This document shows, in pieces, positions 1-64,000 of a stretch of 64,000 nucleotides of DNA (the first letter of the stretch is position 1; every line of letters begins with the position of its first letter). The notes beneath the pieces were generated by a model that was not told the origin of the DNA, did no database searches, and worked only from the letters and a program-made list of their open reading frames with translations. The stretch comes from a virus (lineage: Duplodnaviria > Caudoviricetes). Location: IMG/VR virus record IMGVR_UViG_3300037147_000032, positions 543 through 64,542 of that record, one strand, 5' to 3'. Position numbers and translations under genes: made by a program.

Positions 1-1506
1 GGCGCAACAGGCGCAACAGGCCTCACGGGCGCAACGGGAGGCACGGGCGGCGTAGGCGCGACTGGCACTGGCGCAACGGGTGCAACAGGTCTCACGGGCG
101 CAATGGGAGGCACAGGAGGCACAGGAGGCACAGGAGGCGTTGGAGCTACAGGCGCAGGCGCAACAGGCGCAACCGGCCTCACGGGTGGCACGGGCGGCGT
201 TGGAGCTACAGGTGTAGGCGCAACAGGCGCAACCGGCCTCACGGGCGCAACCGGTCTCACTGGCGCAACAGGCACTCCCGGCACTGACGGATCGGATGGA
301 TCAGATGGCGCAGCCGGATTAGGTGGCGCAACAGGCGCGACTGGCGCAAGCGGCGTAACCGGGGCAACTGGTCCCGGCGGCGGTGCATCGGGCGCGCTTG
401 GCCCTCCCGGTGACGAGGGACCGGAAGGCGAGCAGGGACCGCCCGGCTTGGTTGGCGCGACCGGCTCTACTGGCGCGACTGGCGCAAGCGGCGGCCCTAT
501 CGGCGCAACCGGCCTCACTGGCGCAACCGGCCTCACTGGCGCAACCGGTGACACTGGAGCAACCGGCCCAGTCGGTACAGACGGATCAGACGGATCAGAT
601 GGTGCGGATGGGTTGGTTGGCGCGACCGGCCTCATAGGCGCAACGGGCGCAACGGGTGGCACAGGCGCAACCGGTGGCACGGGTGGCGTCGGCGCGACTG
701 GTATCGGCGCCTCGGGCGCAACAGGCCTCACGGGCGCAACGGGAGGCACGGGTGGCATTGGTGCAACCGGTCCGGAAGGCGCAACGGGTGCAACTGGTCT
801 CACAGGCGCGACCGGCGTCACGGGCGGCCTAGGCGCGACTGGCGCTGGCGCAACAGGCGCGACCGGCCTCACGGGCGCAACTGGCATCACTGGCGCAACA
901 GGCACTCCCGGCACTGACGGATCGGATGGATCGGATGGATCGGATGGCGCAGCCGGATTAGTTGGCGCAACAGGCGCGACTGGCGTCACGGGCGCGACCG
1001 GCGTCACGGGCGGCACGGGCGGCGTCGGCGCGACTGGCGTTGGCGCAACAGGTGCAACTGGCGTCACAGGCGCGACCGGCGTCACCGGAGGCACAGGCGG
1101 CACGGGCGGCACAGGAGGCATCGGCGTTACCGGCGCGACCGGCGCGACTGGCGCGACCGGCGTCACCGGAGGCACGGGCGGCACGGGCGGCACGGGCGGC
1201 ACGGGCGGCACAGGAGGCATCGGCGCGACCGGCGCGACTGGCGCGACCGGCGTCACCGGAGGCACGGGCGGCACGGGCGGCATCGGCGTTACCGGCGCGA
1301 CCGGCGCGACTGGCGCAACAGGCGCAACAGGTCTCACGGGCGCATCAGGCGTGAAGGGTATCCCCGGCAACGATGGTTTAGATGGCATTGACGGCGATAT
1401 GGGTCTGATTGGAGCTACTGGTGCCACAGGTGCTACCGGTGCAAGTGGCTCGGGTGGCGGTGGCGGAAACAGCATATACAGTGCACTAATTGCAGGAGGC
1501 AATTAA
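1..1506 (+). CDS. Collagen-like (Gly-X-Thr) repeat protein, 5'-truncated by the window; putative virion fibre/decoration
   Basis: The frame is open from base 1. It is almost continuous G-X-Y triplets ([12 protein letters not shown]) with GSD/GPE interruptions and a short non-collagen C-terminus. Confidence 0.85.
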
Positions 1507-1507
1507 A

Positions 1508-2400
<893 letters not shown>

Positions 2401-2401
<1 letters not shown>

Positions 2402-3258
2402 TGACAACGTGTCAAGGATTGATGCTAGGCGATTGGCAAGGAGCTTCCGCAGGAGGGACGTTTGCCATCTTCGCGCTGGGCGACAGCACTACGACCAACT
2501 CCTATACATATTCTGGCAACACGGTTGCTGCCGGGACAGTGCTGACGACTGCCCTCTCCGGAGGCGCGGCTGCGGGTAACGCTACTCTCGGTATTTTCGC
2601 GCTGGGCGGCAGCAGCGGCAGCACTACGACCAACTCCTATACATATTCTGGCAACACGGTTGCTGCCAGGACAGCGCTGTCAGGGGCCCTCTACTACGGC
2701 GCGGCTGCGGGTAACGCTACTCTCGGTATTTTCGCGCTGGGCGGCACAGGCGGCAGCACTACGACCAACTCCTATACATATTCTGGCAACACGGTTGCTG
2801 CCGGGACAGCGCTGACGACTGCCTTCTACTTCGGCGCGGCTGCGGGTAACGCTACTCTCGGTATTTTCGCGCTGGGCGACAGCACTACGACCACCAACTC
2901 CTATACATATTCTGGCAACACGGTTGCTGCCGGGACAGTGCTGTCAGGGGTCTTCTACTCCGGCGCGGCTGCGGGTAACGCTACTCTCGGTATTTTCACG
3001 CCGCTGGGCGGCAGCACTCCGACCAACTCCTATACATATTCTGGCAACACGGTTGCTGGCGGGACAGCGCTGACGACTGCCCTCTCCGCAGGCGCGGCTG
3101 CGGGTAACGCTACTCTCGGTATTTTCGCGCTGGGCGGCAGCACTACGACCAACTCCTATACATATTCTGGCAACACGGTTGCTGCCGGGACAGCGCTGAC
3201 GACTGCCCTCTACGGAGGCGCGGCTGCGAGCAACGGAACAACTGGGGTAAATATGTGA
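2401..3258 (+). CDS. Six-repeat Kelch-like beta-propeller protein, putative receptor-binding tip
   Basis: TGATG coupling to the previous gene. Six 42-45 aa repeats of GNATLGIFALGG..TTNSYTYSGNTVAAGTALTTALxxGAAA. Confidence 0.7.
2467..3228 (+). repeat. Tandem coding repeat, six units of 126-135 nt
   Basis: The core accaactcctatacatattctggcaacacggttgctg starts at 2494, 2629, 2764, 2893, 3022 and 3148. Confidence 0.9.
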
Positions 3259-3293
3259 TTGACAGCGTGGGGCTACGAGAGTAAGGAAATACG

Positions 3294-3893
3294 ATGGACA
3301 GTAAACCGCATCGAACCAATTCAGATTTCCAACTTCGCTATTTTATGGCCGGATCGTGTCACACGCCTGACGGCGCATGGATGCTGATGTACGGCCAGAA
3401 GATCATCATCGAGAGCAATCTCCGCAATGCGGAAGCGCAGCGCCTCCGTCGCGAAGCCAAGATCGAGGCAGCGGAATATGCGCTGACCCAGCCCATCCCG
3501 GATTTCCAGAGGAAATTAGCGATCGCTGACGTTCTGGAAGCCAACGCTGATCTCTCGATCTGGGAGAACAACGTCAAGGCGGCGCAGGATGAGCTTGCGA
3601 CCCTTGAAAAGCTGATGGCCGAACTGGAGCCGCAGCGGAAGTTTGCACATCTTCCGTTGCTGGAAGCCAACGAGGCGACGCAGCGTGGTGAATGGCTTGG
3701 CGAGCTAAAAGAGCGCGCGGAGAACTTCCTGCTTACGATGGGGACGATCCCGCACGACCACTTCCATACTATGCGGTGTCACCCGGATTTTGAACAAGAG
3801 ATCGTACCTCATATTCAGGCCATTACGACGAAAGTCAAATCAGGCGTGGATGTCCTCGGAAGTAGTACGCTTGCGCTGTCCAAACCTGAATAA
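3294..3893 (+). CDS. Coiled-coil phage protein, possible fibre chaperone
   Basis: 199 aa helical ORF with an AAGGA RBS, directly after the propeller gene. Confidence 0.6.
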   Translation: MDSKPHRTNSDFQLRYFMAGSCHTPDGAWMLMYGQKIIIESNLRNAEAQRLRREAKIEAAEYALTQPIPDFQRKLAIADVLEANADLSIWENNVKAAQDELATLEKLMAELEPQRKFAHLPLLEANEATQRGEWLGELKERAENFLLTMGTIPHDHFHTMRCHPDFEQEIVPHIQAITTKVKSGVDVLGSSTLALSKPE

Positions 3894-3905
3894 GGAATAT
3901 AAGAT

Positions 3906-4490
3906 ATGAACTACGTTATCGTAACTGGCGGCGCTGTCACGTCTCACATCACTGACGGCAGCAACATCCAATTTGCATCCAACGTCTTTCAGCCCGCGAG
4001 CACGTTATCAGCGGCGCAGATGACCCAGTTCGGTGTATTCTCTGTGACCCCCGCTGCTCAGCCTGCCTCTAATCCCCTGACGCAAACCTGTGTCGAGACC
4101 ACGCCTACGCTTGTCGCTGGTGTCTGGACGCAGACATGGACAGTGAGCGCATTGCCATCTGCACAGGCGGCGCAAAACCTCTACAGTGCCGCGATCGCGG
4201 CGGGCTTGGCAGTGGTCTCGACCGCGACACCCGCGCTCAACGGCACATATTCGGTAGCACCGACTGCGGCTGCGAACATCACCGCCATTATGGCTGGAGC
4301 TGCCGCCGGCCTTGGGTTGCCGGGCAGCGGGACGACATTCGTCTACATGGACGCAAGCGGTTCGCCTCACACATTCACCGCCGCGCAATTCAGCACGCTC
4401 GCTGTCGCCGTTCGCGACTATGTCTATGCCCTCGATATGTTCGCTGCCGGGGTTGCCCCGCAGCCTGTCGCGGCTGTCACCATCCCATAG
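3906..4490 (+). CDS. Tail-fibre-assembly-like protein (DUF4376-like C-terminus)
   Basis: Has a WTQTWTV motif and a YMDASGSPHTFTAAQFSTLAVAV segment; AAGGA RBS. Confidence 0.55.
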   Translation: MNYVIVTGGAVTSHITDGSNIQFASNVFQPASTLSAAQMTQFGVFSVTPAAQPASNPLTQTCVETTPTLVAGVWTQTWTVSALPSAQAAQNLYSAAIAAGLAVVSTATPALNGTYSVAPTAAANITAIMAGAAAGLGLPGSGTTFVYMDASGSPHTFTAAQFSTLAVAVRDYVYALDMFAAGVAPQPVAAVTIP

Positions 4491-4501
4491 GGAGAATTTT
4501 G

Positions 4502-4588
4502 ATGGCTGGAGCTAAAGGGCTTGCCCTTGCCCTTGCCCTAGTTGCCAGTTGTAGCCACGGCGGTCGCCGTGGTAATCTGCGACTGTGA
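4502..4588 (+). CDS. Putative 28-aa mini-lipoprotein
   Basis: GGAGA RBS. The sequence MAGAKGLALALALVASCSHGGRRGNLRL has a basic residue, a hydrophobic run and a VASC lipobox. Confidence 0.35.
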   Translation: MAGAKGLALALALVASCSHGGRRGNLRL

Positions 4589-4646
4589 ATTGGGAGCCAT
4601 CACCAATTATGGCATGTCCCTTGCACACTTTTAGGAGAACACCTCT

Positions 4647-5009
4647 ATGGCTAATCCATCAATCAAGCGTCTCTACGGTCCGGCCGCCTTGTCGGCGACC
4701 CTGACGACCAACCTCGTATCGACGGGAGCATTCTCCGGCGGTCCGCTCGGTGTTTATGGCTACGACATCGTCAAGCATATCCATGTCGTGAACAAGACCG
4801 GTGGGGCGGTAACGTTTTCGCTCTGGATCGGCGCGACCGCTGGTAACGCGGCGGGCACCGAGTTCTTCAATGCTCACTCGGTCCCGGCGAACTCCGAATT
4901 CGATTGGTACGGCAACCTGAAGATGCTGTCCACCGACTTCCTCGTCGGCGGTGCCTCGGCCGGGACCTCGCTGACAATCGTCATCGAAGGTGAAAGCTAC
5001 GTCGTCTGA
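4647..5009 (+). CDS. Small beta-rich virion structural protein
   Basis: Strong AGGAG RBS, 120 aa, followed by a terminator. Confidence 0.65.
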   Translation: MANPSIKRLYGPAALSATLTTNLVSTGAFSGGPLGVYGYDIVKHIHVVNKTGGAVTFSLWIGATAGNAAGTEFFNAHSVPANSEFDWYGNLKMLSTDFLVGGASAGTSLTIVIEGESYVV

Positions 5010-5038
5010 CCACTAAGGTGGTTCTGCATTTATCTCCG

Positions 5039-5072
5039 ACCGGCGGCGGCCACCCCGCCGCCGGTTTTGTTT
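5039..5072 (+). terminator. Rho-independent terminator
   Basis: Stem accggcggcgg-ccacc-ccgccgccggt followed by tttgttt. Confidence 0.75.
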
Positions 5073-5092
5073 CGTAAAGAGGGATACTCATC

Positions 5093-5467
5093 TTGGCCGC
5101 AACCGTCCTCATCTCCATCCTGAATAACACGTGGTTCGACAATGCATTCCAGTTCGGGGTGGCGGGCGATACGTCGTGGTCATTCGCCGGAAAAGAATTC
5201 CTTTGCGATCTGAAGAGCGACATTGACCAGCCCACTCCAGACCTTTCACTCTCTTCTGTCAGCCCGAGCCCGTCGACGATCCTGATTCTCGATCCGGTTT
5301 TGCGCACCCTCCAGTTCAACGTCACTGACCTCGTCATTCGCGCGAACCTTCAGGTAGGTCCATATCAATACGATCTGATCATGGTGGACATCGCGACTGG
5401 AGAGCGTGACGCGCTTATGGGCGGCGTCATAACTGTCGTGCAGGGCGTCACCCTTACCGGAGACTGA
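5093..5467 (+). CDS. Phage structural protein (Ig/BppU-N-like)
   Basis: TTG start with RBS; C-terminal YQYDLIMVD...LMGGVITVVQGVT. Confidence 0.55.
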   Translation: MAATVLISILNNTWFDNAFQFGVAGDTSWSFAGKEFLCDLKSDIDQPTPDLSLSSVSPSPSTILILDPVLRTLQFNVTDLVIRANLQVGPYQYDLIMVDIATGERDALMGGVITVVQGVTLTGD

Positions 5468-5469
5468 TC

Positions 5470-6375
5470 ATGGCCGTAGTCTTCGCAATTCAGGATGAGA
5501 CCGGTACCGTCGCCCAGCTAACCCTCTTGGCATCTCCAGCCAATCCGGTTGCAGTCGGCGATACCGGCATCTACGCGGGCGTGCCTGATGAAGGCACTGA
5601 CCTGTTCATGACCCCGGTTTTCAATTCGCTTCCGTTCAACGTCAGTGGTGTCTTGAACAGCACTCAGTTCTCGGTCGAGACTACGAATGCCAATATGGCT
5701 GACTGGCCTGCGAACGGGATGATCACGTGGGGGACCGGCGCGAATGCAGGACTGAATTCGACCGTCAGCAATATCGACGGCGCGAACGCATACATCAACA
5801 CGACCTTCATGAAAACCTACCACGCGAGCCGGGGCAACATCCTCCCGTCTACAGCGACGACCACAGCCATGCAAGCTGCCATCGTACAGGCAACTGATTA
5901 TCTCGATGCGAAGTACCGCTACAAGGGGATCAAGCTGCTCCAGTCCATCGGCAACTCTATCATGGACAGCAACGCGGTCTTCCTTGAAAGCTGGCTCACC
6001 CCCTACGCGCTCAACGGCATTTCCTACCTGACGCCAGCGACCACAACCCAGACCACGGAATGGCCGCGTCAGGGCGTTGTCGATTTCAACGGCGACACGA
6101 TCAACGGCATCCCGAAGCAGATAATGATGGCTTGCGCAGAGCTTGCCATTCGCGTTCTCAATGGCGTGGCGCTCCAGCCTGACTACGATCCGACCATCGT
6201 GGGCGCTGGCGGCGTCGCATCATCCATCACCAAGAAAGTCGGTCCGCTGGAGACCGTCGTCTCTTACGATACCAAGTTCGGTCTCGGCTTCTTCGCCTCG
6301 TTCCCCATCGTGGATCGCATGCTTGGAAAGGCTGGCCTGCTCAACAACTCGGGCGGTCGGAGCGTGATGCGCTAA
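5470..6375 (+). CDS. Head-tail adaptor (DnaT-like family) with N-terminal extension
   Basis: Motifs ANAYI..YHASRG, ATDYLD.KYRYKG, QTTEWPR and GIPKQIMMACAELA; position in the neck module. Confidence 0.7.
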   Translation: MAVVFAIQDETGTVAQLTLLASPANPVAVGDTGIYAGVPDEGTDLFMTPVFNSLPFNVSGVLNSTQFSVETTNANMADWPANGMITWGTGANAGLNSTVSNIDGANAYINTTFMKTYHASRGNILPSTATTTAMQAAIVQATDYLDAKYRYKGIKLLQSIGNSIMDSNAVFLESWLTPYALNGISYLTPATTTQTTEWPRQGVVDFNGDTINGIPKQIMMACAELAIRVLNGVALQPDYDPTIVGAGGVASSITKKVGPLETVVSYDTKFGLGFFASFPIVDRMLGKAGLLNNSGGRSVMR

Positions 6376-6942
6376 GCGCTTGAGCAGATAGGACAGCGGA
6401 CGGTTGCCTTTAATGCTGTTGCAGCGATGACAAATCATCATCGTGTTTTCAGGGACGTGATGGCCACCCTTGCTCAACGGGATAATGTGATCAGGAACTG
6501 GGGCATTTGGATCAGATATTCCTCCGCTGTGGTGCAAGCCGATCATAGGCACACGACAGTGCGGGCAGCTACTATCGGCAGGCATAGACGTCTCGTGCTC
6601 GACATAGAATAGTCCTAGCTTCAAGACGCGGCGCTTACGGCTCTTCTCACGCCCCCTCTCGGGATTTTCCTTAGCATATTTGGCTACCCACGCAGCAACA
6701 CGTGTGGTGTTTTTCGTGCGGTATTCAGTTTTGTGCGCGGTGAGACGTTCGGCGTTTTCTTTGCGGTATATGGCTTGATATGTGGCGATGGCCTCACGAT
6801 GCTCCTTGCGATATAGGGCTTGATAATCGGCTTGACGCGCGGCGATGCTCTCGCGATTTTTCTTATAGTATCTAGCGTTAGATGTGGCTTTGCGCGCTTT
6901 CTTCGCTTCCGGCGATTGATCAGTATGAGGTTTTCGAGCCAT
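6220..6942 (-). CDS. HNH homing endonuclease, antisense to the structural operon
   Basis: CPHC...DHIIPLSKGGHHVPENTMMICHRCNSIKG preceded by a basic helical N-terminus. Confidence 0.85.
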   Translation of the reverse strand: MARKPHTDQSPEAKKARKATSNARYYKKNRESIAARQADYQALYRKEHREAIATYQAIYRKENAERLTAHKTEYRTKNTTRVAAWVAKYAKENPERGREKSRKRRVLKLGLFYVEHETSMPADSSCPHCRVPMIGLHHSGGISDPNAPVPDHIIPLSKGGHHVPENTMMICHRCNSIKGNRPLSYLLKRLAHHAPTARVVEQASLSKHAIHDGERGEEAETELGIVRDDGLQRTDFLGDG

Positions 6943-7064
6943 AAACGGCGGGTTATCAGGTTAGCCAGCCTACGTCAAGTTGCCAGTTGTCTGGGGTTCC
7001 GTGGTGAGGTATTCTACGGCTCAGAATTCAACCCGGGATCAAATGAGCGCGGGGGCGCAAAAGG

Positions 7065-7448
7065 ATGGCTGCTCCTGTATTCAACTACCCGGCGATGCAA
7101 CAAACGGCCGATGAATTGATACGCTATTTTGGAATGGCGGCAATCCTTCGGTCACTTACGGGAACTCGGCCTGATCGCCCGTGTACGATAGCGATCATCG
7201 AGTATAATCCGCGAGAGAAGCCAAACGAAATGGCGAACCCGACTGATCGCAAGATCGTCATGTCGCCTCTCGACCCTACAACGGGGCTTGAATTGGTGCT
7301 TCCTCCGGATGACGAGCTTGATGCGCTGGTGACATTCGTCCAACCGGCGGGGACAGTCGAAAACGAGGTTCTACCGATGACGTGCAAGCCGAAGAAGACT
7401 TCGCCCGCCGGAATAGACTGTTTGTGGGAATTTACGGTAAGGCGCTAA
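7065..7448 (+). CDS. Head closure/neck protein (putative)
   Basis: 127 aa with a TADELIRYFG N-terminus, syntenic after the adaptor. Confidence 0.55.
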   Translation: MAAPVFNYPAMQQTADELIRYFGMAAILRSLTGTRPDRPCTIAIIEYNPREKPNEMANPTDRKIVMSPLDPTTGLELVLPPDDELDALVTFVQPAGTVENEVLPMTCKPKKTSPAGIDCLWEFTVRR

Positions 7449-7449
7449 G

Positions 7450-7977
7450 ATGACGACTATCGTAGATCGACGCGCAATGATTATTGAACGGCTCGTGACG
7501 CTGTTCACAGGCTTCACGGTCCAACTGATCGGCGACCCGGTTCTGAGCCCGGGAGTGAGCATCACGGCGGGCAATGTTGTCCACAACCGCGATCAACTGC
7601 CGGCGGAGAAAGTCCCGGGCATCATCCTTTTGGACGCGGATGAGACCAAGGACCCGAGGGTTTTCGAGAGACCGCCGGGACGAGCGCTACCTGTCTCCCC
7701 GTGCCTGATGCGGATGACGCCTGAGATTTATGTCGTGCTGGATGTACGCACGCCAAACAACGCGAACGTAGGCGAGGATTTGAATACGGCACGAGCCGCT
7801 CTTTTGGACCTCGTGCTGCACGACGCGACCCTTCTCCAGATAGTGGGCGCGAACGGACAGATTATCTACGGCGGTTGCGTCACCGACTTGGCGCGCAACC
7901 GGACAATGCGGGGCCAAATGGGATGTATGGTCACTTTTGTATATCCATTTATTCCTAACGCCTTAAGTGGTGCTTGA
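7450..7977 (+). CDS. Tail terminator/completion protein (putative)
   Basis: 175 aa gene upstream of the tail tube. Confidence 0.55.
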   Translation: MTTIVDRRAMIIERLVTLFTGFTVQLIGDPVLSPGVSITAGNVVHNRDQLPAEKVPGIILLDADETKDPRVFERPPGRALPVSPCLMRMTPEIYVVLDVRTPNNANVGEDLNTARAALLDLVLHDATLLQIVGANGQIIYGGCVTDLARNRTMRGQMGCMVTFVYPFIPNALSGA

Positions 7978-8030
7978 TTTTACGAAGCTAAACATGATAC
8001 GAATAGAGCTTCTTTAACAGGAGAAGTTCC

Positions 8031-8465
8031 ATGAGTGTCCCAAGAGACTGGATTATTTGCTCGACAAAGCTGCTTAAGCATTTTCGAGATAGGTATATGG
8101 ATCACGCTACCCGCGCCAAAAGGCGTGGAATAGGTTTCGAGTTGACATATGAGCAGTGGATGGAAATCTGGCTCAAGTCAGGTCAGATATTAAATCGAGG
8201 AATGGAGTTAGGTCAGTATGTGATGGCTAGAAATAACGACACCGGCCCATATGCCGTTGGCAATGTTTCTATCATCATGGGAAGCCAGAATGTACATGAT
8301 GCCAATCTCAGACTATCGCCCGGTTTTTATAAGCGATGGACACCTGAAAGGCGACTTCAGCATTCAAAAACCCTAACTGGTCGTAAGGTCTCCGAAGAGA
8401 CGAGAGCTAAGATGGTTGACGCTGCGTATGCGACGTGGGCCGCCCGAAAAGCTGACAGCGACTAA
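8031..8465 (+). CDS. Homing-endonuclease-like protein (HNH variant with NUMOD3-like tail)
   Basis: AKRRGIGFELTYEQW, MARNNDTGPYAVGNVSII and GRKVSEETRAKM motifs; lower GC than flanking genes. Confidence 0.7.
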   Translation: MSVPRDWIICSTKLLKHFRDRYMDHATRAKRRGIGFELTYEQWMEIWLKSGQILNRGMELGQYVMARNNDTGPYAVGNVSIIMGSQNVHDANLRLSPGFYKRWTPERRLQHSKTLTGRKVSEETRAKMVDAAYATWAARKADSD

Positions 8466-8479
8466 AATGGAGAAATGCT

Positions 8480-9049
8480 ATGGCAATTGGCGATCAGACG
8501 ATTGAGGGCTCACTAAATTCGCCGAATATCGGAAATTACTACGTTGGAAAAGGTATCATCAGTATCAAGTTGCTCGGTGAAAGCGTCTTCACAGACTGTG
8601 GCAACGTTCCGACGTTCGAGTTCATGGCCAAGGTGACGAACCTCGACCACTACTCTTCGCGAACCGGCGTCCGCGTCAAGGACTTCACCGCCGTCATCGA
8701 GATCAGCGGCTCCCTGACCATGGTCTTGGAAGAGTTGACCGCCCGCAACATGGGCTTTGCGATGCTCGGACTGGCAACTGGCGGACCGTCGCCGTCTCCG
8801 GACAGCATCGATATTTTGAGTTCGCCGGTTATTTACGGAACAGTGAAATTCGTCGGTACGAACGATATCGGTCCGATCTGGACTGTTACCTTCCCGCTCG
8901 TGAAGCTGTCGCCTTCGAAGGCACTCGGCCTGATCCAGAATACGTGGGGCACCATCGATCTTGAAGGTGACGTGCTGTTCGATCAATTGTCAAATAGTTT
9001 CGGCACCGCGACTGTCACGCAGCCGCTCAACCCGACTAACGTCCTCTGA
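8480..9049 (+). CDS. Major tail tube protein
   Basis: YYVGKG, DCGNVPTFEF and LDHYSSRTGVRVKD motifs; lies before the chaperone and tape measure. Confidence 0.8.
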   Translation: MAIGDQTIEGSLNSPNIGNYYVGKGIISIKLLGESVFTDCGNVPTFEFMAKVTNLDHYSSRTGVRVKDFTAVIEISGSLTMVLEELTARNMGFAMLGLATGGPSPSPDSIDILSSPVIYGTVKFVGTNDIGPIWTVTFPLVKLSPSKALGLIQNTWGTIDLEGDVLFDQLSNSFGTATVTQPLNPTNVL

Positions 9050-9062
9050 TTTTCAGTCTGTG

Positions 9063-9107
9063 GCCTCATTTCAGCACGCGCTGAAACAGGCTGCGGCCTT
9101 ATTTTTC
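9063..9107 (+). terminator. Possible terminator after the tail tube gene
   Basis: tttcagc-acgc-gctgaaa hairpin inside ggcc...ggcc, followed by ttattttt. Confidence 0.4.
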
Positions 9108-9126
9108 ACAACAGGAGAACACGCAC

Positions 9127-9615
9127 ATGACCGATCCAGTGGTTGAAGTACCCGCCGATGGCGCACTGCCCGCTCCGAGCGCGGACAATATCGTAGGGAC
9201 CTACTCGGCCCCGAACCCCGGCGCTCAGCCCGGCGAAGTCGCCGAACAGCCATTGACCGAAGGGTCGGCCGCCGATCCCAGTCCGACGCCCCTCGAAGTA
9301 GTCCCGGCTGAGGACAAAATCCAGACTGCTGATGACCCGGACCCCGAGGCAACTGCCAAGGGCGCGACGGACCCGGCAGTCCACAATCCACGCGGGCCAG
9401 TTGATGGCAGCGGCGTAGGAAACTTGGAAGGCGGGACAGCGTCGGCGGGCGTTGCGCCGATTGCTCCGACCAAGGTCGATGTGGACGAGCCGACCAACGA
9501 GGATACTCACCCGACCCACAATCGCGCCGCTCACAATCGGAATGCCAAGCGTGGCGTACCGACAGGTCCGGCCCATACACAACACAGCCGCCCGGTTCGT
9601 CGCGGCGAAGTCTGA
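9127..9615 (+). CDS. Acidic, Pro-rich disordered protein with a basic His-rich tail
   Basis: AGGAG RBS; 162 aa. Confidence 0.6.
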   Translation: MTDPVVEVPADGALPAPSADNIVGTYSAPNPGAQPGEVAEQPLTEGSAADPSPTPLEVVPAEDKIQTADDPDPEATAKGATDPAVHNPRGPVDGSGVGNLEGGTASAGVAPIAPTKVDVDEPTNEDTHPTHNRAAHNRNAKRGVPTGPAHTQHSRPVRRGEV

Positions 9616-9676
9616 TTACTCCATATGCCAGAATGGCCCTTCTGTGGTCATTCTGGCGTAGAGGATACACCACTCC

Positions 9677-9847
9677 ATGACCAAGCATCCTGTACAGAAG
9701 GCCGTTGAAAAACTGGCGGCCGAAGCAGCCGCCGCTGAGGCCGCCGCGCACGCCGCTGATCCGGCGGACACCTTCGAAGACACCCTCATCGCTCCCGAGA
9801 TCGAAGCCGGCAAGCCCAAACGGCACGGCAAGCACGGCAAGCGATAA
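9677..9847 (+). CDS. 56-aa hypothetical protein (not in the ORF track)
   Basis: GAGGA RBS; MTKHPVQKAVEKLAAEAAAAEAAAH...KPKRHGKHGKR. Confidence 0.5.
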   Translation: MTKHPVQKAVEKLAAEAAAAEAAAHAADPADTFEDTLIAPEIEAGKPKRHGKHGKR

Positions 9848-9893
9848 CTCATTTCCTATTATCTGTCCCCTCAAAAATAAGGAAGAACCTATT

Positions 9894-10358
9894 ATGTCTG
9901 GAAGAAAGCCGGGTCTTAATTTGGCTGACCTTGCGCCAATGTCCGAAGACGTTCCAATCGGTGATGATTTTCTCACAGTCTATGGCATCTCAGCCCGAGA
10001 CGGTCTCCGCATCTTGCAGCAGTTTCCACAGGTCGCTACCATGGTTGACAAAGGTTTCAATCTTGGCAGCTTTCTCGCAGTCGCTCCCGACGCTGTTGCC
10101 GCTATCATCGCAACAGCAACCGGATGTGCTGGAGACGAGAAATCGGAAGAGAATGCCGGACGACTTGGGATTGAAACCCAATTCAATATCCTCGAAGCTA
10201 TCGGGAGGTTGACCTTCACAAACGGGTTTGCCCCTTTCGTGGCGCGGATCATGGCTCTCGCCGACGCAGTGCCATCCGCCCCCTCTACAAAGGCACCGGC
10301 TATGAAATCGCCGCCTGTATCGAAGCCCTCATCGCCGGAGGACATCTCCCTGATGTAG
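9894..10358 (+). CDS. Tail assembly chaperone (gpG-like)
   Basis: Lies between tail tube and tape measure; AAGGA RBS; contains an in-frame slippery heptamer. Confidence 0.75.
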   Translation: MSGRKPGLNLADLAPMSEDVPIGDDFLTVYGISARDGLRILQQFPQVATMVDKGFNLGSFLAVAPDAVAAIIATATGCAGDEKSEENAGRLGIETQFNILEAIGRLTFTNGFAPFVARIMALADAVPSAPSTKAPAMKSPPVSKPSSPEDISLM

Positions 10359-10525
10359 TCTGGGGTTATACGCCCCGGCAGATGTCGGCGTTCACGTTTC
10401 TCGCGGTCAAACGGATGAACCGCGAAGCTCATGGTAACCTCTCGGTGATGGCGCTCGCCAACAGTGGAGACGGTAAAGAGATCAACAAGCAGTTGGCGCA
10501 CTGGGAGAAGGACGCGGACCTGTGA
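10232..10525 (+). other. Programmed -1 frameshift site (C CCT TTC) and gpT-like extension
   Basis: X XXY YYZ heptamer at 10232-10238 is in the chaperone frame. The -1 frame is open to TGA at 10525 (...EALIAGGHLPDVVWGYTPRQ...), overlapping the next GTG. Confidence 0.75.
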
Positions 10526-11046
10526 AACTTACCATCGATACCAACTACGAGCAGTTTCAGTCAAACTTCGACGAAGCCGCTGAAAAATTCGGTGTCGCGC
10601 TAGACACGGCCAAGAACATGGTTGCGTCGATGATCAAGAGCCGGGGCGAAGCTGATATCATGGCTGCTGGTAACTTCGGCGAGGACTACACTGGAGCACT
10701 GACAGTGGAAGTGGATGGTAACACCATCACGACCACGCTCGACGCCCCCGGAGCCAGCATCTTTGAAAGCGGCGGCACAATCCAAGGCAATCCGCTGCTC
10801 TGGATAGGGATCAGCGGCACGGATGCGGAGGGAACGAGGGCAGGCGCATATGGAGATGGTTTGTTCTCCGTCAATCGTAAAGCGGGAGGCGTCCCGCTCC
10901 TGTTCTCTGTGAGAGATCATGCTCCGAAGTTCTTTGGCGTTCCAAGTGTCTTCATCCCCAAGAAGTTTCATCTTGAGGAAATTCAGTTGGATGTGATGGA
11001 GCATTTCCGTGACGTATTCAATGCTGAGTTCAGGGGCGGCGCATAA
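10522..11046 (+). CDS. Neck/tail completion protein (HK97 gp10-like, putative)
   Basis: ASIFESGGTI motif; coupled start and stop. Confidence 0.5.
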   Translation: MKLTIDTNYEQFQSNFDEAAEKFGVALDTAKNMVASMIKSRGEADIMAAGNFGEDYTGALTVEVDGNTITTTLDAPGASIFESGGTIQGNPLLWIGISGTDAEGTRAGAYGDGLFSVNRKAGGVPLLFSVRDHAPKFFGVPSVFIPKKFHLEEIQLDVMEHFRDVFNAEFRGGA

Positions 11047-13406
11047 TGGATGATGTAATTCAGAAAATTCTGCTTGAGGGCGACGGTGAAATAGTCAGAG
11101 CCCTGCACACTATTGGCGAAGAAGGCTCTCGGGTTTTCGAAGCTCTGGAAAGAGCTTCGGCGGGTGGCGCGGGAAGTATGGAAGCGCTCGGAACCGCAGT
11201 CGGCGGCATCTTAACCATCATGTCTACGGCGACCGCTGCGTTGATTGGTTTTGTTGAAGCGCAGGACAGCGCAACACAAACCGCCGGGTTCCTTGCACAG
11301 GCGTTTGGCACAACCACAGCACAACTGGAGGGCCTTGAAGCCGGGTTCGCGGCAGCGGGTGTCAGCGCTCAGACCTTTGAACGATTTGCGCAACGGCTTA
11401 CGAATACGATTGCCCAACAGTGGCCCCAGATCACGGCTGCCGTTCGCACCAGCACGACGCAACAGAGCGAAGCGCATAACGCGGTTATAGGATCACTTCA
11501 GCGCGTCGCTGATGCAGAGCACGCTCTCCAGATGGAAGCATCCGAGACCGGGGCCAAGTTGACGAGTGCTTATCTTAGCTCCGCTAGCGCATCGTTGAGC
11601 CTCGAAACCGCTCAAGAAAAACTCAATACGTTGATGGGTAACCCGCCGACAGCAGCCCAGAAGCAAGCGCTGGCGCTTTCGGAAGCACAACTTGCTGTCA
11701 AGAAAGCGCATAACGCTCTGTACGAAGCCAGCCTAGCATCCGAGAAAGCAGAACAGGAGGCTGTAGAGGCCCATGCGAAAGCTGAGCTTGCCCTCTCGGA
11801 AGCACATGATCGTGCGGAAGGGGCGGCTGAAAAAGAATATCAGCAATCACTTACCAACCTTCCGAAAATCGCGGGTGCGTTGAAGGGTGTCATCGCGGGT
11901 AACGAGGACCTCGCGAAGACTGTTGATCTTTCGGCGGTGTCCGTGCAGAAACTTGAGCAAGGTCTAATTCTCGCTGCGTCCACAGGCGACAAAGAGCCAT
12001 CGGGCATTCAAACGTTGACAGCGGCATCCGATCTTCTTAGCTCCGCGACGGCCAAACTTATCCCAGAGCAAACCCAACTGGCTTTAGTGATGCGGCTTGG
12101 CGGTCAGCAGATGCGCTCGACCGGCGCATCGGCTGGTGAAATGCTCCATGTGCTGCAATCGGGGAAGGCAGCTTTCGATGATTATGCAAAAGCGGCCGAA
12201 AGTTCGTTCTCCGCCAGCGCTGAGGGCAAGGATAACGTCGAAGCGTACCGGCAAGCTTTTGAGAAATTCAGTTATACGGTTTCGATTGCGAACCGCGATC
12301 TGGCGGCCATGGCGAGCCCGGCACTCACATCATTTCTCAGCCTGTTAGCTGACAGCATCAAAAATACTGACGGTCTTCTACACAATATAATCGCGGCGTT
12401 CGAACAGCTAGGTAGGGCTGTGTCTACTGTAATCGGCGGCATTGTTAGCGGCTTTCAGGCGGCGAGCGAAGCGCTTGGCCTCGATAAATGGCAATTGCTC
12501 AAAATTGCCATTCTCGGCGTGATCGCAGTTGTCGCTCTGTTTGCAACTCCGTTTCTCGCGATCCCTGCGTACATCACAGCCATCGTTGTCGGAGCCGGGC
12601 TGCTGTATGACGAATTCTTCAAGGTCGGTCAAGCAATCGGAGCCATGTGGCTCAGAGTCAAAGATAGCTCCGTAGGCCAATTCATCTCAAAAATTATTGA
12701 TGGGATGAGCCAAATCGTCCAACTGGCAGCAAAGCTTCTCGGCATTAAGGGTGGTGGCAGTGACGGACGGAGCGCTGATGTTAAAAAGGCTGATGCCGCA
12801 CGCGATACGCAGTCCAATGCCAAGGAGCCGGATAATGCTGGCATCACTTCACATTCAGACGACGCGGGAGAGGGATTGGATAAAGTAGCTACGTCGGCAG
12901 ACAAAGCAGCTTCGGCGCTAGATAAGATCGTAAGCGGCAAGAGCAGCAGTAGCAGCAGCAGCAGCAGCAGCGGTGGTCGATATACATCTGATGGTGGCTC
13001 GAATACGTCGGGCTCGTGGCTGGGTGGATTGATACGCAGATTTGCAGAGGGTGGCGGCGCGGTCCATGGTGCGGGCAGCGGGACAAGCGACAGCATTCTC
13101 GCGCGGTTATCGAATGGCGAGTTCGTCGTAAGGGCGGCGGCGGTGCGGGCATACGGTGCGAACTTCCTGCACGCGATTAACAGCATGAGTTTCCCCGGCT
13201 TCGCCATGGGCGGTCTCGTGCCATCGCCCGTTCGTTTGGCTGGCAGTGGTGGAGCAGGGCAGGCTTCGAGCACGGTCAACCTGTCAATCGACGGCCACTC
13301 ATTCAATGGTTTCCGTGGACCGAAGAACGTCGTTGACGAACTCACGAGTTATGCAATCGGTCGCCAGACTTCGGCGGCCGGCACAAACCCCTCGTGGCTC
13401 AAATGA
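11046..13406 (+). CDS. Tape measure protein
   Basis: 786 aa, Ala-rich and helical, with a hydrophobic segment and C-terminal FAEGG..HGAGSGTSDSILARLSNGEFVV. Confidence 0.9.
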   Translation: MDDVIQKILLEGDGEIVRALHTIGEEGSRVFEALERASAGGAGSMEALGTAVGGILTIMSTATAALIGFVEAQDSATQTAGFLAQAFGTTTAQLEGLEAGFAAAGVSAQTFERFAQRLTNTIAQQWPQITAAVRTSTTQQSEAHNAVIGSLQRVADAEHALQMEASETGAKLTSAYLSSASASLSLETAQEKLNTLMGNPPTAAQKQALALSEAQLAVKKAHNALYEASLASEKAEQEAVEAHAKAELALSEAHDRAEGAAEKEYQQSLTNLPKIAGALKGVIAGNEDLAKTVDLSAVSVQKLEQGLILAASTGDKEPSGIQTLTAASDLLSSATAKLIPEQTQLALVMRLGGQQMRSTGASAGEMLHVLQSGKAAFDDYAKAAESSFSASAEGKDNVEAYRQAFEKFSYTVSIANRDLAAMASPALTSFLSLLADSIKNTDGLLHNIIAAFEQLGRAVSTVIGGIVSGFQAASEALGLDKWQLLKIAILGVIAVVALFATPFLAIPAYITAIVVGAGLLYDEFFKVGQAIGAMWLRVKDSSVGQFISKIIDGMSQIVQLAAKLLGIKGGGSDGRSADVKKADAARDTQSNAKEPDNAGITSHSDDAGEGLDKVATSADKAASALDKIVSGKSSSSSSSSSSGGRYTSDGGSNTSGSWLGGLIRRFAEGGGAVHGAGSGTSDSILARLSNGEFVVRAAAVRAYGANFLHAINSMSFPGFAMGGLVPSPVRLAGSGGAGQASSTVNLSIDGHSFNGFRGPKNVVDELTSYAIGRQTSAAGTNPSWLK

Positions 13407-13470
13407 GCTATACTGAAAAGAATGCGGTTCTGCCAACGCCGTCGAGAGCGAGAACGTGCGGAGATGCAAG

Positions 13471-13941
13471 ATGAGTGACCCACTTGAAAACCTTCTGCCT
13501 GCAAACACTGATACGATCCTGTCAATCTCATCGTTCGGCACCATGCTTTATCAGGCGCGCGGTCTGACGCAAACGCTCGAAGTGATCGGCGCAGCGATGC
13601 AGCAAGAGCGCACTATCAATGGTATTCTGATCGATCTGTCTGTCCAGCAATTTCGAAAATACGCATCCACGATCACATCTCCGAACGATGTCGAAGCACC
13701 TCCGCTCGATGGCGTCTGGCCCGGCATGACTGTCACTGTCGATTGCGCGGTCAGTCTCGCCTACCTCACGTCGGGAGGCAACGGCCCGTACAACAGACCT
13801 CAGGTTTCGGGTTCGTCCTACGTGCTGGGCTCATACACATTCTATCGTCCCGTGCTTACCATGCTCGTCAAGAAAGTCCAAACGCACTTCGATGAATGGA
13901 AATGCAGTGTGGGGTGGACAATCGAATGTGAAGAGGTATGA
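13471..13941 (+). CDS. Distal tail protein (putative)
   Basis: Immediately after the tape measure; ends WTIECEEV. Confidence 0.6.
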   Translation: MSDPLENLLPANTDTILSISSFGTMLYQARGLTQTLEVIGAAMQQERTINGILIDLSVQQFRKYASTITSPNDVEAPPLDGVWPGMTVTVDCAVSLAYLTSGGNGPYNRPQVSGSSYVLGSYTFYRPVLTMLVKKVQTHFDEWKCSVGWTIECEEV

Positions 13942-14040
13942 TATGAAAGACGCGCTCGGACACGGGAGCAATGCGGGCTCGCACTCCAGCGGCATTGAGC
14001 CGGATGCTGGCAAAGCATTTTGGGCTTCAAGGACTAAACG

Positions 14041-16680
14041 ATGACATCATTTCCATTTACCTTCTATTGGAGCGACGAAACGGAGACCACGTTCAACGCG
14101 AGCACGATGAACGTGTGCGACGAAGACATTATATCGTTTGTGATCAAGCACGATGAGGGACAAATCCCGACACTCGATATTGTCGTCAAGAACCCGCGCA
14201 TCGGCTTGCTCGCGCCGGGCCGCAAAGTGTGGGCATGGTTTGGTTGGTTGAACGAGAACGTTGCGCCAGCCGCCTATCAGCCGCTGTTTTTCGGTGTGCT
14301 CGTGGGTGTCCCGACCAGCCTGTTCCAAGAGAAGGTCACGCTCAAGTTTATCGCGCGCTCGCCAGACTTCATTCAGAACAAGCAGGCGCTCGCTGAAACC
14401 ATGAAGACGGCGCCATATTACGATCCGATCTGGCTAGAAACCGGCAAGCGCGATGATCCTGATACAATTCTCGAAGCGTGGTCCGCTCTATGGCACATAG
14501 ACAGATTGACGAATGTGATCACGCACTCGGATATCCTGACTGGCGAAGATGGCACTCTGGTGTTCACAGAGGCCGATGCGCTCTACGACAGTGTATCGCT
14601 GACACTTGGGCAGCCGCCGCTCACGAACATCCGCGTTGAAGCGACGACCAACTGGACCCAACGCTCGTCCGGCTTCATCACTGACATCCCACCGCTCAAC
14701 ATTTCCAGCTATACTGGCGATACCCTGATGTCCGACTGGCCAAAACCGGGCGCGGCTATTGGCGGAGGATACAAGTGCGAAGCCAGCTACGTCATCGATA
14801 CCTACTTCATCTCCGACACGCCGACTTTCAGTGTGAACTCGACGTTCACGTCTGGTGATACCAACCCGGGCCAATGTGGAGTTTCATCCGAAACTATGAG
14901 TTCGAGTGGCCCTGCTCTTCTCGCTCCTAAATATCTGAGTGCAGTTCTCACAGGCTACATGAAAAGCGGCGTTTGCGATCCGGGTGCCGATCCCCCTGTG
15001 AACACACCATCGCAGATAACGAGTACGGGTATCATCGTTCCGCAGTGGAATGTCTCGATGAGCATGACGCTTCGATACGATGCTTCGCGGCAGTATTCGG
15101 AAGTTCTGGCTTTCGACATGACGGCTGACACTCAGGCCATCTTGGCGTCGCCGACTGTATCTCAGAACACCGAACTGCTCACACTTTCTTCCGTTGACGT
15201 GGGCCAGCCGCTTCTCGAAGTGGAGGCTTGGGATGATTTCTTGGGGCAATCGGTCGCGCTCGCTCAGATCATCTTCCCGAATAACCCAACTACTCCGGGC
15301 GGACTGGCCTATCAGATTTGTGTCACCGCCGGGACGGCCGGGACGACCGAACCTGTATTCAGCGACATCGTTGGTACGACTACGGCAGACAACAGCGTCG
15401 TGTGGGCAAGTATGGGCGGAAGTCCGCTTACGACCGCGCCGAAATGGTCGCCGGCTTCGTTCGTCCCGCTCGGCCAGATCATCCTCTTGCAAAATCAGGT
15501 CTTCAATCCGGCCACTGGTGACTTTGAAGATATCCCGGGCGAGGGCGTCTATTACATCTGCACGTCCGCCGGGCAGACTAACAGCACGTACACGGAGTTC
15601 TCTTATACGCCGCCTGTCGTATCCAACGTCGAGGTGACACCGGCTGTCAAGTTTATCAATTACATCAAGCCTCCCGCGTACGTCACGAGCGTCGGCGCGC
15701 AAGTAGCTGACAGTAGCAGCGGTGGTGAAATGGCGCTTCTGGGCGCTTACCCGATTGGGGGCAGCGGAGAAGGTGTTACGTGGACAGTACTCGGTACGAC
15801 ACCAGCTTTGCTGGGCATCCCGATCGGCGGCACGGCTGATACAGTCACCGCCAACTCATATTTCCCGACTGCTCGCGGGTTACAGAGCGTCGAGTACCTG
15901 ATCAGCAAGGCACGCGCCCGTCTGCGTTTTCGGGCACGCGCCGTGACGGTTGGATGGGATTGTCTGATGGGGTTTGCGGCTGCTCTGACGTGCCGCTGGA
16001 ACGCAACGCTGTCCGATCCCCGTTTCCCGGGTGGTAGTGTCACAGGCAAGATCACGAGTTATTCGATGACTGGTGACGGTAACGGCAAAGTTCGGGGCCA
16101 CGTCGAGATCGGGTGCGCAGTAGGCTTCGGAAACAGCATCAACGAGATCACCGGAACACCCGAATATGCTTCACCCGGCTACATGCAAGTCGGCTATCAA
16201 GTCTACGACGGAGCGACGGTTGCGCACGGCAGCGGCGAAACTACATACACGCTCCCGCAGTTCGGCGGCGGCTTCGATGACGGTTTGATCTTCCCACTGA
16301 CATGGAGTGATATTAGCGATGGCGGCCTCATCAGTGGATCGCTGGCGGAGCAGGAAGCCGCGATTACAGCATCGTTCGTCGCTGCACGTATATTGGCATG
16401 GGACAATGCATTCATCGGCACCGTAGTCGGGACCGGCGGTACGGGAGCGGGGACCACGACATCAGGTCTCAATCCTCAAATGGCGTGGTACGTCACTCAG
16501 GAAGAACTTGCACTCGCGTCTCAGAACACACCATATGTGATGGCCGCGAATTCCATCTCGTGGACAGCGTTGCTGAAACCGTGTTCGGGTAATGGGCCGT
16601 TCGGTGGATCATATAACATCATCGTTTCCCCGCTCGTCATCCCGATGGGCATCAACTTGGAGGCACCGTCATCGCCATGA
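14041..16680 (+). CDS. Tail tip/hub protein with inserted repeat modules
   Basis: 879 aa after the distal tail gene, with internal GTAGTTEPVF..TTADNSVVW-type repeats. Confidence 0.7.
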   Translation: MTSFPFTFYWSDETETTFNASTMNVCDEDIISFVIKHDEGQIPTLDIVVKNPRIGLLAPGRKVWAWFGWLNENVAPAAYQPLFFGVLVGVPTSLFQEKVTLKFIARSPDFIQNKQALAETMKTAPYYDPIWLETGKRDDPDTILEAWSALWHIDRLTNVITHSDILTGEDGTLVFTEADALYDSVSLTLGQPPLTNIRVEATTNWTQRSSGFITDIPPLNISSYTGDTLMSDWPKPGAAIGGGYKCEASYVIDTYFISDTPTFSVNSTFTSGDTNPGQCGVSSETMSSSGPALLAPKYLSAVLTGYMKSGVCDPGADPPVNTPSQITSTGIIVPQWNVSMSMTLRYDASRQYSEVLAFDMTADTQAILASPTVSQNTELLTLSSVDVGQPLLEVEAWDDFLGQSVALAQIIFPNNPTTPGGLAYQICVTAGTAGTTEPVFSDIVGTTTADNSVVWASMGGSPLTTAPKWSPASFVPLGQIILLQNQVFNPATGDFEDIPGEGVYYICTSAGQTNSTYTEFSYTPPVVSNVEVTPAVKFINYIKPPAYVTSVGAQVADSSSGGEMALLGAYPIGGSGEGVTWTVLGTTPALLGIPIGGTADTVTANSYFPTARGLQSVEYLISKARARLRFRARAVTVGWDCLMGFAAALTCRWNATLSDPRFPGGSVTGKITSYSMTGDGNGKVRGHVEIGCAVGFGNSINEITGTPEYASPGYMQVGYQVYDGATVAHGSGETTYTLPQFGGGFDDGLIFPLTWSDISDGGLISGSLAEQEAAITASFVAARILAWDNAFIGTVVGTGGTGAGTTTSGLNPQMAWYVTQEELALASQNTPYVMAANSISWTALLKPCSGNGPFGGSYNIIVSPLVIPMGINLEAPSSP

Positions 16681-16913
16681 CAAATTGGATGAATGAAAAA
16701 GTAGTCGTAGAGAACAACGTGACACCGCACGATCCGGTTGCGATGGTGCGAGGTATTGCCGACAGTATCGAAGGGTTTTGGGGCTACGTCGCGGCTCGAA
16801 GCTTCATTGAAAAAGGCCCGATCCCTAAGGATGACCACACAATGAAGATCGCGCACGATGACGCGATGTGCTTGCGTGCGGTCGCGGATATGATGGAAGC
16901 AAACCGTGGGTAA
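16677..16913 (+). CDS. Hypothetical protein
   Basis: ATGA overlap with the hub gene; GGAGG upstream. Confidence 0.5.
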   Translation: MTNWMNEKVVVENNVTPHDPVAMVRGIADSIEGFWGYVAARSFIEKGPIPKDDHTMKIAHDDAMCLRAVADMMEANRG

Positions 16914-17065
16914 GAGACCAGCCATAATGCCCAGAGGACGACCGCTCGATATGAAACCGCACGGGCCAAAAGTTCTCCCGAAACTACATAGAGTGTGGTC
17001 TCGCGAACACGTCGAGCAGGCGGTCCAATTCAGGAAAGATCGCGAGGAAGCTAGGAGAAAGTACA

Positions 17066-17299
17066 ATGGGTCTTGAAGTAGTCATTCGTCCGTACAGCGC
17101 GCCTGACACCGGACCGACGCCATTCCATCCAGCCGGGGCATCCAGCGCACCGCCGGTTCGCCTTACCGTGGGTTTGGTCGGAGGCACCAAGACTTTCGCC
17201 TTCAGTCAGAGTGGATCAATCTCGACATACATGGCCGCTATCCACAAAGAAAAAGCGGTCACAGCTTTCGACATGACCACCGGAAAAGTAGCGCAATAA
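17066..17299 (+). CDS. Small tail-associated protein
   Basis: AGGAG RBS; 77 aa. Confidence 0.55.
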   Translation: MGLEVVIRPYSAPDTGPTPFHPAGASSAPPVRLTVGLVGGTKTFAFSQSGSISTYMAAIHKEKAVTAFDMTTGKVAQ

Positions 17300-17300
17300 G

Positions 17301-18974
17301 ATGACTTTGACCAGACGATCTCACATAGTTCGCATTGGCATCGGTCCGCCACCGCAAGCCTATTATATTGACATGGAAGTGCTTGACGCCGTGTCGTTCA
17401 GAACGACCGGGGACAAGGAAATGGTTTTGAACCTTCCGGCGACTGATGCCGATCCCTACATCGTAGATGATACCGGAGACAATAATCAGAAAACACCTTC
17501 GGTCGTAACTGCTACCCGCCGTTCTCACATGAAACGGATCACCGGAGCGCCAGATGATACGGAGTTTGTGGATGTTGAAGTTCTTGACGGCGTCGCTTTC
17601 CGGGATGATAGCGGAAAAGAGTGGGTCATGTATTTGCCGGATGATGACAACCTCGATGTCTACAACACGACAACAGGGCAGGGCGATATAAGCTCAACTC
17701 GCCGGGTCCACGATGAGCAACTCTATAGCGATCCAACAGACAAAACTTCGGCCTCCATTACAGTCGAGCGATGCGATACGATGTGTTTCAGATCGACCGG
17801 CGGCGAAGAAATGGTTATCGTGATGCCTTCGAGTGATGACGGAGTAGACCCCGGCGCGCTGACAAACGGGGGTGATGTCCAGAGAGCGGACACGGTCACG
17901 ACACCGCCTGATTATGATCCGAATGGCACCACCGTTGTCCCTCCGCCCAATACTGATCCGGACATTTACGCGATCTTCCCGCCGGGCAGCAAAGGCCCTC
18001 CGACCGGAGACAGCGGCTCTGACAAGACGAAAAATCCGAAGATCGCATGTGGTCCGCTATGGTGGCCGCGTGGGATCAGCAAGAAGAGCGGACCATGGTA
18101 CTGGTACATACCCGTTCAAACCACCATGACGTACAGCATCACGCACACACCGGGCAAGTATGATTGGGTTGGTGATCCGACTTCCTCCAGTTGGGCAGGG
18201 ACCCCCTCGACATTGACGCTCGTCTATGCGCCGGGTTTCTTTTTCACAGGCGCGGACGGTAATGATGAATTCCATGCGTATTCACCTTGGGGCTGGCCAA
18301 CGCTCGACGCTGCGATCTTAGGCGGCATAGATGGTCTGGATTGGGGCCTCGTAGACTACGATGATACGCGGATCGATGATAACCAGCCGAATGGACTTAA
18401 CGCCACACCCTGCATCCCGGGCGTGAGTGGTGATCCTGACATCTGGCAGATCACCGGCATCAAAGCGCCCGATCTTATCAAGCCGATACCGCCCGCGATC
18501 AAATGGTCTCCCGGCTCGATCAGCCCGGCCCTCGCCAAGCAAGTAGCATTGGCGTGGCTCCAGCAATGGAATGCCACATCGACGAACTTCAATAGTATGC
18601 ATGCGGGCCTAGCCGGGATATATACAGGCCACTACTACTTTATCACATGGCCTGTTGGGGTTGACAACGGAGGCACGCAGCGTTTCGGGGGAGCCGGCGA
18701 AGCGAAGATCGTTCCCTATGCATCAACATCGTTTCACGTTCCGTTGTGGGACCTTACTGTGTTTCCCGCTCTGACCGGCGGCCGATACATCGGCGGTCTT
18801 CCGGGTGATTTCTGGTCCCCTGTCACGAGCTTCACCGACCCAAACGACGGCAGCACCCACGACGTTCAGGAGGGAGCAATGGACTACTATGCCGAGATAC
18901 TCGGTGTGACACAACTCGATCCTAAGAAGTGGGACACGAGCAAACCAGAGAGCCCCAAACTCAAGGGCACTTGA
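17301..18974 (+). CDS. Minor tail protein with a triplicated N-terminal module
   Basis: TRRSH...D(M/V)EVLD.V.FR...GKE repeated three times. Confidence 0.6.
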   Translation: MTLTRRSHIVRIGIGPPPQAYYIDMEVLDAVSFRTTGDKEMVLNLPATDADPYIVDDTGDNNQKTPSVVTATRRSHMKRITGAPDDTEFVDVEVLDGVAFRDDSGKEWVMYLPDDDNLDVYNTTTGQGDISSTRRVHDEQLYSDPTDKTSASITVERCDTMCFRSTGGEEMVIVMPSSDDGVDPGALTNGGDVQRADTVTTPPDYDPNGTTVVPPPNTDPDIYAIFPPGSKGPPTGDSGSDKTKNPKIACGPLWWPRGISKKSGPWYWYIPVQTTMTYSITHTPGKYDWVGDPTSSSWAGTPSTLTLVYAPGFFFTGADGNDEFHAYSPWGWPTLDAAILGGIDGLDWGLVDYDDTRIDDNQPNGLNATPCIPGVSGDPDIWQITGIKAPDLIKPIPPAIKWSPGSISPALAKQVALAWLQQWNATSTNFNSMHAGLAGIYTGHYYFITWPVGVDNGGTQRFGGAGEAKIVPYASTSFHVPLWDLTVFPALTGGRYIGGLPGDFWSPVTSFTDPNDGSTHDVQEGAMDYYAEILGVTQLDPKKWDTSKPESPKLKGT

Positions 18975-18998
18975 CAGTTCCATTAAAACATGGTTAAC
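18971..18998 (+). promoter_or_regulatory. TTGACA -35 element followed by a perfect CtrA-type box
   Basis: TTGACA at 18971; TTAA-aacatgg-TTAAC at 18983-18998. Confidence 0.6.
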
Positions 18999-19023
18999 AG
19001 ACAACCCGAAAGGATTTCCCGCC

Positions 19024-19872
19024 ATGCCAATCACTACACTGACGTATCGAACGGCGGACGCTACACGTTGGGGCGGCGGCCAAGGCTCTGACCTCGCGGC
19101 TGTGACCATCGATCTCAACTTCTGGGCTATTTACACTGCCATCAGTGCGCTCGAAGCTGCTTCACAGACCACGGTCAGCATCGACTACATTTCGCAGACA
19201 GCGGGCAATCAACTTTTCATCCATCTGACCAATCATGCTGTGCTCGGGCCGTTCATCATCCCGACCACGCAATGGAACCCGCGTGGTCTCTGGCAGCCGA
19301 TGACGCCTTATGCCCCGTTCGATGTTGTATCGGACGCTGGCAGTCTTTATCTCGTTACGGCTTCGTTTACGAGTGCTTCTACATTCGACCCGCTTGCGAC
19401 GGATGGGCTCGGCAACCAGCTCTACATTCTTATCCTGTTGCCGCCAGCGGACACGTTGCCGAACAACGGTGTTGTCGGACAGGGGCTCGTCTATACTGGC
19501 GGCTCTCCAGCTTTCGCGGCGTGGCAGTACCGGTATCGTGATCTCGCGCTCTTCATTCCGGGTCAGCCGCAAGCGGGCTCCGTCTTGATGCAGTATTGCG
19601 TCACTGAAGATATGTTTTTTCCGGTCGGGCTCGTGGGCTCAGTTGCATTTGCAGCGATCCAAACCATTACGACGGTCTCCTACCCGCTGTTCAAAAACGG
19701 CAACGCCATCGGCGCGATCATCTTCAACGGTCCGTCGCCGGACAGCGTTGACGTGCAGTTCGTGGCGCAGGTTGACTTCGTCGCGGGCGACGTGATCACC
19801 ATGAACGCTCCGGCGTCTCCGGATGCGCAACAGGCCGGCATTTCGTTCACGCTCGTCGCCACCTTGACCTGA
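19024..19872 (+). CDS. Minor tail/fibre-attachment protein with a carbohydrate-binding-like motif
   Basis: WNPRGLWQPMTPYAPFDVVSDAGSLY module. Confidence 0.6.
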   Translation: MPITTLTYRTADATRWGGGQGSDLAAVTIDLNFWAIYTAISALEAASQTTVSIDYISQTAGNQLFIHLTNHAVLGPFIIPTTQWNPRGLWQPMTPYAPFDVVSDAGSLYLVTASFTSASTFDPLATDGLGNQLYILILLPPADTLPNNGVVGQGLVYTGGSPAFAAWQYRYRDLALFIPGQPQAGSVLMQYCVTEDMFFPVGLVGSVAFAAIQTITTVSYPLFKNGNAIGAIIFNGPSPDSVDVQFVAQVDFVAGDVITMNAPASPDAQQAGISFTLVATLT

Positions 19873-19881
19873 GAGAAGTAA

Positions 19882-21516
19882 ATGACAGTCACTTGGAACC
19901 CATCAGACTGTTCGACTAACATCGCGCTGTCAGGTAGCAACCTGACGGCGACCAATACCTCGGCGGGTGGCAATGGCGGCGTGCGCGCGAACGTCAGTCT
20001 AACGACGGGAAAGCTTTATTGGGAAACCCTGATCGTCGCCAACAATTATACCAACTATAATACGGTCGGGGCTACCCTGCTTTCGACGGCCCTCTCCGGC
20101 GTGTACGAGGCGAACGGAGGCGTCGGCGTTGCAGCGGGTGGCGAGATTTATCTCAATGGCTCCGATTACTCTGTCACTATCGGGGATACAGTTGGGCAGG
20201 TTGTCTGCCATGCGCTTGATCTAGGGGCCATGCTCTATTGGGTGCGCCGAGGCGACGGCCCGTGGAATGCATCAGGCAGTGCCGATCCGGCAGCAGGAAC
20301 CGGGGGCATTGATGTCAGCGCAGTCTTTACCGGCGCGGTAGCGCCTTGCATGGCGTCCTCTTCTTCGACTGCCGGTCAGATGGAAGTCACCGCCGACTTC
20401 GGCGCATCGACCTATGTCTGTATCGTACCATCCGGTTTTCTCAATGTGGATGGCAGCACTCCAACGGGGCCAACTAATACCGCAGTTACGTGGGACCCGA
20501 ATGACGCGGCTGTCGGGATCACGTTGTCCGGTGGCAATCTTACTGCCGCGAATGTCGCGTCAGCGGGAAACGTCGGCGTATACGCACTTACATCTCAAAC
20601 GGCCGGCAAGTTTTACTTTGAGAGCTACTGCAATGCCAACGATACCAGCGTCTACAGCGTCGCCGGTGTGGCCCCGCGTTCCCTGTCGCTTAACAATCTT
20701 TATTCCGCAACCGGGGGCGTTGGTGTCGGCCAGAGCAGCGGCGTAGGCGAGATTATTCTCAATGCCACGCAGAACACCGCTTTGGCAACTACCAGCGTCC
20801 TGCATACCATTTGCCACGCTATCGACCTCACCGCCAAACTCTATTGGGCGAAAATCGATGGCGGCCTCTGGAATAATTCTGGCACGGCTGATCCGGCAAC
20901 CGGCGTAGGCGGCATCGATATCAGCAGCGTCTTCTCGGGACAGGCCGCCGCCCCCTTCATGTCGTCTTCATCCGCCGGGACGGCTGGTACAAGTTTCACC
21001 GCAAACTTCGGGGGCACGAGCTACGCGTATACGGCTCCGTCCGGATTTGGAAATTGGCCCGTCCTTTCGTCGCCGGCATCGAATGTGTGGGCATCCACCG
21101 AGACCCCCGACAGTATGGTTTTCCTTGTGCGTAACGGCTATCCGGGCGTGGTCGCCGATCTGGCAGTGACTGAAATCCTCGATGTGTTGGCTGCGGTGGG
21201 CTACCCGGCATCCGTAGGCACATGGATCGTACAGGAAACTCCGGACAGCATGAGCGCTCGCGTGATCCAGCCCTTGACGGGCACGCTCGCAACCACCGAA
21301 ACTCTGGACACGTTCTTGGCGCACGGCGTCGGCTTCGGTGTGAATATCGATTTTAACCTGACAGAGCTACTTGACATCGCGCACTTTTTAGTAGATGCTG
21401 TCCAACCGACCAATGGTGTGCTCGCCGCGACAGAGACACCCGACCGCTTCCAAGCGTTGGGAGCCGGGGCCGTCAGGCCCTCTACTTCACAAACCGTCAT
21501 TTTCTTTGTCGCCTAA
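19882..21516 (+). CDS. Tail fibre/adhesin with two SPRY (B30.2/ConA-like) domains and C-terminal xxTETPD repeats
   Basis: TW(N/D)P.D....LSG.NLTA...GK(L/F)Y(W/F)E occurs twice; six roughly 20-25 aa repeats follow at the C-terminus. Confidence 0.7.
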   Translation: MTVTWNPSDCSTNIALSGSNLTATNTSAGGNGGVRANVSLTTGKLYWETLIVANNYTNYNTVGATLLSTALSGVYEANGGVGVAAGGEIYLNGSDYSVTIGDTVGQVVCHALDLGAMLYWVRRGDGPWNASGSADPAAGTGGIDVSAVFTGAVAPCMASSSSTAGQMEVTADFGASTYVCIVPSGFLNVDGSTPTGPTNTAVTWDPNDAAVGITLSGGNLTAANVASAGNVGVYALTSQTAGKFYFESYCNANDTSVYSVAGVAPRSLSLNNLYSATGGVGVGQSSGVGEIILNATQNTALATTSVLHTICHAIDLTAKLYWAKIDGGLWNNSGTADPATGVGGIDISSVFSGQAAAPFMSSSSAGTAGTSFTANFGGTSYAYTAPSGFGNWPVLSSPASNVWASTETPDSMVFLVRNGYPGVVADLAVTEILDVLAAVGYPASVGTWIVQETPDSMSARVIQPLTGTLATTETLDTFLAHGVGFGVNIDFNLTELLDIAHFLVDAVQPTNGVLAATETPDRFQALGAGAVRPSTSQTVIFFVA

Positions 21517-21534
21517 CCACCGGAGGATATCTCT

Positions 21535-21915
21535 ATGCCTGTAACCTACAACACGACGCTGCGCAACACGCGCATGACGGACGTGGTCACCGCAATCGGA
21601 ACGGGTGGCTACCTCAACATCTACACGACGGGCCTCGGCACGTTGCTGTCATCCATTCCACTGGCGAACCCGGCGGGCACTGTGACGTCTGGCGTCCTCT
21701 CGTTCTCCGGCACTCCGCTCACGCAGAGTTCGGCTAACGCATCAGGCACCGCAGTCGCGGCGAACGTGACGACCGCAGTGAACGGCGGCGGCACAATCGT
21801 CATCAGCGGCCTGACGGTCGGCGTATCGGGTACCGACATCATCATGTCAAGCACGAGCATCGTTGCTGGCCAGCCTGTCACGATCACGAGCGCGTCGATC
21901 ACCGCTGGCTCCTAA
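21535..21915 (+). CDS. Small Thr/Ser-rich virion fibre subunit (putative)
   Basis: GGAGG RBS; YNTTLRNTRMTDVVTAIG..YLNIYT. Confidence 0.6.
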   Translation: MPVTYNTTLRNTRMTDVVTAIGTGGYLNIYTTGLGTLLSSIPLANPAGTVTSGVLSFSGTPLTQSSANASGTAVAANVTTAVNGGGTIVISGLTVGVSGTDIIMSSTSIVAGQPVTITSASITAGS

Positions 21916-21943
21916 CGTATACTCACGGATGGGAGTATAACGG

Positions 21944-23506
21944 GTGGGACAAACAGCCGTGGCCCCCGAAGAGGGCGTAGTCTTCAACGGCAGCACTTTG
22001 TCCGGCCCAACTCCCGGTCCGTTTGGATCGGCCGAAGGCGATGTGTTCAATGGAGTGTCGCTTCCCGGCGACAGCGGCGGCAGCAGCGGCAGCGGTGGTC
22101 TTGGTTTAGGCTACGGTACGAACCCTCCAGCGAGCCCCTTCCCGGTTGTTCCTACTCCCAGTGGTGGCCCGCTGGTCCTCACAGCCATGACACCGGGTCC
22201 CACTGCGGTCTTCACACCATACATGCAATACAACGCTGCGTCCGGTGGCACTCCTCCGTACTCATGGGAGCTAATCGGCGGCGCGCTTCCGTTGGGTACC
22301 GACCAGAAGATTTTATCGACGAACGGTGTCCTCGATCAGATTTACGGCAATTTTCTGCTCCAGACCGGACCATTCAGCTATACGCTCCAAGTCACCGACA
22401 GTTCTGGCGTTGTTTCCCTCGCCTATATCGGCAACGACACATATGCGAGCAATCCTATCACCACTTTCTCGGGCGGCAGTCTTTCAACAACCAACGACAA
22501 TCAACTTGCGATACTTGTGTTCGTCTCATCGAATGAAAGCGCCGCATCAGCAGTTGCCCAGATCACGTCGGTAACGACGAATGGTAACGTGCTGACATTC
22601 ACGCGTGTCTTCCATGACGAGAGTTTCACCTTCTCTGACAGTGCGGGTGACAGCGGCGCTCCGGTAGCGACGATCTCAGTTGACATCTTCACTGCCCCCG
22701 TGCCTACGCAAATATCGTCCCTTGGTTGGACGGCGCACGGCAATGGCAACGTCGCTCATGGCACTGTCATGAGGTTCACTGTCAACGGGCTGGCTGACAT
22801 CAACCATCCATTCGATCCCGCATTCCCCAACGTCGCGAAGAACCTGACCGGCACGGCGAGTGCCCCGACGAACACCGGGATCACCACGAGTAATCCGGGA
22901 GGGCTTCTGTTCGGCATCACGATCAACCACACCACGGGCGGCGGTGTCGATACCACGCCTGTACCTGATCCGACTGGCTGGGTTCCGATCCCCGGCGGCA
23001 CTCAAGACAATAGCGGCGGCTCCAGTGGCTTCTCCCTCATGGCTTCGAACAAAGAAGCTCCCACGGTGCTGAACAATATCACGGTCACTGATGGGTTCAC
23101 GGACAATTTCTGGTATCAGGTCATCTTTGCATTCATCGGTTCTCCCGGCGGTTCGCAACAGGTCGCTACGGCCACTATCACCGGGGATGTCACACCGGTC
23201 ATGCCCGGCACTGTCACGTTTGATGGGCCTACGGGAGATGGGAGTGGGAATTTGATCACGGGCAGTGGCACCGGTGCTTATTTCATCGTGCCCCCTTACA
23301 ACATCCTCATGATCGAGATGTTCGCGGGCACTGATGGCCCCACCACCCTCGCATCTACGCTAGGTGCACGTTTTTCGTCGGAAGGATCAGAGACAACTAT
23401 CATTCTCACACCGAGCGATCCCGGCGCTCCGATTATAGGCGGCCCCATGCAATACGCCATCGGTGGGGGCAGCCCCGCCGGTCATATCACCTTTACATGG
23501 AGTTGA
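21944..23506 (+). CDS. Virion protein with an Ig-like domain
   Basis: ASGGTPPYSW..GALP.G...FSYTLQVTDS Ig-like signature. Confidence 0.65.
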   Translation: MGQTAVAPEEGVVFNGSTLSGPTPGPFGSAEGDVFNGVSLPGDSGGSSGSGGLGLGYGTNPPASPFPVVPTPSGGPLVLTAMTPGPTAVFTPYMQYNAASGGTPPYSWELIGGALPLGTDQKILSTNGVLDQIYGNFLLQTGPFSYTLQVTDSSGVVSLAYIGNDTYASNPITTFSGGSLSTTNDNQLAILVFVSSNESAASAVAQITSVTTNGNVLTFTRVFHDESFTFSDSAGDSGAPVATISVDIFTAPVPTQISSLGWTAHGNGNVAHGTVMRFTVNGLADINHPFDPAFPNVAKNLTGTASAPTNTGITTSNPGGLLFGITINHTTGGGVDTTPVPDPTGWVPIPGGTQDNSGGSSGFSLMASNKEAPTVLNNITVTDGFTDNFWYQVIFAFIGSPGGSQQVATATITGDVTPVMPGTVTFDGPTGDGSGNLITGSGTGAYFIVPPYNILMIEMFAGTDGPTTLASTLGARFSSEGSETTIILTPSDPGAPIIGGPMQYAIGGGSPAGHITFTWS

Positions 23507-23507
23507 A

Positions 23508-24506
23508 ATGAGCCCGCATGTTTACGTACAGGGAATGCACGGCCTTGGCGATACGATCCATCAGCGCGCGGTCATCCGTCAAAAACTAGCAGCGGGAAAC
23601 AAGGTCACGCTGGAAACATCGTGGCCGTCGCTGTATCACGATCTCGTCGGCGACAACTTCAAGCTCGCGCGACGTGGCAAGGTGGGGCTCCACTCTCAAG
23701 ACAAGAACTCACAACGCGAGAGCGATAAGTTCTCCGCGATGCGCTTCGGCGTTGGCATGCAGGCGATGCGCGTGGCCTATAGTGGCCAACAGGTGTTGCG
23801 CACACCGAGCAAGACAGTTCTGGAGGCGATGTGCAATGCGACGGGGACAAGCTACGAGGAGGCTGATTATCGCCTTCCTGTTCCGAGTATCTGGTACCGA
23901 CTTCTTTGCGAAGCACTCGGACCGATCCCGGTCGCCGGCTACGAAAAACCGTGGCTCATATATCGGCCCCTTGTCGCCCGACCTGAATGGCGCGGCTCAA
24001 TACTCCGTAATGCTGACCCCGCGTCTTACTACACTCTCTTTGGAGAAATACGGGACCGCTATTTTGTCATCTCGATCGCGGACCTCGAAGCAGGCAAGGA
24101 ATGGCTCGCGTACCCCGAACAAGAGATCAAAGCGGACTTGACTTTCCACCATGGAGAGTTGGTTTGCGAAGCTCTGGTTGCTCTTTTCAAGCAATCCGAC
24201 CTCGTGTTCACTTCGAGCGGCTTCCCGGCTATCCTCGCGCCGGCAGTCGGAACGCCCTGCATTTCCATCGTTGGAGGCTACGAATACCCGGGCTGCCATG
24301 ACAGCGCCGCGCGCTTCGCTCCCTATTTATCAATTGGCCCGAGAACCTCGTGCTCGTGCTGGACATCCACATGTCGTCAAGTGTGTGACAAGTCATTCGA
24401 TCTTACGGTCGCTCGGGCCAAGATTGATAAGTTTCTGTCCAAAACAGTTATTCAAATCTCGTATCCCCAAGTTGGGGTCGAACGTACCCAGATTGGGGTC
24501 GTATGA
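23508..24506 (+). CDS. Glycosyltransferase, GT9-like (GT-B fold)
   Basis: N-terminal GMHGLGDTI; C-terminal LVALFKQSDLVFTSSGFPAILAPAVGTPCISIVG and a Cys cluster. Confidence 0.7.
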   Translation: MSPHVYVQGMHGLGDTIHQRAVIRQKLAAGNKVTLETSWPSLYHDLVGDNFKLARRGKVGLHSQDKNSQRESDKFSAMRFGVGMQAMRVAYSGQQVLRTPSKTVLEAMCNATGTSYEEADYRLPVPSIWYRLLCEALGPIPVAGYEKPWLIYRPLVARPEWRGSILRNADPASYYTLFGEIRDRYFVISIADLEAGKEWLAYPEQEIKADLTFHHGELVCEALVALFKQSDLVFTSSGFPAILAPAVGTPCISIVGGYEYPGCHDSAARFAPYLSIGPRTSCSCWTSTCRQVCDKSFDLTVARAKIDKFLSKTVIQISYPQVGVERTQIGVV

Positions 24507-25141
24507 CTTTCGCTCACGTGCAACGCCCGCCAACATTCCGGCTCGTCCAGCGCGCACCGACCACGCAAGAGGCGGCCATAGTCATGGGTGGTGGCGGCGA
24601 TCCGTTCGCGGAGTACGAACAGGCCCGCGATCTCTGCGCAAGGGCTGGCCGTACTGTCACTATCTTCGCTGGCAACGACATGATAGAAAAGTTCCCACAC
24701 TACGTCAATCACGCCGTCACTCTTCACCCTGATAAACTCCAGTTGTGGCTGCCTCGCCGCCGCGCCGCCGGGTTCAATGTCCCGGACAAGGTCTGGGCAC
24801 ATCGGGAGTACGCAGGCGCTGTGACGGACTGGACGCGGGACTGGGCTGGCTCAACCGGCCTGTTTTGCGGCAAGATCGCGCGGGAGCTAGGGTTCGTCCA
24901 CATCATCCTGTGCGGCGTACCTATGACGGAAGAGGCGAACCACTTCATCCGCAATGAACCGTGGAAACACGCCAACGGTTTTATTCGGGGCTGGAACGCG
25001 CATCTGGAAGAGTTGAGACCCTACGTCCGCAGTTACAGCGGATGGACGAAAGAACAACTGGGAGAGCCTACCGAGCAATGGCTTCGAGAAACCATTGTTG
25101 ATCAGCATTCGAACCTGCCGCAGACAGGACTACGAGCATGA
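24503..25141 (+). CDS. Maf/DUF115 (sialyltransferase-like fold) putative glycosyltransferase
   Basis: IVMGGG, FAGND and GSTGLF..KIARELGFVHIILCGVPM motifs. Confidence 0.55.
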   Translation: MTFAHVQRPPTFRLVQRAPTTQEAAIVMGGGGDPFAEYEQARDLCARAGRTVTIFAGNDMIEKFPHYVNHAVTLHPDKLQLWLPRRRAAGFNVPDKVWAHREYAGAVTDWTRDWAGSTGLFCGKIARELGFVHIILCGVPMTEEANHFIRNEPWKHANGFIRGWNAHLEELRPYVRSYSGWTKEQLGEPTEQWLRETIVDQHSNLPQTGLRA

Positions 25142-25260
25142 AACGAAATTTTGGTATTCCGTCAGAAGTCGGACCCGCAAAGCCGGGATGCGTGTTCTTG
25201 TACTTCGTGTTGGCAATGCTGTGCTTCATGGCCGCCGGGGCCGTCAAGTCGTGCACATGA
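25138..25260 (+). CDS. Small membrane peptide
   Basis: ATGA-coupled; MKRNFGIP...[23 protein letters not shown]. Confidence 0.4.
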   Translation: MKRNFGIPSEVGPAKPGCVFLYFVLAMLCFMAAGAVKSCT

Positions 25261-25385
25261 AGCCCGACCCAGCTAATGACTACATCCTGCCGATCATCGG
25301 CATCTGTTTGCTGGTGTGGGTTGTCTATCGAGGCTGGCTACCGTTCGAAGTCGTGAAAGCAATGATCGAGGACATAACGAAATGA
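25257..25385 (+). CDS. Small membrane peptide
   Basis: ATGA-coupled on both sides; [16 protein letters not shown]. Confidence 0.45.
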
Positions 25386-26404
25386 CAACAGCTTTAATTA
25401 CGGGTATTGCCGGACAGGACGGCAGTTACTTGGCCGAGTTGCTGCTCGACAAGGGCTATGAGGTTCACGGCATCAAGCGGCGGGCTTCCAATTTCAACAC
25501 CGCGCGCATCGATCATCTGCCTGATCTCAAGCTGCACTATGGCGACATGACGGATGGATCGAGCCTGATACGCATCTTGGATAGCGTATGCCCGGATGAG
25601 ATTTACAATCTCGCTGCACAGTCTCACGTGCAAGTCTCGTTCGAAACGCCGGAGTACACTGCGAACGCTGACGGATTGGGTGCGATGCGTCTGCTTGAGG
25701 ATATTCGCATAAGCGGAGCCAATGCGCGGCTCTATCAGGCCTCTACGTCAGAACTTTACGGCAATGCTCTTGCAGGCGGCCACGGGGGAAGTCTTCTCAA
25801 TGAAAAATCGCCGTTCATGCCGCGCTCGCCCTACGCAGTGGCGAAGCTCTATGCCTACTGGATCACCGTGAACTATCGCGAGGCTTATGGCATCCATGCG
25901 TCGAATGGCATATTGTTCAACCATGAGAGCCCACGGCGTGGTCCGACGTTCGTGACGCGCAAGATCACTCAGGCGGTCGCCGCGATCTCGGAAGGCAAGC
26001 AGGACTGCATGTGGCTGGGCAACATAGACAGCCATCGGGACTGGGGCCACGCCCGCGACTACGTCGAGGCGATGTGGCTGGCACTCCAGCAAGACAAGCC
26101 GGATGATTACGTCGTCGCGACTGGCGAAGCCTACTCCGTCCGCGAGTTCGTCGAGATAGCGTTCGAAATGGTTGGTATCGAAGTCGGCTGGTTCAACAAA
26201 GGCATCCATGAGATCGGCGTCAACACCAAGACCATGCGGCCGGTGGTTCGGATCGACCCGAAGTATTTTCGTCCGACTGAGGTTGACTTTCTACGTGGAG
26301 ATGCTACCAAGGCGCGCGAAAAGCTCGGCTGGGCTCCCAAGGTCAGCTTCCGCGACCTTGTGCACGAGATGGTAGTCAGCGACGTGAAGGCATTGACCAA
26401 ATGA
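25382..26404 (+). CDS. gmd: GDP-mannose 4,6-dehydratase
   Basis: [56 protein letters not shown] and [10 protein letters not shown] motifs. Confidence 0.95.
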
Positions 26405-27210
26405 ATGAGGATACTCGCGTCGTAGTTTGCTGTTACGAGGGTGACAGCCATCAGGTCATCGAAGCTTTGGAGTTCTTTCTCCATCACGGGTGCCCGCTCA
26501 CGGTTCTGTCCCCTGAGGATAGCAAAGCCGATGTGCGATATCCCGGCGTCGATAATATCTTTGGGGGCAAGCGCGCTTACATCGGACAGGACAGCCTTGA
26601 TCGGCAGGCCATTCATCTTCGCCTCCTGTTACAGTATCCTGAGAACCACTTTCTGATCCACGACGCCGACAGCGTCTTGCTCGATCCGAAAATCCCTGAC
26701 TATCTTTACGCCGAACCGGACGTAGTCTGGTCAAACCAAGTCGATGACGCGATCCCGGAGCATCAGGGCTCCTTTCCCGAAGGCTGGCCGCATGTCGCGT
26801 TTCAGCCGCCATATTTCTTGAGCCGCAAAACAATCGAAGCGATGCTAGTCCCATACGATCAACATCACCCATTTACAGTCGCATCGCCCATGATGCCTTT
26901 CATCGATTTCTTCATGGTGCAGTTGACCATGTGCGCTGGCCTGCCGTGGAAGCGGATGATGGACTGTATCTCCTGCCCGATCTCGATTGACCTACGCAAA
27001 GTCAATCCTCCCAAGACTGATCTCGACACGTATGACATGGGCATGAAGATCGCGATGGAAAGCGTTCTCAACCGGGGCACGAGCGTGCTTCACTCGGTCA
27101 AGAATTCGGTCGCCATCCGCAAGTTGGCGGCTGCACGTCAGGAATATCTCAAGAACCACCCTGACGCCGCGCCAGTATTTTTCCCCGCCCCGGTGATCCG
27201 AAAGGGCTGA
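26401..27210 (+). CDS. Putative GT-A glycosyltransferase
   Basis: [10 protein letters not shown] DxD motif; located inside the sugar cluster. Confidence 0.45.
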
Positions 27211-27212
27211 TC

Positions 27213-28097
27213 GTGCTCGACCTTCCCAACGTCACGCTGCTCTTCGTCGAAACCCGCGCGCACGGGATAACCGAGCGTGTGATCGCTGATTGTATCTCAA
27301 AGTGTAATTTCGGCGAGATTTTGCTTTATACCGACAAGCCTGATCTCATTCGGTTCAATCCTAACAGCCGCGCACGCACTATCCTCGTGCCTGACTTCCC
27401 TGACAAGAGAGCGGCTGGACAGTTCTACTATCAGCATGCATGCGCTGGGATCACCACGGACTTCGCGCTGATGCTAGAATGGGACGCTGGCATCTATGAC
27501 GCCTCGAAGTGGAAACCGGAATTCTTGGATTATGACTACGTCGGAGCGCCTTGGCAAGTGCGTCCCAACGAACGCGATGATGTAGGCAATGGTGGCTTCA
27601 CGATCATGTCCAAGCGTCTCGGGACGTTCCTGCATGAGAACGCCGACCGCTATCCAGTCTACACGGATGTCGATCTCTGCCGCAGACATCGTGTGGGGCT
27701 GGAGGGCGAAGGTTTCAAGTGGCCATCCAACACTCTCGCCGGACAATTCTCATGGGAGCTTTTACCGCGTGACCCAGATCACTTTGGTTTCCACGGTACG
27801 TTCAACTGGCCCACCATGCTGCCCCGAAAAGAGATTATCGAACGGGCCAAGATCATGTTGACATCGCCTTACCTCATAGGCAAGATGCGCGACCTGATCA
27901 TTCGTGGAAAAGCAACATGGCTTGAGAAAGAACTGGGCGAAGAGCTTTGGACAAAATATCTCAGCTATCATCCGGCAATCCCAAACCGTCATGGACGTCC
28001 TCAATTCTCATCTCAACAACGTCAGAACATGGGCCGCCTTCTAGCGGAACGACAAGCGGCTCATATGGTTCTCCAATCGAAAGGGCTAAAAGCGTGA
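27213..28097 (+). CDS. DUF5672-like putative glycosyltransferase
   Basis: LDLPNVTL, EWDAGI, FLDYDYVGAPW, VGNGGFTIMSKR and FGFHG motifs. Confidence 0.75.
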   Translation: MLDLPNVTLLFVETRAHGITERVIADCISKCNFGEILLYTDKPDLIRFNPNSRARTILVPDFPDKRAAGQFYYQHACAGITTDFALMLEWDAGIYDASKWKPEFLDYDYVGAPWQVRPNERDDVGNGGFTIMSKRLGTFLHENADRYPVYTDVDLCRRHRVGLEGEGFKWPSNTLAGQFSWELLPRDPDHFGFHGTFNWPTMLPRKEIIERAKIMLTSPYLIGKMRDLIIRGKATWLEKELGEELWTKYLSYHPAIPNRHGRPQFSSQQRQNMGRLLAERQAAHMVLQSKGLKA

Positions 28098-29026
28098 TCA
28101 AATCAAACTCCTGTATCGTCGTCACCGGGGCGAACGGCCTCGCCGGCTCCGCCGTTGTCGATCACCTGAAAAAGGCCTACACGTGCGTCGTGCCTGTTAC
28201 GCGTGGCGTCTGCGATCTCAAGAACCACGGGATGGTCGCAGAGACCTTCCGGCGTATCGGACCTGAGTATGTCTTCCACGCCGCCGCGACGGTCTATGGC
28301 TTGGGCGGTAACATGAGAAATCAGGGGAAGTCATTTCTCGAAAACACCCTGATCAATACCGCCGTGATCGACGCGGCGCAGAAGTGCGGGGTCAAGAAGT
28401 TCATCGCCATGGGCACCAACGCGGTCTACCCGTGGCCGCCAGTTCTGCCATACCGTGAGGAAACCATCTTCGATGGTCGGCCGCACGATGGCGAAGCTGG
28501 ATATGGTCACGCGAAGCGCCACATGCTTGCGATGCTCGAAGCATACAACGAGAGCTACGGGATGGACTACACCTATCTTGTCTCTGGCAATCTCTTCGGC
28601 CCTCGCGATACATTCGATATCGAGAACGGCCACGTGCTGCCGTCCCTGATCGCGAAGTTCTATGAGGCGTCCCAAAGCTGGGACGAGCTGGTCAGCGTTT
28701 GGGGCGATGGTTCGCCGACACGAGACTTCATGTATAGCCTCGATCTTGCGCGCATCGTTCGCATGGTGCTGGAGAACGACACGACTGGAGCGATCAACAT
28801 CGGCAGTGGCGACCGGCGCAGCATCGACTACGTCTGCCGGCGGCTGTGCAGCATCAGTGGTGTCGACTACGACCGCGTTCGCTATGACAAGACCAAGCCG
28901 AACGGGCGACCGGACTGCTACGCCGATCTCTCGAAGCTTCGAGCAGCCGGTTTTTCTCTGGAGTGGGGATTTGATGAGGCTTTGAAATCGACTTACAAGT
29001 GGTTCGCCGCTTCGCAGGCTGCCTAG
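28094..29026 (+). CDS. fcl: GDP-L-fucose-synthase-like SDR with a variant active site
   Basis: VTGANGLAGSA, YGHAK (YxxxK), NLFGPRDTF..NGHVLPSLI and VWGDGSPTRDF motifs. Confidence 0.8.
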   Translation: MIKSNSCIVVTGANGLAGSAVVDHLKKAYTCVVPVTRGVCDLKNHGMVAETFRRIGPEYVFHAAATVYGLGGNMRNQGKSFLENTLINTAVIDAAQKCGVKKFIAMGTNAVYPWPPVLPYREETIFDGRPHDGEAGYGHAKRHMLAMLEAYNESYGMDYTYLVSGNLFGPRDTFDIENGHVLPSLIAKFYEASQSWDELVSVWGDGSPTRDFMYSLDLARIVRMVLENDTTGAINIGSGDRRSIDYVCRRLCSISGVDYDRVRYDKTKPNGRPDCYADLSKLRAAGFSLEWGFDEALKSTYKWFAASQAA

Positions 29027-29105
29027 CGATAACTGCCAGTTGTTCCAATGGTCTGGGAATGCTAAACAAGGGGGTCTCAAATCCCCTCGTGAAAGGCAGT
29101 CTCCC

Positions 29106-29495
29106 ATGTTGTCAGTCCTCACCGCTCTCGAAGTCAACCTGATTGTCGGCGTCGTGTGCCTTGTCTTGGGCATCGTTTTCTCGACCAAGCTTCTGGATAC
29201 CTTGAAAGGCGTCCCGTCCGATCTGCGCACCGCGCTCAACAGCGTCGAAAAGAACGCCGTCGCGACAATCGCCGCTGCGAAAACTTCTGCCATCGCCGCT
29301 CTGCCTGTTGTCGCTGCCCTTCCGAAGGTCGCTGCGCCCGTCGTGAAGACCGCTGTTGCCGCCCCCGCCGCTGTTCTGGTCCCGGCCGCTCCCGTCGAGA
29401 AGGTGGCACTTGCACCCGGCTCCGCCGCTCCCATCGCCAACGCCGCAACGCCGACCATCGTCAGTGGTCCCGGCCCCGGCCCCGCCGTCGTCTAA
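29106..29495 (+). CDS. Membrane-anchored Ala/Pro-rich protein in the lysis region
   Basis: One N-terminal TM segment. Confidence 0.55.
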   Translation: MLSVLTALEVNLIVGVVCLVLGIVFSTKLLDTLKGVPSDLRTALNSVEKNAVATIAAAKTSAIAALPVVAALPKVAAPVVKTAVAAPAAVLVPAAPVEKVALAPGSAAPIANAATPTIVSGPGPGPAVV

Positions 29496-29975
29496 ATGAG
29501 CGATGGTCGGATATACGTCATTTACGGACAGGGCGGCATCATCACCTCTGGCGGAATGAAGCTGCTCGCCAACCGAATACAGGCGCAATGGCCAAAATCG
29601 ATCGTCACGACGCATTCATGGGACGATCCGAATGCAATCGCTGCGGATATGGCGCGCTACACGTCGCTCGTTAAAATCCTGATCGGATACTCGCTCGGGG
29701 CAAACTGTGTGACATGGGTGGCTGATATCTTCAAAGGACCGATTGACCTCGCCGTATGCTACGATCCATCAGTACTGTCTATCGTGAAAAATCCGACTGC
29801 GAATGTAAAGCGGCTTATTCTCTATCACAACACCGATATCGAGCCCGAAGGTCACGCGGTATTTCTGGGTCCTCAAGTCGAGACGACGCAAATATCAATG
29901 GCGCATCTGGCGATCTGCTACAGCGAGATGTTGCACCAGAAGACGCTGGCGGCGATTGGAAAATGTTTGAACTGA
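29496..29975 (+). CDS. Minimal alpha/beta-hydrolase (esterase-like)
   Basis: LIGYSLG nucleophile elbow with downstream YDP and AH motifs. Confidence 0.6.
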   Translation: MSDGRIYVIYGQGGIITSGGMKLLANRIQAQWPKSIVTTHSWDDPNAIAADMARYTSLVKILIGYSLGANCVTWVADIFKGPIDLAVCYDPSVLSIVKNPTANVKRLILYHNTDIEPEGHAVFLGPQVETTQISMAHLAICYSEMLHQKTLAAIGKCLN

Positions 29976-29991
29976 TCTGGAGTTTCCCCCT

Positions 29992-30837
29992 ATGCAAAGC
30001 ACCTATCTGGATTTCATGAACAACCGGCTGATCCCGAAGTACGAGGGGGGTTATGGATGGTCCAAGGCTGACCCCGGCGGTCCGACCAAGTACGGCATCA
30101 CGTGCTATGATCTCGCCGAGTTCGAGCACAAGAAAATGAACAGCATGTCGGCATGGGCTGAGCCTGTCAAGGAGATGCAGCTTTCCGTCGCCGACACGAT
30201 CTATCAGAACAAGTACGCGAACGCCATCTATTACGCCGATCTTCCCGCCGGTCCGGATGCATGCATCATGGACTACGGCGTCAACTCCGGCACGTCGCGT
30301 GTCGTGCGGGCATCCCGCGCGATCCTGAAGATCAAGGGCGGCGGGATCATGGATCAGTCGCTGCTTGACGCCATCAAGAAGACTGACCCCTCAGTTTTCG
30401 TCACCGCGCTGTGCGCTGAGCGCATGCACTTCCTGCACGGTCTCCGCACGTGGGGAACGTTCGGTGGCGGCTGGACTTCGCGCGTCACCGATCTCAAGGC
30501 CTACTGCCTGCATCTGGCCGAGGGTGGCACTCCCGCTGCGGCTGTGGCTGCGGTTGATCTCTCGCATGTCGTCATGCCCAAGGCGATCCACGTGCCTCGC
30601 ACGGCTGGCGCTCCCACGGCTGGCGGTGCTGTCGCTGGCGGCGCGGCGGTCGCGGCTGCGGGCTTCCCGTGGTACTACATCGTTGCCGGTGTCCTCGTCC
30701 CCGTCATCGCGGGCGTCATCTACGAGGCCTACGAGGCGAACAACGCCTCGAACGCCAACAACACCATCGTTCTCCCGGCCGGAATTGTGCTGCCTTCGGT
30801 GCCGGCAGCCCCGGTTGCCGCCTCACCGATCAAGTGA
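29992..30837 (+). CDS. Endolysin, glycoside hydrolase family 108, with a C-terminal TM segment
   Basis: YEGGY...DPGGPTKYGIT, DYGVNSG and FGGGWTSRV motifs. Confidence 0.9.
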   Translation: MQSTYLDFMNNRLIPKYEGGYGWSKADPGGPTKYGITCYDLAEFEHKKMNSMSAWAEPVKEMQLSVADTIYQNKYANAIYYADLPAGPDACIMDYGVNSGTSRVVRASRAILKIKGGGIMDQSLLDAIKKTDPSVFVTALCAERMHFLHGLRTWGTFGGGWTSRVTDLKAYCLHLAEGGTPAAAVAAVDLSHVVMPKAIHVPRTAGAPTAGGAVAGGAAVAAAGFPWYYIVAGVLVPVIAGVIYEAYEANNASNANNTIVLPAGIVLPSVPAAPVAASPIK

Positions 30838-30846
30838 GGTAGCATT

Positions 30847-31197
30847 ATGATGTGGTCTTCACTTAGCAACGGCACCGCCGCTTTTCGGGCGACGTTCCAC
30901 CAGTCCGCCGTGATCTGGTTTGCCCGGGTGCAGATATTGCTCGGAGCGATCTGGGCCGTCCTCGTGGCCACGGACCTCTCATCGGTAATTGGCAATCCGA
31001 AATACATCACCGGATGGCTTATATTCTCTGGTGTCGTCACCGAGATGACGCGTCGAGCGCGCACCGTACAAGACGATGATGGGCATCTGATCCCGCGACG
31101 CAATGACGATGACCATGTCACTGTGGTCGTGAACAATGCATCCGCTGCACCGGCCCCCGCGTCCCCGCTCGGGCCGTCTACGGGCGCAACGAAGTAA
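30847..31197 (+). CDS. Holin-like membrane protein
   Basis: Two hydrophobic segments and a charged tail, directly after the endolysin. Confidence 0.5.
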   Translation: MMWSSLSNGTAAFRATFHQSAVIWFARVQILLGAIWAVLVATDLSSVIGNPKYITGWLIFSGVVTEMTRRARTVQDDDGHLIPRRNDDDHVTVVVNNASAAPAPASPLGPSTGATK

Positions 31198-31209
31198 AGG
31201 ACAAAAGCC

Positions 31210-31494
31210 ATGATTAAACCAACTGTTGGGCGTGTAGTGTGGTTTACCCCTGCCACTGACGATCAGACCTTTAGGGATTACAACCCGCCGTTCGCGGCGC
31301 ACGTGGCATATGTATGGGGCGACACGTGCGTCAACCTCGCTGTCATTCTACCGGACGGCAGCGGATTTGTAGGTGAAACGTCGGTTACGCTGGTACAGTC
31401 CGACGAAGAAAAGGCGGCGCAAGTGTCCGGCCGATTTGCCGAATGGATGCCCTACCAGAAGGGCCAAGCCGCAAAACACGACGCCGCCGCTTAA
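31210..31494 (+). CDS. Small phage protein (KPTVGRVVWF type)
   Basis: AAGGA RBS; VNLAV and WMPYQ motifs. Confidence 0.6.
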   Translation: MIKPTVGRVVWFTPATDDQTFRDYNPPFAAHVAYVWGDTCVNLAVILPDGSGFVGETSVTLVQSDEEKAAQVSGRFAEWMPYQKGQAAKHDAAA

Positions 31495-31506
31495 AAGGGG
31501 TTCTCA

Positions 31507-31920
31507 ATGCTAGCACTGCTCGCAGCGATCCCGTCGCTCTTTGCCGGGATATTCGGGACGATCAACTCGATCACGAACGCGATCTCGAACGAAAAGATCG
31601 CCGCGATCACTGCTACGACTGATGAGGCGCGGATCGCGTCTACCGAACGTGTGGCCCAGTTGCAGCAACAGCGGGACGTGCTGATCGCTGATAGCGCGCA
31701 TAGCAGTCTCGATCTCTACATTCGTTCTTTCATCGCCATCGGTCCGGCGGCATACCTGCTCAAGATTTTTCTCTGGGACAAAGTTCTCGCCTACTGGACC
31801 AACGGCAGCACTGACCCAATCGATATGAACCTTTGGAACGTGGTAATGATAATCTTGGGCTTTTACTTCGTATCAGCCACGGCGACCACCGTGTCTCGTA
31901 TCTTCGCCAGTCGAAAGTGA
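31507..31920 (+). CDS. Holin (3TM, GTA-holin-like)
   Basis: IRSFIA...WDKV...LWNVVMIILGFYF. Confidence 0.6.
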   Translation: MLALLAAIPSLFAGIFGTINSITNAISNEKIAAITATTDEARIASTERVAQLQQQRDVLIADSAHSSLDLYIRSFIAIGPAAYLLKIFLWDKVLAYWTNGSTDPIDMNLWNVVMIILGFYFVSATATTVSRIFASRK

Positions 31921-32106
31921 AAGTGCTTGTCCTCGCGGTCTTGCTACTCGTCGGGCACCGTACACACGCGCGATGCCCGGAGATCGTGAACGCGTATTAT
32001 GACTTCGTCTATTCGTGGGGACAGGGCTACGGCTCGGATGTCCACCGAGATCAATTCACAGGGAGATATCCCAAGCGGGTTCTGGTTTGCATACGGGGGA
32101 TGTGAC

Positions 32107-33021
32107 ATGAGTAAAATACTAAGGGGAGTTCTCGTTGCATTACTCATGCTGACGACGTCAGCGTTGTTGACGGCGGCCCCTGCCGTGACGCAAGAAGCTC
32201 CGCCGCGTCCCTCTTATAGTCAAGCTGATACTAAAGTCGATCCGACCGAGAACGTCAAGGCATTGAATGCCGCTGAGGCCAAGCGGCAGGACGATTTGCG
32301 ATTGCAGCAAGAGAAGTATTTTGATGCCAAGCTGAAAGACCTTGATGAAATCAGCGCCTTGCGCGAGAAGACCAATGCCCAGTTGCGCGACAGCGAGATT
32401 GTGCGCATCGACAGTGAAATGAAACTGCGGGCCGAATTTAACGAGAAATTGCAGATCGCCGAAGCCCACCGTATCGACGCCATTCGGGCCGTGGACGTCA
32501 ACGCCGTCACGGTCGCTTCGCAACGAGCGAGCGATCAGGCCTTGGCGTTGCAGAAGAAAGGTGACGACAGCGCGTTGGTCCTGAGCGCGCAGGTTACCAA
32601 GAGCGCTGACGACGTGCGAACGCTGGTCAAGACGACGGCCGACGAACAGTCCCGAAACCTGCAACAGCAATTCGCTGCCATTCAGGTGCAGTTCACCGGA
32701 CTTGCTACGCGGCTATCGACGCTTGAACAGACCGGCTCGGAAAGTCTGGGCAAGTCGAAATATGCCGACCCGGCTCTGGCGGCATTGGTGACCGAAGTGC
32801 AGAAGCTCAGCCGGACGCAACAGGATACTGCCGGGCAAGGTACCGGCCGCAGCGATCTGACTGGGTGGATCGTCGGTGGCGTCATGCTGTTGCTGGCGCT
32901 TGGCACATTTGCGATGCTGGCGTTTCGCAGCCGACCGCAGCCGCAGCGTGTCGAAGAGTATTATGAACCGAGGGTTCAGCGTCCATCGCCGCGCCGTGCA
33001 GCGACAACGAGCGAAGAGTAA
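32107..33021 (+). CDS. Signal peptide, long coiled coil and C-terminal TM protein
   Basis: Hydrophobic N-terminus, heptad-rich core, WIVGGVMLLLALGTFAMLAF. Confidence 0.6.
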   Translation: MSKILRGVLVALLMLTTSALLTAAPAVTQEAPPRPSYSQADTKVDPTENVKALNAAEAKRQDDLRLQQEKYFDAKLKDLDEISALREKTNAQLRDSEIVRIDSEMKLRAEFNEKLQIAEAHRIDAIRAVDVNAVTVASQRASDQALALQKKGDDSALVLSAQVTKSADDVRTLVKTTADEQSRNLQQQFAAIQVQFTGLATRLSTLEQTGSESLGKSKYADPALAALVTEVQKLSRTQQDTAGQGTGRSDLTGWIVGGVMLLLALGTFAMLAFRSRPQPQRVEEYYEPRVQRPSPRRAATTSEE

Positions 33022-33023
33022 AC

Positions 33024-33278
33024 ATGTGGACAGGCTACACCAGTCTCCTGACAGCGCATATCATTTACCGCCGACCGGATCATCTATGGCTTCTCCAAGA
33101 GTACATCTATCAGGATTATGACGTGCTCCCGGACTTTCCCCGGCTGATGAAGTTCCTGCGCTTCTGGCGAGACAAACTCGATGGACCGCTCGTCGCGGTC
33201 CGGGTCGGGCACGTTCTCGACCGCGCGCAGATCGTTCTCGATCTTCACGACTTTCAATTCGCGGGTCGGCCTCACTGA
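33024..33278 (+). CDS. usg: Usg-family protein
   Basis: LLTAHIIYRRPDH..LLQEYIYQDYD..PDFPRLMKFLRFW...LDGPL. Confidence 0.8.
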   Translation: MWTGYTSLLTAHIIYRRPDHLWLLQEYIYQDYDVLPDFPRLMKFLRFWRDKLDGPLVAVRVGHVLDRAQIVLDLHDFQFAGRPH

Positions 33279-33341
33279 AATACCAATTGCCCGAACGATC
33301 CGCTTGTGCTAGTGTTCACCCCAACATGAAGGATTTACCCA

Positions 33342-33785
33342 ATGGCTGATGAAGGATTTTCTGGCGAGGGCTCCCCCATGCACTTCCTCAGACACGAACT
33401 CGACGCCATTGCTGACTATATCGCCGCCCGGCTCGACGGTACTCTTCGCGCCATCATCCGAGAGGAACTCAAAATGACCGACCAAGCCATCCTAGACCTC
33501 ACCGCCGCCGACAACGCCATCCTCGCCGAACTGAGCCTCGTGGTTTCCACGGTTCAGACCGACGCGGCTGCCCTTGCCACCCTGCTCGCCAGTTCCGGCA
33601 CCTCGCTCGATCCGGCCATTGAAGCACAGGTCGCCGTCCTGACTGCCGGCACCGCCGCCGCCGTCGCTGCCATGGCTGCCCTCGTGCCCCAGAGCCCGGG
33701 CGCCGCAGGTGCCTCCGGTGCCTCCGGCGCGACTGCCGCTACGGGTGCCACTGCCGCCGCTGCTTCTGGCGCCGTCACTGCCTAA
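33342..33785 (+). CDS. Hypothetical Ala-rich protein
   Basis: AAGGA RBS; last gene before the terminator; an alternative start near 33474 is possible. Confidence 0.55.
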   Translation: MADEGFSGEGSPMHFLRHELDAIADYIAARLDGTLRAIIREELKMTDQAILDLTAADNAILAELSLVVSTVQTDAAALATLLASSGTSLDPAIEAQVAVLTAGTAAAVAAMAALVPQSPGAAGASGASGATAATGATAAAASGAVTA

Positions 33786-33835
33786 ACCGCACCCACGGGG
33801 CACGGCAGCCTCGGGAAACGGCATTCTAGACAAAA

Positions 33836-33863
33836 GAAAAGGCCCCGGACTCCGGGGCCTTTC
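33836..33863. terminator. Bidirectional rho-independent terminator at the convergence of the two arms
   Basis: gaaaaggccccgga-c-tccggggcctttc with A/T tracts on both sides. Confidence 0.85.
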
Positions 33864-34079
33864 ACGTTGTGTGATATATTTGTCACGACCGGCGCTTTCT
33901 CAGGAGCAGCTTCCAAGCTTGAGAAAGAACCACACGACTGTGATCAGCGTAAAACAAAACAAAATCATAACGGCAATACCTGCCTGTGCATCTTTGTTCA
34001 TGTCAGATTATCCTAAATGCGAGTTCCATGACTTTCCACCGGGCCGGATCGGAAGGTACGAGTTTGATCCGGGTCGACG

Positions 34080-34484
34080 TCATCGCAGGATTTTGCCCCG
34101 GCCGCTTTCCTCGTAGCCGGTCACAAGGCCACAGACAATGTGCTGCATTGCGTAGGCTTCGAATTCGGATGATGGCTTGCGCTCGCCGATGTACTTGAGC
34201 GTCTGACGCCAGACATGCATGCCCTCGTGGGTGAGGAGTGCAAGCGCGGCTTCGGACGACCGCTTCTTGTGGTTCAGGGTGACGATTGAGCACGCGTGCC
34301 CGTCACCGTCGTTTGTGAAGTGTGCGCAATTGCCATCGCTGTCCGGATACGGCTCCCATGGTGACATGTTGAAGCGCTTCATCTCTTTATCCCACGCTAT
34401 CTCATTCGGGCAGAACCCGAAGTAGTAGGGAAGCCAACTAATTTTGCGCCATACCGTCTTCATATGATAGGGTTGGCCCTTCAT
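34080..34484 (-). CDS. Hypothetical protein with an HExxH motif
   Basis: LTHEGMHV...SSEFEAY. Confidence 0.6.
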   Translation of the reverse strand: MKGQPYHMKTVWRKISWLPYYFGFCPNEIAWDKEMKRFNMSPWEPYPDSDGNCAHFTNDGDGHACSIVTLNHKKRSSEAALALLTHEGMHVWRQTLKYIGERKPSSEFEAYAMQHIVCGLVTGYEESGRGKILR

Positions 34485-34951
34485 TTCATATCCGCCGGTT
34501 TGAGTTGACAGGACATCGCGGTCCATCCATTGCCGTGATCTCGATCCGTGAGGAAGCCGAAGCGGTTAAAATATTGCGGCTTCTGTGTCACGAGCAGCAC
34601 GGATGTGCCGTCATGCTCCCGGACGTAGTCGAGCCGGTGCTCGGTGAGCAACGTGCCAAGACCTTTGCTCTGATGTTTCTGGTCGAGCGCGACCCAGATG
34701 AACTCCCAGAAGCCTTGCATCATCATGGTTTTGCGAAGCGCGCAAAAGCCTGCGGTCTCATCCGTAGCGTAATGATCGGCGATGAAAAACCTCGGAGCGT
34801 ACTCGCCACCCTTAAAACCTTCGACGAATTGCTTGAAGCACCGGTCGGCGCTCACGTCGCCCCAATTCTCACGCACGAGATGAACGCACGCACCCATGTC
34901 CGAATACTGCGGGTGACGAATGTGATACGCGCTATTTGATCCTGTAAACAT
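34481..34951 (-). CDS. GNAT acetyltransferase
   Basis: VALDQKHQSKGLGTLL motif A; YFNRFGF. Confidence 0.8.
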   Translation of the reverse strand: MFTGSNSAYHIRHPQYSDMGACVHLVRENWGDVSADRCFKQFVEGFKGGEYAPRFFIADHYATDETAGFCALRKTMMMQGFWEFIWVALDQKHQSKGLGTLLTEHRLDYVREHDGTSVLLVTQKPQYFNRFGFLTDRDHGNGWTAMSCQLKPADMK

Positions 34952-35189
34952 TGTAACTTCCATCATGCTCTTCGACGGTGTAAACACTTTTTCCGTAGTT
35001 GATGCAAGCCCGAAATATATCATAGGTTGATCTGCCCGGAATGTAGTGCTTGGAGCCTTCACTCATTTTCTCGTATGGGGCTACGGGCGGAAACGCAAGC
35101 TCGACAATGTTCGTAAAGAACGATTGAGAGCCCCCGACCACGAGTGCGGCGCACGCTTTGCCGATGTACTCTCGTTCGGCGTCACTCAA
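34932..35189 (-). CDS. Hypothetical protein
   Basis: Coupled ORF in the operon. Confidence 0.45.
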   Translation of the reverse strand: MSDAEREYIGKACAALVVGGSQSFFTNIVELAFPPVAPYEKMSEGSKHYIPGRSTYDIFRACINYGKSVYTVEEHDGSYNVYRIK

Positions 35190-35404
35190 CTTGCATCTCC
35201 GCTATACTGAGCGCGTTTGCGCGCTTCCCAACCCGCTACGAACGCAGCCCGAGCCGCCTCATGGTCATGAGGTATCCAATTGGCATCTACCTTGTTGCAA
35301 TACTCCTGCCACGCCCTGAAACGTGCGGGATGTGATTTGGGAACGGGCTCACGCGCGGCTTCCATGACCTCGTGAAGCGCGGCATCCGAGATTTTGTCTG
35401 TCAT
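35186..35404 (-). CDS. Hypothetical protein
   Basis: ATGA-coupled; AFVAGWEA. Confidence 0.5.
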   Translation of the reverse strand: MTDKISDAALHEVMEAAREPVPKSHPARFRAWQEYCNKVDANWIPHDHEAARAAFVAGWEARKRAQYSGDAS

Positions 35405-35892
35405 AGCCGGTTTTGCTCCCATGCAGCGGCCTTGACGCCGTCCGCGAACGTATCCCATGCGCTCTTCGTCGTTGTCTGCCAGCGGGTTTCAATTTCGTTG
35501 TTAACCGCTTCAGCGAGTAACACGGCTGACATCTTCGGTTTGAGAAGAGTGAAATAGGCGCACTCCGTCATCATGAGATTGATCGGGTCGAAGCCTTCGT
35601 GGATACGGACGTCCGTCCGGTACACACCGATATGGCACCCTTTGGCGAAGCCGTAGCCAATCTCCCAGCACGTGCCGCTGTCCGGGTCGGGTCCATCGAG
35701 ATTGGCAAGCACTAGCTCAGCCCATTCAATGCCGCCGATATCCGACCGGAAGATCTTGCCCGCGTTGTCTCCCTGTTCATTCTCCTGCGGCAGAAAGACT
35801 TCATGACCAAGCTCGCGCAGACAATACGCGAGTTGAGCATTCCAGTTGCACTCTGATGTGGAAAACAAAGGCCCAGCCATGTATATTTTCAT
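35401..35892 (-). CDS. Nucleoside 2-deoxyribosyltransferase / nucleotide N-glycosidase family
   Basis: KIYMAGPLF, VFLPQE and DGPDPDSGTCWEIGY motifs. Confidence 0.9.
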   Translation of the reverse strand: MKIYMAGPLFSTSECNWNAQLAYCLRELGHEVFLPQENEQGDNAGKIFRSDIGGIEWAELVLANLDGPDPDSGTCWEIGYGFAKGCHIGVYRTDVRIHEGFDPINLMMTECAYFTLLKPKMSAVLLAEAVNNEIETRWQTTTKSAWDTFADGVKAAAWEQNRL

Positions 35893-36065
35893 CAGATTTT
35901 CGCTTTTTCTAACTCTTTGATGATCCAGTTTTCATATCCGAGCGAAGCGACTACCGCTTTCGCGGCATACTGTTCGGCCTCCAGACGGGTATCAAAGGGA
36001 CCGACCGCGACCCCGATGATCGGCGGCGCTCCGGTGTTGACCACAACCTTGATGACGATCCACAC
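35892..36065 (-). CDS. 57-aa hypothetical protein (not in the ORF track)
   Basis: GGAG RBS, GTG start, VGPFDTRLEAEQYA, TGATG coupling to the next gene. Confidence 0.5.
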   Translation of the reverse strand: MWIVIKVVVNTGAPPIIGVAVGPFDTRLEAEQYAAKAVVASLGYENWIIKELEKAKI

Positions 36066-36122
36066 CAGCCAACTCCAAAATGGGTTTCGCCCCGCGCTTG
36101 TTAGCCCGGGATTTTGGTGTTG

Positions 36123-37253
36123 TCAAACGATTTTTGGTTTATTACTGTCCCAAGACAGCCAAGCACTCGATCCGGGCTTGCGTCTCTCTGCGCCATCAAG
36201 GTACACGGGCCATGAGGCTGTGATCCCGTGCTTCGGATGGACGAACGTCAGGGACTGCAACGGTCGCGTCGGCCGGGTACGCAACACCAGCCGGGCGTAT
36301 TCGTTGTATCCGATCAGCGAACCGTTGACGATCACAGGCACCGCATCATTGTAACCGATGTACGTGTGATAGTGCCCGATCAGCAGCGTATCGAAATCCC
36401 GGCCACACTGCGCCTCCGAAGCTCCAACCTTGAGCGTGCCGCGAGCGATGGGGCCGAGCGCGCCGATGATGCCGTCGCCACCCTTCACACCGAGCGTATC
36501 GCCATGCGTGAGCATGAAGCGCCGGCCATAGATCGCGAAGTGGGCATCGACCTCGTTCGGGACATGGATGGTAACACGCGGATCGTCAGCAAACCACTTT
36601 TCGATATGCTGAAAGATGACCCATTCCCAGCTATCGAATACGCGGTTCTTGGCCCGTGGCTTCAACGTGGTGCGTCCGTGATTACCGGGTACGCACGGAA
36701 CGAAGACCTTGCCAAACTTGTCGGCGAGCATCGTGATGATGCCGATCAGCATTTCCTCGACTTCGACCACGGCCAAGGTCACTGGCCCGTCATTGGTCTC
36801 GCGAAGGTCTTCGTGGATGCCGCCAGTGATCATGTCACCGCCGACCGCAAAGACACACCCCGGATACGTCGGAGTTGTCATGTGATTGAAGCAGAGATCG
36901 ATGATCGTCTCACCGAAACGCTGGACCCTCTGTTTACTGATCTTCCGGTTGAAGGCATTCATGCCTCCGACCTGATCAGGGTCCACCATCTCGCCATGGT
37001 GCCAGTCTGATGCGAGGATCAGAGGAACGCCAGTGATCGAGCTAGTCTTGTGCGGCTTGGTGAGCCAGACCGGCGGTTCGCGCGTGTAGGCGTCGAGCCC
37101 GAAGATTTCCTGCCTCAGGCTTTCGGCAGTGTCATGTTCTTGAGTTCGGCTGCGGAGTTCTTTTTCGAGGGCCTTGATCTGGTTTTGCTTGCCACGGATA
37201 ATTTCGTTGGCATCAGCAAGGCGTTCGCTATCCGTCTTTTGTTTCGGGTCCAT
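36123..37253 (-). CDS. Calcineurin-like metallophosphoesterase
   Basis: SDWHHGE, GGDMITG, PGNHGR, THGD and GHYH motifs. Confidence 0.85.
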   Translation of the reverse strand: MDPKQKTDSERLADANEIIRGKQNQIKALEKELRSRTQEHDTAESLRQEIFGLDAYTREPPVWLTKPHKTSSITGVPLILASDWHHGEMVDPDQVGGMNAFNRKISKQRVQRFGETIIDLCFNHMTTPTYPGCVFAVGGDMITGGIHEDLRETNDGPVTLAVVEVEEMLIGIITMLADKFGKVFVPCVPGNHGRTTLKPRAKNRVFDSWEWVIFQHIEKWFADDPRVTIHVPNEVDAHFAIYGRRFMLTHGDTLGVKGGDGIIGALGPIARGTLKVGASEAQCGRDFDTLLIGHYHTYIGYNDAVPVIVNGSLIGYNEYARLVLRTRPTRPLQSLTFVHPKHGITASWPVYLDGAERRKPGSSAWLSWDSNKPKIV

Positions 37254-37423
37254 TGTTTATATTCCCTGTCTGTAGCCAATCCCTTTGGCGATGATTGATA
37301 GGTACGTTTTCGTTCAAGATACTTCGGCGAACTATTGTAGCGCCGCACGGCCTCGCGACCTTTCGGGCTTCTTTTGTAGCGAGTTTGTCTCTCGTTCTTT
37401 TTCTTCTTCTTGTCTTCTGCCAT
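37115..37423 (-). CDS. Basic protein with 13-aa RYxxSPKG repeats
   Basis: Three repeats; TAATG coupling to the upstream gene. Confidence 0.45.
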   Translation of the reverse strand: MAEDKKKKKNERQTRYKRSPKGREAVRRYNSSPKYLERKRTYQSSPKGLATDREYKQWTRNKRRIANALLMPTKLSVASKTRSRPSKKNSAAELKNMTLPKA

Positions 37424-38082
37424 TAGTCTTCTGGGCGATGAGGCAAATTGAATTTCTGTTTGGACAGGTAGAGCGATAGCCCTGTCAGTTGCTCCGCTGA
37501 CAGCATGCTGTATTCAGGGAATTTACGTCTAACTATTCGCGCGATCTGCTTGAAACTGTAGCCAAGTCCGACTTCGTCTGCGATGAGCAACAGAGAACGA
37601 GCATAATCGCGAGCGAGAACTTTCGATGACCGGCGGCGCACTGGCATCTGACATCGGGACCCGTTGAGCGCGTAGGCTACCATCTGCAATGAACGGAGCG
37701 ACGTGCGATAGGCTGGCCAGTTTGCCGACCCATTCGGGAAACTCTCGTGGAGCTTCTTGAGAATAGCCCGATACGTCAGACCGACCCGGCGACCATAAAC
37801 ATCGACGTAGCTGACTTGCATCAGCAAATCCTCCGCCGCTTCCTTGATTGTCTTGTACTTCTTACGTGCTCTTGAAGGCGCCCTACGAGGTTTAACGTGC
37901 TCATGAGTGCACTTCGATTTGGCAATCTTCCTCAGCGCTCGGCTAGTCGCCCGGCTACATTCGACACAATTACCACTCGCTGTATATCGGTATGGCTTGT
38001 GACCATGCTTGCAGCGCTCTCCAGTCCAATATGTCGTCAAACCTTCTTGGATCGCCGCAATTCTTATTTGAGTATCATTCAT
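37423..38082 (-). CDS. Basic protein with an N-terminal Cys/His zinc module, putative DNA-binding
   Basis: YWTGERCKHGH..YRYTASGNCVEC. Confidence 0.6.
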   Translation of the reverse strand: MNDTQIRIAAIQEGLTTYWTGERCKHGHKPYRYTASGNCVECSRATSRALRKIAKSKCTHEHVKPRRAPSRARKKYKTIKEAAEDLLMQVSYVDVYGRRVGLTYRAILKKLHESFPNGSANWPAYRTSLRSLQMVAYALNGSRCQMPVRRRSSKVLARDYARSLLLIADEVGLGYSFKQIARIVRRKFPEYSMLSAEQLTGLSLYLSKQKFNLPHRPED

Positions 38083-38520
38083 TTACCAGCCCTCACATGC
38101 TCTTAAGAGCACTTTAGCCAGATCGGCTTCAGGATCGACAACGCTCAATCGCGCGAGATCGGTCTCGGTCGCGATGACCTCGTCGTAGAACGAGCCCGGG
38201 ATCAGATAGAGCTTCGCGGTGTGCGCGTGTCCGACTTGGATCAGGACCCAATGCATTCTGCAACCCGCGTCGGTCCGTGCCCTGTGCCAGATGGATTGAC
38301 TTTCGCGCGTCTTCGAGCGGATAGGGGTGCCGGGTCGCTTCGGTCGAAGGTTGCTTTTTAGCTCGATCCAACAACTCTGACCTTCGATAACTCCCTCAAC
38401 ATCCGGATTGCCTTCGCCCACAGAATTCTCCAATCGACAGAAGTGCGTTTTATGCCCGCACTTATTAAGGTGTTTGATGCCGCTTTTCACCCGCTGCCAC
38501 AGTGACTTTTCTAAAGCCAT
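38083..38520 (-). CDS. PD-(D/E)xK Holliday junction resolvase / VRR-NUC-like nuclease
   Basis: EKSLW, RLEN..GEGNPDVEG, WIELK and QSIWH motifs. Confidence 0.8.
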   Translation of the reverse strand: MALEKSLWQRVKSGIKHLNKCGHKTHFCRLENSVGEGNPDVEGVIEGQSCWIELKSNLRPKRPGTPIRSKTRESQSIWHRARTDAGCRMHWVLIQVGHAHTAKLYLIPGSFYDEVIATETDLARLSVVDPEADLAKVLLRACEGW

Positions 38521-39137
38521 TGGGTTATCTCTCGTTTCTTATATGGTCCTCGGGCTCCTCGGGGACCGTGCGAGACGGCCGACCACAGACTTCCAGCGGC
38601 TCTCCTAACAGCTATTGTCGCTCGCATGCTCTCTGCTCGCCTCATTAGGCTATCAGCAGACGGGTGGCATCGGGATTTAGCTTTCGCAGACAGCTTTGCT
38701 CGTGTTTCCGCCGAGCGCTTCATCCCCCGATGTCCGGTGGCAGTTTTCAAGACTGATACGCTAGAGCGTTTCTGTCCTCGGCGAGACCGGTTCAACTCGG
38801 CTAAATGAGGATTTTGGTGACCCATGTTAGCCGCGCTGATTTTCGCTCGTGTTTCCGGAAGAGGATCACGACATCCAAACCCTCCCGCAGAAACATTAAG
38901 CCCAGCCGGGAAACGCGTACCAAATATCTCTATGGCCTTTGCCTCCAATTCGTAAATGTAATCACGCGCCCCCCGTGCCAAAACTTGAACTCTGACACTT
39001 TCAAACCCAACCTCGCGTATCGCAACTCCTATTGGATGCAGCGACCGTCTATGGTTTCGAACTCGTATCTGTAACACTTTCGAGACACCAATATACGCTC
39101 GGCCGTCTGGCATCGTGATCTTATAAAGCTCAAACAT
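38511..39137 (-). CDS. GIY-YIG homing endonuclease with NUMOD3 repeats
   Basis: LYKIT...AYIGVS, GLNVSAGG and ETRAKIS motifs. Confidence 0.85.
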   Translation of the reverse strand: MFELYKITMPDGRAYIGVSKVLQIRVRNHRRSLHPIGVAIREVGFESVRVQVLARGARDYIYELEAKAIEIFGTRFPAGLNVSAGGFGCRDPLPETRAKISAANMGHQNPHLAELNRSRRGQKRSSVSVLKTATGHRGMKRSAETRAKLSAKAKSRCHPSADSLMRRAESMRATIAVRRAAGSLWSAVSHGPRGARGPYKKREITQWL

Positions 39138-39273
39138 TGATCACTCCCTCGACATCGGGGTTGCCTTCGCCGGCTGAGTTCTCCAGTCGGCAGAAGTGCG
39201 TCAGGTGTCCGCACTTCTTGAGATGTGTGATGCCTTTCTTGCATCGGTCCCAGAGTGATTTTTCTTTAGCCAC
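39130..39273 (-). pseudogene. Stranded 47-aa N-terminal copy of the resolvase gene
   Basis: VAKEKSLWDRCKKGITHLKKCGHLTHFCRLENSAGEGNPDVEGVINV* aligns with the resolvase N-terminus MALEKSLWQRVKSGIKHLNKCGHKTHFCRLENSVGEGNPDVEGVI. Confidence 0.85.
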
Positions 39274-39829
39274 TCGGCAAATCCCTGATGCCGCGTCCCG
39301 TGATTAGCCCGATCGGGTCAGCGACATCACGCTTGTGCGCCTCGCTATCCGTCGCGCGCTTGACCCCTGCCTCTTCAGCAAACCATGGCTGTAGCGACTC
39401 TTCGATCTTGAAGCGAGCCCCTGTGGCTTCCTGCGGGGCCTGCTCGCCGTTCGGACCGACAAGCGAATTGGTTTCCCTGAACGCACGGGGATCGACCACG
39501 CCCTCGGGAAGCGTCAGGCCGTGCTTGCGCTCCAGAAATTCCTGACAGAGCGCCATCGCGCGCCACACCAGAGCGACAACCTCTTCACAGTCGCCGTCCA
39601 TGCCTTTGTAATTTGACACGTGGCGAATGATGCAGTCGGTATGATCCGTGCTCTTGCCGCGTGCATGGTGCAGCGGCTCACCCGGGTTGTGCTTCTCATT
39701 GCCCCTGTATGAATGCTCGGCAACCGCCGCGCATGCATCCGGGAAATATGCTATCAGGCCGGAGTACATCGGGACCTTTTTTCGGGAAGAACTATCGAAG
39801 AGAGACAAATATCTCTTATCCTTAGGCAT
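39266..39829 (-). CDS. dATP/dGTP diphosphohydrolase-like protein (DUF5664-like)
   Basis: YFPDACAAVAEHSYRGNEKHNPGEPLH..RGKSTDHTDCIIRH. Confidence 0.7.
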   Translation of the reverse strand: MPKDKRYLSLFDSSSRKKVPMYSGLIAYFPDACAAVAEHSYRGNEKHNPGEPLHHARGKSTDHTDCIIRHVSNYKGMDGDCEEVVALVWRAMALCQEFLERKHGLTLPEGVVDPRAFRETNSLVGPNGEQAPQEATGARFKIEESLQPWFAEEAGVKRATDSEAHKRDVADPIGLITGRGIRDLPSG

Positions 39830-39868
39830 AGATGATCCTCTCATGAAAATGCCCGCTGCTTAGCGGGC

Positions 39869-40060
39869 TCAGGCTCGTGTCCCATGACGCAGTGAACGGA
39901 TGTCTTCGAGGATGCCGTCCAAGAAACCAACTAGGAAGGACGGGTCGTTGTCTTCACTCATCTCTTCGGCGATGCCGACGAAGTCTCGAATGGTATGGCC
40001 GGCGCGATACGAAGCCAAGCCCTGAATGTAGCGAGCTTCTTCAATGATATGCTTTGACAT
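39869..40060 (-). CDS. Hypothetical protein
   Basis: GGAGA RBS; 63 aa. Confidence 0.5.
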   Translation of the reverse strand: MSKHIIEEARYIQGLASYRAGHTIRDFVGIAEEMSEDNDPSFLVGFLDGILEDIRSLRHGTRA

Positions 40061-40387
40061 AGGCGGGGGCTCTCCAAATATGGTTAATATCTGAAGTGCC
40101 TACACGAACTTAGGAAGGAATGCAAGAGGAAAAACAAAAACGCCGCCGAAGACCTTTTGGGCATCGACGGCGGCGCTCTGGTAATACATAGCCTATTCCG
40201 TTGCATCCCGGCTTGAGTTTTAAGCCCTCGGAGAAAAATGCAATTCGTTCGCCCGAGTTCATCCGGCGGGGTTGGCCATTCGCGAGTACATCGCATATTT
40301 CGGCGATGCTGTCAACCCCGAAAACACTCTGTGATCATATTCGCTGAATAGCCTATATTCGCTGGCGAGTAAATATTATCCCATTGT

Positions 40388-40885
40388 TCAAATCTTCATT
40401 TCTGGATGCGGCACGTTGACGAGCACGCTACAGATCAGCAAAATATCGCGCGGCGAGATATGGTGAAACGGAACGGTCATCGGCCACGACAAAATTTCTC
40501 CCTTGCGCATCGCCGCCGCAGTTACCGCAGAACAGATCAGATCGCCGGCCTTATGTTTATTCCAAGACGGGATCACGAAGCTGATGATCGACTGGAAGTC
40601 ATATGGCATGCCGAGCTTGCTTTCGAGGTAGCTGTAGTAGGCGTCAGCTTGAGCTTGAGTGCATGGAATTTCAACAAAAAAGTCTGCAATCGTATGCACC
40701 GCGTCGTATCCCTTCGGTCGTTTCTCCAGCCCTCCAGTCATGCGCTCGCCATAATACCACTGACCGTCCGGCGAAACGCTCTCCACATGGTTTGGCGTGA
40801 ATGGCATCGCGATGCCCGCCTGATAGCGGATGAGCCGCGAGATGAGACCTTTCCCGGCGCAGAACCTGATAACGATCTTGCTCAT
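40388..40885 (-). CDS. Permuted papain-like (NlpC/P60, YiiX/YaeF-type) enzyme
   Basis: N-terminal NHVE histidine, GMPYDF, and C-terminal LICSA cysteine. Confidence 0.7.
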   Translation of the reverse strand: MSKIVIRFCAGKGLISRLIRYQAGIAMPFTPNHVESVSPDGQWYYGERMTGGLEKRPKGYDAVHTIADFFVEIPCTQAQADAYYSYLESKLGMPYDFQSIISFVIPSWNKHKAGDLICSAVTAAAMRKGEILSWPMTVPFHHISPRDILLICSVLVNVPHPEMKI

Positions 40886-41163
40886 CAAATTTCCTCTTCT
40901 TTCCATGGGTTATTGCGAAACAACCATATCGCGAACGCGCGCGCCTCGTTGCTCGTGAACGACGCGCGCGTGCGCGCCTCGACGGGGCGCTTGAGGGGGA
41001 CCGGGGCGCCCCGAGCCCGATGGACGCCCCGGTCGGCATCCCGCTGTGAACGGACTACGAGATCAGTCAGGTCCTCCTGACCAACCTCATGGCGCATCGC
41101 GTCAAGCTTGTCCGGGGTGATCAGTGCGTAAAAATCGTATGGCGGGTCGGTTCGGTGAGCCAT
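40885..41163 (-). CDS. Hypothetical protein
   Basis: Coupled ORF with AGGAG RBS. Confidence 0.5.
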   Translation of the reverse strand: MAHRTDPPYDFYALITPDKLDAMRHEVGQEDLTDLVVRSQRDADRGVHRARGAPVPLKRPVEARTRASFTSNEARAFAIWLFRNNPWKEEEI

Positions 41164-41166
41164 CTT

Positions 41167-41649
41167 TTAATCTCCTACCTCGATAGCTTGACAGCCGGCG
41201 AGCATGTCCATCTTGGTGCGGCCATGCTCTTCAATTATCTCCCGGTAGAACCATTTGTGATCGGAAGCACGATTGAAGATACGTCCGGCCATGATGACGT
41301 TCGGGTTTCTTGTCAGGACACCTACCCATGTCGCATCAAGCTTGCCCGGCTCTTGCTCTAGCTTGCTGTAACCGTACTGCTCTGACCTGACGTAGTGCTT
41401 GCCGAACACGGAATTATGGATCACTTCCATGTTGGTCAGATTGCCCGCGTCATTCACTTTAACAGTAATCGTGATGGTCTTGATCGGATCACGATCACCA
41501 TCCGGCGGCCTCAATGAGATAACGCCGCACTCGAATGCGCCATCGACCGGCCAAAACGGTGGCGAGGCTGACGGCGCAACTTGAAAATCGGCAAACGCGA
41601 CTGTGCTGAATAGCAGCGCCGCCAAAGCGAAACAGATTATACGATACAT
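41167..41649 (-). CDS. Secreted hypothetical protein
   Basis: Signal peptide ending AFA. Confidence 0.6.
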   Translation of the reverse strand: MYRIICFALAALLFSTVAFADFQVAPSASPPFWPVDGAFECGVISLRPPDGDRDPIKTITITVKVNDAGNLTNMEVIHNSVFGKHYVRSEQYGYSKLEQEPGKLDATWVGVLTRNPNVIMAGRIFNRASDHKWFYREIIEEHGRTKMDMLAGCQAIEVGD

Positions 41650-41650
41650 T

Positions 41651-41869
41651 TCATTTTGTCCAGTGTTGTCGGTCAGGTGTTTCCCATACGCAGCGGGGGA
41701 CTGTCAGGATTATCGTGTTGATTACCCCAGCATCCTCCACACAGTCAAGCATTTCGAGCGCGTTGATCAGCTTTCTTTTGTTCTGGTACAGCACGAGGTT
41801 TCGCGCTGCCAGCGCCTGACGCTCTTCGGATATCCCGGCTGCAACACGGTATTCGTGCGGTTTCTTCAT
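41651..41869 (-). CDS. Hypothetical protein
   Basis: AAGGA RBS. Confidence 0.5.
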   Translation of the reverse strand: MKKPHEYRVAAGISEERQALAARNLVLYQNKRKLINALEMLDCVEDAGVINTIILTVPRCVWETPDRQHWTK

Positions 41870-41882
41870 GCCGTCTTTTCCT

Positions 41883-42119
41883 TTAGTAGCGCCTATCGGC
41901 GAAGCAGCGGCAGTAAACAGGCGTTAACTTCCGCCGTGACAAGGCCGCGTTCCTAGCCAGCCATTGTCTTTTGTGTTGACGCTCCCGGTCGTATTCACGC
42001 TGGCGATCCTGTCTCTCGTCGGCGGTTCTCATTCGCTCGAACATCCGCTCTATGCGCGCGGCTTCGCGATAGTCGTTGCGCGCCAGAATTTCCTCATGGG
42101 TCAGTGTCCGTTGTGCCAC
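41883..42119 (-). CDS. Hypothetical Arg-rich protein
   Basis: GGAGG RBS before GTG. Confidence 0.4.
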   Translation of the reverse strand: MAQRTLTHEEILARNDYREAARIERMFERMRTADERQDRQREYDRERQHKRQWLARNAALSRRKLTPVYCRCFADRRY

Positions 42120-42445
42120 GTTTCGCCTCCGTCGTGCGAGTGTACACCTTGGCCGATTACCTGCCGGTTCACCGTGCGACCGGCGAGAGCTTCGGCCTGA
42201 GCGATTTTGGCCTTGGCTAGCGCGGAGCCTGAAACCATGATGCGGCGGTAGATGCACGCGTCGGTCACGTCGTCGCGCAGGTTCGGGTCAATCCCCTCGA
42301 AGGCGATTGCACCGGTCTTCTTGTCGATCTTCGGCTTGACCTTGCCGGCGGCAATCAAGCTGTTGACGTCGGCGGCCACTTGTGCAACTTCCTGCTTGCG
42401 CAGGGAAATGGACTGGCCTCTTTTTCGTCTGGTATCGCAAGGCAT
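42101..42445 (-). CDS. Hypothetical phage protein (MPCDT...)
   Basis: AGGAG RBS; 114 aa. Confidence 0.6.
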   Translation of the reverse strand: MPCDTRRKRGQSISLRKQEVAQVAADVNSLIAAGKVKPKIDKKTGAIAFEGIDPNLRDDVTDACIYRRIMVSGSALAKAKIAQAEALAGRTVNRQVIGQGVHSHDGGETWHNGH

Positions 42446-42513
42446 CCTACTTCTCCTGTTGCGGTCTTTAGCGGAGCCGGGACGACCCGTCAAGGGTCAT
42501 CCCGGATATTGGG

Positions 42514-42870
42514 TTAAGCCAGCATATCTTCGAGATCAAGTTCCCGAATTGAGGTATCCATTGCAGCCGCATTCTCATCGAAGGCGGCCTCAACCTCAGG
42601 ATCGAGATCGATAGCGCGGGCGGTTGCCTCAGTGTCCTTGACTTCGCTTTCGCCATCGAGGTCCAAGAAAGCGGTGCGGGAGCCGGCCAACGACGCGAGG
42701 GTCTGTTCGTCAAGAAGTGGGTCGACGTCCCAGATGCGCTTGGCGTAGCAATCGGTGAGCTGGCAGCCGTGGCGCTTGGCATAGTCCTTGCGGGCGAGGA
42801 AGCTATTCTCGGCCTGCATCCGCTCGATCGGAAGGGGGAAAGCGATACACCGGACTTGATACGTGTTCAC
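42514..42870 (-). CDS. Hypothetical protein with an acidic C-terminus
   Basis: GGAG RBS; GTG start. Confidence 0.5.
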   Translation of the reverse strand: MNTYQVRCIAFPLPIERMQAENSFLARKDYAKRHGCQLTDCYAKRIWDVDPLLDEQTLASLAGSRTAFLDLDGESEVKDTEATARAIDLDPEVEAAFDENAAAMDTSIRELDLEDMLA

Positions 42871-42955
42871 TGCCTGTCTCCGGGGTTGAAGGTTACGCTA
42901 TCGAGCCGGCGCGCGTTCATGCGCGCCAGCTCTTCGAGAATGTTCCAGATCGTTT

Positions 42956-43333
42956 TCATCGGTTTTGTTCCTCCACTAGGTACCCTTCCCCGTCGCCATC
43001 ATAAAGCACCGTTGGCACGGGAAGCTCGCAAGCCTTGTTGCACTTCCCCTTGTGCGCCCAAACGACGTTTGCTTCGATACCACGCCAGTCGTCGAGCCAT
43101 TCGATAGAGAAGCCCGCGCGGTAGCCCCGTTTTCTGGGGATGCGGTGCGAGGCTTCAAATGGGACCTCTGGGGTTTCGTGACCACCGCAATGGAAGCAGG
43201 TTTCCGCTACATGGAAGCCTTGCTTTATGTAATTCCGACGACAAGAATGGCGACGTCCGCCGCCATACGACGGATACAATTCTCGTAACATCGTTAGATG
43301 TGCGAACGGAATGAGTTTCTTTGGGGTGGTCAT
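42956..43333 (-). CDS. Small HNH-like nuclease
   Basis: CFHCG...EASHRIPRKRG...NVVWAHKGKCN. Confidence 0.55.
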   Translation of the reverse strand: MTTPKKLIPFAHLTMLRELYPSYGGGRRHSCRRNYIKQGFHVAETCFHCGGHETPEVPFEASHRIPRKRGYRAGFSIEWLDDWRGIEANVVWAHKGKCNKACELPVPTVLYDGDGEGYLVEEQNR

Positions 43334-43485
43334 CGGTTCTGGCCTCGTGCCTCAACGCGCTTGCCGTGCAAGGCCTGTAATTCGGCCGGGGTACGGAGGA
43401 CCCGCTTCGCGTTCTCTTGCGCGTAGAATTGCAGGACACGGACCACCGCGTTTCGGTACTTGCGCTGTTTCTGGGTAACGGTCAT
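43330..43485 (-). CDS. 51-aa hypothetical protein (not in the ORF track)
   Basis: MTVTQKQRKY...RTPAELQALHGKRVEAR; ATGA coupling to the next gene. Confidence 0.45.
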   Translation of the reverse strand: MTVTQKQRKYRNAVVRVLQFYAQENAKRVLRTPAELQALHGKRVEARGQNR

Positions 43486-43604
43486 TTGCTATTCCGATGT
43501 TCCGGGGTTTCTGGGATCGGCCCCACGCCGTACTTTTTCGGGCGTGTCCGACATCCACAACATACACCCCCCGATCAGGACTGCAAGCGGAGCCTGAGTT
43601 GATG

Positions 43605-43620
43605 GTTAACAAATGGTAAA
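43605..43620 (-). promoter_or_regulatory. Near-consensus CtrA-type box
   Basis: Minus strand TTTA-ccatttg-TTAAC, intergenic and next to a hairpin. Confidence 0.45.
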
Positions 43621-43816
43621 GGCCCGCGCGTTTCCGCAGCGGGCCTGTTACCTCTCGACAGAGGGATCGATAACACTTTGCCGCGTCTGCGGTATCCTTG
43701 AGCGTTTATGCGTTTCGATCTCGCGATCTCCGCACGGCCCGTGAGTATGCGAGGGCTTATCCGCAGGATGCCTTTCGTTGCCGAGCGACGAACCCGACTG
43801 CAACGCCCTCGCCGGG

Positions 43817-44164
43817 CTAGCGACGATCCTCCAAATGTTTCTTGGCCCGCTCCGCTCCGCGAAGCGCGGCCTCGGAAGTGGCGTAAGCTATCGGGTGTCC
43901 GGCCGAACTATGGACAGTGCGCCAGTCAGCGCCATCGCGGAACTGGGCATGATAGAAGCCCGGGATCGCGCGCAGATGGGGGTCGGAGGGCGAACCATTG
44001 GTTTCGTCGCCGGCAATGGCTTGCGTGATGAGGTCGAGCAGCATTTCGGCGAGAATATACTCCCTCGCCGCCTCCGCTGCCAAATCGGGAGTGTCGGCAC
44101 GTTCCCGTTGTCGAGCTTCAACTCGCTCGCCATGCAGGCGTTGTGTTTCTTCGGGGGTACGCAT
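43817..44164 (-). CDS. Hypothetical protein
   Basis: GGAGA RBS. Confidence 0.55.
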   Translation of the reverse strand: MRTPEETQRLHGERVEARQRERADTPDLAAEAAREYILAEMLLDLITQAIAGDETNGSPSDPHLRAIPGFYHAQFRDGADWRTVHSSAGHPIAYATSEAALRGAERAKKHLEDRR

Positions 44165-44243
44165 TTGTTTCTCCGTTTGGGTTTGTGATGACTTGCCTTT
44201 AGCGGTGATCCATAAACACGTCAATAGCTTTGTTTGTGGTTGG

Positions 44244-44504
44244 TTAATGGCTCACTTCTTCCCAGTCTTGCGTCACGTGTCCCGGCGTAGCGTAAATATC
44301 AGCGGGACCGCATCCGGTAACATGGAAGCATTCATCATCTGGATCGTTGCCGACCCAGAGCACGACTTTCGCCGCGCGTCCGGGCATGGTCGTAGGTGTG
44401 TTGCTCATGTCGTACATGCTAATCACCGGCCGCCACTGACCGCCCCAGAGCATCTGGTATTTCGTATTGGGTGTCTTGTCGTCCCATGGTCCGCTCACAG
44501 ACAA
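44244..44504 (-). CDS. Hypothetical protein
   Basis: GGAGG RBS; TTG start. Confidence 0.5.
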   Translation of the reverse strand: MSVSGPWDDKTPNTKYQMLWGGQWRPVISMYDMSNTPTTMPGRAAKVVLWVGNDPDDECFHVTGCGPADIYATPGHVTQDWEEVSH

Positions 44505-44989
44505 TACTCCTCCCGTTGGTATGCATGAGCAAGTAAGAGCGCTGCCCGTGCCGGATTGAAATCATCTCTCGTTGTGTCAAGCGCCCGTTCTAGTAAGCGT
44601 TCATGTCTTGCATCACGGTTTCTTTCGAGACCTTTCGGACTGCTATCGTATCGGTGTTTTGCTTCTTGACCTTTCGGGCTGTCCTTATATCGGCGATCTG
44701 TCTCATGACCTTTCGGACTGTCATCATATCGGCGATGCGCTTCGATGCCCTTCGGACTGACAGCATATCGGCGATGCGCTTCAACCCCATTCGGGCCGGT
44801 GTTATATCTACGTCTCGCTTTCCGGCCTTTCGGAGATTTATCAAACCGTGAATGAGAGTTGCGAGCACATTCCACACAAGTGCAGGAAAACGTATAGCGC
44901 TCACAAATATGACCACGGCGACATGGTCTCCCAGTGTACCGAGTGAGCCCTAACTCAATTGCTTTTGCCCGACTAATCTTCTTCTTCAT
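44495..44989 (-). CDS. Zinc-module protein with six 13-aa RRYxxSPKG repeats
   Basis: YTGRPCRRGHICERY...CVEC followed by the repeats. Confidence 0.65.
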   Translation of the reverse strand: MKKKISRAKAIELGLTRYTGRPCRRGHICERYTFSCTCVECARNSHSRFDKSPKGRKARRRYNTGPNGVEAHRRYAVSPKGIEAHRRYDDSPKGHETDRRYKDSPKGQEAKHRYDSSPKGLERNRDARHERLLERALDTTRDDFNPARAALLLAHAYQREEYCL

Positions 44990-45297
44990 TTTAGAACCGC
45001 GCGCCCGCCAACATATTTGTAGTCGCTCGGTGGATGACCAGACTGCCTCGAAGCTCGATCTATTGCGCGCTTGACAGGCCCCATCGCCTCTCGCTTTTTA
45101 CCCGCCACGGTAAGTTCTTCGGAATTTTTCTTCATATGACCACGCTCGCGCAAGATCGCAACGGCCTCCGTATGGGCATCGTATTTCTCGTTACCGATCT
45201 GGCGCGTCAGTCGTGTGAGCAGTGGGAGATGTTTGGCCATGTTGATTTCTCCATGTGAATATTCGTCGAGGATTGACTTTGGCTGCTTTACATTCAT
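44986..45297 (-). CDS. Hypothetical basic protein
   Basis: ATGA coupling; the real start may be the internal MAKH. Confidence 0.5.
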   Translation of the reverse strand: MNVKQPKSILDEYSHGEINMAKHLPLLTRLTRQIGNEKYDAHTEAVAILRERGHMKKNSEELTVAGKKREAMGPVKRAIDRASRQSGHPPSDYKYVGGRAVLK

Positions 45298-45496
45298 CGA
45301 CGTATTTCCTCAGCTTGACTGCGATCTCCGGATCGAAAACACCGGTCTTGATGAACTGGTCACAGTAGGCAGTGCGGAGGGCTTTGATGTGAAGCGGTAA
45401 CTTGGTCTTGCGGCGCTTGGGGCCAGCGGCCTTGCACGCGGCAACGCGCTCTGGATACTTCTTGCGGTACGTGGCTTGTCTCGTGGCCCCACTCAT
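45191..45496 (-). CDS. Hypothetical basic protein
   Basis: GAGGAG RBS. Confidence 0.45.
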   Translation of the reverse strand: MSGATRQATYRKKYPERVAACKAAGPKRRKTKLPLHIKALRTAYCDQFIKTGVFDPEIAVKLRKYVDECKAAKVNPRRIFTWRNQHGQTSPTAHTTDAPDR

Positions 45497-45576
45497 ATAT
45501 CGGTACTCCTCAAAAGGTCTCTGAGCCCTGTGCCCGAGACAGTGTCTGCTAACGTGACCTTGCCGTCTACGATACC

Positions 45577-46080
45577 CTAATCGTATCTTTCTCGATATGC
45601 AATCGCCAGTCTCATCTTTTCGACGCTGTCTTTGAACGCCCCGAGCCCTAGATTGCAGCACTGACAAAGCCAACCACGAAATTTTCCAGTTACATGATCA
45701 TGGTCGGCGTGGAGCTTAGCGATTTCATTGCATGACTGACAGCGACTATCTTCCGGCATAGAGAATGCTTGTTCGACTGTCATCCCGTACCGATTGCGGC
45801 GCTTATAGATTGTCGTTCGGTGGACCCCAACGGCTTCGGCTCGGGCTGTTATGCCTGTTGTGCGAGAGGGTCTAGATAATGCCTGTTCCAATGTCTCCCC
45901 AGCTTGATGTACTCGTTTCCACACTGTCTTAGGATTTATGCCAAGTTCAAGCGCCCGTCGTCGTAACTCTGGCGTCACAAAAACCGTTCGTTTATAGAGT
46001 GGATCGGTAAGCGCCAATTCACGCGAGCGTCCAGACCGAATTCGTTTCCGGATCGTAGCTGCTTTAAGTGCAGTCATCAT
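45577..46080 (-). CDS. Endonuclease VII-type homing endonuclease with HTH-like repeats
   Basis: CQSC...DHDHVTGKFRGWLCQCCNLGLGAFKD. Confidence 0.85.
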   Translation of the reverse strand: MMTALKAATIRKRIRSGRSRELALTDPLYKRTVFVTPELRRRALELGINPKTVWKRVHQAGETLEQALSRPSRTTGITARAEAVGVHRTTIYKRRNRYGMTVEQAFSMPEDSRCQSCNEIAKLHADHDHVTGKFRGWLCQCCNLGLGAFKDSVEKMRLAIAYRERYD

Positions 46081-47624
46081 ATATCCGTTTTCATCAAGAG
46101 GTCTCGGAGCCCGGTCCCAGATACAGTATCCGCCAAAGAGATTTTACCATCAATGATTTCATAATTGCGGTCATCGACCGTCCCGATGGTTCTCATCCGA
46201 ACGACGCTGACAGAGTGGCCAGCGATTTGTGTCCCGCGTTCCTTGGCTTGCACGTATTGAGTTGCGTCCGGCGTCGAAGAGAAGAACATGATCGTGTCCG
46301 CTGCACTGAAGTCGCGGCCTTCTCCACCAGCGCCGGGCTGGCCAACAAGCGGGTTATATTTCGGATCATTCTGGAATGCAAGCCTGATCCCTTCGCGCTT
46401 GTCCGTGGGCACTCCGCCATGAAATTCAAGGGGCTTGAACCAATATGACCTGAGCTTGCTGAGCACCCGGCGGATGTCTTCCCGGTAGCGGCACCAGATG
46501 ATGGTTTTACCCGGCAACGTTCCATAGACTTCCTCAATCATCGCTTGGTAGATCGGAGCATCTTCGTCGATAGTGATGATCTCGGTATCGAGCTTGACAT
46601 AGCCATTAAGAATTTGCTGGAGCTTCATCACGCGAGCACCCGCATCTGGCGCGGCGACGGTCGGCATGTTCTCGATCTCGACAAGATGCCGAGAGACCAT
46701 TTCCAGATAGGCGCGGCGCTGCTTTTCACTCATGACGATGAGACGTGAGGTCTCCAGTAGCTCGGGCATGTCGCCGACGTCCTTGCGAAGCACGACCGAT
46801 GAGTACTTGGAGATTTTATCCCGGAGCACATCGAGGTTCTTGTAGCGCGCGATCTTCTTGTATGCGCGACTGTGCCGCTTGAACGTCGGATTATTTTCTT
46901 TTATCCGCTCAACCTCAAACTCGGCGTAGTATTGGGCGAATTTTTCATATGAGTTGCCTGCATACTCCGATCCGAACGCGAGATCGTCGCCGATCTTGAA
47001 CATCGAGTACGCTCGTAGCGGAGAATTCAGGATAGGGGTGCCCGTCTCAATCGTGACAAACTTCGCCATGTGTCCCAACTGCCGGGCGAGCCGCGTCCGT
47101 TTCGTACCGGCGTGCCCGAAGTGATGCGCCTCGGAAATCACGAGCATGAACTTCTTGTGACAGGATTTCTTGAACTCGTTCACCGCTCGGAGAATGGAGC
47201 TATTGGCCTCGGAGACAGCCCCGAACGCCTCCATGTTGACCGCCAGCCATTTGAGGCCGCCCGTGTGTTCGTTGAGCGCTTTGAGTCCAGCGATAGCGTC
47301 CCAGTCAGCGCGCTTCGGCGTTTGCCAAGCGAAAGCCATGTGCTGACCATTCTCGGGCCATGACCATCGTGGCAATTCGTTGAGGCAATAATTAATATGA
47401 ATTCCATTTGGGGCGAGCAAGATCACACCCTCGATATTGCCCTGCGCGAATTGATATTCGGCTTTGTCGATCACGGCTCTGGATTTGCCGGTGCGCATCG
47501 CCCACAAAAGAGCGCGAAATCTGTCGTCTTTATGCTCGTCGAACTCTTTCTTCTGGTGCGCCCATTGAACCTGTTTAGCGGGTTCCGGGCCTAAAAGCTC
47601 TGCAAGATCGATATCGCTTATCAT
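46077..47624 (-). CDS. SNF2-like SF2 helicase with atypical motifs
   Basis: MRTGKS, ETGTPI, KTIIWCRY and GGEGRDFSAA motifs; motif II reads ISEAH. Confidence 0.85.
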   Translation of the reverse strand: MISDIDLAELLGPEPAKQVQWAHQKKEFDEHKDDRFRALLWAMRTGKSRAVIDKAEYQFAQGNIEGVILLAPNGIHINYCLNELPRWSWPENGQHMAFAWQTPKRADWDAIAGLKALNEHTGGLKWLAVNMEAFGAVSEANSSILRAVNEFKKSCHKKFMLVISEAHHFGHAGTKRTRLARQLGHMAKFVTIETGTPILNSPLRAYSMFKIGDDLAFGSEYAGNSYEKFAQYYAEFEVERIKENNPTFKRHSRAYKKIARYKNLDVLRDKISKYSSVVLRKDVGDMPELLETSRLIVMSEKQRRAYLEMVSRHLVEIENMPTVAAPDAGARVMKLQQILNGYVKLDTEIITIDEDAPIYQAMIEEVYGTLPGKTIIWCRYREDIRRVLSKLRSYWFKPLEFHGGVPTDKREGIRLAFQNDPKYNPLVGQPGAGGEGRDFSAADTIMFFSSTPDATQYVQAKERGTQIAGHSVSVVRMRTIGTVDDRNYEIIDGKISLADTVSGTGLRDLLMKTDI

Positions 47625-48160
47625 CGGCGGCTCGCATAATTCGCGAGAGCGCGCAACTCCGTCGCGCTTGCATCCGCTTTGAGCTTATTCGCTCGCCAAC
47701 TTATGATAGCCACGTTGCCGGAGACATAGCCCTCGCAATTGTCGATCCGATCAAGGGTAGCGCGGGCAGCGTCGTACCCGGAGCCACTGTATTTAAGTTT
47801 GCATCCGAGAACCGGGCAACGTGATGGCAGTTTGCCGCCGATAAGGAGATCACGCTCAGAGATCATAAATGGAAGGTGTCGGCGTTTCGCGCTACTCCGG
47901 CTGTTCTTGAGCATGTGAGCAAGGGGCCGGGTTCTTCGCCGTTTGTCATAGGCTCGCTTATTAGACGCGCTAACGTTCTTCGGGTGCGAACGCCGCCACG
48001 CGACGGACATCCGAGCACACTTCTCCGGGTTTTTCTCGCGGTACTTTTTATTGGCCGTCCGATGGGTTCGGCGGGCTTTTATCGGATGGTCAAGACGATA
48101 CGAAGCGGCCCGAAGTCGGGCCGCTTCGCGTCTCTGCTCTGGCGTGTGGATAAGACGCAT
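47621..48160 (-). CDS. HNH-type homing endonuclease
   Basis: CPVLG...TLDRIDNCEGYVSGNVAIISWRANKLK. Confidence 0.8.
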   Translation of the reverse strand: MRLIHTPEQRREAARLRAASYRLDHPIKARRTHRTANKKYREKNPEKCARMSVAWRRSHPKNVSASNKRAYDKRRRTRPLAHMLKNSRSSAKRRHLPFMISERDLLIGGKLPSRCPVLGCKLKYSGSGYDAARATLDRIDNCEGYVSGNVAIISWRANKLKADASATELRALANYASRR

Positions 48161-48565
48161 CAGTCAGGTAACGGCCTCAAGGCCGGGGCCCTGTCCGAAA
48201 GCGCGCAACCCGAATTCGCGTCGTCGTGAAGTTTTGTTTAGCGTTAGGCATTTTTAATCTCCGGTTGGGTTTTGAGTGTCACAATTCACACCCTAGACCA
48301 CAGGCCTCGTGATCCGTCAAGCACTAAATCCGTCTTATTCGATATATTTTCGATGGGTAAGATTGGCAAGAGCTTGCACCGTGTTAGGTGATTGCGCACG
48401 CGCCCCACTGTCAATGGTCTCGATAGGCGGAGACAGCCTGTCCGCTACAGGCGTCGCCTCTTGCGGCACAGGCCGAGGAAACGGTTTAATGGTTTTAGAT
48501 ATGTCTACCATTCTAGGGGCTGTCGAGAGATGCCTCGCGCGAACATTTTTCATTGTTTCATCCTC

Positions 48566-48649
48566 TCACGCTACTCGGGCAGCGGGCTCAGGCTCCGGCC
48601 CAAGAAGTTCTTCAAGGTCAATTTCGTCGGAACGGATTTCCACGATCAT
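48566..48649 (-). CDS. 27-aa mini-ORF resembling the helicase N-terminus
   Basis: MIVEIRSDEIDLEELLGPEPEPAARVA versus helicase MISDIDLAELLGPEP. Confidence 0.4.
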   Translation of the reverse strand: MIVEIRSDEIDLEELLGPEPEPAARVA

Positions 48650-48842
48650 CCCTATCGGTCGCCGCGCAATCCGGGCATAGATGCTCACTGTCGTGAATGC
48701 GCCAGCCTTCTTCGTGCATGACTGACCAGCACGCGGGGTAATTTCTCACGTTGTCCCCCTCGGATTTCAAGAAGTCGCGCGTTTCAAAACAGACGTCGCA
48801 TTGGAAAGTAAGGACATCTTTGGCCGGCCGTTCTGTGCTCAT
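48618..48842 (-). CDS. Small zinc-finger protein
   Basis: CDVC...EGW...HLCPDC. Confidence 0.6.
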   Translation of the reverse strand: MSTERPAKDVLTFQCDVCFETRDFLKSEGDNVRNYPACWSVMHEEGWRIHDSEHLCPDCAATDRDDRGNPFRRN

Positions 48843-49228
48843 TGTTCCAGCGCCCCCTTTATTGCTTCAAGTAGTTTCTTGGCATCGACGCGGTCCGCTA
48901 CGAGGCTGCATTCACGGATGTATGAGACGAGCGGACGATCCAAATTCTCCATCTGCTGGCTCATAATCTCAGCCATGATCGCGACCGAGCACGCCTCCTC
49001 CTCGGTCTCCGGGAGCCGGGGCGTTCCATCAGCCCCTATGATGCATCCGAGTTGGCGGTCTTGAGTTGGGCACAGACGCGCAAGGCGGCGCAGGCCGCCT
49101 CCACTATTTCGCCCGTCGCCAACTTTATTTTCCGGCCCCTCGTGAATTCGTACTGGGGCTTTTCCAGTATGCTGGCGTATGTCAACAACGTTTCCGGGGA
49201 GGGCATCTGTTCCAGTGTCTTCATTCAT
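48839..49228 (-). CDS. Hypothetical protein
   Basis: ATGA-coupled on both sides. Confidence 0.5.
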   Translation of the reverse strand: MNEDTGTDALPGNVVDIRQHTGKAPVRIHEGPENKVGDGRNSGGGLRRLARLCPTQDRQLGCIIGADGTPRLPETEEEACSVAIMAEIMSQQMENLDRPLVSYIRECSLVADRVDAKKLLEAIKGALEQ

Positions 49229-50136
49229 CTCCGCTCCATGACTTCGAACTTGCCGTGCATCCACTTCCACTGCGGACGTGGGAATACACCGCCGGTCGTA
49301 TCGCGAACCAAGATGCCTTCGCCATCGCGAAGCTTGATGCGCGCAACACGACCTCGCACATCAAGCTCCATCACGTCAAGCACCGATTTCATGTCGCTGT
49401 TGACGACGGCCAAGCCCGGCATATTTCCCCAGTCGTAATTGATATACTGGTGCGAACCGTAGACCGATTTTGAGTACGCAGCATACATCATCAAGAAAGT
49501 CTGTTCGGCTTCGACAGGCGTCCAGTGGGTGATCTCGATGCCAAGCGGCACCAGATGGTGACCCCAATCGAGATTGCTGCGCGACATCAGCGCCGCCCGT
49601 TCATCAACGATGATCCGGCTGTCGATTTCATCCTGTATCTCCGGCATGGGCAAATCTTTCCAGCCCATCCACTCCCGGACCACTTCGTTGATCTCGTGAT
49701 CCCAGAAGCGGTATTCAGGCATGAATTGCTTGACCGGGCGCGGGATATCCACGAGGTAGGCCTCGGGTGCATCGTGCATCAGAATTTGAAGGCAATCGAG
49801 TGCTGAACCACCATGGTCCGAAAGCCATTTGGCGAGCAGGCAGCAGTGCTGTGCCACACTGAAGTGCCATTGAGTATGACCTGAGTAGCGGCACTGATTG
49901 GACAGCCCGTGGGCGATGTCGATGATCGACAGTGCGTCCGGTGTCGGCTCCAGCGGCCAGAATGCACGGCCGGTGTAGGTTTCGATAAACGTCGCGGCCT
50001 TGTACCGTGTGTCGGTTTTCAGGATCGTGACATCGTCGGCTTGAGTGACGGTGGGCAATGAACGTGGCGAGGGCGCGGGGTGAGATTTCTTGTACGCGAT
50101 ATCCTCCGGCGACATGCCGTTTACTTTGGGAGACAT
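49225..50136 (-). CDS. HD-domain 5'-deoxynucleotidase (YfbR/YfdR-like)
   Basis: IETYTGR, DIAHGLS.QCRY.GH, SVAQH and LMHDAPEAYLVDIPRPVK motifs. Confidence 0.85.
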   Translation of the reverse strand: MSPKVNGMSPEDIAYKKSHPAPSPRSLPTVTQADDVTILKTDTRYKAATFIETYTGRAFWPLEPTPDALSIIDIAHGLSNQCRYSGHTQWHFSVAQHCCLLAKWLSDHGGSALDCLQILMHDAPEAYLVDIPRPVKQFMPEYRFWDHEINEVVREWMGWKDLPMPEIQDEIDSRIIVDERAALMSRSNLDWGHHLVPLGIEITHWTPVEAEQTFLMMYAAYSKSVYGSHQYINYDWGNMPGLAVVNSDMKSVLDVMELDVRGRVARIKLRDGEGILVRDTTGGVFPRPQWKWMHGKFEVMERR

Positions 50137-50149
50137 AGCAGTGATCCTT

Positions 50150-50368
50150 TCAGAGCCCCTCAAGTTTATCGTATGCCCGCAAAAGTCGCTGGGCAAATTC
50201 ATAGCCCCCGTAGCTGTCGGTCGTGAACGTGCTCAGCAACCCGGCTTCATCGTGAAATTGAATACGCATGCTGTCTTCGTCGATGTTGATGTTGATGCTG
50301 TATTTGGTAGCATCCATGTCGTCATCCAGCAATTCCACCAGAAGCTCGTCCTTGATGGCTTGGGTCAT
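50150..50368 (-). CDS. Hypothetical acidic protein
   Basis: AAGGGG RBS. Confidence 0.5.
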   Translation of the reverse strand: MTQAIKDELLVELLDDDMDATKYSININIDEDSMRIQFHDEAGLLSTFTTDSYGGYEFAQRLLRAYDKLEGL

Positions 50369-50382
50369 TTTGTTTCCCCTTC

Positions 50383-53300
50383 TTATTTCCGAAGCCGGGG
50401 CCCTGCCCAGCCTTCGGCGGCGATTGGCATTCCGGGACACCAGACCGGCACGATGGACATGATACACTCAAATTCCTTCACTGTGCAACTGCCTATTGCA
50501 GCTTGGGCGATGACCTCATCGTGTATTGATAAAAGCAGATCGAACTCAGGCATTTCGTCTACACGAAACATAGCTTCGGCGAGAAGATCGCGCGAGCTAG
50601 CCTGATCGTAGTTCTCAACGAGCGAACCTCCGTGCGTGCCGCAACGCTTCCATTTTTTAGTATAGGTATCCCTGCCCATGAAAGACAGATGCGGCGAGAC
50701 AAAACTCTCCGGCGGATCAGGCAGCAAGCGCTTGTGTTGTTTCTCCGCGAGCTTCTCCGCATGCCAGCGGACGCGATGCTGTGGTACGCTCTTCTTGGCT
50801 GGAAAGTTGACAGTCGTCGGCTTCCCGCGCTCATTGATGGCAGCGAAGCGGTACGTGACGCGCTGGCGGACTTGCGGATCGAGATAGGCGAGCAGGCGGC
50901 CCGAGGGCAGGCGGCAATGCAGGAAGCGGCCGGCCATGAAGTAGCTGACCGAGCCAATGCCGAACTCATCCCCGCCGCAATAGTATTCCCCGCCGCAATA
51001 GTATTCCCCGCCGGGATCGAGCACGGCGGAGATCGCAGCCTTCTCGGTGTCGCGCCAGAGTTGGGGGATTTCGGGGTAGAGGTCTTTGCGATAAATGCGC
51101 ACTACTTCCTGACAAAACTCATCCTCAAGCCAGATACCCTCATCCGCCAACACAGTGGCTTGGAATTTTTCCCAGCCCATCGCGTAGCCCAGCCCGAGTA
51201 TTGAGTTATGAACTAGAAGCGGTCCGCGATCAGTCAGGATTGTGAAGCGATGACGCGGCCCCGCATTTGCAAGATCGTAAACATGCTTCAAGTTTGTTGA
51301 TGCGTTCCTGCATCTCAAAAATCTGGCGTCGGTTTTGTAAGTTGACTTGTTTGGTACAGAACCGTAAATTACCCGGCTCATAGCCTCGCTCATTCTTGAT
51401 CCGATCAAGCTCAAGAGCGGGTTGATCCCAACCGTCAAGCGTGATGATATACTGCAAGAACTGTCGTCGATCTGTACGCCATGGTTCATGAACGAAGATA
51501 CCTCTTCCTCCATAGTGGTGGAACACATCGCATGTCTTGGTGTGACAGCGTTGAATGCAACTTGAGATGCGATTGAGAAGCCGAGCCCTATCAGCTTCAT
51601 CAGGGACGATGTCTGCGTATCCGTAATACTTCTTACGCCAATAGGCGGCTTTCTTTTTGGCGCATGCATTGCATCGTGTAGACTTTCCGGACAAGAGGTT
51701 GGTTGACAAAAGGGAGTGAACCGAAGCCCCGCATGAGCATTGGACGAGCATGCGAGCAACGCCTCCACGCTCTCCGTAGGTATATCCAACCACGGTAAGT
51801 TCTCCGAACCGTGTCCCAATGCTCGGCATTGTAATTTTTCGTTTTGCGCCACATCGAGGGCCGAATGCCAACGGCAGCCCTCCGATATCGGATGGTCGTA
51901 AGTCATATCTACACCCATCATATCGAGTGTTGGTTTCGTACCTTGGTCTAGTAGCCCCTGATGACTTACCCATTCAATCCCATCCCATAACTGATCTTCT
52001 AACGTGATCTTGGTTATAGGATGGAAGCCTCGCCGCGTCAAGACAAGAGTATCGGCCCCGAGGCATTTCTTTCCGAGGGCTCGCTCGGTTTTGTCAGCTT
52101 TGGTGATCTGACGTTTATAGATCGCGCTTCCCATATCGATGTATGGGTCACCGCCGCTGTTGAACAGGTCGAGCAGACGTGAGCAGCCCGACAGCCACGC
52201 GAGCTTGCGGGCTTCGATGGCGTTGAAGTCGGCGGCGTATAGCTCGTTCCCCGGTCGTGCGATCAGTGCGCCACGGCATGCCTTGGCGAGCATGACCATC
52301 GGCTCGCCCCAGATCATCGTGATCAGATCATGGTCGAGCCCCATGATATCATCCCACGCTTCAACCATATCCTTGGAGTAGCCACGAACGAAGTTGTGCG
52401 GCTGGACACCCTTGCCAGACCACCGGCCGGTTCGATCCGCGCCGTTGAAGAGCATGATATCGTGGAGCGCATCATCGTCCGGACAGACACTGTTGCGCAT
52501 CTGCTTATACTTGGCGACAGATGACCGGTTGACTTCCATGCAGATACGGAGCGACCGCTCGATATTCTCCGCTTCGGGACCGAGCGCGTCCCACTTCTCC
52601 CGGGCAGCGGGGGCGTTGTGCTCACGGGCCTCTTCGCCAGCCTTGGTCGGAACCCCGTCGAGCGCAAAACTGAGCGTGTCGGCCTTGGTGTCGAGCAAGG
52701 GCTCGCCACCGACCTCAGCGAGCCGCTCATTCACCCATTTCAGGAAGGCTTGGCGTTGGGAGCCCTTCTGGATAGCCCCACCGGTGAGGTCGCTAAGCTC
52801 TTCATTGAGCCTCTTGGCCTCTTGGCCTGCATATTCGAAAGCCGTATTGGCGCCCGAGATGTCGAGCGCGATGCCTCGAAGGTTCATCCGCTGGTCCATA
52901 AGCCAGTATTCACGTTCGCGTGGGATCATTTCTGGACAGAAATTGGACAAGCCGCGTTCGGCCCGCACGTCCTGTTTGCAGTATTCCCAGTTTGCGCGGT
53001 GCTCGTGCTCTTCCTCACAGAACTCTATAATTCCGTCGCCACGTTTCTTGCCACGTCGGACCATCGGCTTCGAGAGCTTATTGATCAGACGTCTGCCATC
53101 CGCAATCTTACGGTCGGGTAATCCGAGCGCGTCAACGGCGTCATCGAGAGAGCGGGGCAGAGACAAACATGAGGCTTTTGCCGCCGAACAGTACAACTGG
53201 TCCAGCGTGAGCTTGACATTGAATTCGGGAAATTCGACTGTGAAGCACTCATTCCATATATTGAATTCGAAGCCGGCATTGTGTGCTTCGACTGGCTCAC

Positions 53301-53517
53301 CGCTTCGGATGCGTTCGATTAGCTCGTCAGGGCGCTTGCTCTTGGGCATCGGCGTGGCCCATGTCGGGTGGGCACGGTGCCAGAGATAAACTTTTTCCTC
53401 CTGATCGAATGACCAAGCAAGGCAAAGTGCTTGCGTGCTCGTGTCGAGCGCGTAGCGACGCGCGCCCCAACGTTTTAAGTCAGCAGCACTTCGGGTTTCA
53501 AAGTCCAAGAAAATCAC
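50383..53517 (-). CDS. polA: DNA polymerase family A with an intein
   Basis: Exonuclease motifs LDFETRS and AHNAGFE; TGRWSG; motif A ADFNAIEAR; motif B RALGKK/SILGLGY split by an insertion; motif C IHDEV. Confidence 0.95.
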   Translation of the reverse strand: MIFLDFETRSAADLKRWGARRYALDTSTQALCLAWSFDQEEKVYLWHRAHPTWATPMPKSKRPDELIERIRSGEPVEAHNAGFEFNIWNECFTVEFPEFNVKLTLDQLYCSAAKASCLSLPRSLDDAVDALGLPDRKIADGRRLINKLSKPMVRRGKKRGDGIIEFCEEEHEHRANWEYCKQDVRAERGLSNFCPEMIPREREYWLMDQRMNLRGIALDISGANTAFEYAGQEAKRLNEELSDLTGGAIQKGSQRQAFLKWVNERLAEVGGEPLLDTKADTLSFALDGVPTKAGEEAREHNAPAAREKWDALGPEAENIERSLRICMEVNRSSVAKYKQMRNSVCPDDDALHDIMLFNGADRTGRWSGKGVQPHNFVRGYSKDMVEAWDDIMGLDHDLITMIWGEPMVMLAKACRGALIARPGNELYAADFNAIEARKLAWLSGCSRLLDLFNSGGDPYIDMGSAIYKRQITKADKTERALGKKCLGADTLVLTRRGFHPITKITLEDQLWDGIEWVSHQGLLDQGTKPTLDMMGVDMTYDHPISEGCRWHSALDVAQNEKLQCRALGHGSENLPWLDIPTESVEALLACSSNAHAGLRFTPFCQPTSCPESLHDAMHAPKRKPPIGVRSITDTQTSSLMKLIGLGFSIASQVAFNAVTPRHAMCSTTMEEEVSSFMNHGVQIDDSSCSISSRLTVGINPLLSLIGSRMSEAMSRVIYGSVPNKSTYKTDARFLRCRNASTNLKHVYDLANAGPRHRFTILTDRGPLLVHNSILGLGYAMGWEKFQATVLADEGIWLEDEFCQEVVRIYRKDLYPEIPQLWRDTEKAAISAVLDPGGEYYCGGEYYCGGDEFGIGSVSYFMAGRFLHCRLPSGRLLAYLDPQVRQRVTYRFAAINERGKPTTVNFPAKKSVPQHRVRWHAEKLAEKQHKRLLPDPPESFVSPHLSFMGRDTYTKKWKRCGTHGGSLVENYDQASSRDLLAEAMFRVDEMPEFDLLLSIHDEVIAQAAIGSCTVKEFECIMSIVPVWCPGMPIAAEGWAGPRLRK
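51205..52065 (-). mobile_element. Intein (287 aa) in polymerase motif B
   Basis: Block A CLGADTLVLT, block B MTYDH, block F VYDL...HRF, block G LVHN followed by Ser+1; in frame with the polymerase. Confidence 0.92.
51230..51829 (-). CDS. HNH endonuclease nested out of frame inside the intein
   Basis: GTRFGELTVV, QCSCG, NLLSGKSTRC, YGGRGIFV and LDRIKNERGYEPGNLRF...NRR motifs; the frame is open from the ATG at 51973. Confidence 0.85.
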   Translation of the reverse strand: MPSIGTRFGELTVVGYTYGERGGVARMLVQCSCGASVHSLLSTNLLSGKSTRCNACAKKKAAYWRKKYYGYADIVPDEADRARLLNRISSCIQRCHTKTCDVFHHYGGRGIFVHEPWRTDRRQFLQYIITLDGWDQPALELDRIKNERGYEPGNLRFCTKQVNLQNRRQIFEMQERINKLEACLRSCKCGAASSLHNPD

Positions 53518-53768
53518 AGGCCCATGCCTTCAATGCCCATGCCGCCATATGGCGCCTTTTCAGATGGCAGGCCGTTGAGGACGCGGAGGGTTGGCGTGAG
53601 AAGCACTTTGAACGCTCGGGACAGGATCGCTCGCGCGTCCACTAGATTTTTGGTGGCCATGGCTCGGTCATGTTCATCGAGCGCGCCAGAGCATAGGACG
53701 ACCTGAGCGAGCATGAGGGCTTCAAGAGCTTCCGTGATAAGCTCAATCTTCGTTTCAATAGTTGTCAT
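53514..53768 (-). CDS. Hypothetical protein
   Basis: GGAG RBS; GTGA overlap with the polymerase; TTGACA upstream at 53821-53826. Confidence 0.55.
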   Translation of the reverse strand: MTTIETKIELITEALEALMLAQVVLCSGALDEHDRAMATKNLVDARAILSRAFKVLLTPTLRVLNGLPSEKAPYGGMGIEGMGL

Positions 53769-53921
53769 CGGCAGCACTCCCATTTTTATGAGAGGTTCAC
53801 AGAGCACAAAATCGGAAGGCTGTCAAATGGTTGGGGCGCGATATCGTGGAGATACCGCGCCCCTCTCATGCGACCGTGCAGTGATATCACCGGCTTGCGC
53901 CGGGCTTATGAGGCGTCCCCC

Positions 53922-54572
53922 TTACGCGGTCGGATCGTCGTTGTCGCCGACGCCGTCGAAATCTTCGTCGTCGTCTCCGGTGTCAAAGCCTTCCTCCGGC
54001 TCGCTACCGAAATCATCCTCGGCGGATGTGAAGCCGTCGAACCTGTCGCCATCGGCGAGCTTCTTCAGGTTGACAAGACCGATAGCCAATCCCTTGCCGA
54101 TGTTGTCAAAGGCGTAGGGGTTGACGCTCGCACGCGCCCAGCAGCCGGCGTAGAACTCTTCCGGGCTATCCGAGTTGTCCGCAGTGATCTTGAGGCCCTT
54201 GAGATCGACGATTTCCGGGCGCTTCATCGAGTTGGCCATGGAGAAGTAGACCATGTTCGGATCGCCGTATCCCTTATAGGTCTTGTCACTGCCCTTGTGG
54301 AACGGGATTTTGAAAGAGCGATCCTCTTTCATGGTCTTGAGGTCTTTCTTGAAAAATTCCTTACAGACTTCGTTGAGCCGCACCTTGATGGCGGTCCACT
54401 TGGCCTTGTCCTTTTCCGAGAAATCAGCCGGAAAGAACAGGCCGGTCACCGAATAACGGAGCGTCCCGTTATTGTAGGATGACTTTTCGAAGACTTGGGG
54501 GAAGCTCACGCGAAATTTCGGGGTGAGCAGGCGGGTGCCCTTTTGGAGCGCAGTTATAGCGGTGGTTGCCAT
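53922..54572 (-). CDS. ssDNA-binding protein (DUF2815-like)
   Basis: FRVSFPQVF and FYAGCWARASV..YAFDN motifs; acidic tail. Confidence 0.85.
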   Translation of the reverse strand: MATTAITALQKGTRLLTPKFRVSFPQVFEKSSYNNGTLRYSVTGLFFPADFSEKDKAKWTAIKVRLNEVCKEFFKKDLKTMKEDRSFKIPFHKGSDKTYKGYGDPNMVYFSMANSMKRPEIVDLKGLKITADNSDSPEEFYAGCWARASVNPYAFDNIGKGLAIGLVNLKKLADGDRFDGFTSAEDDFGSEPEEGFDTGDDDEDFDGVGDNDDPTA

Positions 54573-54626
54573 GGGGGGTATTCCTTTCGATTTGATGTGA
54601 TTGATGAAACTTTTGGCAGGATCACC

Positions 54627-54653
54627 GTTAGCAGGCCGTTAACCATGTGTCAA
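54627..54653 (-). promoter_or_regulatory. TTGACA promoter with an adjacent CtrA-type box upstream of the SSB gene
   Basis: Minus strand TTGACA-catg-GTTAA-cggcctg-CTAAC. Confidence 0.5.
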
Positions 54654-54768
54654 CCCTTGAGACGCGGGCTTTTCGCTTTTTAATCGTTGTGTGTCGTTGT
54701 CCAGAAAAACCAGATCACTCCGGCTATCACGCATGCAAGTACAGCGCCCGACACCATCAGGAGATCAG

Positions 54769-55305
54769 TCATTTTGGAAAGCTTTCTACTTTGCCCGGCG
54801 GGATGTAGCTCCGGAAGATGTGGTCCCATAAATTCGTGCTCACACCGAAATTGGCTTCGACCCCTTTGTGGTGCATCTCGTGCGTCGCGCGAAGCTTGGC
54901 GACTTCCGAGCCTGACGTATGATGGATCGAAAAGTGAATGATGATGTAGGAAAAATAGCCGAAGGCAAAGCCCGCGAACAGCATGCCGCCATATCCCCAG
55001 CCTAGTTGCAGCGCGAACAGATAGACTATCGCGAGCACCAAGCCGGTCAGGAGCGGTGGCACCCCGATCCAATCCAACGGTCGGCGATGATGGCGCCAGT
55101 GTTCTTCCTTGTAGAGCCAGTGAAACAGCCACCGATGCGTGACGTATTCTGCCAGCGTCCACGCGGTCACACCACCGCAGAACAGGAAAAGCCACTCCAT
55201 GGTCGGCGTCCCGAAGACGAACGCACTGATGACTGCGACGGCGATGTACAGCGGCACCAGAACAAAGTCGGCGAGATACGACATTCGTGAAAGACGAAAA
55301 TCCAT
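54769..55305 (-). CDS. Fatty acid hydroxylase / sterol desaturase family membrane di-iron enzyme
   Basis: His boxes HRWLFH, HWRHH, HFSIHH and HEMHH; NFGVSTNLWD; TM segments. Confidence 0.85.
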   Translation of the reverse strand: MDFRLSRMSYLADFVLVPLYIAVAVISAFVFGTPTMEWLFLFCGGVTAWTLAEYVTHRWLFHWLYKEEHWRHHRRPLDWIGVPPLLTGLVLAIVYLFALQLGWGYGGMLFAGFAFGYFSYIIIHFSIHHTSGSEVAKLRATHEMHHKGVEANFGVSTNLWDHIFRSYIPPGKVESFPK

Positions 55306-55307
55306 GA

Positions 55308-55526
55308 TTAGTCCTTATCCAATTCTCCGCGCGCAATGGCTTCGTCCCGGAGCCGCTTGAATATGTCATTAATCGGCTTCATAGGGCGGGCCGCCCATTC
55401 CTTGGTAGCCTCGATCATGATCCGGCTCAGCACACGACGCTGTTCGCAACCGTGACAGGGCTTCCCCCGAACGATTTCAAGAGCCTCATTGAGACCTCCG
55501 GCTATCTTGTCGAACGCTTTGCTCAT
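55308..55526 (-). CDS. Hypothetical protein
   Basis: GGAGG RBS. Confidence 0.5.
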   Translation of the reverse strand: MSKAFDKIAGGLNEALEIVRGKPCHGCEQRRVLSRIMIEATKEWAARPMKPINDIFKRLRDEAIARGELDKD

Positions 55527-56353
55527 GATCCCTCCGGCAGTGGCGCGAAGCAGTATGCATACCCCGGCTTGGGAAGGGGAACCCCGTTCGGCAAGCCGCC
55601 TGTGTAGTCTCGCGCTACCGACACAAACACCCATGCATGGCCCGTTGGGTTGCCCATGGTCTCGCTCGGCGGATTAATCTTGTTCCAAGGCACGTGGATG
55701 ACGCTTCCATTCTCGATCTCCGGGCGTTCCGTTCCATCGGGAAATGTGACCGCAGCCCCATCAGTAATCGTCACGTCGTAAGAGCCGTCCTTGTTCCTTG
55801 TGTAGGTATCGGCGACGTAGGCGTCGGCTTTGCCGCAGCACGGTTCAGGCATCTTGTCGTGTCGTAGCAACTGCCCAAACCATTTGGTCGCCGGATCATA
55901 TGGATCGAAGCCGTGATCAAACGCGAATGCATGACTGATGCCCCAGATCAGCGAGAACACAACGAGCGCGGCGCAGAGCAATGATGCAATGAAACAGCCG
56001 CCCCTCGTCGGCGGTTCGAGATCAAATAGCTGGAACCGTCCCGGCTGATCGCAGCCGTCCGGACAGCCCGGGTAATCGCACATCATGAAGCGGTTTTGGT
56101 CTCCATCACAGATCGGGCATTGATACGGCGTCGTTGGCACGTGCCAATAGCGATCTTTGTACTGTGCATCCCGTGCCTCGGCGGCTCTGATGCGCCGATG
56201 AAACTCGGAGACATTCGCAGGATCGTGCTCTGGCAGCGGGTTGCGCCCGGGACAATTGTCTCGGATGCACCATTGATCCACACCGCGACTGCGGCATATG
56301 CGGCACTGCGGCTCGGGATACGCAGGTCCGTGTTCGTCATAGCCCATGATCAA
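55523..56353 (-). CDS. Cys-rich N-region, TM segment and periplasmic CCGxAD domain
   Basis: CRIC/CPIC motifs, a TM segment, CCGKADAY...NPTGHAWV...YCFAP. Confidence 0.55.
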   Translation of the reverse strand: MIMGYDEHGPAYPEPQCRICRSRGVDQWCIRDNCPGRNPLPEHDPANVSEFHRRIRAAEARDAQYKDRYWHVPTTPYQCPICDGDQNRFMMCDYPGCPDGCDQPGRFQLFDLEPPTRGGCFIASLLCAALVVFSLIWGISHAFAFDHGFDPYDPATKWFGQLLRHDKMPEPCCGKADAYVADTYTRNKDGSYDVTITDGAAVTFPDGTERPEIENGSVIHVPWNKINPPSETMGNPTGHAWVFVSVARDYTGGLPNGVPLPKPGYAYCFAPLPEGS

Positions 56354-56691
56354 TCAAGCTCCACGTTGGCATCGTAGTCGTCGCCATGAGCTTCCTCGTT
56401 GATTGTGATCCCGGCCTTCTCGCGCGTAGGAGGCTGATCGACCGGGGGCACGACGTAGGCGCGCATGACACACTGATTGGGAATGGAGAGCCCGATCTCG
56501 ATGCCACCGCCTGCATTGAGCATGAGCAGTTCGTCGTCGTCCGGCTTCCACGTGCTAACGCACTCAATGACTTTGTCAACACCGTACAGGTCAACGCGGA
56601 CCATGAGATCGCCGCATTCTCCGTTCGCGTCGTTCCAGTTCTCGGGAGCCGCATACCTGTGGGTCGCGTCGCGCGTGATTGTCGGTCTCAT
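56350..56691 (-). CDS. Hypothetical phage protein
   Basis: APENWN...CGDL and STWKP..DEL..LNAGG motifs. Confidence 0.6.
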   Translation of the reverse strand: MRPTITRDATHRYAAPENWNDANGECGDLMVRVDLYGVDKVIECVSTWKPDDDELLMLNAGGGIEIGLSIPNQCVMRAYVVPPVDQPPTREKAGITINEEAHGDDYDANVELD

Positions 56692-56960
56692 GATTTGGGT
56701 CTCCTGTGATAATCGACGGCCTTCAAAGCCTCGGCAACGAGATGCCAGACGTGGAGGTCATCGCGGGGATAATCGTGTACTTCCCCATGCCTGTTAAAAA
56801 TATACTTGTCAAGAGCTTCCTTGCACCGGCCGCGCACCGTGCGGACACGATAGTTTCCACATGCGTTTGTACCGCCGATGTTATCGATGACCATCCGAGC
56901 AAGCTCTTTGCTGCGACTGGCGTCGATGGCGCTCTCTAGACGGACGCTGACGACTATCAT
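56688..56960 (-). CDS. Hypothetical protein
   Basis: Coupled ORF. Confidence 0.55.
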   Translation of the reverse strand: MIVVSVRLESAIDASRSKELARMVIDNIGGTNACGNYRVRTVRGRCKEALDKYIFNRHGEVHDYPRDDLHVWHLVAEALKAVDYHRRPKS

Positions 56961-57142
56961 TGTGCCTCGAAGATTGTCTCTGGCAACGACGGTTGATAGA
57001 TTGATTGAACCACGTAATCACGCGGACCAAGCCGGGCGACAGGAAGCGTGATGGTGCGTCCCGGCTTGGCCTCAGGGGTCGGTATCCATGTGACCCTATT
57101 CCAGCCAGCGGCGTCCCGTATGCGGCATTGGTTGAACATCAT
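56957..57142 (-). CDS. Hypothetical protein
   Basis: Coupled ORF. Confidence 0.45.
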   Translation of the reverse strand: MMFNQCRIRDAAGWNRVTWIPTPEAKPGRTITLPVARLGPRDYVVQSIYQPSLPETIFEAQ

Positions 57143-58413
57143 CAGAAGTCATCCTCATCGTCGGCGAATTCATTCACAGCCTCATCGGCTGCGCTCGTTG
57201 CTGCGCGCGGATCATAGCCCGGGGCAATAGTTAGCTTGCCCTGCGGCATGAAGGCCAACTCTTCAACAGCTAGCTTGACGAGCTTGCGCTGATCTCTGCC
57301 AACACCGAGCTTCTCCATCTGGGCCGGTGATTTCAATTTCGGCGCGACCAAGAGATCATCCTCAGGCAACCCGATCTCATCGGTGAATTTTTCCTTGACT
57401 GCCTCTGTGTCGATCCATCGGCGTTTGGACTGGCCACGCACGAGCTTCCAGTCGCCCACCGCATTGCCATTCTCAAGTTCGCGCTGGATATCACCCTTGA
57501 TGTTGTTGCACCACGCCTCGATCACGTTAAGCCACTTCGCCTTGTGCGCAAGCTCTTCGGTGGACTTCGGCAACGGCAGTTGAACTGGCGGTTCGTCTTC
57601 CTCGAAGTCGGCGTTCGCTTCTCTGAGCAGCATGGCATCATACTCGGGACAGCGCGTCTTTGCCGGGCACCACAGGCACCAGTCTCCAGCGCGGAGCGGC
57701 GCGTTCGGCGCATCGATCGCGTCGGCCGCTTCCTTCATCCTGATCTCGAAGAGCTTGAGTTGGTCTATCGTGTACGTCTCGGATCGGATCAGGCCCTCTT
57801 TGTGTGGAGCGTTCGGTTGCGAGATCGTGACCGTGACCTCTTCGCAGTCCTCATGCTCATGTGCGGCAAGGACTGCGTATTGAGCCAACTGCTCGTTGTC
57901 TTTCGCCTCGACAAGGATGTAACCGTTCTTGTGGTCAACGATATTGAGCTTGCCGTAAGGCTCAGCGAGACGGACGTCGATAGAGCCGCCGAACCGGGGA
58001 TCGAGCCACGCACCGCTGATGTAAACTTCTGAGAAGACCTCTGGGTGATACATTTCCTCGCGAAGCCGCGCCACTTCATCAATGGTTTGTTGCACGCCCT
58101 CGATCATCTTCTCATCGGCGACGAACATGAACCAACCCGGACGGGCTTGCTTAGGGTCGAGCGCCGGGGTGCCCGGCGGATAATACTCGGTCTCTTCTTC
58201 GCCAGCAGCTTGCACGAGGAACGTGCCGCCGGCATACTCGCGCGCATCGTCCTGACCCGCGATGATCATAAGCTCGATCATCTTGTGGGCGGCGGTGCCA
58301 AGCATAGCGGCTTGATTTGTAGTGGAGCTTTCATCTCCGATAAGCGCCACGCTTCCCGGACAGGACATCCACCTATGAGAACTACTCGGGCTTAATTTAG
58401 AATGGAATGCCAT
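57142..58413 (-). CDS. Cas4-like PD-(D/E)xK exonuclease (DUF2800-like)
   Basis: HSKLSPSSSHRWMSCPGS, GTAAH, IVDHKNG and GDWCLWCPAKTRC motifs. Confidence 0.9.
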   Translation of the reverse strand: MAFHSKLSPSSSHRWMSCPGSVALIGDESSTTNQAAMLGTAAHKMIELMIIAGQDDAREYAGGTFLVQAAGEEETEYYPPGTPALDPKQARPGWFMFVADEKMIEGVQQTIDEVARLREEMYHPEVFSEVYISGAWLDPRFGGSIDVRLAEPYGKLNIVDHKNGYILVEAKDNEQLAQYAVLAAHEHEDCEEVTVTISQPNAPHKEGLIRSETYTIDQLKLFEIRMKEAADAIDAPNAPLRAGDWCLWCPAKTRCPEYDAMLLREANADFEEDEPPVQLPLPKSTEELAHKAKWLNVIEAWCNNIKGDIQRELENGNAVGDWKLVRGQSKRRWIDTEAVKEKFTDEIGLPEDDLLVAPKLKSPAQMEKLGVGRDQRKLVKLAVEELAFMPQGKLTIAPGYDPRAATSAADEAVNEFADDEDDF

Positions 58414-58432
58414 TTCATCTTCCTAAGTTTAG

Positions 58433-58504
58433 AGAGCCGGGCCGGTGCTGCCCCGGCTCATAGGGGTTTTGCAGACCCCCGCGTTCCGGTTTCGCCACCG
58501 GCTC
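58433..58504 (-). tRNA. trnC: tRNA-Cys(GCA) with a non-canonical T-loop, no encoded CCA
   Basis: GAGCCGG/CCGGCTC acceptor stem, GCG/CGC D-arm, GGGGT-CTGCAAA-ACCCC anticodon arm, GCCGG-GGCAGCA-CCGGC T-arm and U73. Confidence 0.75.
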
Positions 58505-58511
58505 TATAAAA

Positions 58512-58892
58512 TCATTCGACCATGAAGGGGAATGTGATGTACTTGACCGGGCCGTCACCCAGAAGCGGCGCGTTAGCCCCATCGAGCACGATCCACGCAC
58601 GTGTCTCATCCTTGAATACATTTGAGCAGCGATTATTCCGCCAAAGCGGAGACCCATTAGCCTCATCCCATTCGTCGTCCTCGCCGGTCAACGGTGTGAG
58701 CGGCAAGTGCTGAACAAGAAGCTTGAAGAGATTGACCGTCTCTTCGGCACTCCCGCCGGAGTGATCATAGGCGCAGAATGTTTCCATCAGCGCCATGACT
58801 TGCACGGCAACATCGCCGTCGTAGTCAGCATCAGGATCGAACAGACCGGCGCGGCGGAGTTCGGACTTGGCGTGTTGTAGAAGACTGCTCAT
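58512..58892 (-). CDS. Hypothetical phage protein
   Basis: HAKSEL, HSGGSA and PLTPLTGEDDEW motifs. Confidence 0.65.
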   Translation of the reverse strand: MSSLLQHAKSELRRAGLFDPDADYDGDVAVQVMALMETFCAYDHSGGSAEETVNLFKLLVQHLPLTPLTGEDDEWDEANGSPLWRNNRCSNVFKDETRAWIVLDGANAPLLGDGPVKYITFPFMVE

Positions 58893-59179
58893 TTGAACCT
58901 CTTTATGACCTTTCCACGAATGATGGCCCGGCGGAGCCGGGTTGAGATTTGGCTGCCATCGTGGTCGCCATCGTCTTCGTCGTTCTTGGTGATGTGCGCC
59001 ACTGTGGTGATGTGGTTTGGCGTGACCTCGACAACAAAGCCTGTCGTCTCACAGAAAGACCCTGTCAGCATCTTTGGGATATTCCTGATCGGCTCCCATT
59101 CGCATCCGCGATAAGAGCAATGGTCCTCCCACTCGAAATAAACGAGGTCGCCGACCTTCGGGTTGAACTTAGTAGCCAT
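58889..59179 (-). CDS. Hypothetical protein
   Basis: VYFEWEDH...CETTGFVV. Confidence 0.55.
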   Translation of the reverse strand: MATKFNPKVGDLVYFEWEDHCSYRGCEWEPIRNIPKMLTGSFCETTGFVVEVTPNHITTVAHITKNDEDDGDHDGSQISTRLRRAIIRGKVIKRFK

Positions 59180-59408
59180 CGGTTTTGTCCGTGTACACGA
59201 TCTCGATGACGCGGTTCTCGCGCGCCACGAATGAAATGGCTTGGTTCGGTCCCGGCGGCACGAGCCGCACGCGTACCGTGTCATCGCCCGCATCGGATGA
59301 GACCATGATCTCGGGATTGATCCCTCCAAACACGATAACATTGTAGCCCGGCTCAGGCTCGACGCGAATGATGTTCTTGGTGACGTGCCTGACGTTCACG
59401 ATGCTCAA
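59169..59408 (-). CDS. Hypothetical protein
   Basis: AGGAG RBS; TTG start. Confidence 0.5.
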   Translation of the reverse strand: MSIVNVRHVTKNIIRVEPEPGYNVIVFGGINPEIMVSSDAGDDTVRVRLVPPGPNQAISFVARENRVIEIVYTDKTDGY

Positions 59409-59734
59409 TTAACTGTCTCCTGCGCGGCGATCATCGCCATCTTGCGGTTATGATCATCAAGCTTGATCATTTCCTTGAGCCTGACCTGTTTGGCCAGCAT
59501 GTCCCTGATCGCTGGCGGGTAGCTTTCGAAAGTGAAATCGCCGATATGCGTGGAGACCGTGCGCCATTCAAAGATGGCCTGCTTATAGCGCGAGCTATCC
59601 AGTTGTTCAACACGAAATTTGAGATTGGCATCGTCGGCGACGATGCGAAAGGCCCGCGTCGGCACCGCGACCGCGAGCACGTGCCAGCCATCAGGGGCGT
59701 TGCTGATAATCTGATCGGCCTGAGCGTCGTCCAT
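59405..59734 (-). CDS. Hypothetical protein
   Basis: AAGG RBS. Confidence 0.55.
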   Translation of the reverse strand: MDDAQADQIISNAPDGWHVLAVAVPTRAFRIVADDANLKFRVEQLDSSRYKQAIFEWRTVSTHIGDFTFESYPPAIRDMLAKQVRLKEMIKLDDHNRKMAMIAAQETVN

Positions 59735-59742
59735 TGTCTACC

Positions 59743-60099
59743 TTAAAACATATGCGGGTCGAGACCAAAACACTTGCAGAGCCCCTTGGCCGATTTGTGG
59801 AACGCCGCGTTGTGTTCGGCGTGCGGGGTCTCCATCCCGGATGTCGCCTGATGAATGTGTAGCATTTCGTGTATCATGACGCGGACAAGCTCATTAATCC
59901 AGCCGCAGCATACACTGCTAATCCCGATCTCATGCTTGCCATTGCGTCTTAGGTAGTGTCCTGATGTAGTCTTCGACCGGGTGATCTTGAACGTGATCTC
60001 GGCGCTAGCTGGCATATTTTTCCAGTGACAGAACGGCTTGCACTCCACGAGGAAACCGTAGAGCAGCGCCAGACGTTCTTTGTTAAGCGCAAGGGTCAT
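59743..60099 (-). CDS. SprT-like zinc metalloprotease
   Basis: MIHEMLHI...HNAAF. Confidence 0.7.
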   Translation of the reverse strand: MTLALNKERLALLYGFLVECKPFCHWKNMPASAEITFKITRSKTTSGHYLRRNGKHEIGISSVCCGWINELVRVMIHEMLHIHQATSGMETPHAEHNAAFHKSAKGLCKCFGLDPHMF

Positions 60100-60400
60100 C
60101 CTCTATTTCCCACTCGACTACGATGACGCCGGTCCCCGCAAATCTGGGGTCACGCGACTTGTGCGCCATGACCTTGTTGCCTGCATCCATCAGCGGCGCG
60201 ATCTCGGCGGCGAAACCGCGTGGGAAGTGCCCCAACTGTTGGTTGAAGATATGAACGGAGATGGTATTCGTATCGTATTTGTTCTTGGGCTCACGTTCAA
60301 CTCGCAATTGCTGACCGGGTCGCATGCGGGCTAATTGCTCTCCAGCGCCGGGATAGAAGCTGGAACCCATTATTTGTACTCGCTTTTTCTGGCTGGCCAT
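60083..60400 (-). CDS. HIRAN domain protein
   Basis: REPKNKYDTNTISV...LGHFPR..AAEIAPLMD. Confidence 0.8.
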   Translation of the reverse strand: MASQKKRVQIMGSSFYPGAGEQLARMRPGQQLRVEREPKNKYDTNTISVHIFNQQLGHFPRGFAAEIAPLMDAGNKVMAHKSRDPRFAGTGVIVVEWEIEDDPCA

Positions 60401-60451
60401 TTCAAAACCTTTTGGGGGCTCGGTATCGTCTGTGGATACCGAGCGACCCAG

Positions 60452-60943
60452 CTACATGAGGTCGTCTTCGGGGGTCGTGGCAGCGGGGGCAGAGCCCTCG
60501 GTCTGCAACGCGACCTGACAGGCCTCATAGACCTTGTCGTAGTTTTCCGGCTTGAGGTCCGTGACCTTCTTCACGCCGCCGCCATCCTGATCGAGGATGT
60601 CAGCCGCGTCCTGCTTGCCAAGGCTGGCATTGGTCGCGACATCCCGAATTTTCTCCCGGACCTGTTCGATGGTATATTTGCCGTTCGGTCCTTTGGTGCC
60701 AGCCGGCGGGCCACCTTTGGTCTTCGCAGCGGTAGCAGCGGCGGCGTCGGCCTTCGCCTTGACTTCGGCAGCGGCCTTAGCGGCAGCGGCCTTGGCATCG
60801 GGCGTGGCAGTCGTCCCGGGCTTGCCAGCGCCGGCAACAGTGGCAGGACCGGGCTTGAGAGCGACGGGGGCTGGAGCCTTGAGCACAGCAGCATGGATAT
60901 CACTGAGCTTTTTCGAGATTTCGGTGAGAAGGGCGTCGGACAT
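60452..60943 (-). CDS. Ala/Lys-rich phage protein of the replication module
   Basis: C-domain YTIEQVREKI...KKVTDLKPENY. Confidence 0.65.
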   Translation of the reverse strand: MSDALLTEISKKLSDIHAAVLKAPAPVALKPGPATVAGAGKPGTTATPDAKAAAAKAAAEVKAKADAAAATAAKTKGGPPAGTKGPNGKYTIEQVREKIRDVATNASLGKQDAADILDQDGGGVKKVTDLKPENYDKVYEACQVALQTEGSAPAATTPEDDLM

Positions 60944-60957
60944 AGGGGACAACTCCG

Positions 60958-60974
60958 GTTAAGAATTCATTAAC
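60958..60974. promoter_or_regulatory. Perfect CtrA-type box
   Basis: GTTAA-gaattca-TTAAC, intergenic. Confidence 0.6.
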
Positions 60975-61035
60975 GATGTGGGATGGCACATAGACTGAAA
61001 AGCCCGGTTTTGTCAACCGGGTTCACAGGTTTATT

Positions 61036-61497
61036 TCATTCGAGCGTGGGGAGAGCCGCGCTCCATGTCGGCTCTGCCATCCCACCAACTGCTTCCTCGG
61101 ATGACATGGCGGGCTGCGCCGTGGTGTAAGGCTCGCCGCGCTTGGATCGCGTGGTGTCTTCGCCATTGGCTACGCGGCGTTTGATCTCATTGCGCAGGAA
61201 CGCAGCGGCGACCACGAGGTTCGCAACCATGGAGCCATAGGTCCGGAATGCGCCTTGATCCCAGTCCTCGGGATAGCAGGCATCCAGCGTAATTTCGAGC
61301 GCCTCCTCCAGCGGACAGCCATCTTCGAGCAGCTTCACGAGGAGGATTTGGGCGGCACTCGCGGCCAGCAATTGCCCACCGCTGTCAGCGTCAAGCCGCT
61401 CTTCGGACGAGCCCCACATTTTCTCCTGTACGAAGACTTCGGTCGAGATCAGTGCGTCGGTCGTATTACCGGCGACGTAGCTTTCATTTTTGGTCAT
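61036..61497 (-). CDS. Hypothetical protein
   Basis: AGGAG RBS; NLVVAAAFLRNEIKR. Confidence 0.6.
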   Translation of the reverse strand: MTKNESYVAGNTTDALISTEVFVQEKMWGSSEERLDADSGGQLLAASAAQILLVKLLEDGCPLEEALEITLDACYPEDWDQGAFRTYGSMVANLVVAAAFLRNEIKRRVANGEDTTRSKRGEPYTTAQPAMSSEEAVGGMAEPTWSAALPTLE

Positions 61498-61963
61498 GGT
61501 ATTCTCCTGTTAAGTGGTTTTGGGATGTCGGCATTGCCCATTCAGGGTCAGTGCGAACTGGCAGGGGCAAAGCTTCGAGAGCCTTGATGTAGCATCGGCC
61601 GCGCGGTGTCGCCATGTACGCCCAGCCGGCGTGACGTGCGCGCTGCGCCTTGGTCGGGCGCTCGATCATGTCGTCGCGTAGAAGCTCGCGGACGAACGTG
61701 ACGTAGGCTTCTGACCTTCGTTGCTCTTCCGGCGCGAATGGTCCGAGCGATGTAGCGAAGTGCAGCATCATCTTGATTTTCATCGGGGGCATGGCAGCAT
61801 TGCTCCGTGCTCGGAATAGAGCGCGCTGACAGGCTCGGTAGATCGGCTTCCACTCATCGGTCGTCATGTACGCGCGACCGTTCACGGCAACGGCCCGGCC
61901 AAGATCGGGATGATTAGCTACCTCGTGCAAAGCGTTGCGCATCGCTTCGAGTGTGGGAGCCAT
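61484..61963 (-). CDS. Hypothetical protein
   Basis: AGGA RBS; first gene of the leftward arm. Confidence 0.5.
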   Translation of the reverse strand: MAPTLEAMRNALHEVANHPDLGRAVAVNGRAYMTTDEWKPIYRACQRALFRARSNAAMPPMKIKMMLHFATSLGPFAPEEQRRSEAYVTFVRELLRDDMIERPTKAQRARHAGWAYMATPRGRCYIKALEALPLPVRTDPEWAMPTSQNHLTGEYHDQK

Positions 61964-62009
61964 GTGACTTTCCTGTGTGATTGTTTTTCTCAGCACAACG
62001 CCGCGCATC

Positions 62010-62240
62010 CATAAATTGTCCAGTTGGGGTGCGCGGCGTGTGGGGCATTTTCAAACCGTTATTTGATTTCAATCCGAATGTCAATGGGGTCAGGCTTTAC
62101 ATTTTATTTTCCTTCCGCGTGTCAGTCACGCTATCCATGGTAGTCAGCGCGGGGCACCATACACAACGCAAGAGCCATGTCAAGCAAAGACCTTGCAATG
62201 GTTAACGAGAAGTGCTAGGCATCTCGTCCCCTCAGGAGAG
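62010..62240. promoter_or_regulatory. Divergent promoter region
   Basis: AT-richer non-coding gap between the leftward arm and the rightward primase unit; TTGACA on the minus strand near 62079 and 62178. Confidence 0.5.
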
Positions 62241-62246
62241 CCATCT

Positions 62247-62990
62247 ATGTATTTTCTCTATCTGATCCGCACTGCGCTCGGTAATTATATTGGTGTCTCG
62301 AAGAACACCCAACGACGTTTTGGTCGCCACCGACATAGTCGATTTCCAGTTGGTGATGCAGTTCGCCATGATTTAGCTTGCACAGTTCAAACTTTATGTG
62401 CCGGAAACCGGGAATACATCTATCAACTAGAGCCATTAGCTATCACTAGATTTGAAACACGATGGCCAAACGGATTTAATCTCGCTGCTGGTGGTCATGG
62501 CGGGCGTCAGCATCTTCCTCAAACAAAATCTAAAATAGCAAAGACCAAGATTGGACGAAGTCGCTCTCCGGAAACCTGCGCAAAAATATCCGCCGCGAAA
62601 AAGGGGCTCCCGCTTCATCCTGCATTTCTCGCGGCTTCACTAGCTGCTAATACCGGACGAAGACCATCTCCCGCAACTATCAACGCCATGAGAGTAGCTA
62701 ACACCGGCCGAAGTCGCTCTCCTGAAACCCGCGCAAAAATATCCGCTGCAACTAAAGGCAAAAAGCGGGGGCCACTCAGCACTGAGCATATAGCTAACCT
62801 GAAACTAGCAAGAGCTAATCGAGCGCCAACATCGGCCGAAACGCGGGCAAAAATATCAGCCGCTCAGCTAGGGAAAACACGCGGACCTCAGTCTATTGAG
62901 CACCGTACTAGACTATCAGTGAGCTTGACACGTGCCATTAAAGAAAAACAAGATAACGGTATAGCATGGGGGCGAGGATATAGGACATGA
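62247..62990 (+). CDS. GIY-YIG homing endonuclease with multiple NUMOD3 repeats
   Basis: LYLIR...YIGVS, GFNLAAGG and repeated ET(R/C)AKISAA motifs; AGGAG RBS. Confidence 0.85.
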   Translation: MYFLYLIRTALGNYIGVSKNTQRRFGRHRHSRFPVGDAVRHDLACTVQTLCAGNREYIYQLEPLAITRFETRWPNGFNLAAGGHGGRQHLPQTKSKIAKTKIGRSRSPETCAKISAAKKGLPLHPAFLAASLAANTGRRPSPATINAMRVANTGRSRSPETRAKISAATKGKKRGPLSTEHIANLKLARANRAPTSAETRAKISAAQLGKTRGPQSIEHRTRLSVSLTRAIKEKQDNGIAWGRGYRT

Positions 62991-64000
62991 CATTTAACAG
63001 TGAAGAACTAGCGATATCCTACATCGATCAGCATTTTGGCACACGCTATCTATGTCCTATCGCCCCATTGAAGAAGTACCCGCCTTGTCACAAGGACAAC
63101 CTTGATACTGGCGCGACCAACAACCCTGCTGTGATCAAGAGATGGGTCGAGAAATACGGTCAAGTGAATTGGGCCGTAGTCCACAGGAAGTCTCGCCTGA
63201 TGGTCATCGACATCGATACAAATCCTGTCAAGAATAAGCAAGGCCAGATCACGTACGACGCGCTCGACCTGATGTATGGCTGGCCCGAAACAGAGAAGAC
63301 CACGACGCCGAGCGGCGGGTTTCATGTGATCTATGAGGGATGGGGCGACACGCCACACATCATGGCGCTTGGCAAAAACGGTCTTGGGCTCGACATCGAC
63401 AGCCCGAACTACACGCTGATCCCCGGCTGCGTGTTCGCCGATGGCACTTCTTATGTCGGAGACGATACTCCTGCCGCACAGTGCCCGCCGTGGATTTATG
63501 AAGTCATCCGCGAAACGAAGGGAGCCCGTCGCCGCAATAGTGCCAACACGAACGGCGGTAGCGATCCATGGTCCGCTGAATTGATAGAGCGGGCACTGGG
63601 AGCGACGCCATACGAGGGAGGACCGAAAGGCCTCGATGAGCGTCGCAGCTATGATGGATGGATCACATTCATGATGTCCGTTCACGAGGCCTGCGGTGGA
63701 AGTTCGGAAGGCCTCAATGCCTTCGTCAACTGGTCGCAGAATGATCCGGGATACGTCAATGGCAATAACTCCGATCTTGTCATCCAAGATCACTGGGACA
63801 GCTTCGACGCTGGCGCTGAAGGCGGCCGGACACGCGCATCGTGGACCGAATTGCTTTATGATCGTCGAGACAACGGACCGGAGAACGACCGCGACAGCAT
63901 AAAGGTTGTCATCGATAAAATTCGAGAAGCCGATAACCCGTTCACAACCGAAGACGCAGCTAGCGACTTCACCGAAGAGGAGGACGAGGAGCCCACTCCT
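62987..64000 (+). CDS. Bifunctional primase-polymerase with a PriCT-2-like region, 3'-truncated by the window (not in the ORF track)
   Basis: ATGA overlap; LMVIDID, TTPSGGFHVIY and YDGWITFMMSVH..FVNWSQ motifs; open to the window end. Confidence 0.85.
   Translation, partial: MTFNSEELAISYIDQHFGTRYLCPIAPLKKYPPCHKDNLDTGATNNPAVIKRWVEKYGQVNWAVVHRKSRLMVIDIDTNPVKNKQGQITYDALDLMYGWPETEKTTTPSGGFHVIYEGWGDTPHIMALGKNGLGLDIDSPNYTLIPGCVFADGTSYVGDDTPAAQCPPWIYEVIRETKGARRRNSANTNGGSDPWSAELIERALGATPYEGGPKGLDERRSYDGWITFMMSVHEACGGSSEGLNAFVNWSQNDPGYVNGNNSDLVIQDHWDSFDAGAEGGRTRASWTELLYDRRDNGPENDRDSIKVVIDKIREADNPFTTEDAASDFTEEEDEEPTP

What the first reader, a model, noticed from the sequence alone, without database searches (positions are those of the whole stretch)
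51205..52065. Intein whose homing endonuclease is a nested gene in a different reading frame
Seen: polymerase motif B carries an in-frame 287-aa intein with all splicing blocks (C1, TxxH, VYDL, HN/S+1). Between blocks B and F the intein frame is Ser-rich and shows no LAGLIDADG or HNH motif. The same DNA read in the -1 frame on the same strand encodes a clear 199-aa HNH endonuclease (51829-51230), whose tail overlaps intein block F. Both frames stay open for about 200 codons, where roughly 9 stops would be expected at 3/64 per codon. Known: intein endonucleases are normally in frame and released with the spliced intein. Inference: this is a three-layer element (endonuclease in intein in polymerase). 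The nuclease would be made separately, by internal initiation or frameshifting, while splicing discards the shadow-frame peptide. That decouples homing from splicing.
Basis: partly seen in the sequence, partly recalled or inferred. Interest (0 to 1): 0.92.

Follow-up and report, generated by a model that had tools for sequence, protein, structure and literature searches.

The report
Polymerase intein with overprinted endonuclease gene
A self-splicing protein insert (intein) in this phage's DNA polymerase carries its probable mobility nuclease as a separate gene in a shifted reading frame of the same DNA; the layout is real and under selection, but it is shared by many phages and this kind of intein was described in 2025.

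Summary
The family A DNA polymerase ORF (50383..53517, minus strand) carries a 287-aa class-1-type intein at motif B (52065..51205). Its -1 frame holds a 247-codon open frame (51973..51233) that encodes an HNH-like (His-Me finger-like) protein.

This is not an assembly error. The same two-frame layout is present in 94 of 94 related loci. Contigs from three other sequencing runs show no indel.

Substitution phase and codon-position entropy switch from the intein frame to the HNH frame at about intein residue 65, and back at about residue 262. So the middle of the intein is constrained as the HNH gene, and the intein frame there is only kept open. AlphaFold2 gives a Hint fold with a roughly 150-residue disordered linker, and a well-folded HNH-frame protein.

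HNH identity (54%) far exceeds extein identity (29%), and the closest polymerase lacks the intein. Both point to homing.

No slippery site is conserved, so internal initiation is the likelier route of expression.

The kind is known (actinophage inteins, bioRxiv 2025; dnaX). This scan has already reported the same layout on other DNA (75 notes). Verdict: a new member of a known kind.

The parts
50383..53517 (-). Family A DNA polymerase precursor ORF (1044 aa, GTG start at 53517). N-extein 53517..52066, intein 52065..51205, C-extein 51204..50383.
   Evidence: Pfam DNA_pol_A E 2.5e-10. PHROG phrog_17 DNA polymerase E 3.7e-80. The alignment with intein-free Roseobacter phage RDJL3 polymerase shows one gap that matches C485..N771 exactly.
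51205..52065 (-). Intein, 287 aa, inserted in polymerase motif B (..ALGKK | C...HN | SILGLGYAMG..).
   Evidence: Invariant C1, T55, H58, D264, H286 and N287 in 48 sequences.
51880..52065 (-). N-terminal Hint part (intein residues 1-62, with blocks A and B). It evolves under intein-frame constraint only.
   Evidence: Entropy is highest at intein codon position 3 (H2-H3 from -0.35 to -0.86). AF2 pLDDT is 95-97.
51811..51879 (-). Transition zone (intein residues about 63-85). The three codon positions vary about equally, so this zone is probably constrained in both frames.
   Evidence: H2-H3 between -0.06 and +0.16 for windows centred on residues 65-83. (bin 61-90: 1.05, 1.18, 1.14).
51298..51750 (-). 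Intein-frame linker (intein residues 106-256). Ser-rich, not conserved, predicted disordered. This is the 'shadow' reading of the HNH gene.
   Evidence: AF2 pLDDT below 50 for 106-159 and 161-256. The intein-frame alignment has almost no conserved columns here. Entropy is highest at intein position 2. Ser 15.2% over residues 100-257.
51205..51294 (-). C-terminal Hint part (intein residues 258-287, blocks F and G, VYDL..HN). Intein-frame constraint.
   Evidence: the signature switches back at about residue 262. pLDDT 96..
51230..51973 (-). Nested ORF in the -1 frame: 247 codons from ATG 51973 plus TGA at 51232..51230. It encodes the HNH-like protein. The last ~16 codons overlap intein block F onwards.
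   Evidence: phrog_374 E 8.9e-34. AF2 mean pLDDT 82, residues 45-235 mostly above 90, residues 1-4 and 10-41 below 50. 381 database homologues.
51971..51973 (-). Candidate start 1: ATG at intein nt 93. It is formed by an invariant intein Trp codon plus the preceding base.
   Evidence: ATG in 13 of 13 loci, and ATG/GTG/TTG at this position in 64 of 80 unique loci. However, codons 1-34 downstream show no HNH-frame constraint and are predicted disordered.
51869..51883 (-). Candidate start 2: TTG 51871..51869, preceded by GGAGG (51883..51879) with a 7-nt spacer. The product would be 213 aa.
   Evidence: Sequence read. A start codon sits at this aligned position in 66 of 80 unique loci. It coincides with the point where the intein-frame signature ends. 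The SD-like motif is present in only a minority of loci.
51827..51829 (-). No SD-like motif precedes it.
   Evidence: Free-standing homologues begin at the equivalent of residues 45-52. This Met is not conserved in the other intein copies. A start codon at this aligned position occurs in 8 of 80 unique loci.
51662..51739 (-). Cys4 cluster (C79, C81, C101, C104 of the 247-aa ORF) inside an SH3/Tudor-like N-terminal barrel of the nested protein.
   Evidence: The four Cys are invariant in 60 sequences. Model residues 44-111 match Tudor/SH3/KOW-like barrels at Z 4-5.
51332..51412 (-). Beta-beta-alpha core of the nested protein (residues 188-214: ELDR..Y198..N202-LRFC-..N211..N214).
   Evidence: DSSP E188-191, E203-206, H208-213. 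D190, R191, Y198, P200, N202, R204, F205, N211 and N214 are invariant. Best structural match is PacI at Z 5.6 over residues 115-216.

Best explanation
This is a mobile intein in motif B of a phage family A DNA polymerase. Its homing-endonuclease module is not a domain of the intein protein. It is a separate gene overprinted in the -1 frame of the intein's central region.

Shown:
- The polymerase frame reads through the whole element. It encodes an N-terminal Hint part (about 100 residues), a non-conserved disordered linker of about 150 residues, and a C-terminal Hint part (30 residues).
- The -1 frame of the linker DNA encodes a well-folded HNH-like protein of about 200 residues. That frame is the one under purifying selection.
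- The layout is shared by all related elements examined.

Inferred:
- The precursor splices as a class 1 intein (C1, TxxH, HN, Ser+1). This restores motif B and discards the linker peptide.
- The nuclease is translated on its own by internal initiation. In this window the best candidate start is TTG 51871 behind GGAGG. The alternatives are ATG 51973 and ATG 51829.
- The nuclease cuts intein-free motif B alleles of co-infecting phages, and repair copies the intein and the nested gene together.
- The element most likely arose when a free-standing HNH gene inserted into a mini-intein.
For: Architecture.

Conservation:
- 94 of 94 loci (the window, 13 loci from named phages and IMG/VR, and 80 further IMG/VR loci) have the frame one base downstream of the HNH frame open across the whole HNH match.
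- 80 of these are unique DNAs. 79 of the 80 have no internal stop in the HNH frame. The exception is L094.

Selection, by substitution phase:
- In two groups of close relatives, substitutions at intein nt 271-720 fall 67 and 81 times on intein position 2 (HNH position 3), against 5 and 18 on position 1 and 20 and 31 on position 3.
- At nt 1-180 and at the 3' end they fall mostly on intein position 3.

Selection, by entropy:
- Entropy over 56 sequences shows the same switch.
- The breakpoints lie at about residues 65 and 262.

Stop avoidance: P(0 stops in the intein frame) is 0.019 for the window. In seven other loci it is 0.0000-0.0046 under resampling with extein codon usage (0.0002-0.11 under the within-ORF shuffle). 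Five free-standing homologues have 9-26 stops in that frame.

Folds:
- Intein model: pLDDT 95-97 for residues 1-90 and 96 for 258-287, below 50 for 106-256. Foldseek's top rows are nearly all inteins or Hint domains (probability up to 1.00, best E 7.7e-3).
- HNH model: pLDDT above 90 for residues 45-235.

Identity of the nested protein: phrog_374, phrog_2081 and phrog_3377 'HNH endonuclease', E 8.9e-34 to 1.7e-16.

Mobility:
- Mean HNH identity to the window is 53.8%, against 29% for either extein, in 57 loci, with r = 0.13.
- The closest extein relative among named phages (RDJL3; 42.9% by tblastn; 46% in the alignment) has an uninterrupted motif B.
- Intein GC is 50.1%, against 57.5% for the exteins.

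Origin:
- Streptococcus phage Javan422 has a 168-aa mini-intein at the same site, without a nested ORF.
- Free-standing homologues start at the equivalent of ORF residues 45-52.

Not an assembly error: contigs of three other runs from three studies cover 51100-52200 in pieces with 0 differences and 0 gaps.
Against: Nothing here shows expression, splicing or cleavage.

- The start codon is unresolved. The two conserved xTG positions are by-products of invariant intein Trp codons. Three of the four possible preceding bases give a start codon, so 64-66 of 80 is about what chance gives. The GGAGG before TTG 51871 is not conserved in most relatives. ATG 51829 has no SD-like motif and is not conserved.
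- The protein has no hit in Pfam or NCBIfam and no sequence relative in the PDB.
- Its best structural match is weak (PacI, Z 5.6).
- The position of the canonical catalytic His (end of strand 1) holds an invariant Arg (D190-R191). Nuclease activity therefore cannot be assumed from the family name.
Confidence: 0.8

Rival explanations
1. Artefact. The endonuclease is really in frame with the intein, and two compensating indels in the assembly create the apparent second frame.
For: The window comes from metagenome-type data, where indel errors can occur.
Against: The same -1 relation holds in 94 of 94 loci from independent sources, including isolate phage genomes such as SETP3, SO-1, MR14 and Vibrio phage 97.13. 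Contigs from three other runs show no inserted or missing letters over the stretch. The intein frame is free of stops in every copy, which two random indels would not give.
Confidence: 0.01
2. The nested protein is made by programmed -1 ribosomal frameshifting from the polymerase/intein frame. The product would be an N-extein/Hint-N/HNH fusion, not a separate protein.
For: The HNH frame is the -1 frame in all copies. In several loci it stays open far upstream into the N-extein (ORFs of 377-430 codons in L027, L044, L055 and L060).
Against: A canonical X_XXY_YYZ heptamer in the intein frame within intein nt 1-300 occurs in only 8 of 56 loci, each at a different position, and not at all in the window. 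Such a fusion would lack blocks F and G and would waste polymerase precursor. In most loci a stop closes the -1 frame just upstream of intein nt 93.
Confidence: 0.05
3. The nested ORF encodes a conserved protein that is not an active homing nuclease. Examples would be a DNA-binding or nicking-deficient His-Me finger derivative kept for another role, or a recently inactivated relic.
For: There is no invariant His in the beta-beta-alpha core, and Arg191 sits where the catalytic His is expected. The His-Me finger survey describes the catalytic His as nearly invariant and reports that two of its three groups lacking it have lost nuclease activity (PMC5714182, passages). There is no Pfam or NCBIfam hit.
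Against: Purifying selection acts on this frame across hundreds of copies. The intein and nested gene are far more similar between phages than the polymerases that host them, and intein-free close relatives exist, as expected for active homing. The best structural match, PacI, is an active nuclease that also lacks the His and uses a Tyr in the loop between the strands (PMC5714182). Tyr198 is invariant in that loop here.
Confidence: 0.12
4. The insert is a group I intron with an intron-encoded HNH gene, as the GenBank note for Sodalis phage SO-1 gp38/gp39 says.
For: The annotation note 'type I self-splicing intron' in NC_013600.1.
Against: No Rfam family, intron or otherwise, matches 50900-52400 at E up to 1. 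The polymerase frame is open through the insert in every copy. The ends carry the intein blocks C1, TxxH and HN+Ser/Cys under protein-level constraint. The model is a Hint fold.
Confidence: 0.01

Closest known systems
[quoted passage not shown]
   Same: The splicing domains are in the extein frame, and the endonuclease ORF lies on the same strand in another frame between the splicing blocks. Frame 3 is the -1 frame, as here. The in-frame middle has no recognisable structure. The authors propose origin by invasion of an intein by a free-standing endonuclease gene, and continued horizontal transfer.
   Different: The hosts are actinobacteriophages. The polymerase invaded there is listed as DNA polymerase III alpha, not family A motif B. 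The endonuclease there is matched to T4 endonuclease VII (1E7D, Z 6.5) over residues 1-67, whereas here it is a roughly 200-residue Cys4-barrel plus D-R..Y..N..N module. Whether the two nucleases are homologous was not tested. That paper's supplementary tables could not be opened.
[quoted passage not shown]
   Same: A broadly distributed intein whose endonuclease is read in an alternate frame, is conserved under purifying selection and co-evolves with the splicing domain. Mini-intein relatives exist.
   Different: The host gene is cellular. The endonuclease is called LAGLIDADG and anti-sense in the 2025 preprint's account. It is not a phage polymerase.
ShiLan-type hidden HNH insertions in phage DNA methylases (Arsenault et al., Genes 2025, PMC11855218; abstract and Discussion read)
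   Same: An out-of-frame HNH gene lies inside an insertion that the host frame reads through without stops. The open question of how the hidden gene is translated is the same.
   Different: ShiLan has no splicing domains and is thought to stay in the mature protein. Here complete intein blocks flank the nested gene.
Fractured genes: split inteins with a free-standing endonuclease gene between the halves (Dassa et al. 2009, PMC2677866, passages)
   Same: The endonuclease is a separate gene located between the N- and C-terminal intein parts. Its 3' end overlaps the downstream intein part.
   Different: In fractured genes the host gene is broken into two ORFs and splicing is in trans. Here the host frame is continuous in all 94 loci, so splicing would be in cis.
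PacI, an HNH restriction endonuclease lacking the catalytic His (3m7k; His-Me finger survey PMC5714182, passages)
   Same: It is the best structural match of the nested protein's C-terminal domain (Z 5.6, rmsd 3.2 over 86 residues). Both lack His at the end of strand 1. PacI uses a Tyr in the loop between the strands, and an invariant Tyr198 sits in that loop here.
   Different: Sequence identity is 14%, and Z is below the level the tool regards as safe. PacI is a restriction enzyme, not a homing endonuclease. Residue-level equivalence of the Tyr residues was not checked.

Membership tests
Class 1 intein (Hint domain) | N-terminal Cys/Ser nucleophile at position 1 | tested here: met
   C1 at 52065..52063. 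Invariant in 48 sequences.
Class 1 intein (Hint domain) | Block B TxxH | tested here: met
   T55-Y-D-H58 at 51903..51892. T55 and H58 are invariant.
Class 1 intein (Hint domain) | C-terminal His-Asn followed by Ser/Thr/Cys at +1 | tested here: met
   H286-N287 followed by Ser in the window. Cys follows in most relatives and Ser in L001 and L022.
Class 1 intein (Hint domain) | Hint fold | tested here: met
   AF2 gives pLDDT 95-97 for the N and C parts. Foldseek's top rows are inteins or Hint domains (DnaX mini-intein probability 1.00, E 7.7e-3). No row reaches E 0.001, probably because of the long disordered linker. No Pfam Hint model hit.
Class 1 intein (Hint domain) | Insertion removable to give a contiguous host protein | tested here: met
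   The gap in intein-free RDJL3 polymerase coincides with C485..N771.
Class 1 intein (Hint domain) | Protein splicing activity | not testable with these tools
   Needs expression of the precursor.
Intein with out-of-frame homing endonuclease (non-canonical inteins of Gosselin et al. 2025) | Endonuclease ORF in a frame other than the extein/splicing frame, between the splicing blocks | tested here: met
   -1 frame ORF 51973..51233, between block B and block F.
Intein with out-of-frame homing endonuclease (non-canonical inteins of Gosselin et al. 2025) | In-frame middle without recognisable structure, while the alternate-frame product folds | tested here: met
Intein with out-of-frame homing endonuclease (non-canonical inteins of Gosselin et al. 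2025) | Alternate frame under purifying selection | tested here: met
HNH / His-Me finger endonuclease | Sequence membership in a curated HNH family | tested here: inconclusive
   PHROG families named HNH endonuclease match strongly (phrog_374 E 8.9e-34). There is no Pfam hit at E up to 1, no NCBIfam hit and no PDB sequence relative.
HNH / His-Me finger endonuclease | Beta-beta-alpha-metal fold | tested here: inconclusive
   The model has strand 188-191, strand 203-206 and helix 208-213. Best match is PacI at Z 5.6. Foldseek found nothing at E 0.001 or better.
HNH / His-Me finger endonuclease | Catalytic His at the C-terminal end of the first strand | tested here: not met
   Invariant D190-R191 at that place. 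There is no invariant His anywhere in the 60 sequences. The His is described as nearly invariant, with PacI as a Tyr-using exception (PMC5714182).
HNH / His-Me finger endonuclease | Asn in the inter-strand loop and Asn/His at the start of the helix (metal ligand) | tested here: met
   N202, N211 and N214 are invariant.
Split intein / fractured gene | Host gene broken into two ORFs around the endonuclease gene | tested here: not met
   The host frame is continuous in 94 of 94 loci.
Programmed -1 frameshift site | Conserved slippery heptamer at the frame junction | tested here: not met
   8 of 56 loci have any heptamer, none at a shared position, and none in the window.
Group I intron | Match to an intron RNA model | tested here: not met
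   No Rfam match at E up to 1 in 50900-52400.

The most novel reading that the evidence does not exclude
The overprinted protein may be a histidine-less, PacI-like His-Me finger enzyme. In this reading the invariant loop tyrosine (Y198) takes the catalytic role, with D190/R191 and N211 at the metal and phosphate site. That would make this very large family of polymerase-intein endonucleases a new catalytic class of homing endonuclease. The family comprises hundreds of phage copies plus free-standing relatives that also sit in or next to polA genes. The roughly 25-codon zone where both frames are constrained (intein residues about 63-85) would then be a natural example of two folded proteins encoded by the same bases.
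Probability: 0.3. Interest if true: 0.6.

Novelty: new member of a known kind. Interest (0 to 1): 0.35.

Why it matters
The finding shows that an intein and its homing endonuclease can exist as two genes sharing one stretch of DNA, so that splicing and homing are carried out by different polypeptides. It supports the 'free-standing endonuclease invades a mini-intein' route for the origin of full inteins. It also gives an intermediate between mini-inteins, split inteins with a free endonuclease gene, and canonical in-frame inteins.

In practice, annotation pipelines usually miss the nested gene. The vB_SenS-Ent3 record, for example, describes this polymerase intein as 'encoding splicing domains' only.

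For this window alone the value is modest. The same layout is present in about 160 deposited phage genomes and in hundreds of viral contigs. The kind was published in 2025-26, and this scan has already reported it many times.

Tried and rejected
Family and structure searches that gave nothing:
- Pfam gave no hit for the nested ORF and no Hint or intein model for the polymerase ORF at E up to 1.
- NCBIfam gave only a chance-level RacA hit at E 0.018.
- A profile search of PDB sequences gave only a Cys-motif resemblance to cytochrome oxidase 5B at E 0.04, which I take as chance.
- Foldseek against the PDB found nothing at E 0.001 or better for the HNH model.

Expression signals:
- The promoter and terminator scan of 51100-52400 found nothing on the minus strand and no more sites than in shuffles.
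- Rfam gave no match.
- The slippery-heptamer scan found nothing conserved.
- No RNA holder was listed among the sequencing runs, so expression could not be examined. The runs laid are contigs, not raw reads. X4 covered only 54 bases.

Search for in-frame or fused forms:
- The 'longer' search returned 9 proteins. I read 7 of them. All are free-standing multi-domain or N-terminally extended forms without Hint ends. The tool itself says this is weak evidence.

A link I looked for and did not find:
- I expected the free-standing homologue that splits polA of E. coli phage U1G to sit at motif B. It sits upstream of motif A.

Literature searches:
- Two searches gave 0 papers: intein + HNH + 'different reading frame', and intein + homing endonuclease + 'alternative reading frame'.
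- Searches on Jerseyvirus, APSE and SO-1 (passages) found no description of the nested gene in these family A polymerase inteins.
- Within the library searched I therefore found the kind described but not this family.
- Gorbalenya 1998 is not held. The supplements of the 2025 preprint are closed and may list related cases.

Not used: complex prediction, the search of protein representatives and the genome and metagenome scans.
Full report
**What is there**

The window is phage-like DNA. Its 1044-aa ORF at 50383..53517 (minus strand) is a family A DNA polymerase (Pfam DNA_pol_A; phrog_17).

An intein interrupts polymerase motif B:
- Residue 485 is a Cys that begins the insert.
- Residues 770-771 are His-Asn, followed by Ser. 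This gives a 287-aa insert at 52065..51205.
- Block B (T-Y-D-H, 51903..51892) and block F (V-Y-D-L, 51282..51271) are present.
- In 48 related inteins C1, T55, H58, D264, H286 and N287 are invariant.
- An alignment with the intein-free polymerase of Roseobacter phage RDJL3 has a single gap that matches C485..N771 exactly. It restores ..GK-A/S-ILGLGYxMGWEKF...

The frame one base upstream of the intein frame (the -1 frame) is open from 51973 to 51233. That is 247 codons from an ATG, ending in TGA at 51232..51230. The third frame has 25 stops in 51100-52150.

**More than chance, and not an error**

Resampling synonymous codons of the nested ORF with the exteins' codon usage gives a mean of 3.6 stops in the intein frame and P(0) = 0.019. 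A codon shuffle within the ORF gives P(0) = 0.021. In seven other loci P(0) was 0.0000-0.0046 under the extein-usage resampling and 0.0002-0.11 under the within-ORF shuffle. Five free-standing homologues carry 9-26 stops in the equivalent frame.

tblastn with either frame hits the same places in other phages. In every case checked the nested ORF is in the -1 frame of the polymerase. The cases include Vibrio phage 97.13, Pseudomonas phage MR14, EBPR siphovirus 2, Sodalis phage SO-1, Salmonella phages SETP3, T102 and Ent3, and IMG/VR contigs.

A profile scan of IMG/VR found 303 relatives, and I took the best 80. Across the window, 13 earlier loci and these 80:
- 94 of 94 have the intein frame open over the whole HNH match.
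- 80 are unique DNAs, and 79 of those have no internal stop in the HNH frame. L094 is the exception.
- 20 others show a stop only in the last 10 aligned columns, which is the natural end of the ORF.

Contigs of three other sequencing runs from three studies cover 51100-52200 in pieces with no differences and no gaps. Compensating indels are excluded.

**Which frame is the gene**

In two groups of close relatives I counted variable sites by codon phase.

| Region (intein nt) | Group | Intein pos 1 | Intein pos 2 (= HNH pos 3) | Intein pos 3 |
|---|---|---|---|---|
| 271-720 | IMG/VR (5 loci) | 5 | 67 | 20 |
| 271-720 | Jerseyvirus/SO-1 (4 loci) | 18 | 81 | 31 |
| 1-180 | IMG/VR | 3 | 2 | 16 |
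| 1-180 | Jerseyvirus/SO-1 | 6 | 4 | 22 |
| 811-end | IMG/VR | 2 | 1 | 12 |
| 811-end | Jerseyvirus/SO-1 | 1 | 0 | 14 |

In the middle the excess is at intein position 2, which is HNH position 3. At both ends it is at intein position 3.

Column entropy over 56 sequences gives the same picture. A 7-codon sliding window places the switches at about intein residue 65 and residue 262. Residues 65-83 show equal variability at all three positions, which suggests constraint in both frames.

So the centre of the intein evolves as the HNH gene, and the intein frame there is only kept free of stops.

**Structure**

The intein-frame product, modelled with 48 sequences, has pLDDT 95-97 for residues 1-90 and 96 for 258-287. 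Residues 106-159 and 161-256 are below 50. Foldseek's top rows are almost all inteins or Hint domains (DnaX mini-intein, gp41-1, DnaE, DnaB; probability up to 1.00). E-values are weak (best 7.7e-3), probably because of the long unstructured part.

The -1 frame product, modelled with 60 sequences, has mean pLDDT 82. Residues 1-4 and 10-41 are below 50, and residues 45-235 are mostly above 90. It has two domains:
- An N-terminal SH3/Tudor-like barrel holding four invariant Cys.
- A C-terminal domain with strand 188-191, strand 203-206 and helix 208-213.

**What the nested protein is**

PHROG families named HNH endonuclease match it strongly (phrog_374 E 8.9e-34). Pfam, NCBIfam and PDB sequences do not.

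The best structural match is the HNH restriction enzyme PacI (Z 5.6, rmsd 3.2 over 86 residues). That is below the level the tool regards as safe.

The invariant residues are D190, R191, Y198, P200, N202, R204, F205, N211 and N214. There is no invariant His. The place of the catalytic His is taken by Arg.

The His-Me finger survey (PMC5714182, passages) states that PacI also lacks this His and uses a Tyr in the loop between the strands. It also reports that two other groups without the His are inactive. Tyr198 lies in that loop here. I therefore call the protein HNH-like. I regard a PacI-like mechanism as a plausible but untested inference.

**Mobility**

In 57 loci with both exteins alignable, the HNH part is on average 53.8% identical to the window's. 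The N- and C-exteins are 29.0% and 28.9% identical, and r = 0.13. An endonuclease that is much more conserved than the polymerase hosting it implies transfer between polymerase genes.

Further signs:
- The closest polymerases among named phages (RDJL3 at 42.9%, then Janthinobacterium, Pseudomonas, Rhodobacter and Xanthomonas phages) match in two pieces covering 71-73% of the query, that is, without the intein.
- Intein GC is 50.1%, against 57.5% for the exteins.

**Origin**

- Streptococcus phage Javan422 has a 168-aa mini-intein at the same motif B site with no nested ORF.
- Free-standing homologues (Bacillus phage 250, Pectobacterium phage Horatius, E. coli phage U1G and others) begin at the equivalent of ORF residues 45-52.
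- In U1G the homologue lies between two polA fragments, upstream of motif A.
- A second polymerase intein at another site (APSE-1, Caulobacter phage RW) carries a distant relative of the same nuclease in the +1 frame.

These observations fit insertion of a free-standing gene into a mini-intein. Dassa et al. 2009 and Gosselin et al. 2025 proposed this route for their cases.

**How the nested protein is made**

A canonical -1 slippery heptamer occurs in only 8 of 56 loci, at scattered positions, and not in the window. Frameshifting is therefore unlikely.

Two start-codon positions recur in the HNH frame. One is at intein nt 93 (64 of 80 unique loci) and one is at intein residue 65/66 (66 of 80). 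Both are the xTG formed by an invariant intein Trp codon plus the preceding base, so their frequency is close to the three in four expected by chance.

In the window:
- The second position is TTG 51871, preceded by GGAGG at 51883..51879 with a 7-nt spacer. It coincides with the point where the pure intein-frame signature ends.
- The 34 codons between ATG 51973 and this TTG show no HNH-frame constraint and are predicted disordered.
It has no SD-like motif and is not conserved.

I rank TTG 51871 first. All three remain open.

**Comparison with what is known**

The kind is published.
- A 2026 preprint treats the cyanobacterial dnaX intein in the same way and traces the idea to Gorbalenya 1998.
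- The ShiLan element is an out-of-frame HNH insertion without splicing domains.
- GenBank already annotates the nested ORF in SO-1 (gp39, mislabelled as an intron) and in APSE-1 (P46).
- The Ent3 record describes the intein as 'encoding splicing domains' only.

My searches found no paper describing this family A motif B family.

After I had reached this reading, the scan's own index showed 75 earlier notes in at least 67 genomes with the same conclusion. I consulted it for the first time.

**Verdict**

This is a new member of a known kind. The open points are the start codon, the catalytic mechanism of a His-less nuclease, and direct proof of splicing and homing.

Noticed in passing
window 47621-48160 (-): A free-standing 179-aa endonuclease-like ORF (phrog_3322 'endonuclease', E 4.7e-29) lies two genes downstream of the polymerase. 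It shares the LDRIxN..GY..GN core with the nested protein (39% identity over 31 residues, E 5e-4) and likewise has Arg where the catalytic His is expected.
   Followed up: partly
L014 3001-3918 (APSE-1) and L013 (Caulobacter phage RW), ending at 3918: A second polymerase intein sits at a different insertion site (HN | CENxxQAxARD). It carries a nested ORF of 219-222 codons in the +1 frame, annotated as HNH endonuclease P46 in APSE-1. The ORF is a distant relative of the window's nested protein (26-37% identity).
   Followed up: partly
L015 3001-3504 (Streptococcus phage Javan422): A 168-aa mini-intein lies at the same motif B site with no nested ORF. It is a candidate for the endonuclease-free ancestral or decayed state.
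   Followed up: partly
L021 1-3106 (Escherichia phage U1G): The family A polymerase is split into two genes (gp48, gp50) by a free-standing homologue of the nested protein (gp49, 218 aa). No intein is present, and the break lies upstream of motif A.
   Followed up: partly
window 51239-51292: Contigs in runs X4 and X7 match only these 54 bases (intein block F) with 6 differences and then continue into unlike sequence. Other, diverged relatives of this intein probably occur in the same kind of sample.
   Followed up: no
window 50971-51012 (-): The C-extein contains a perfect tandem repeat of six residues (GGEYYC GGEYYC GG). In the alignment with RDJL3 polymerase it falls in a stretch where RDJL3 has an 8-residue gap. 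Seen at the protein level only.
   Followed up: no
L094 (IMG/VR contig), HNH match 1591-2139: This is the only one of 80 unique copies with an internal stop in the HNH frame (aligned column 61 of 183), while the polymerase frame stays open. It may be a copy whose endonuclease is decaying.
   Followed up: no
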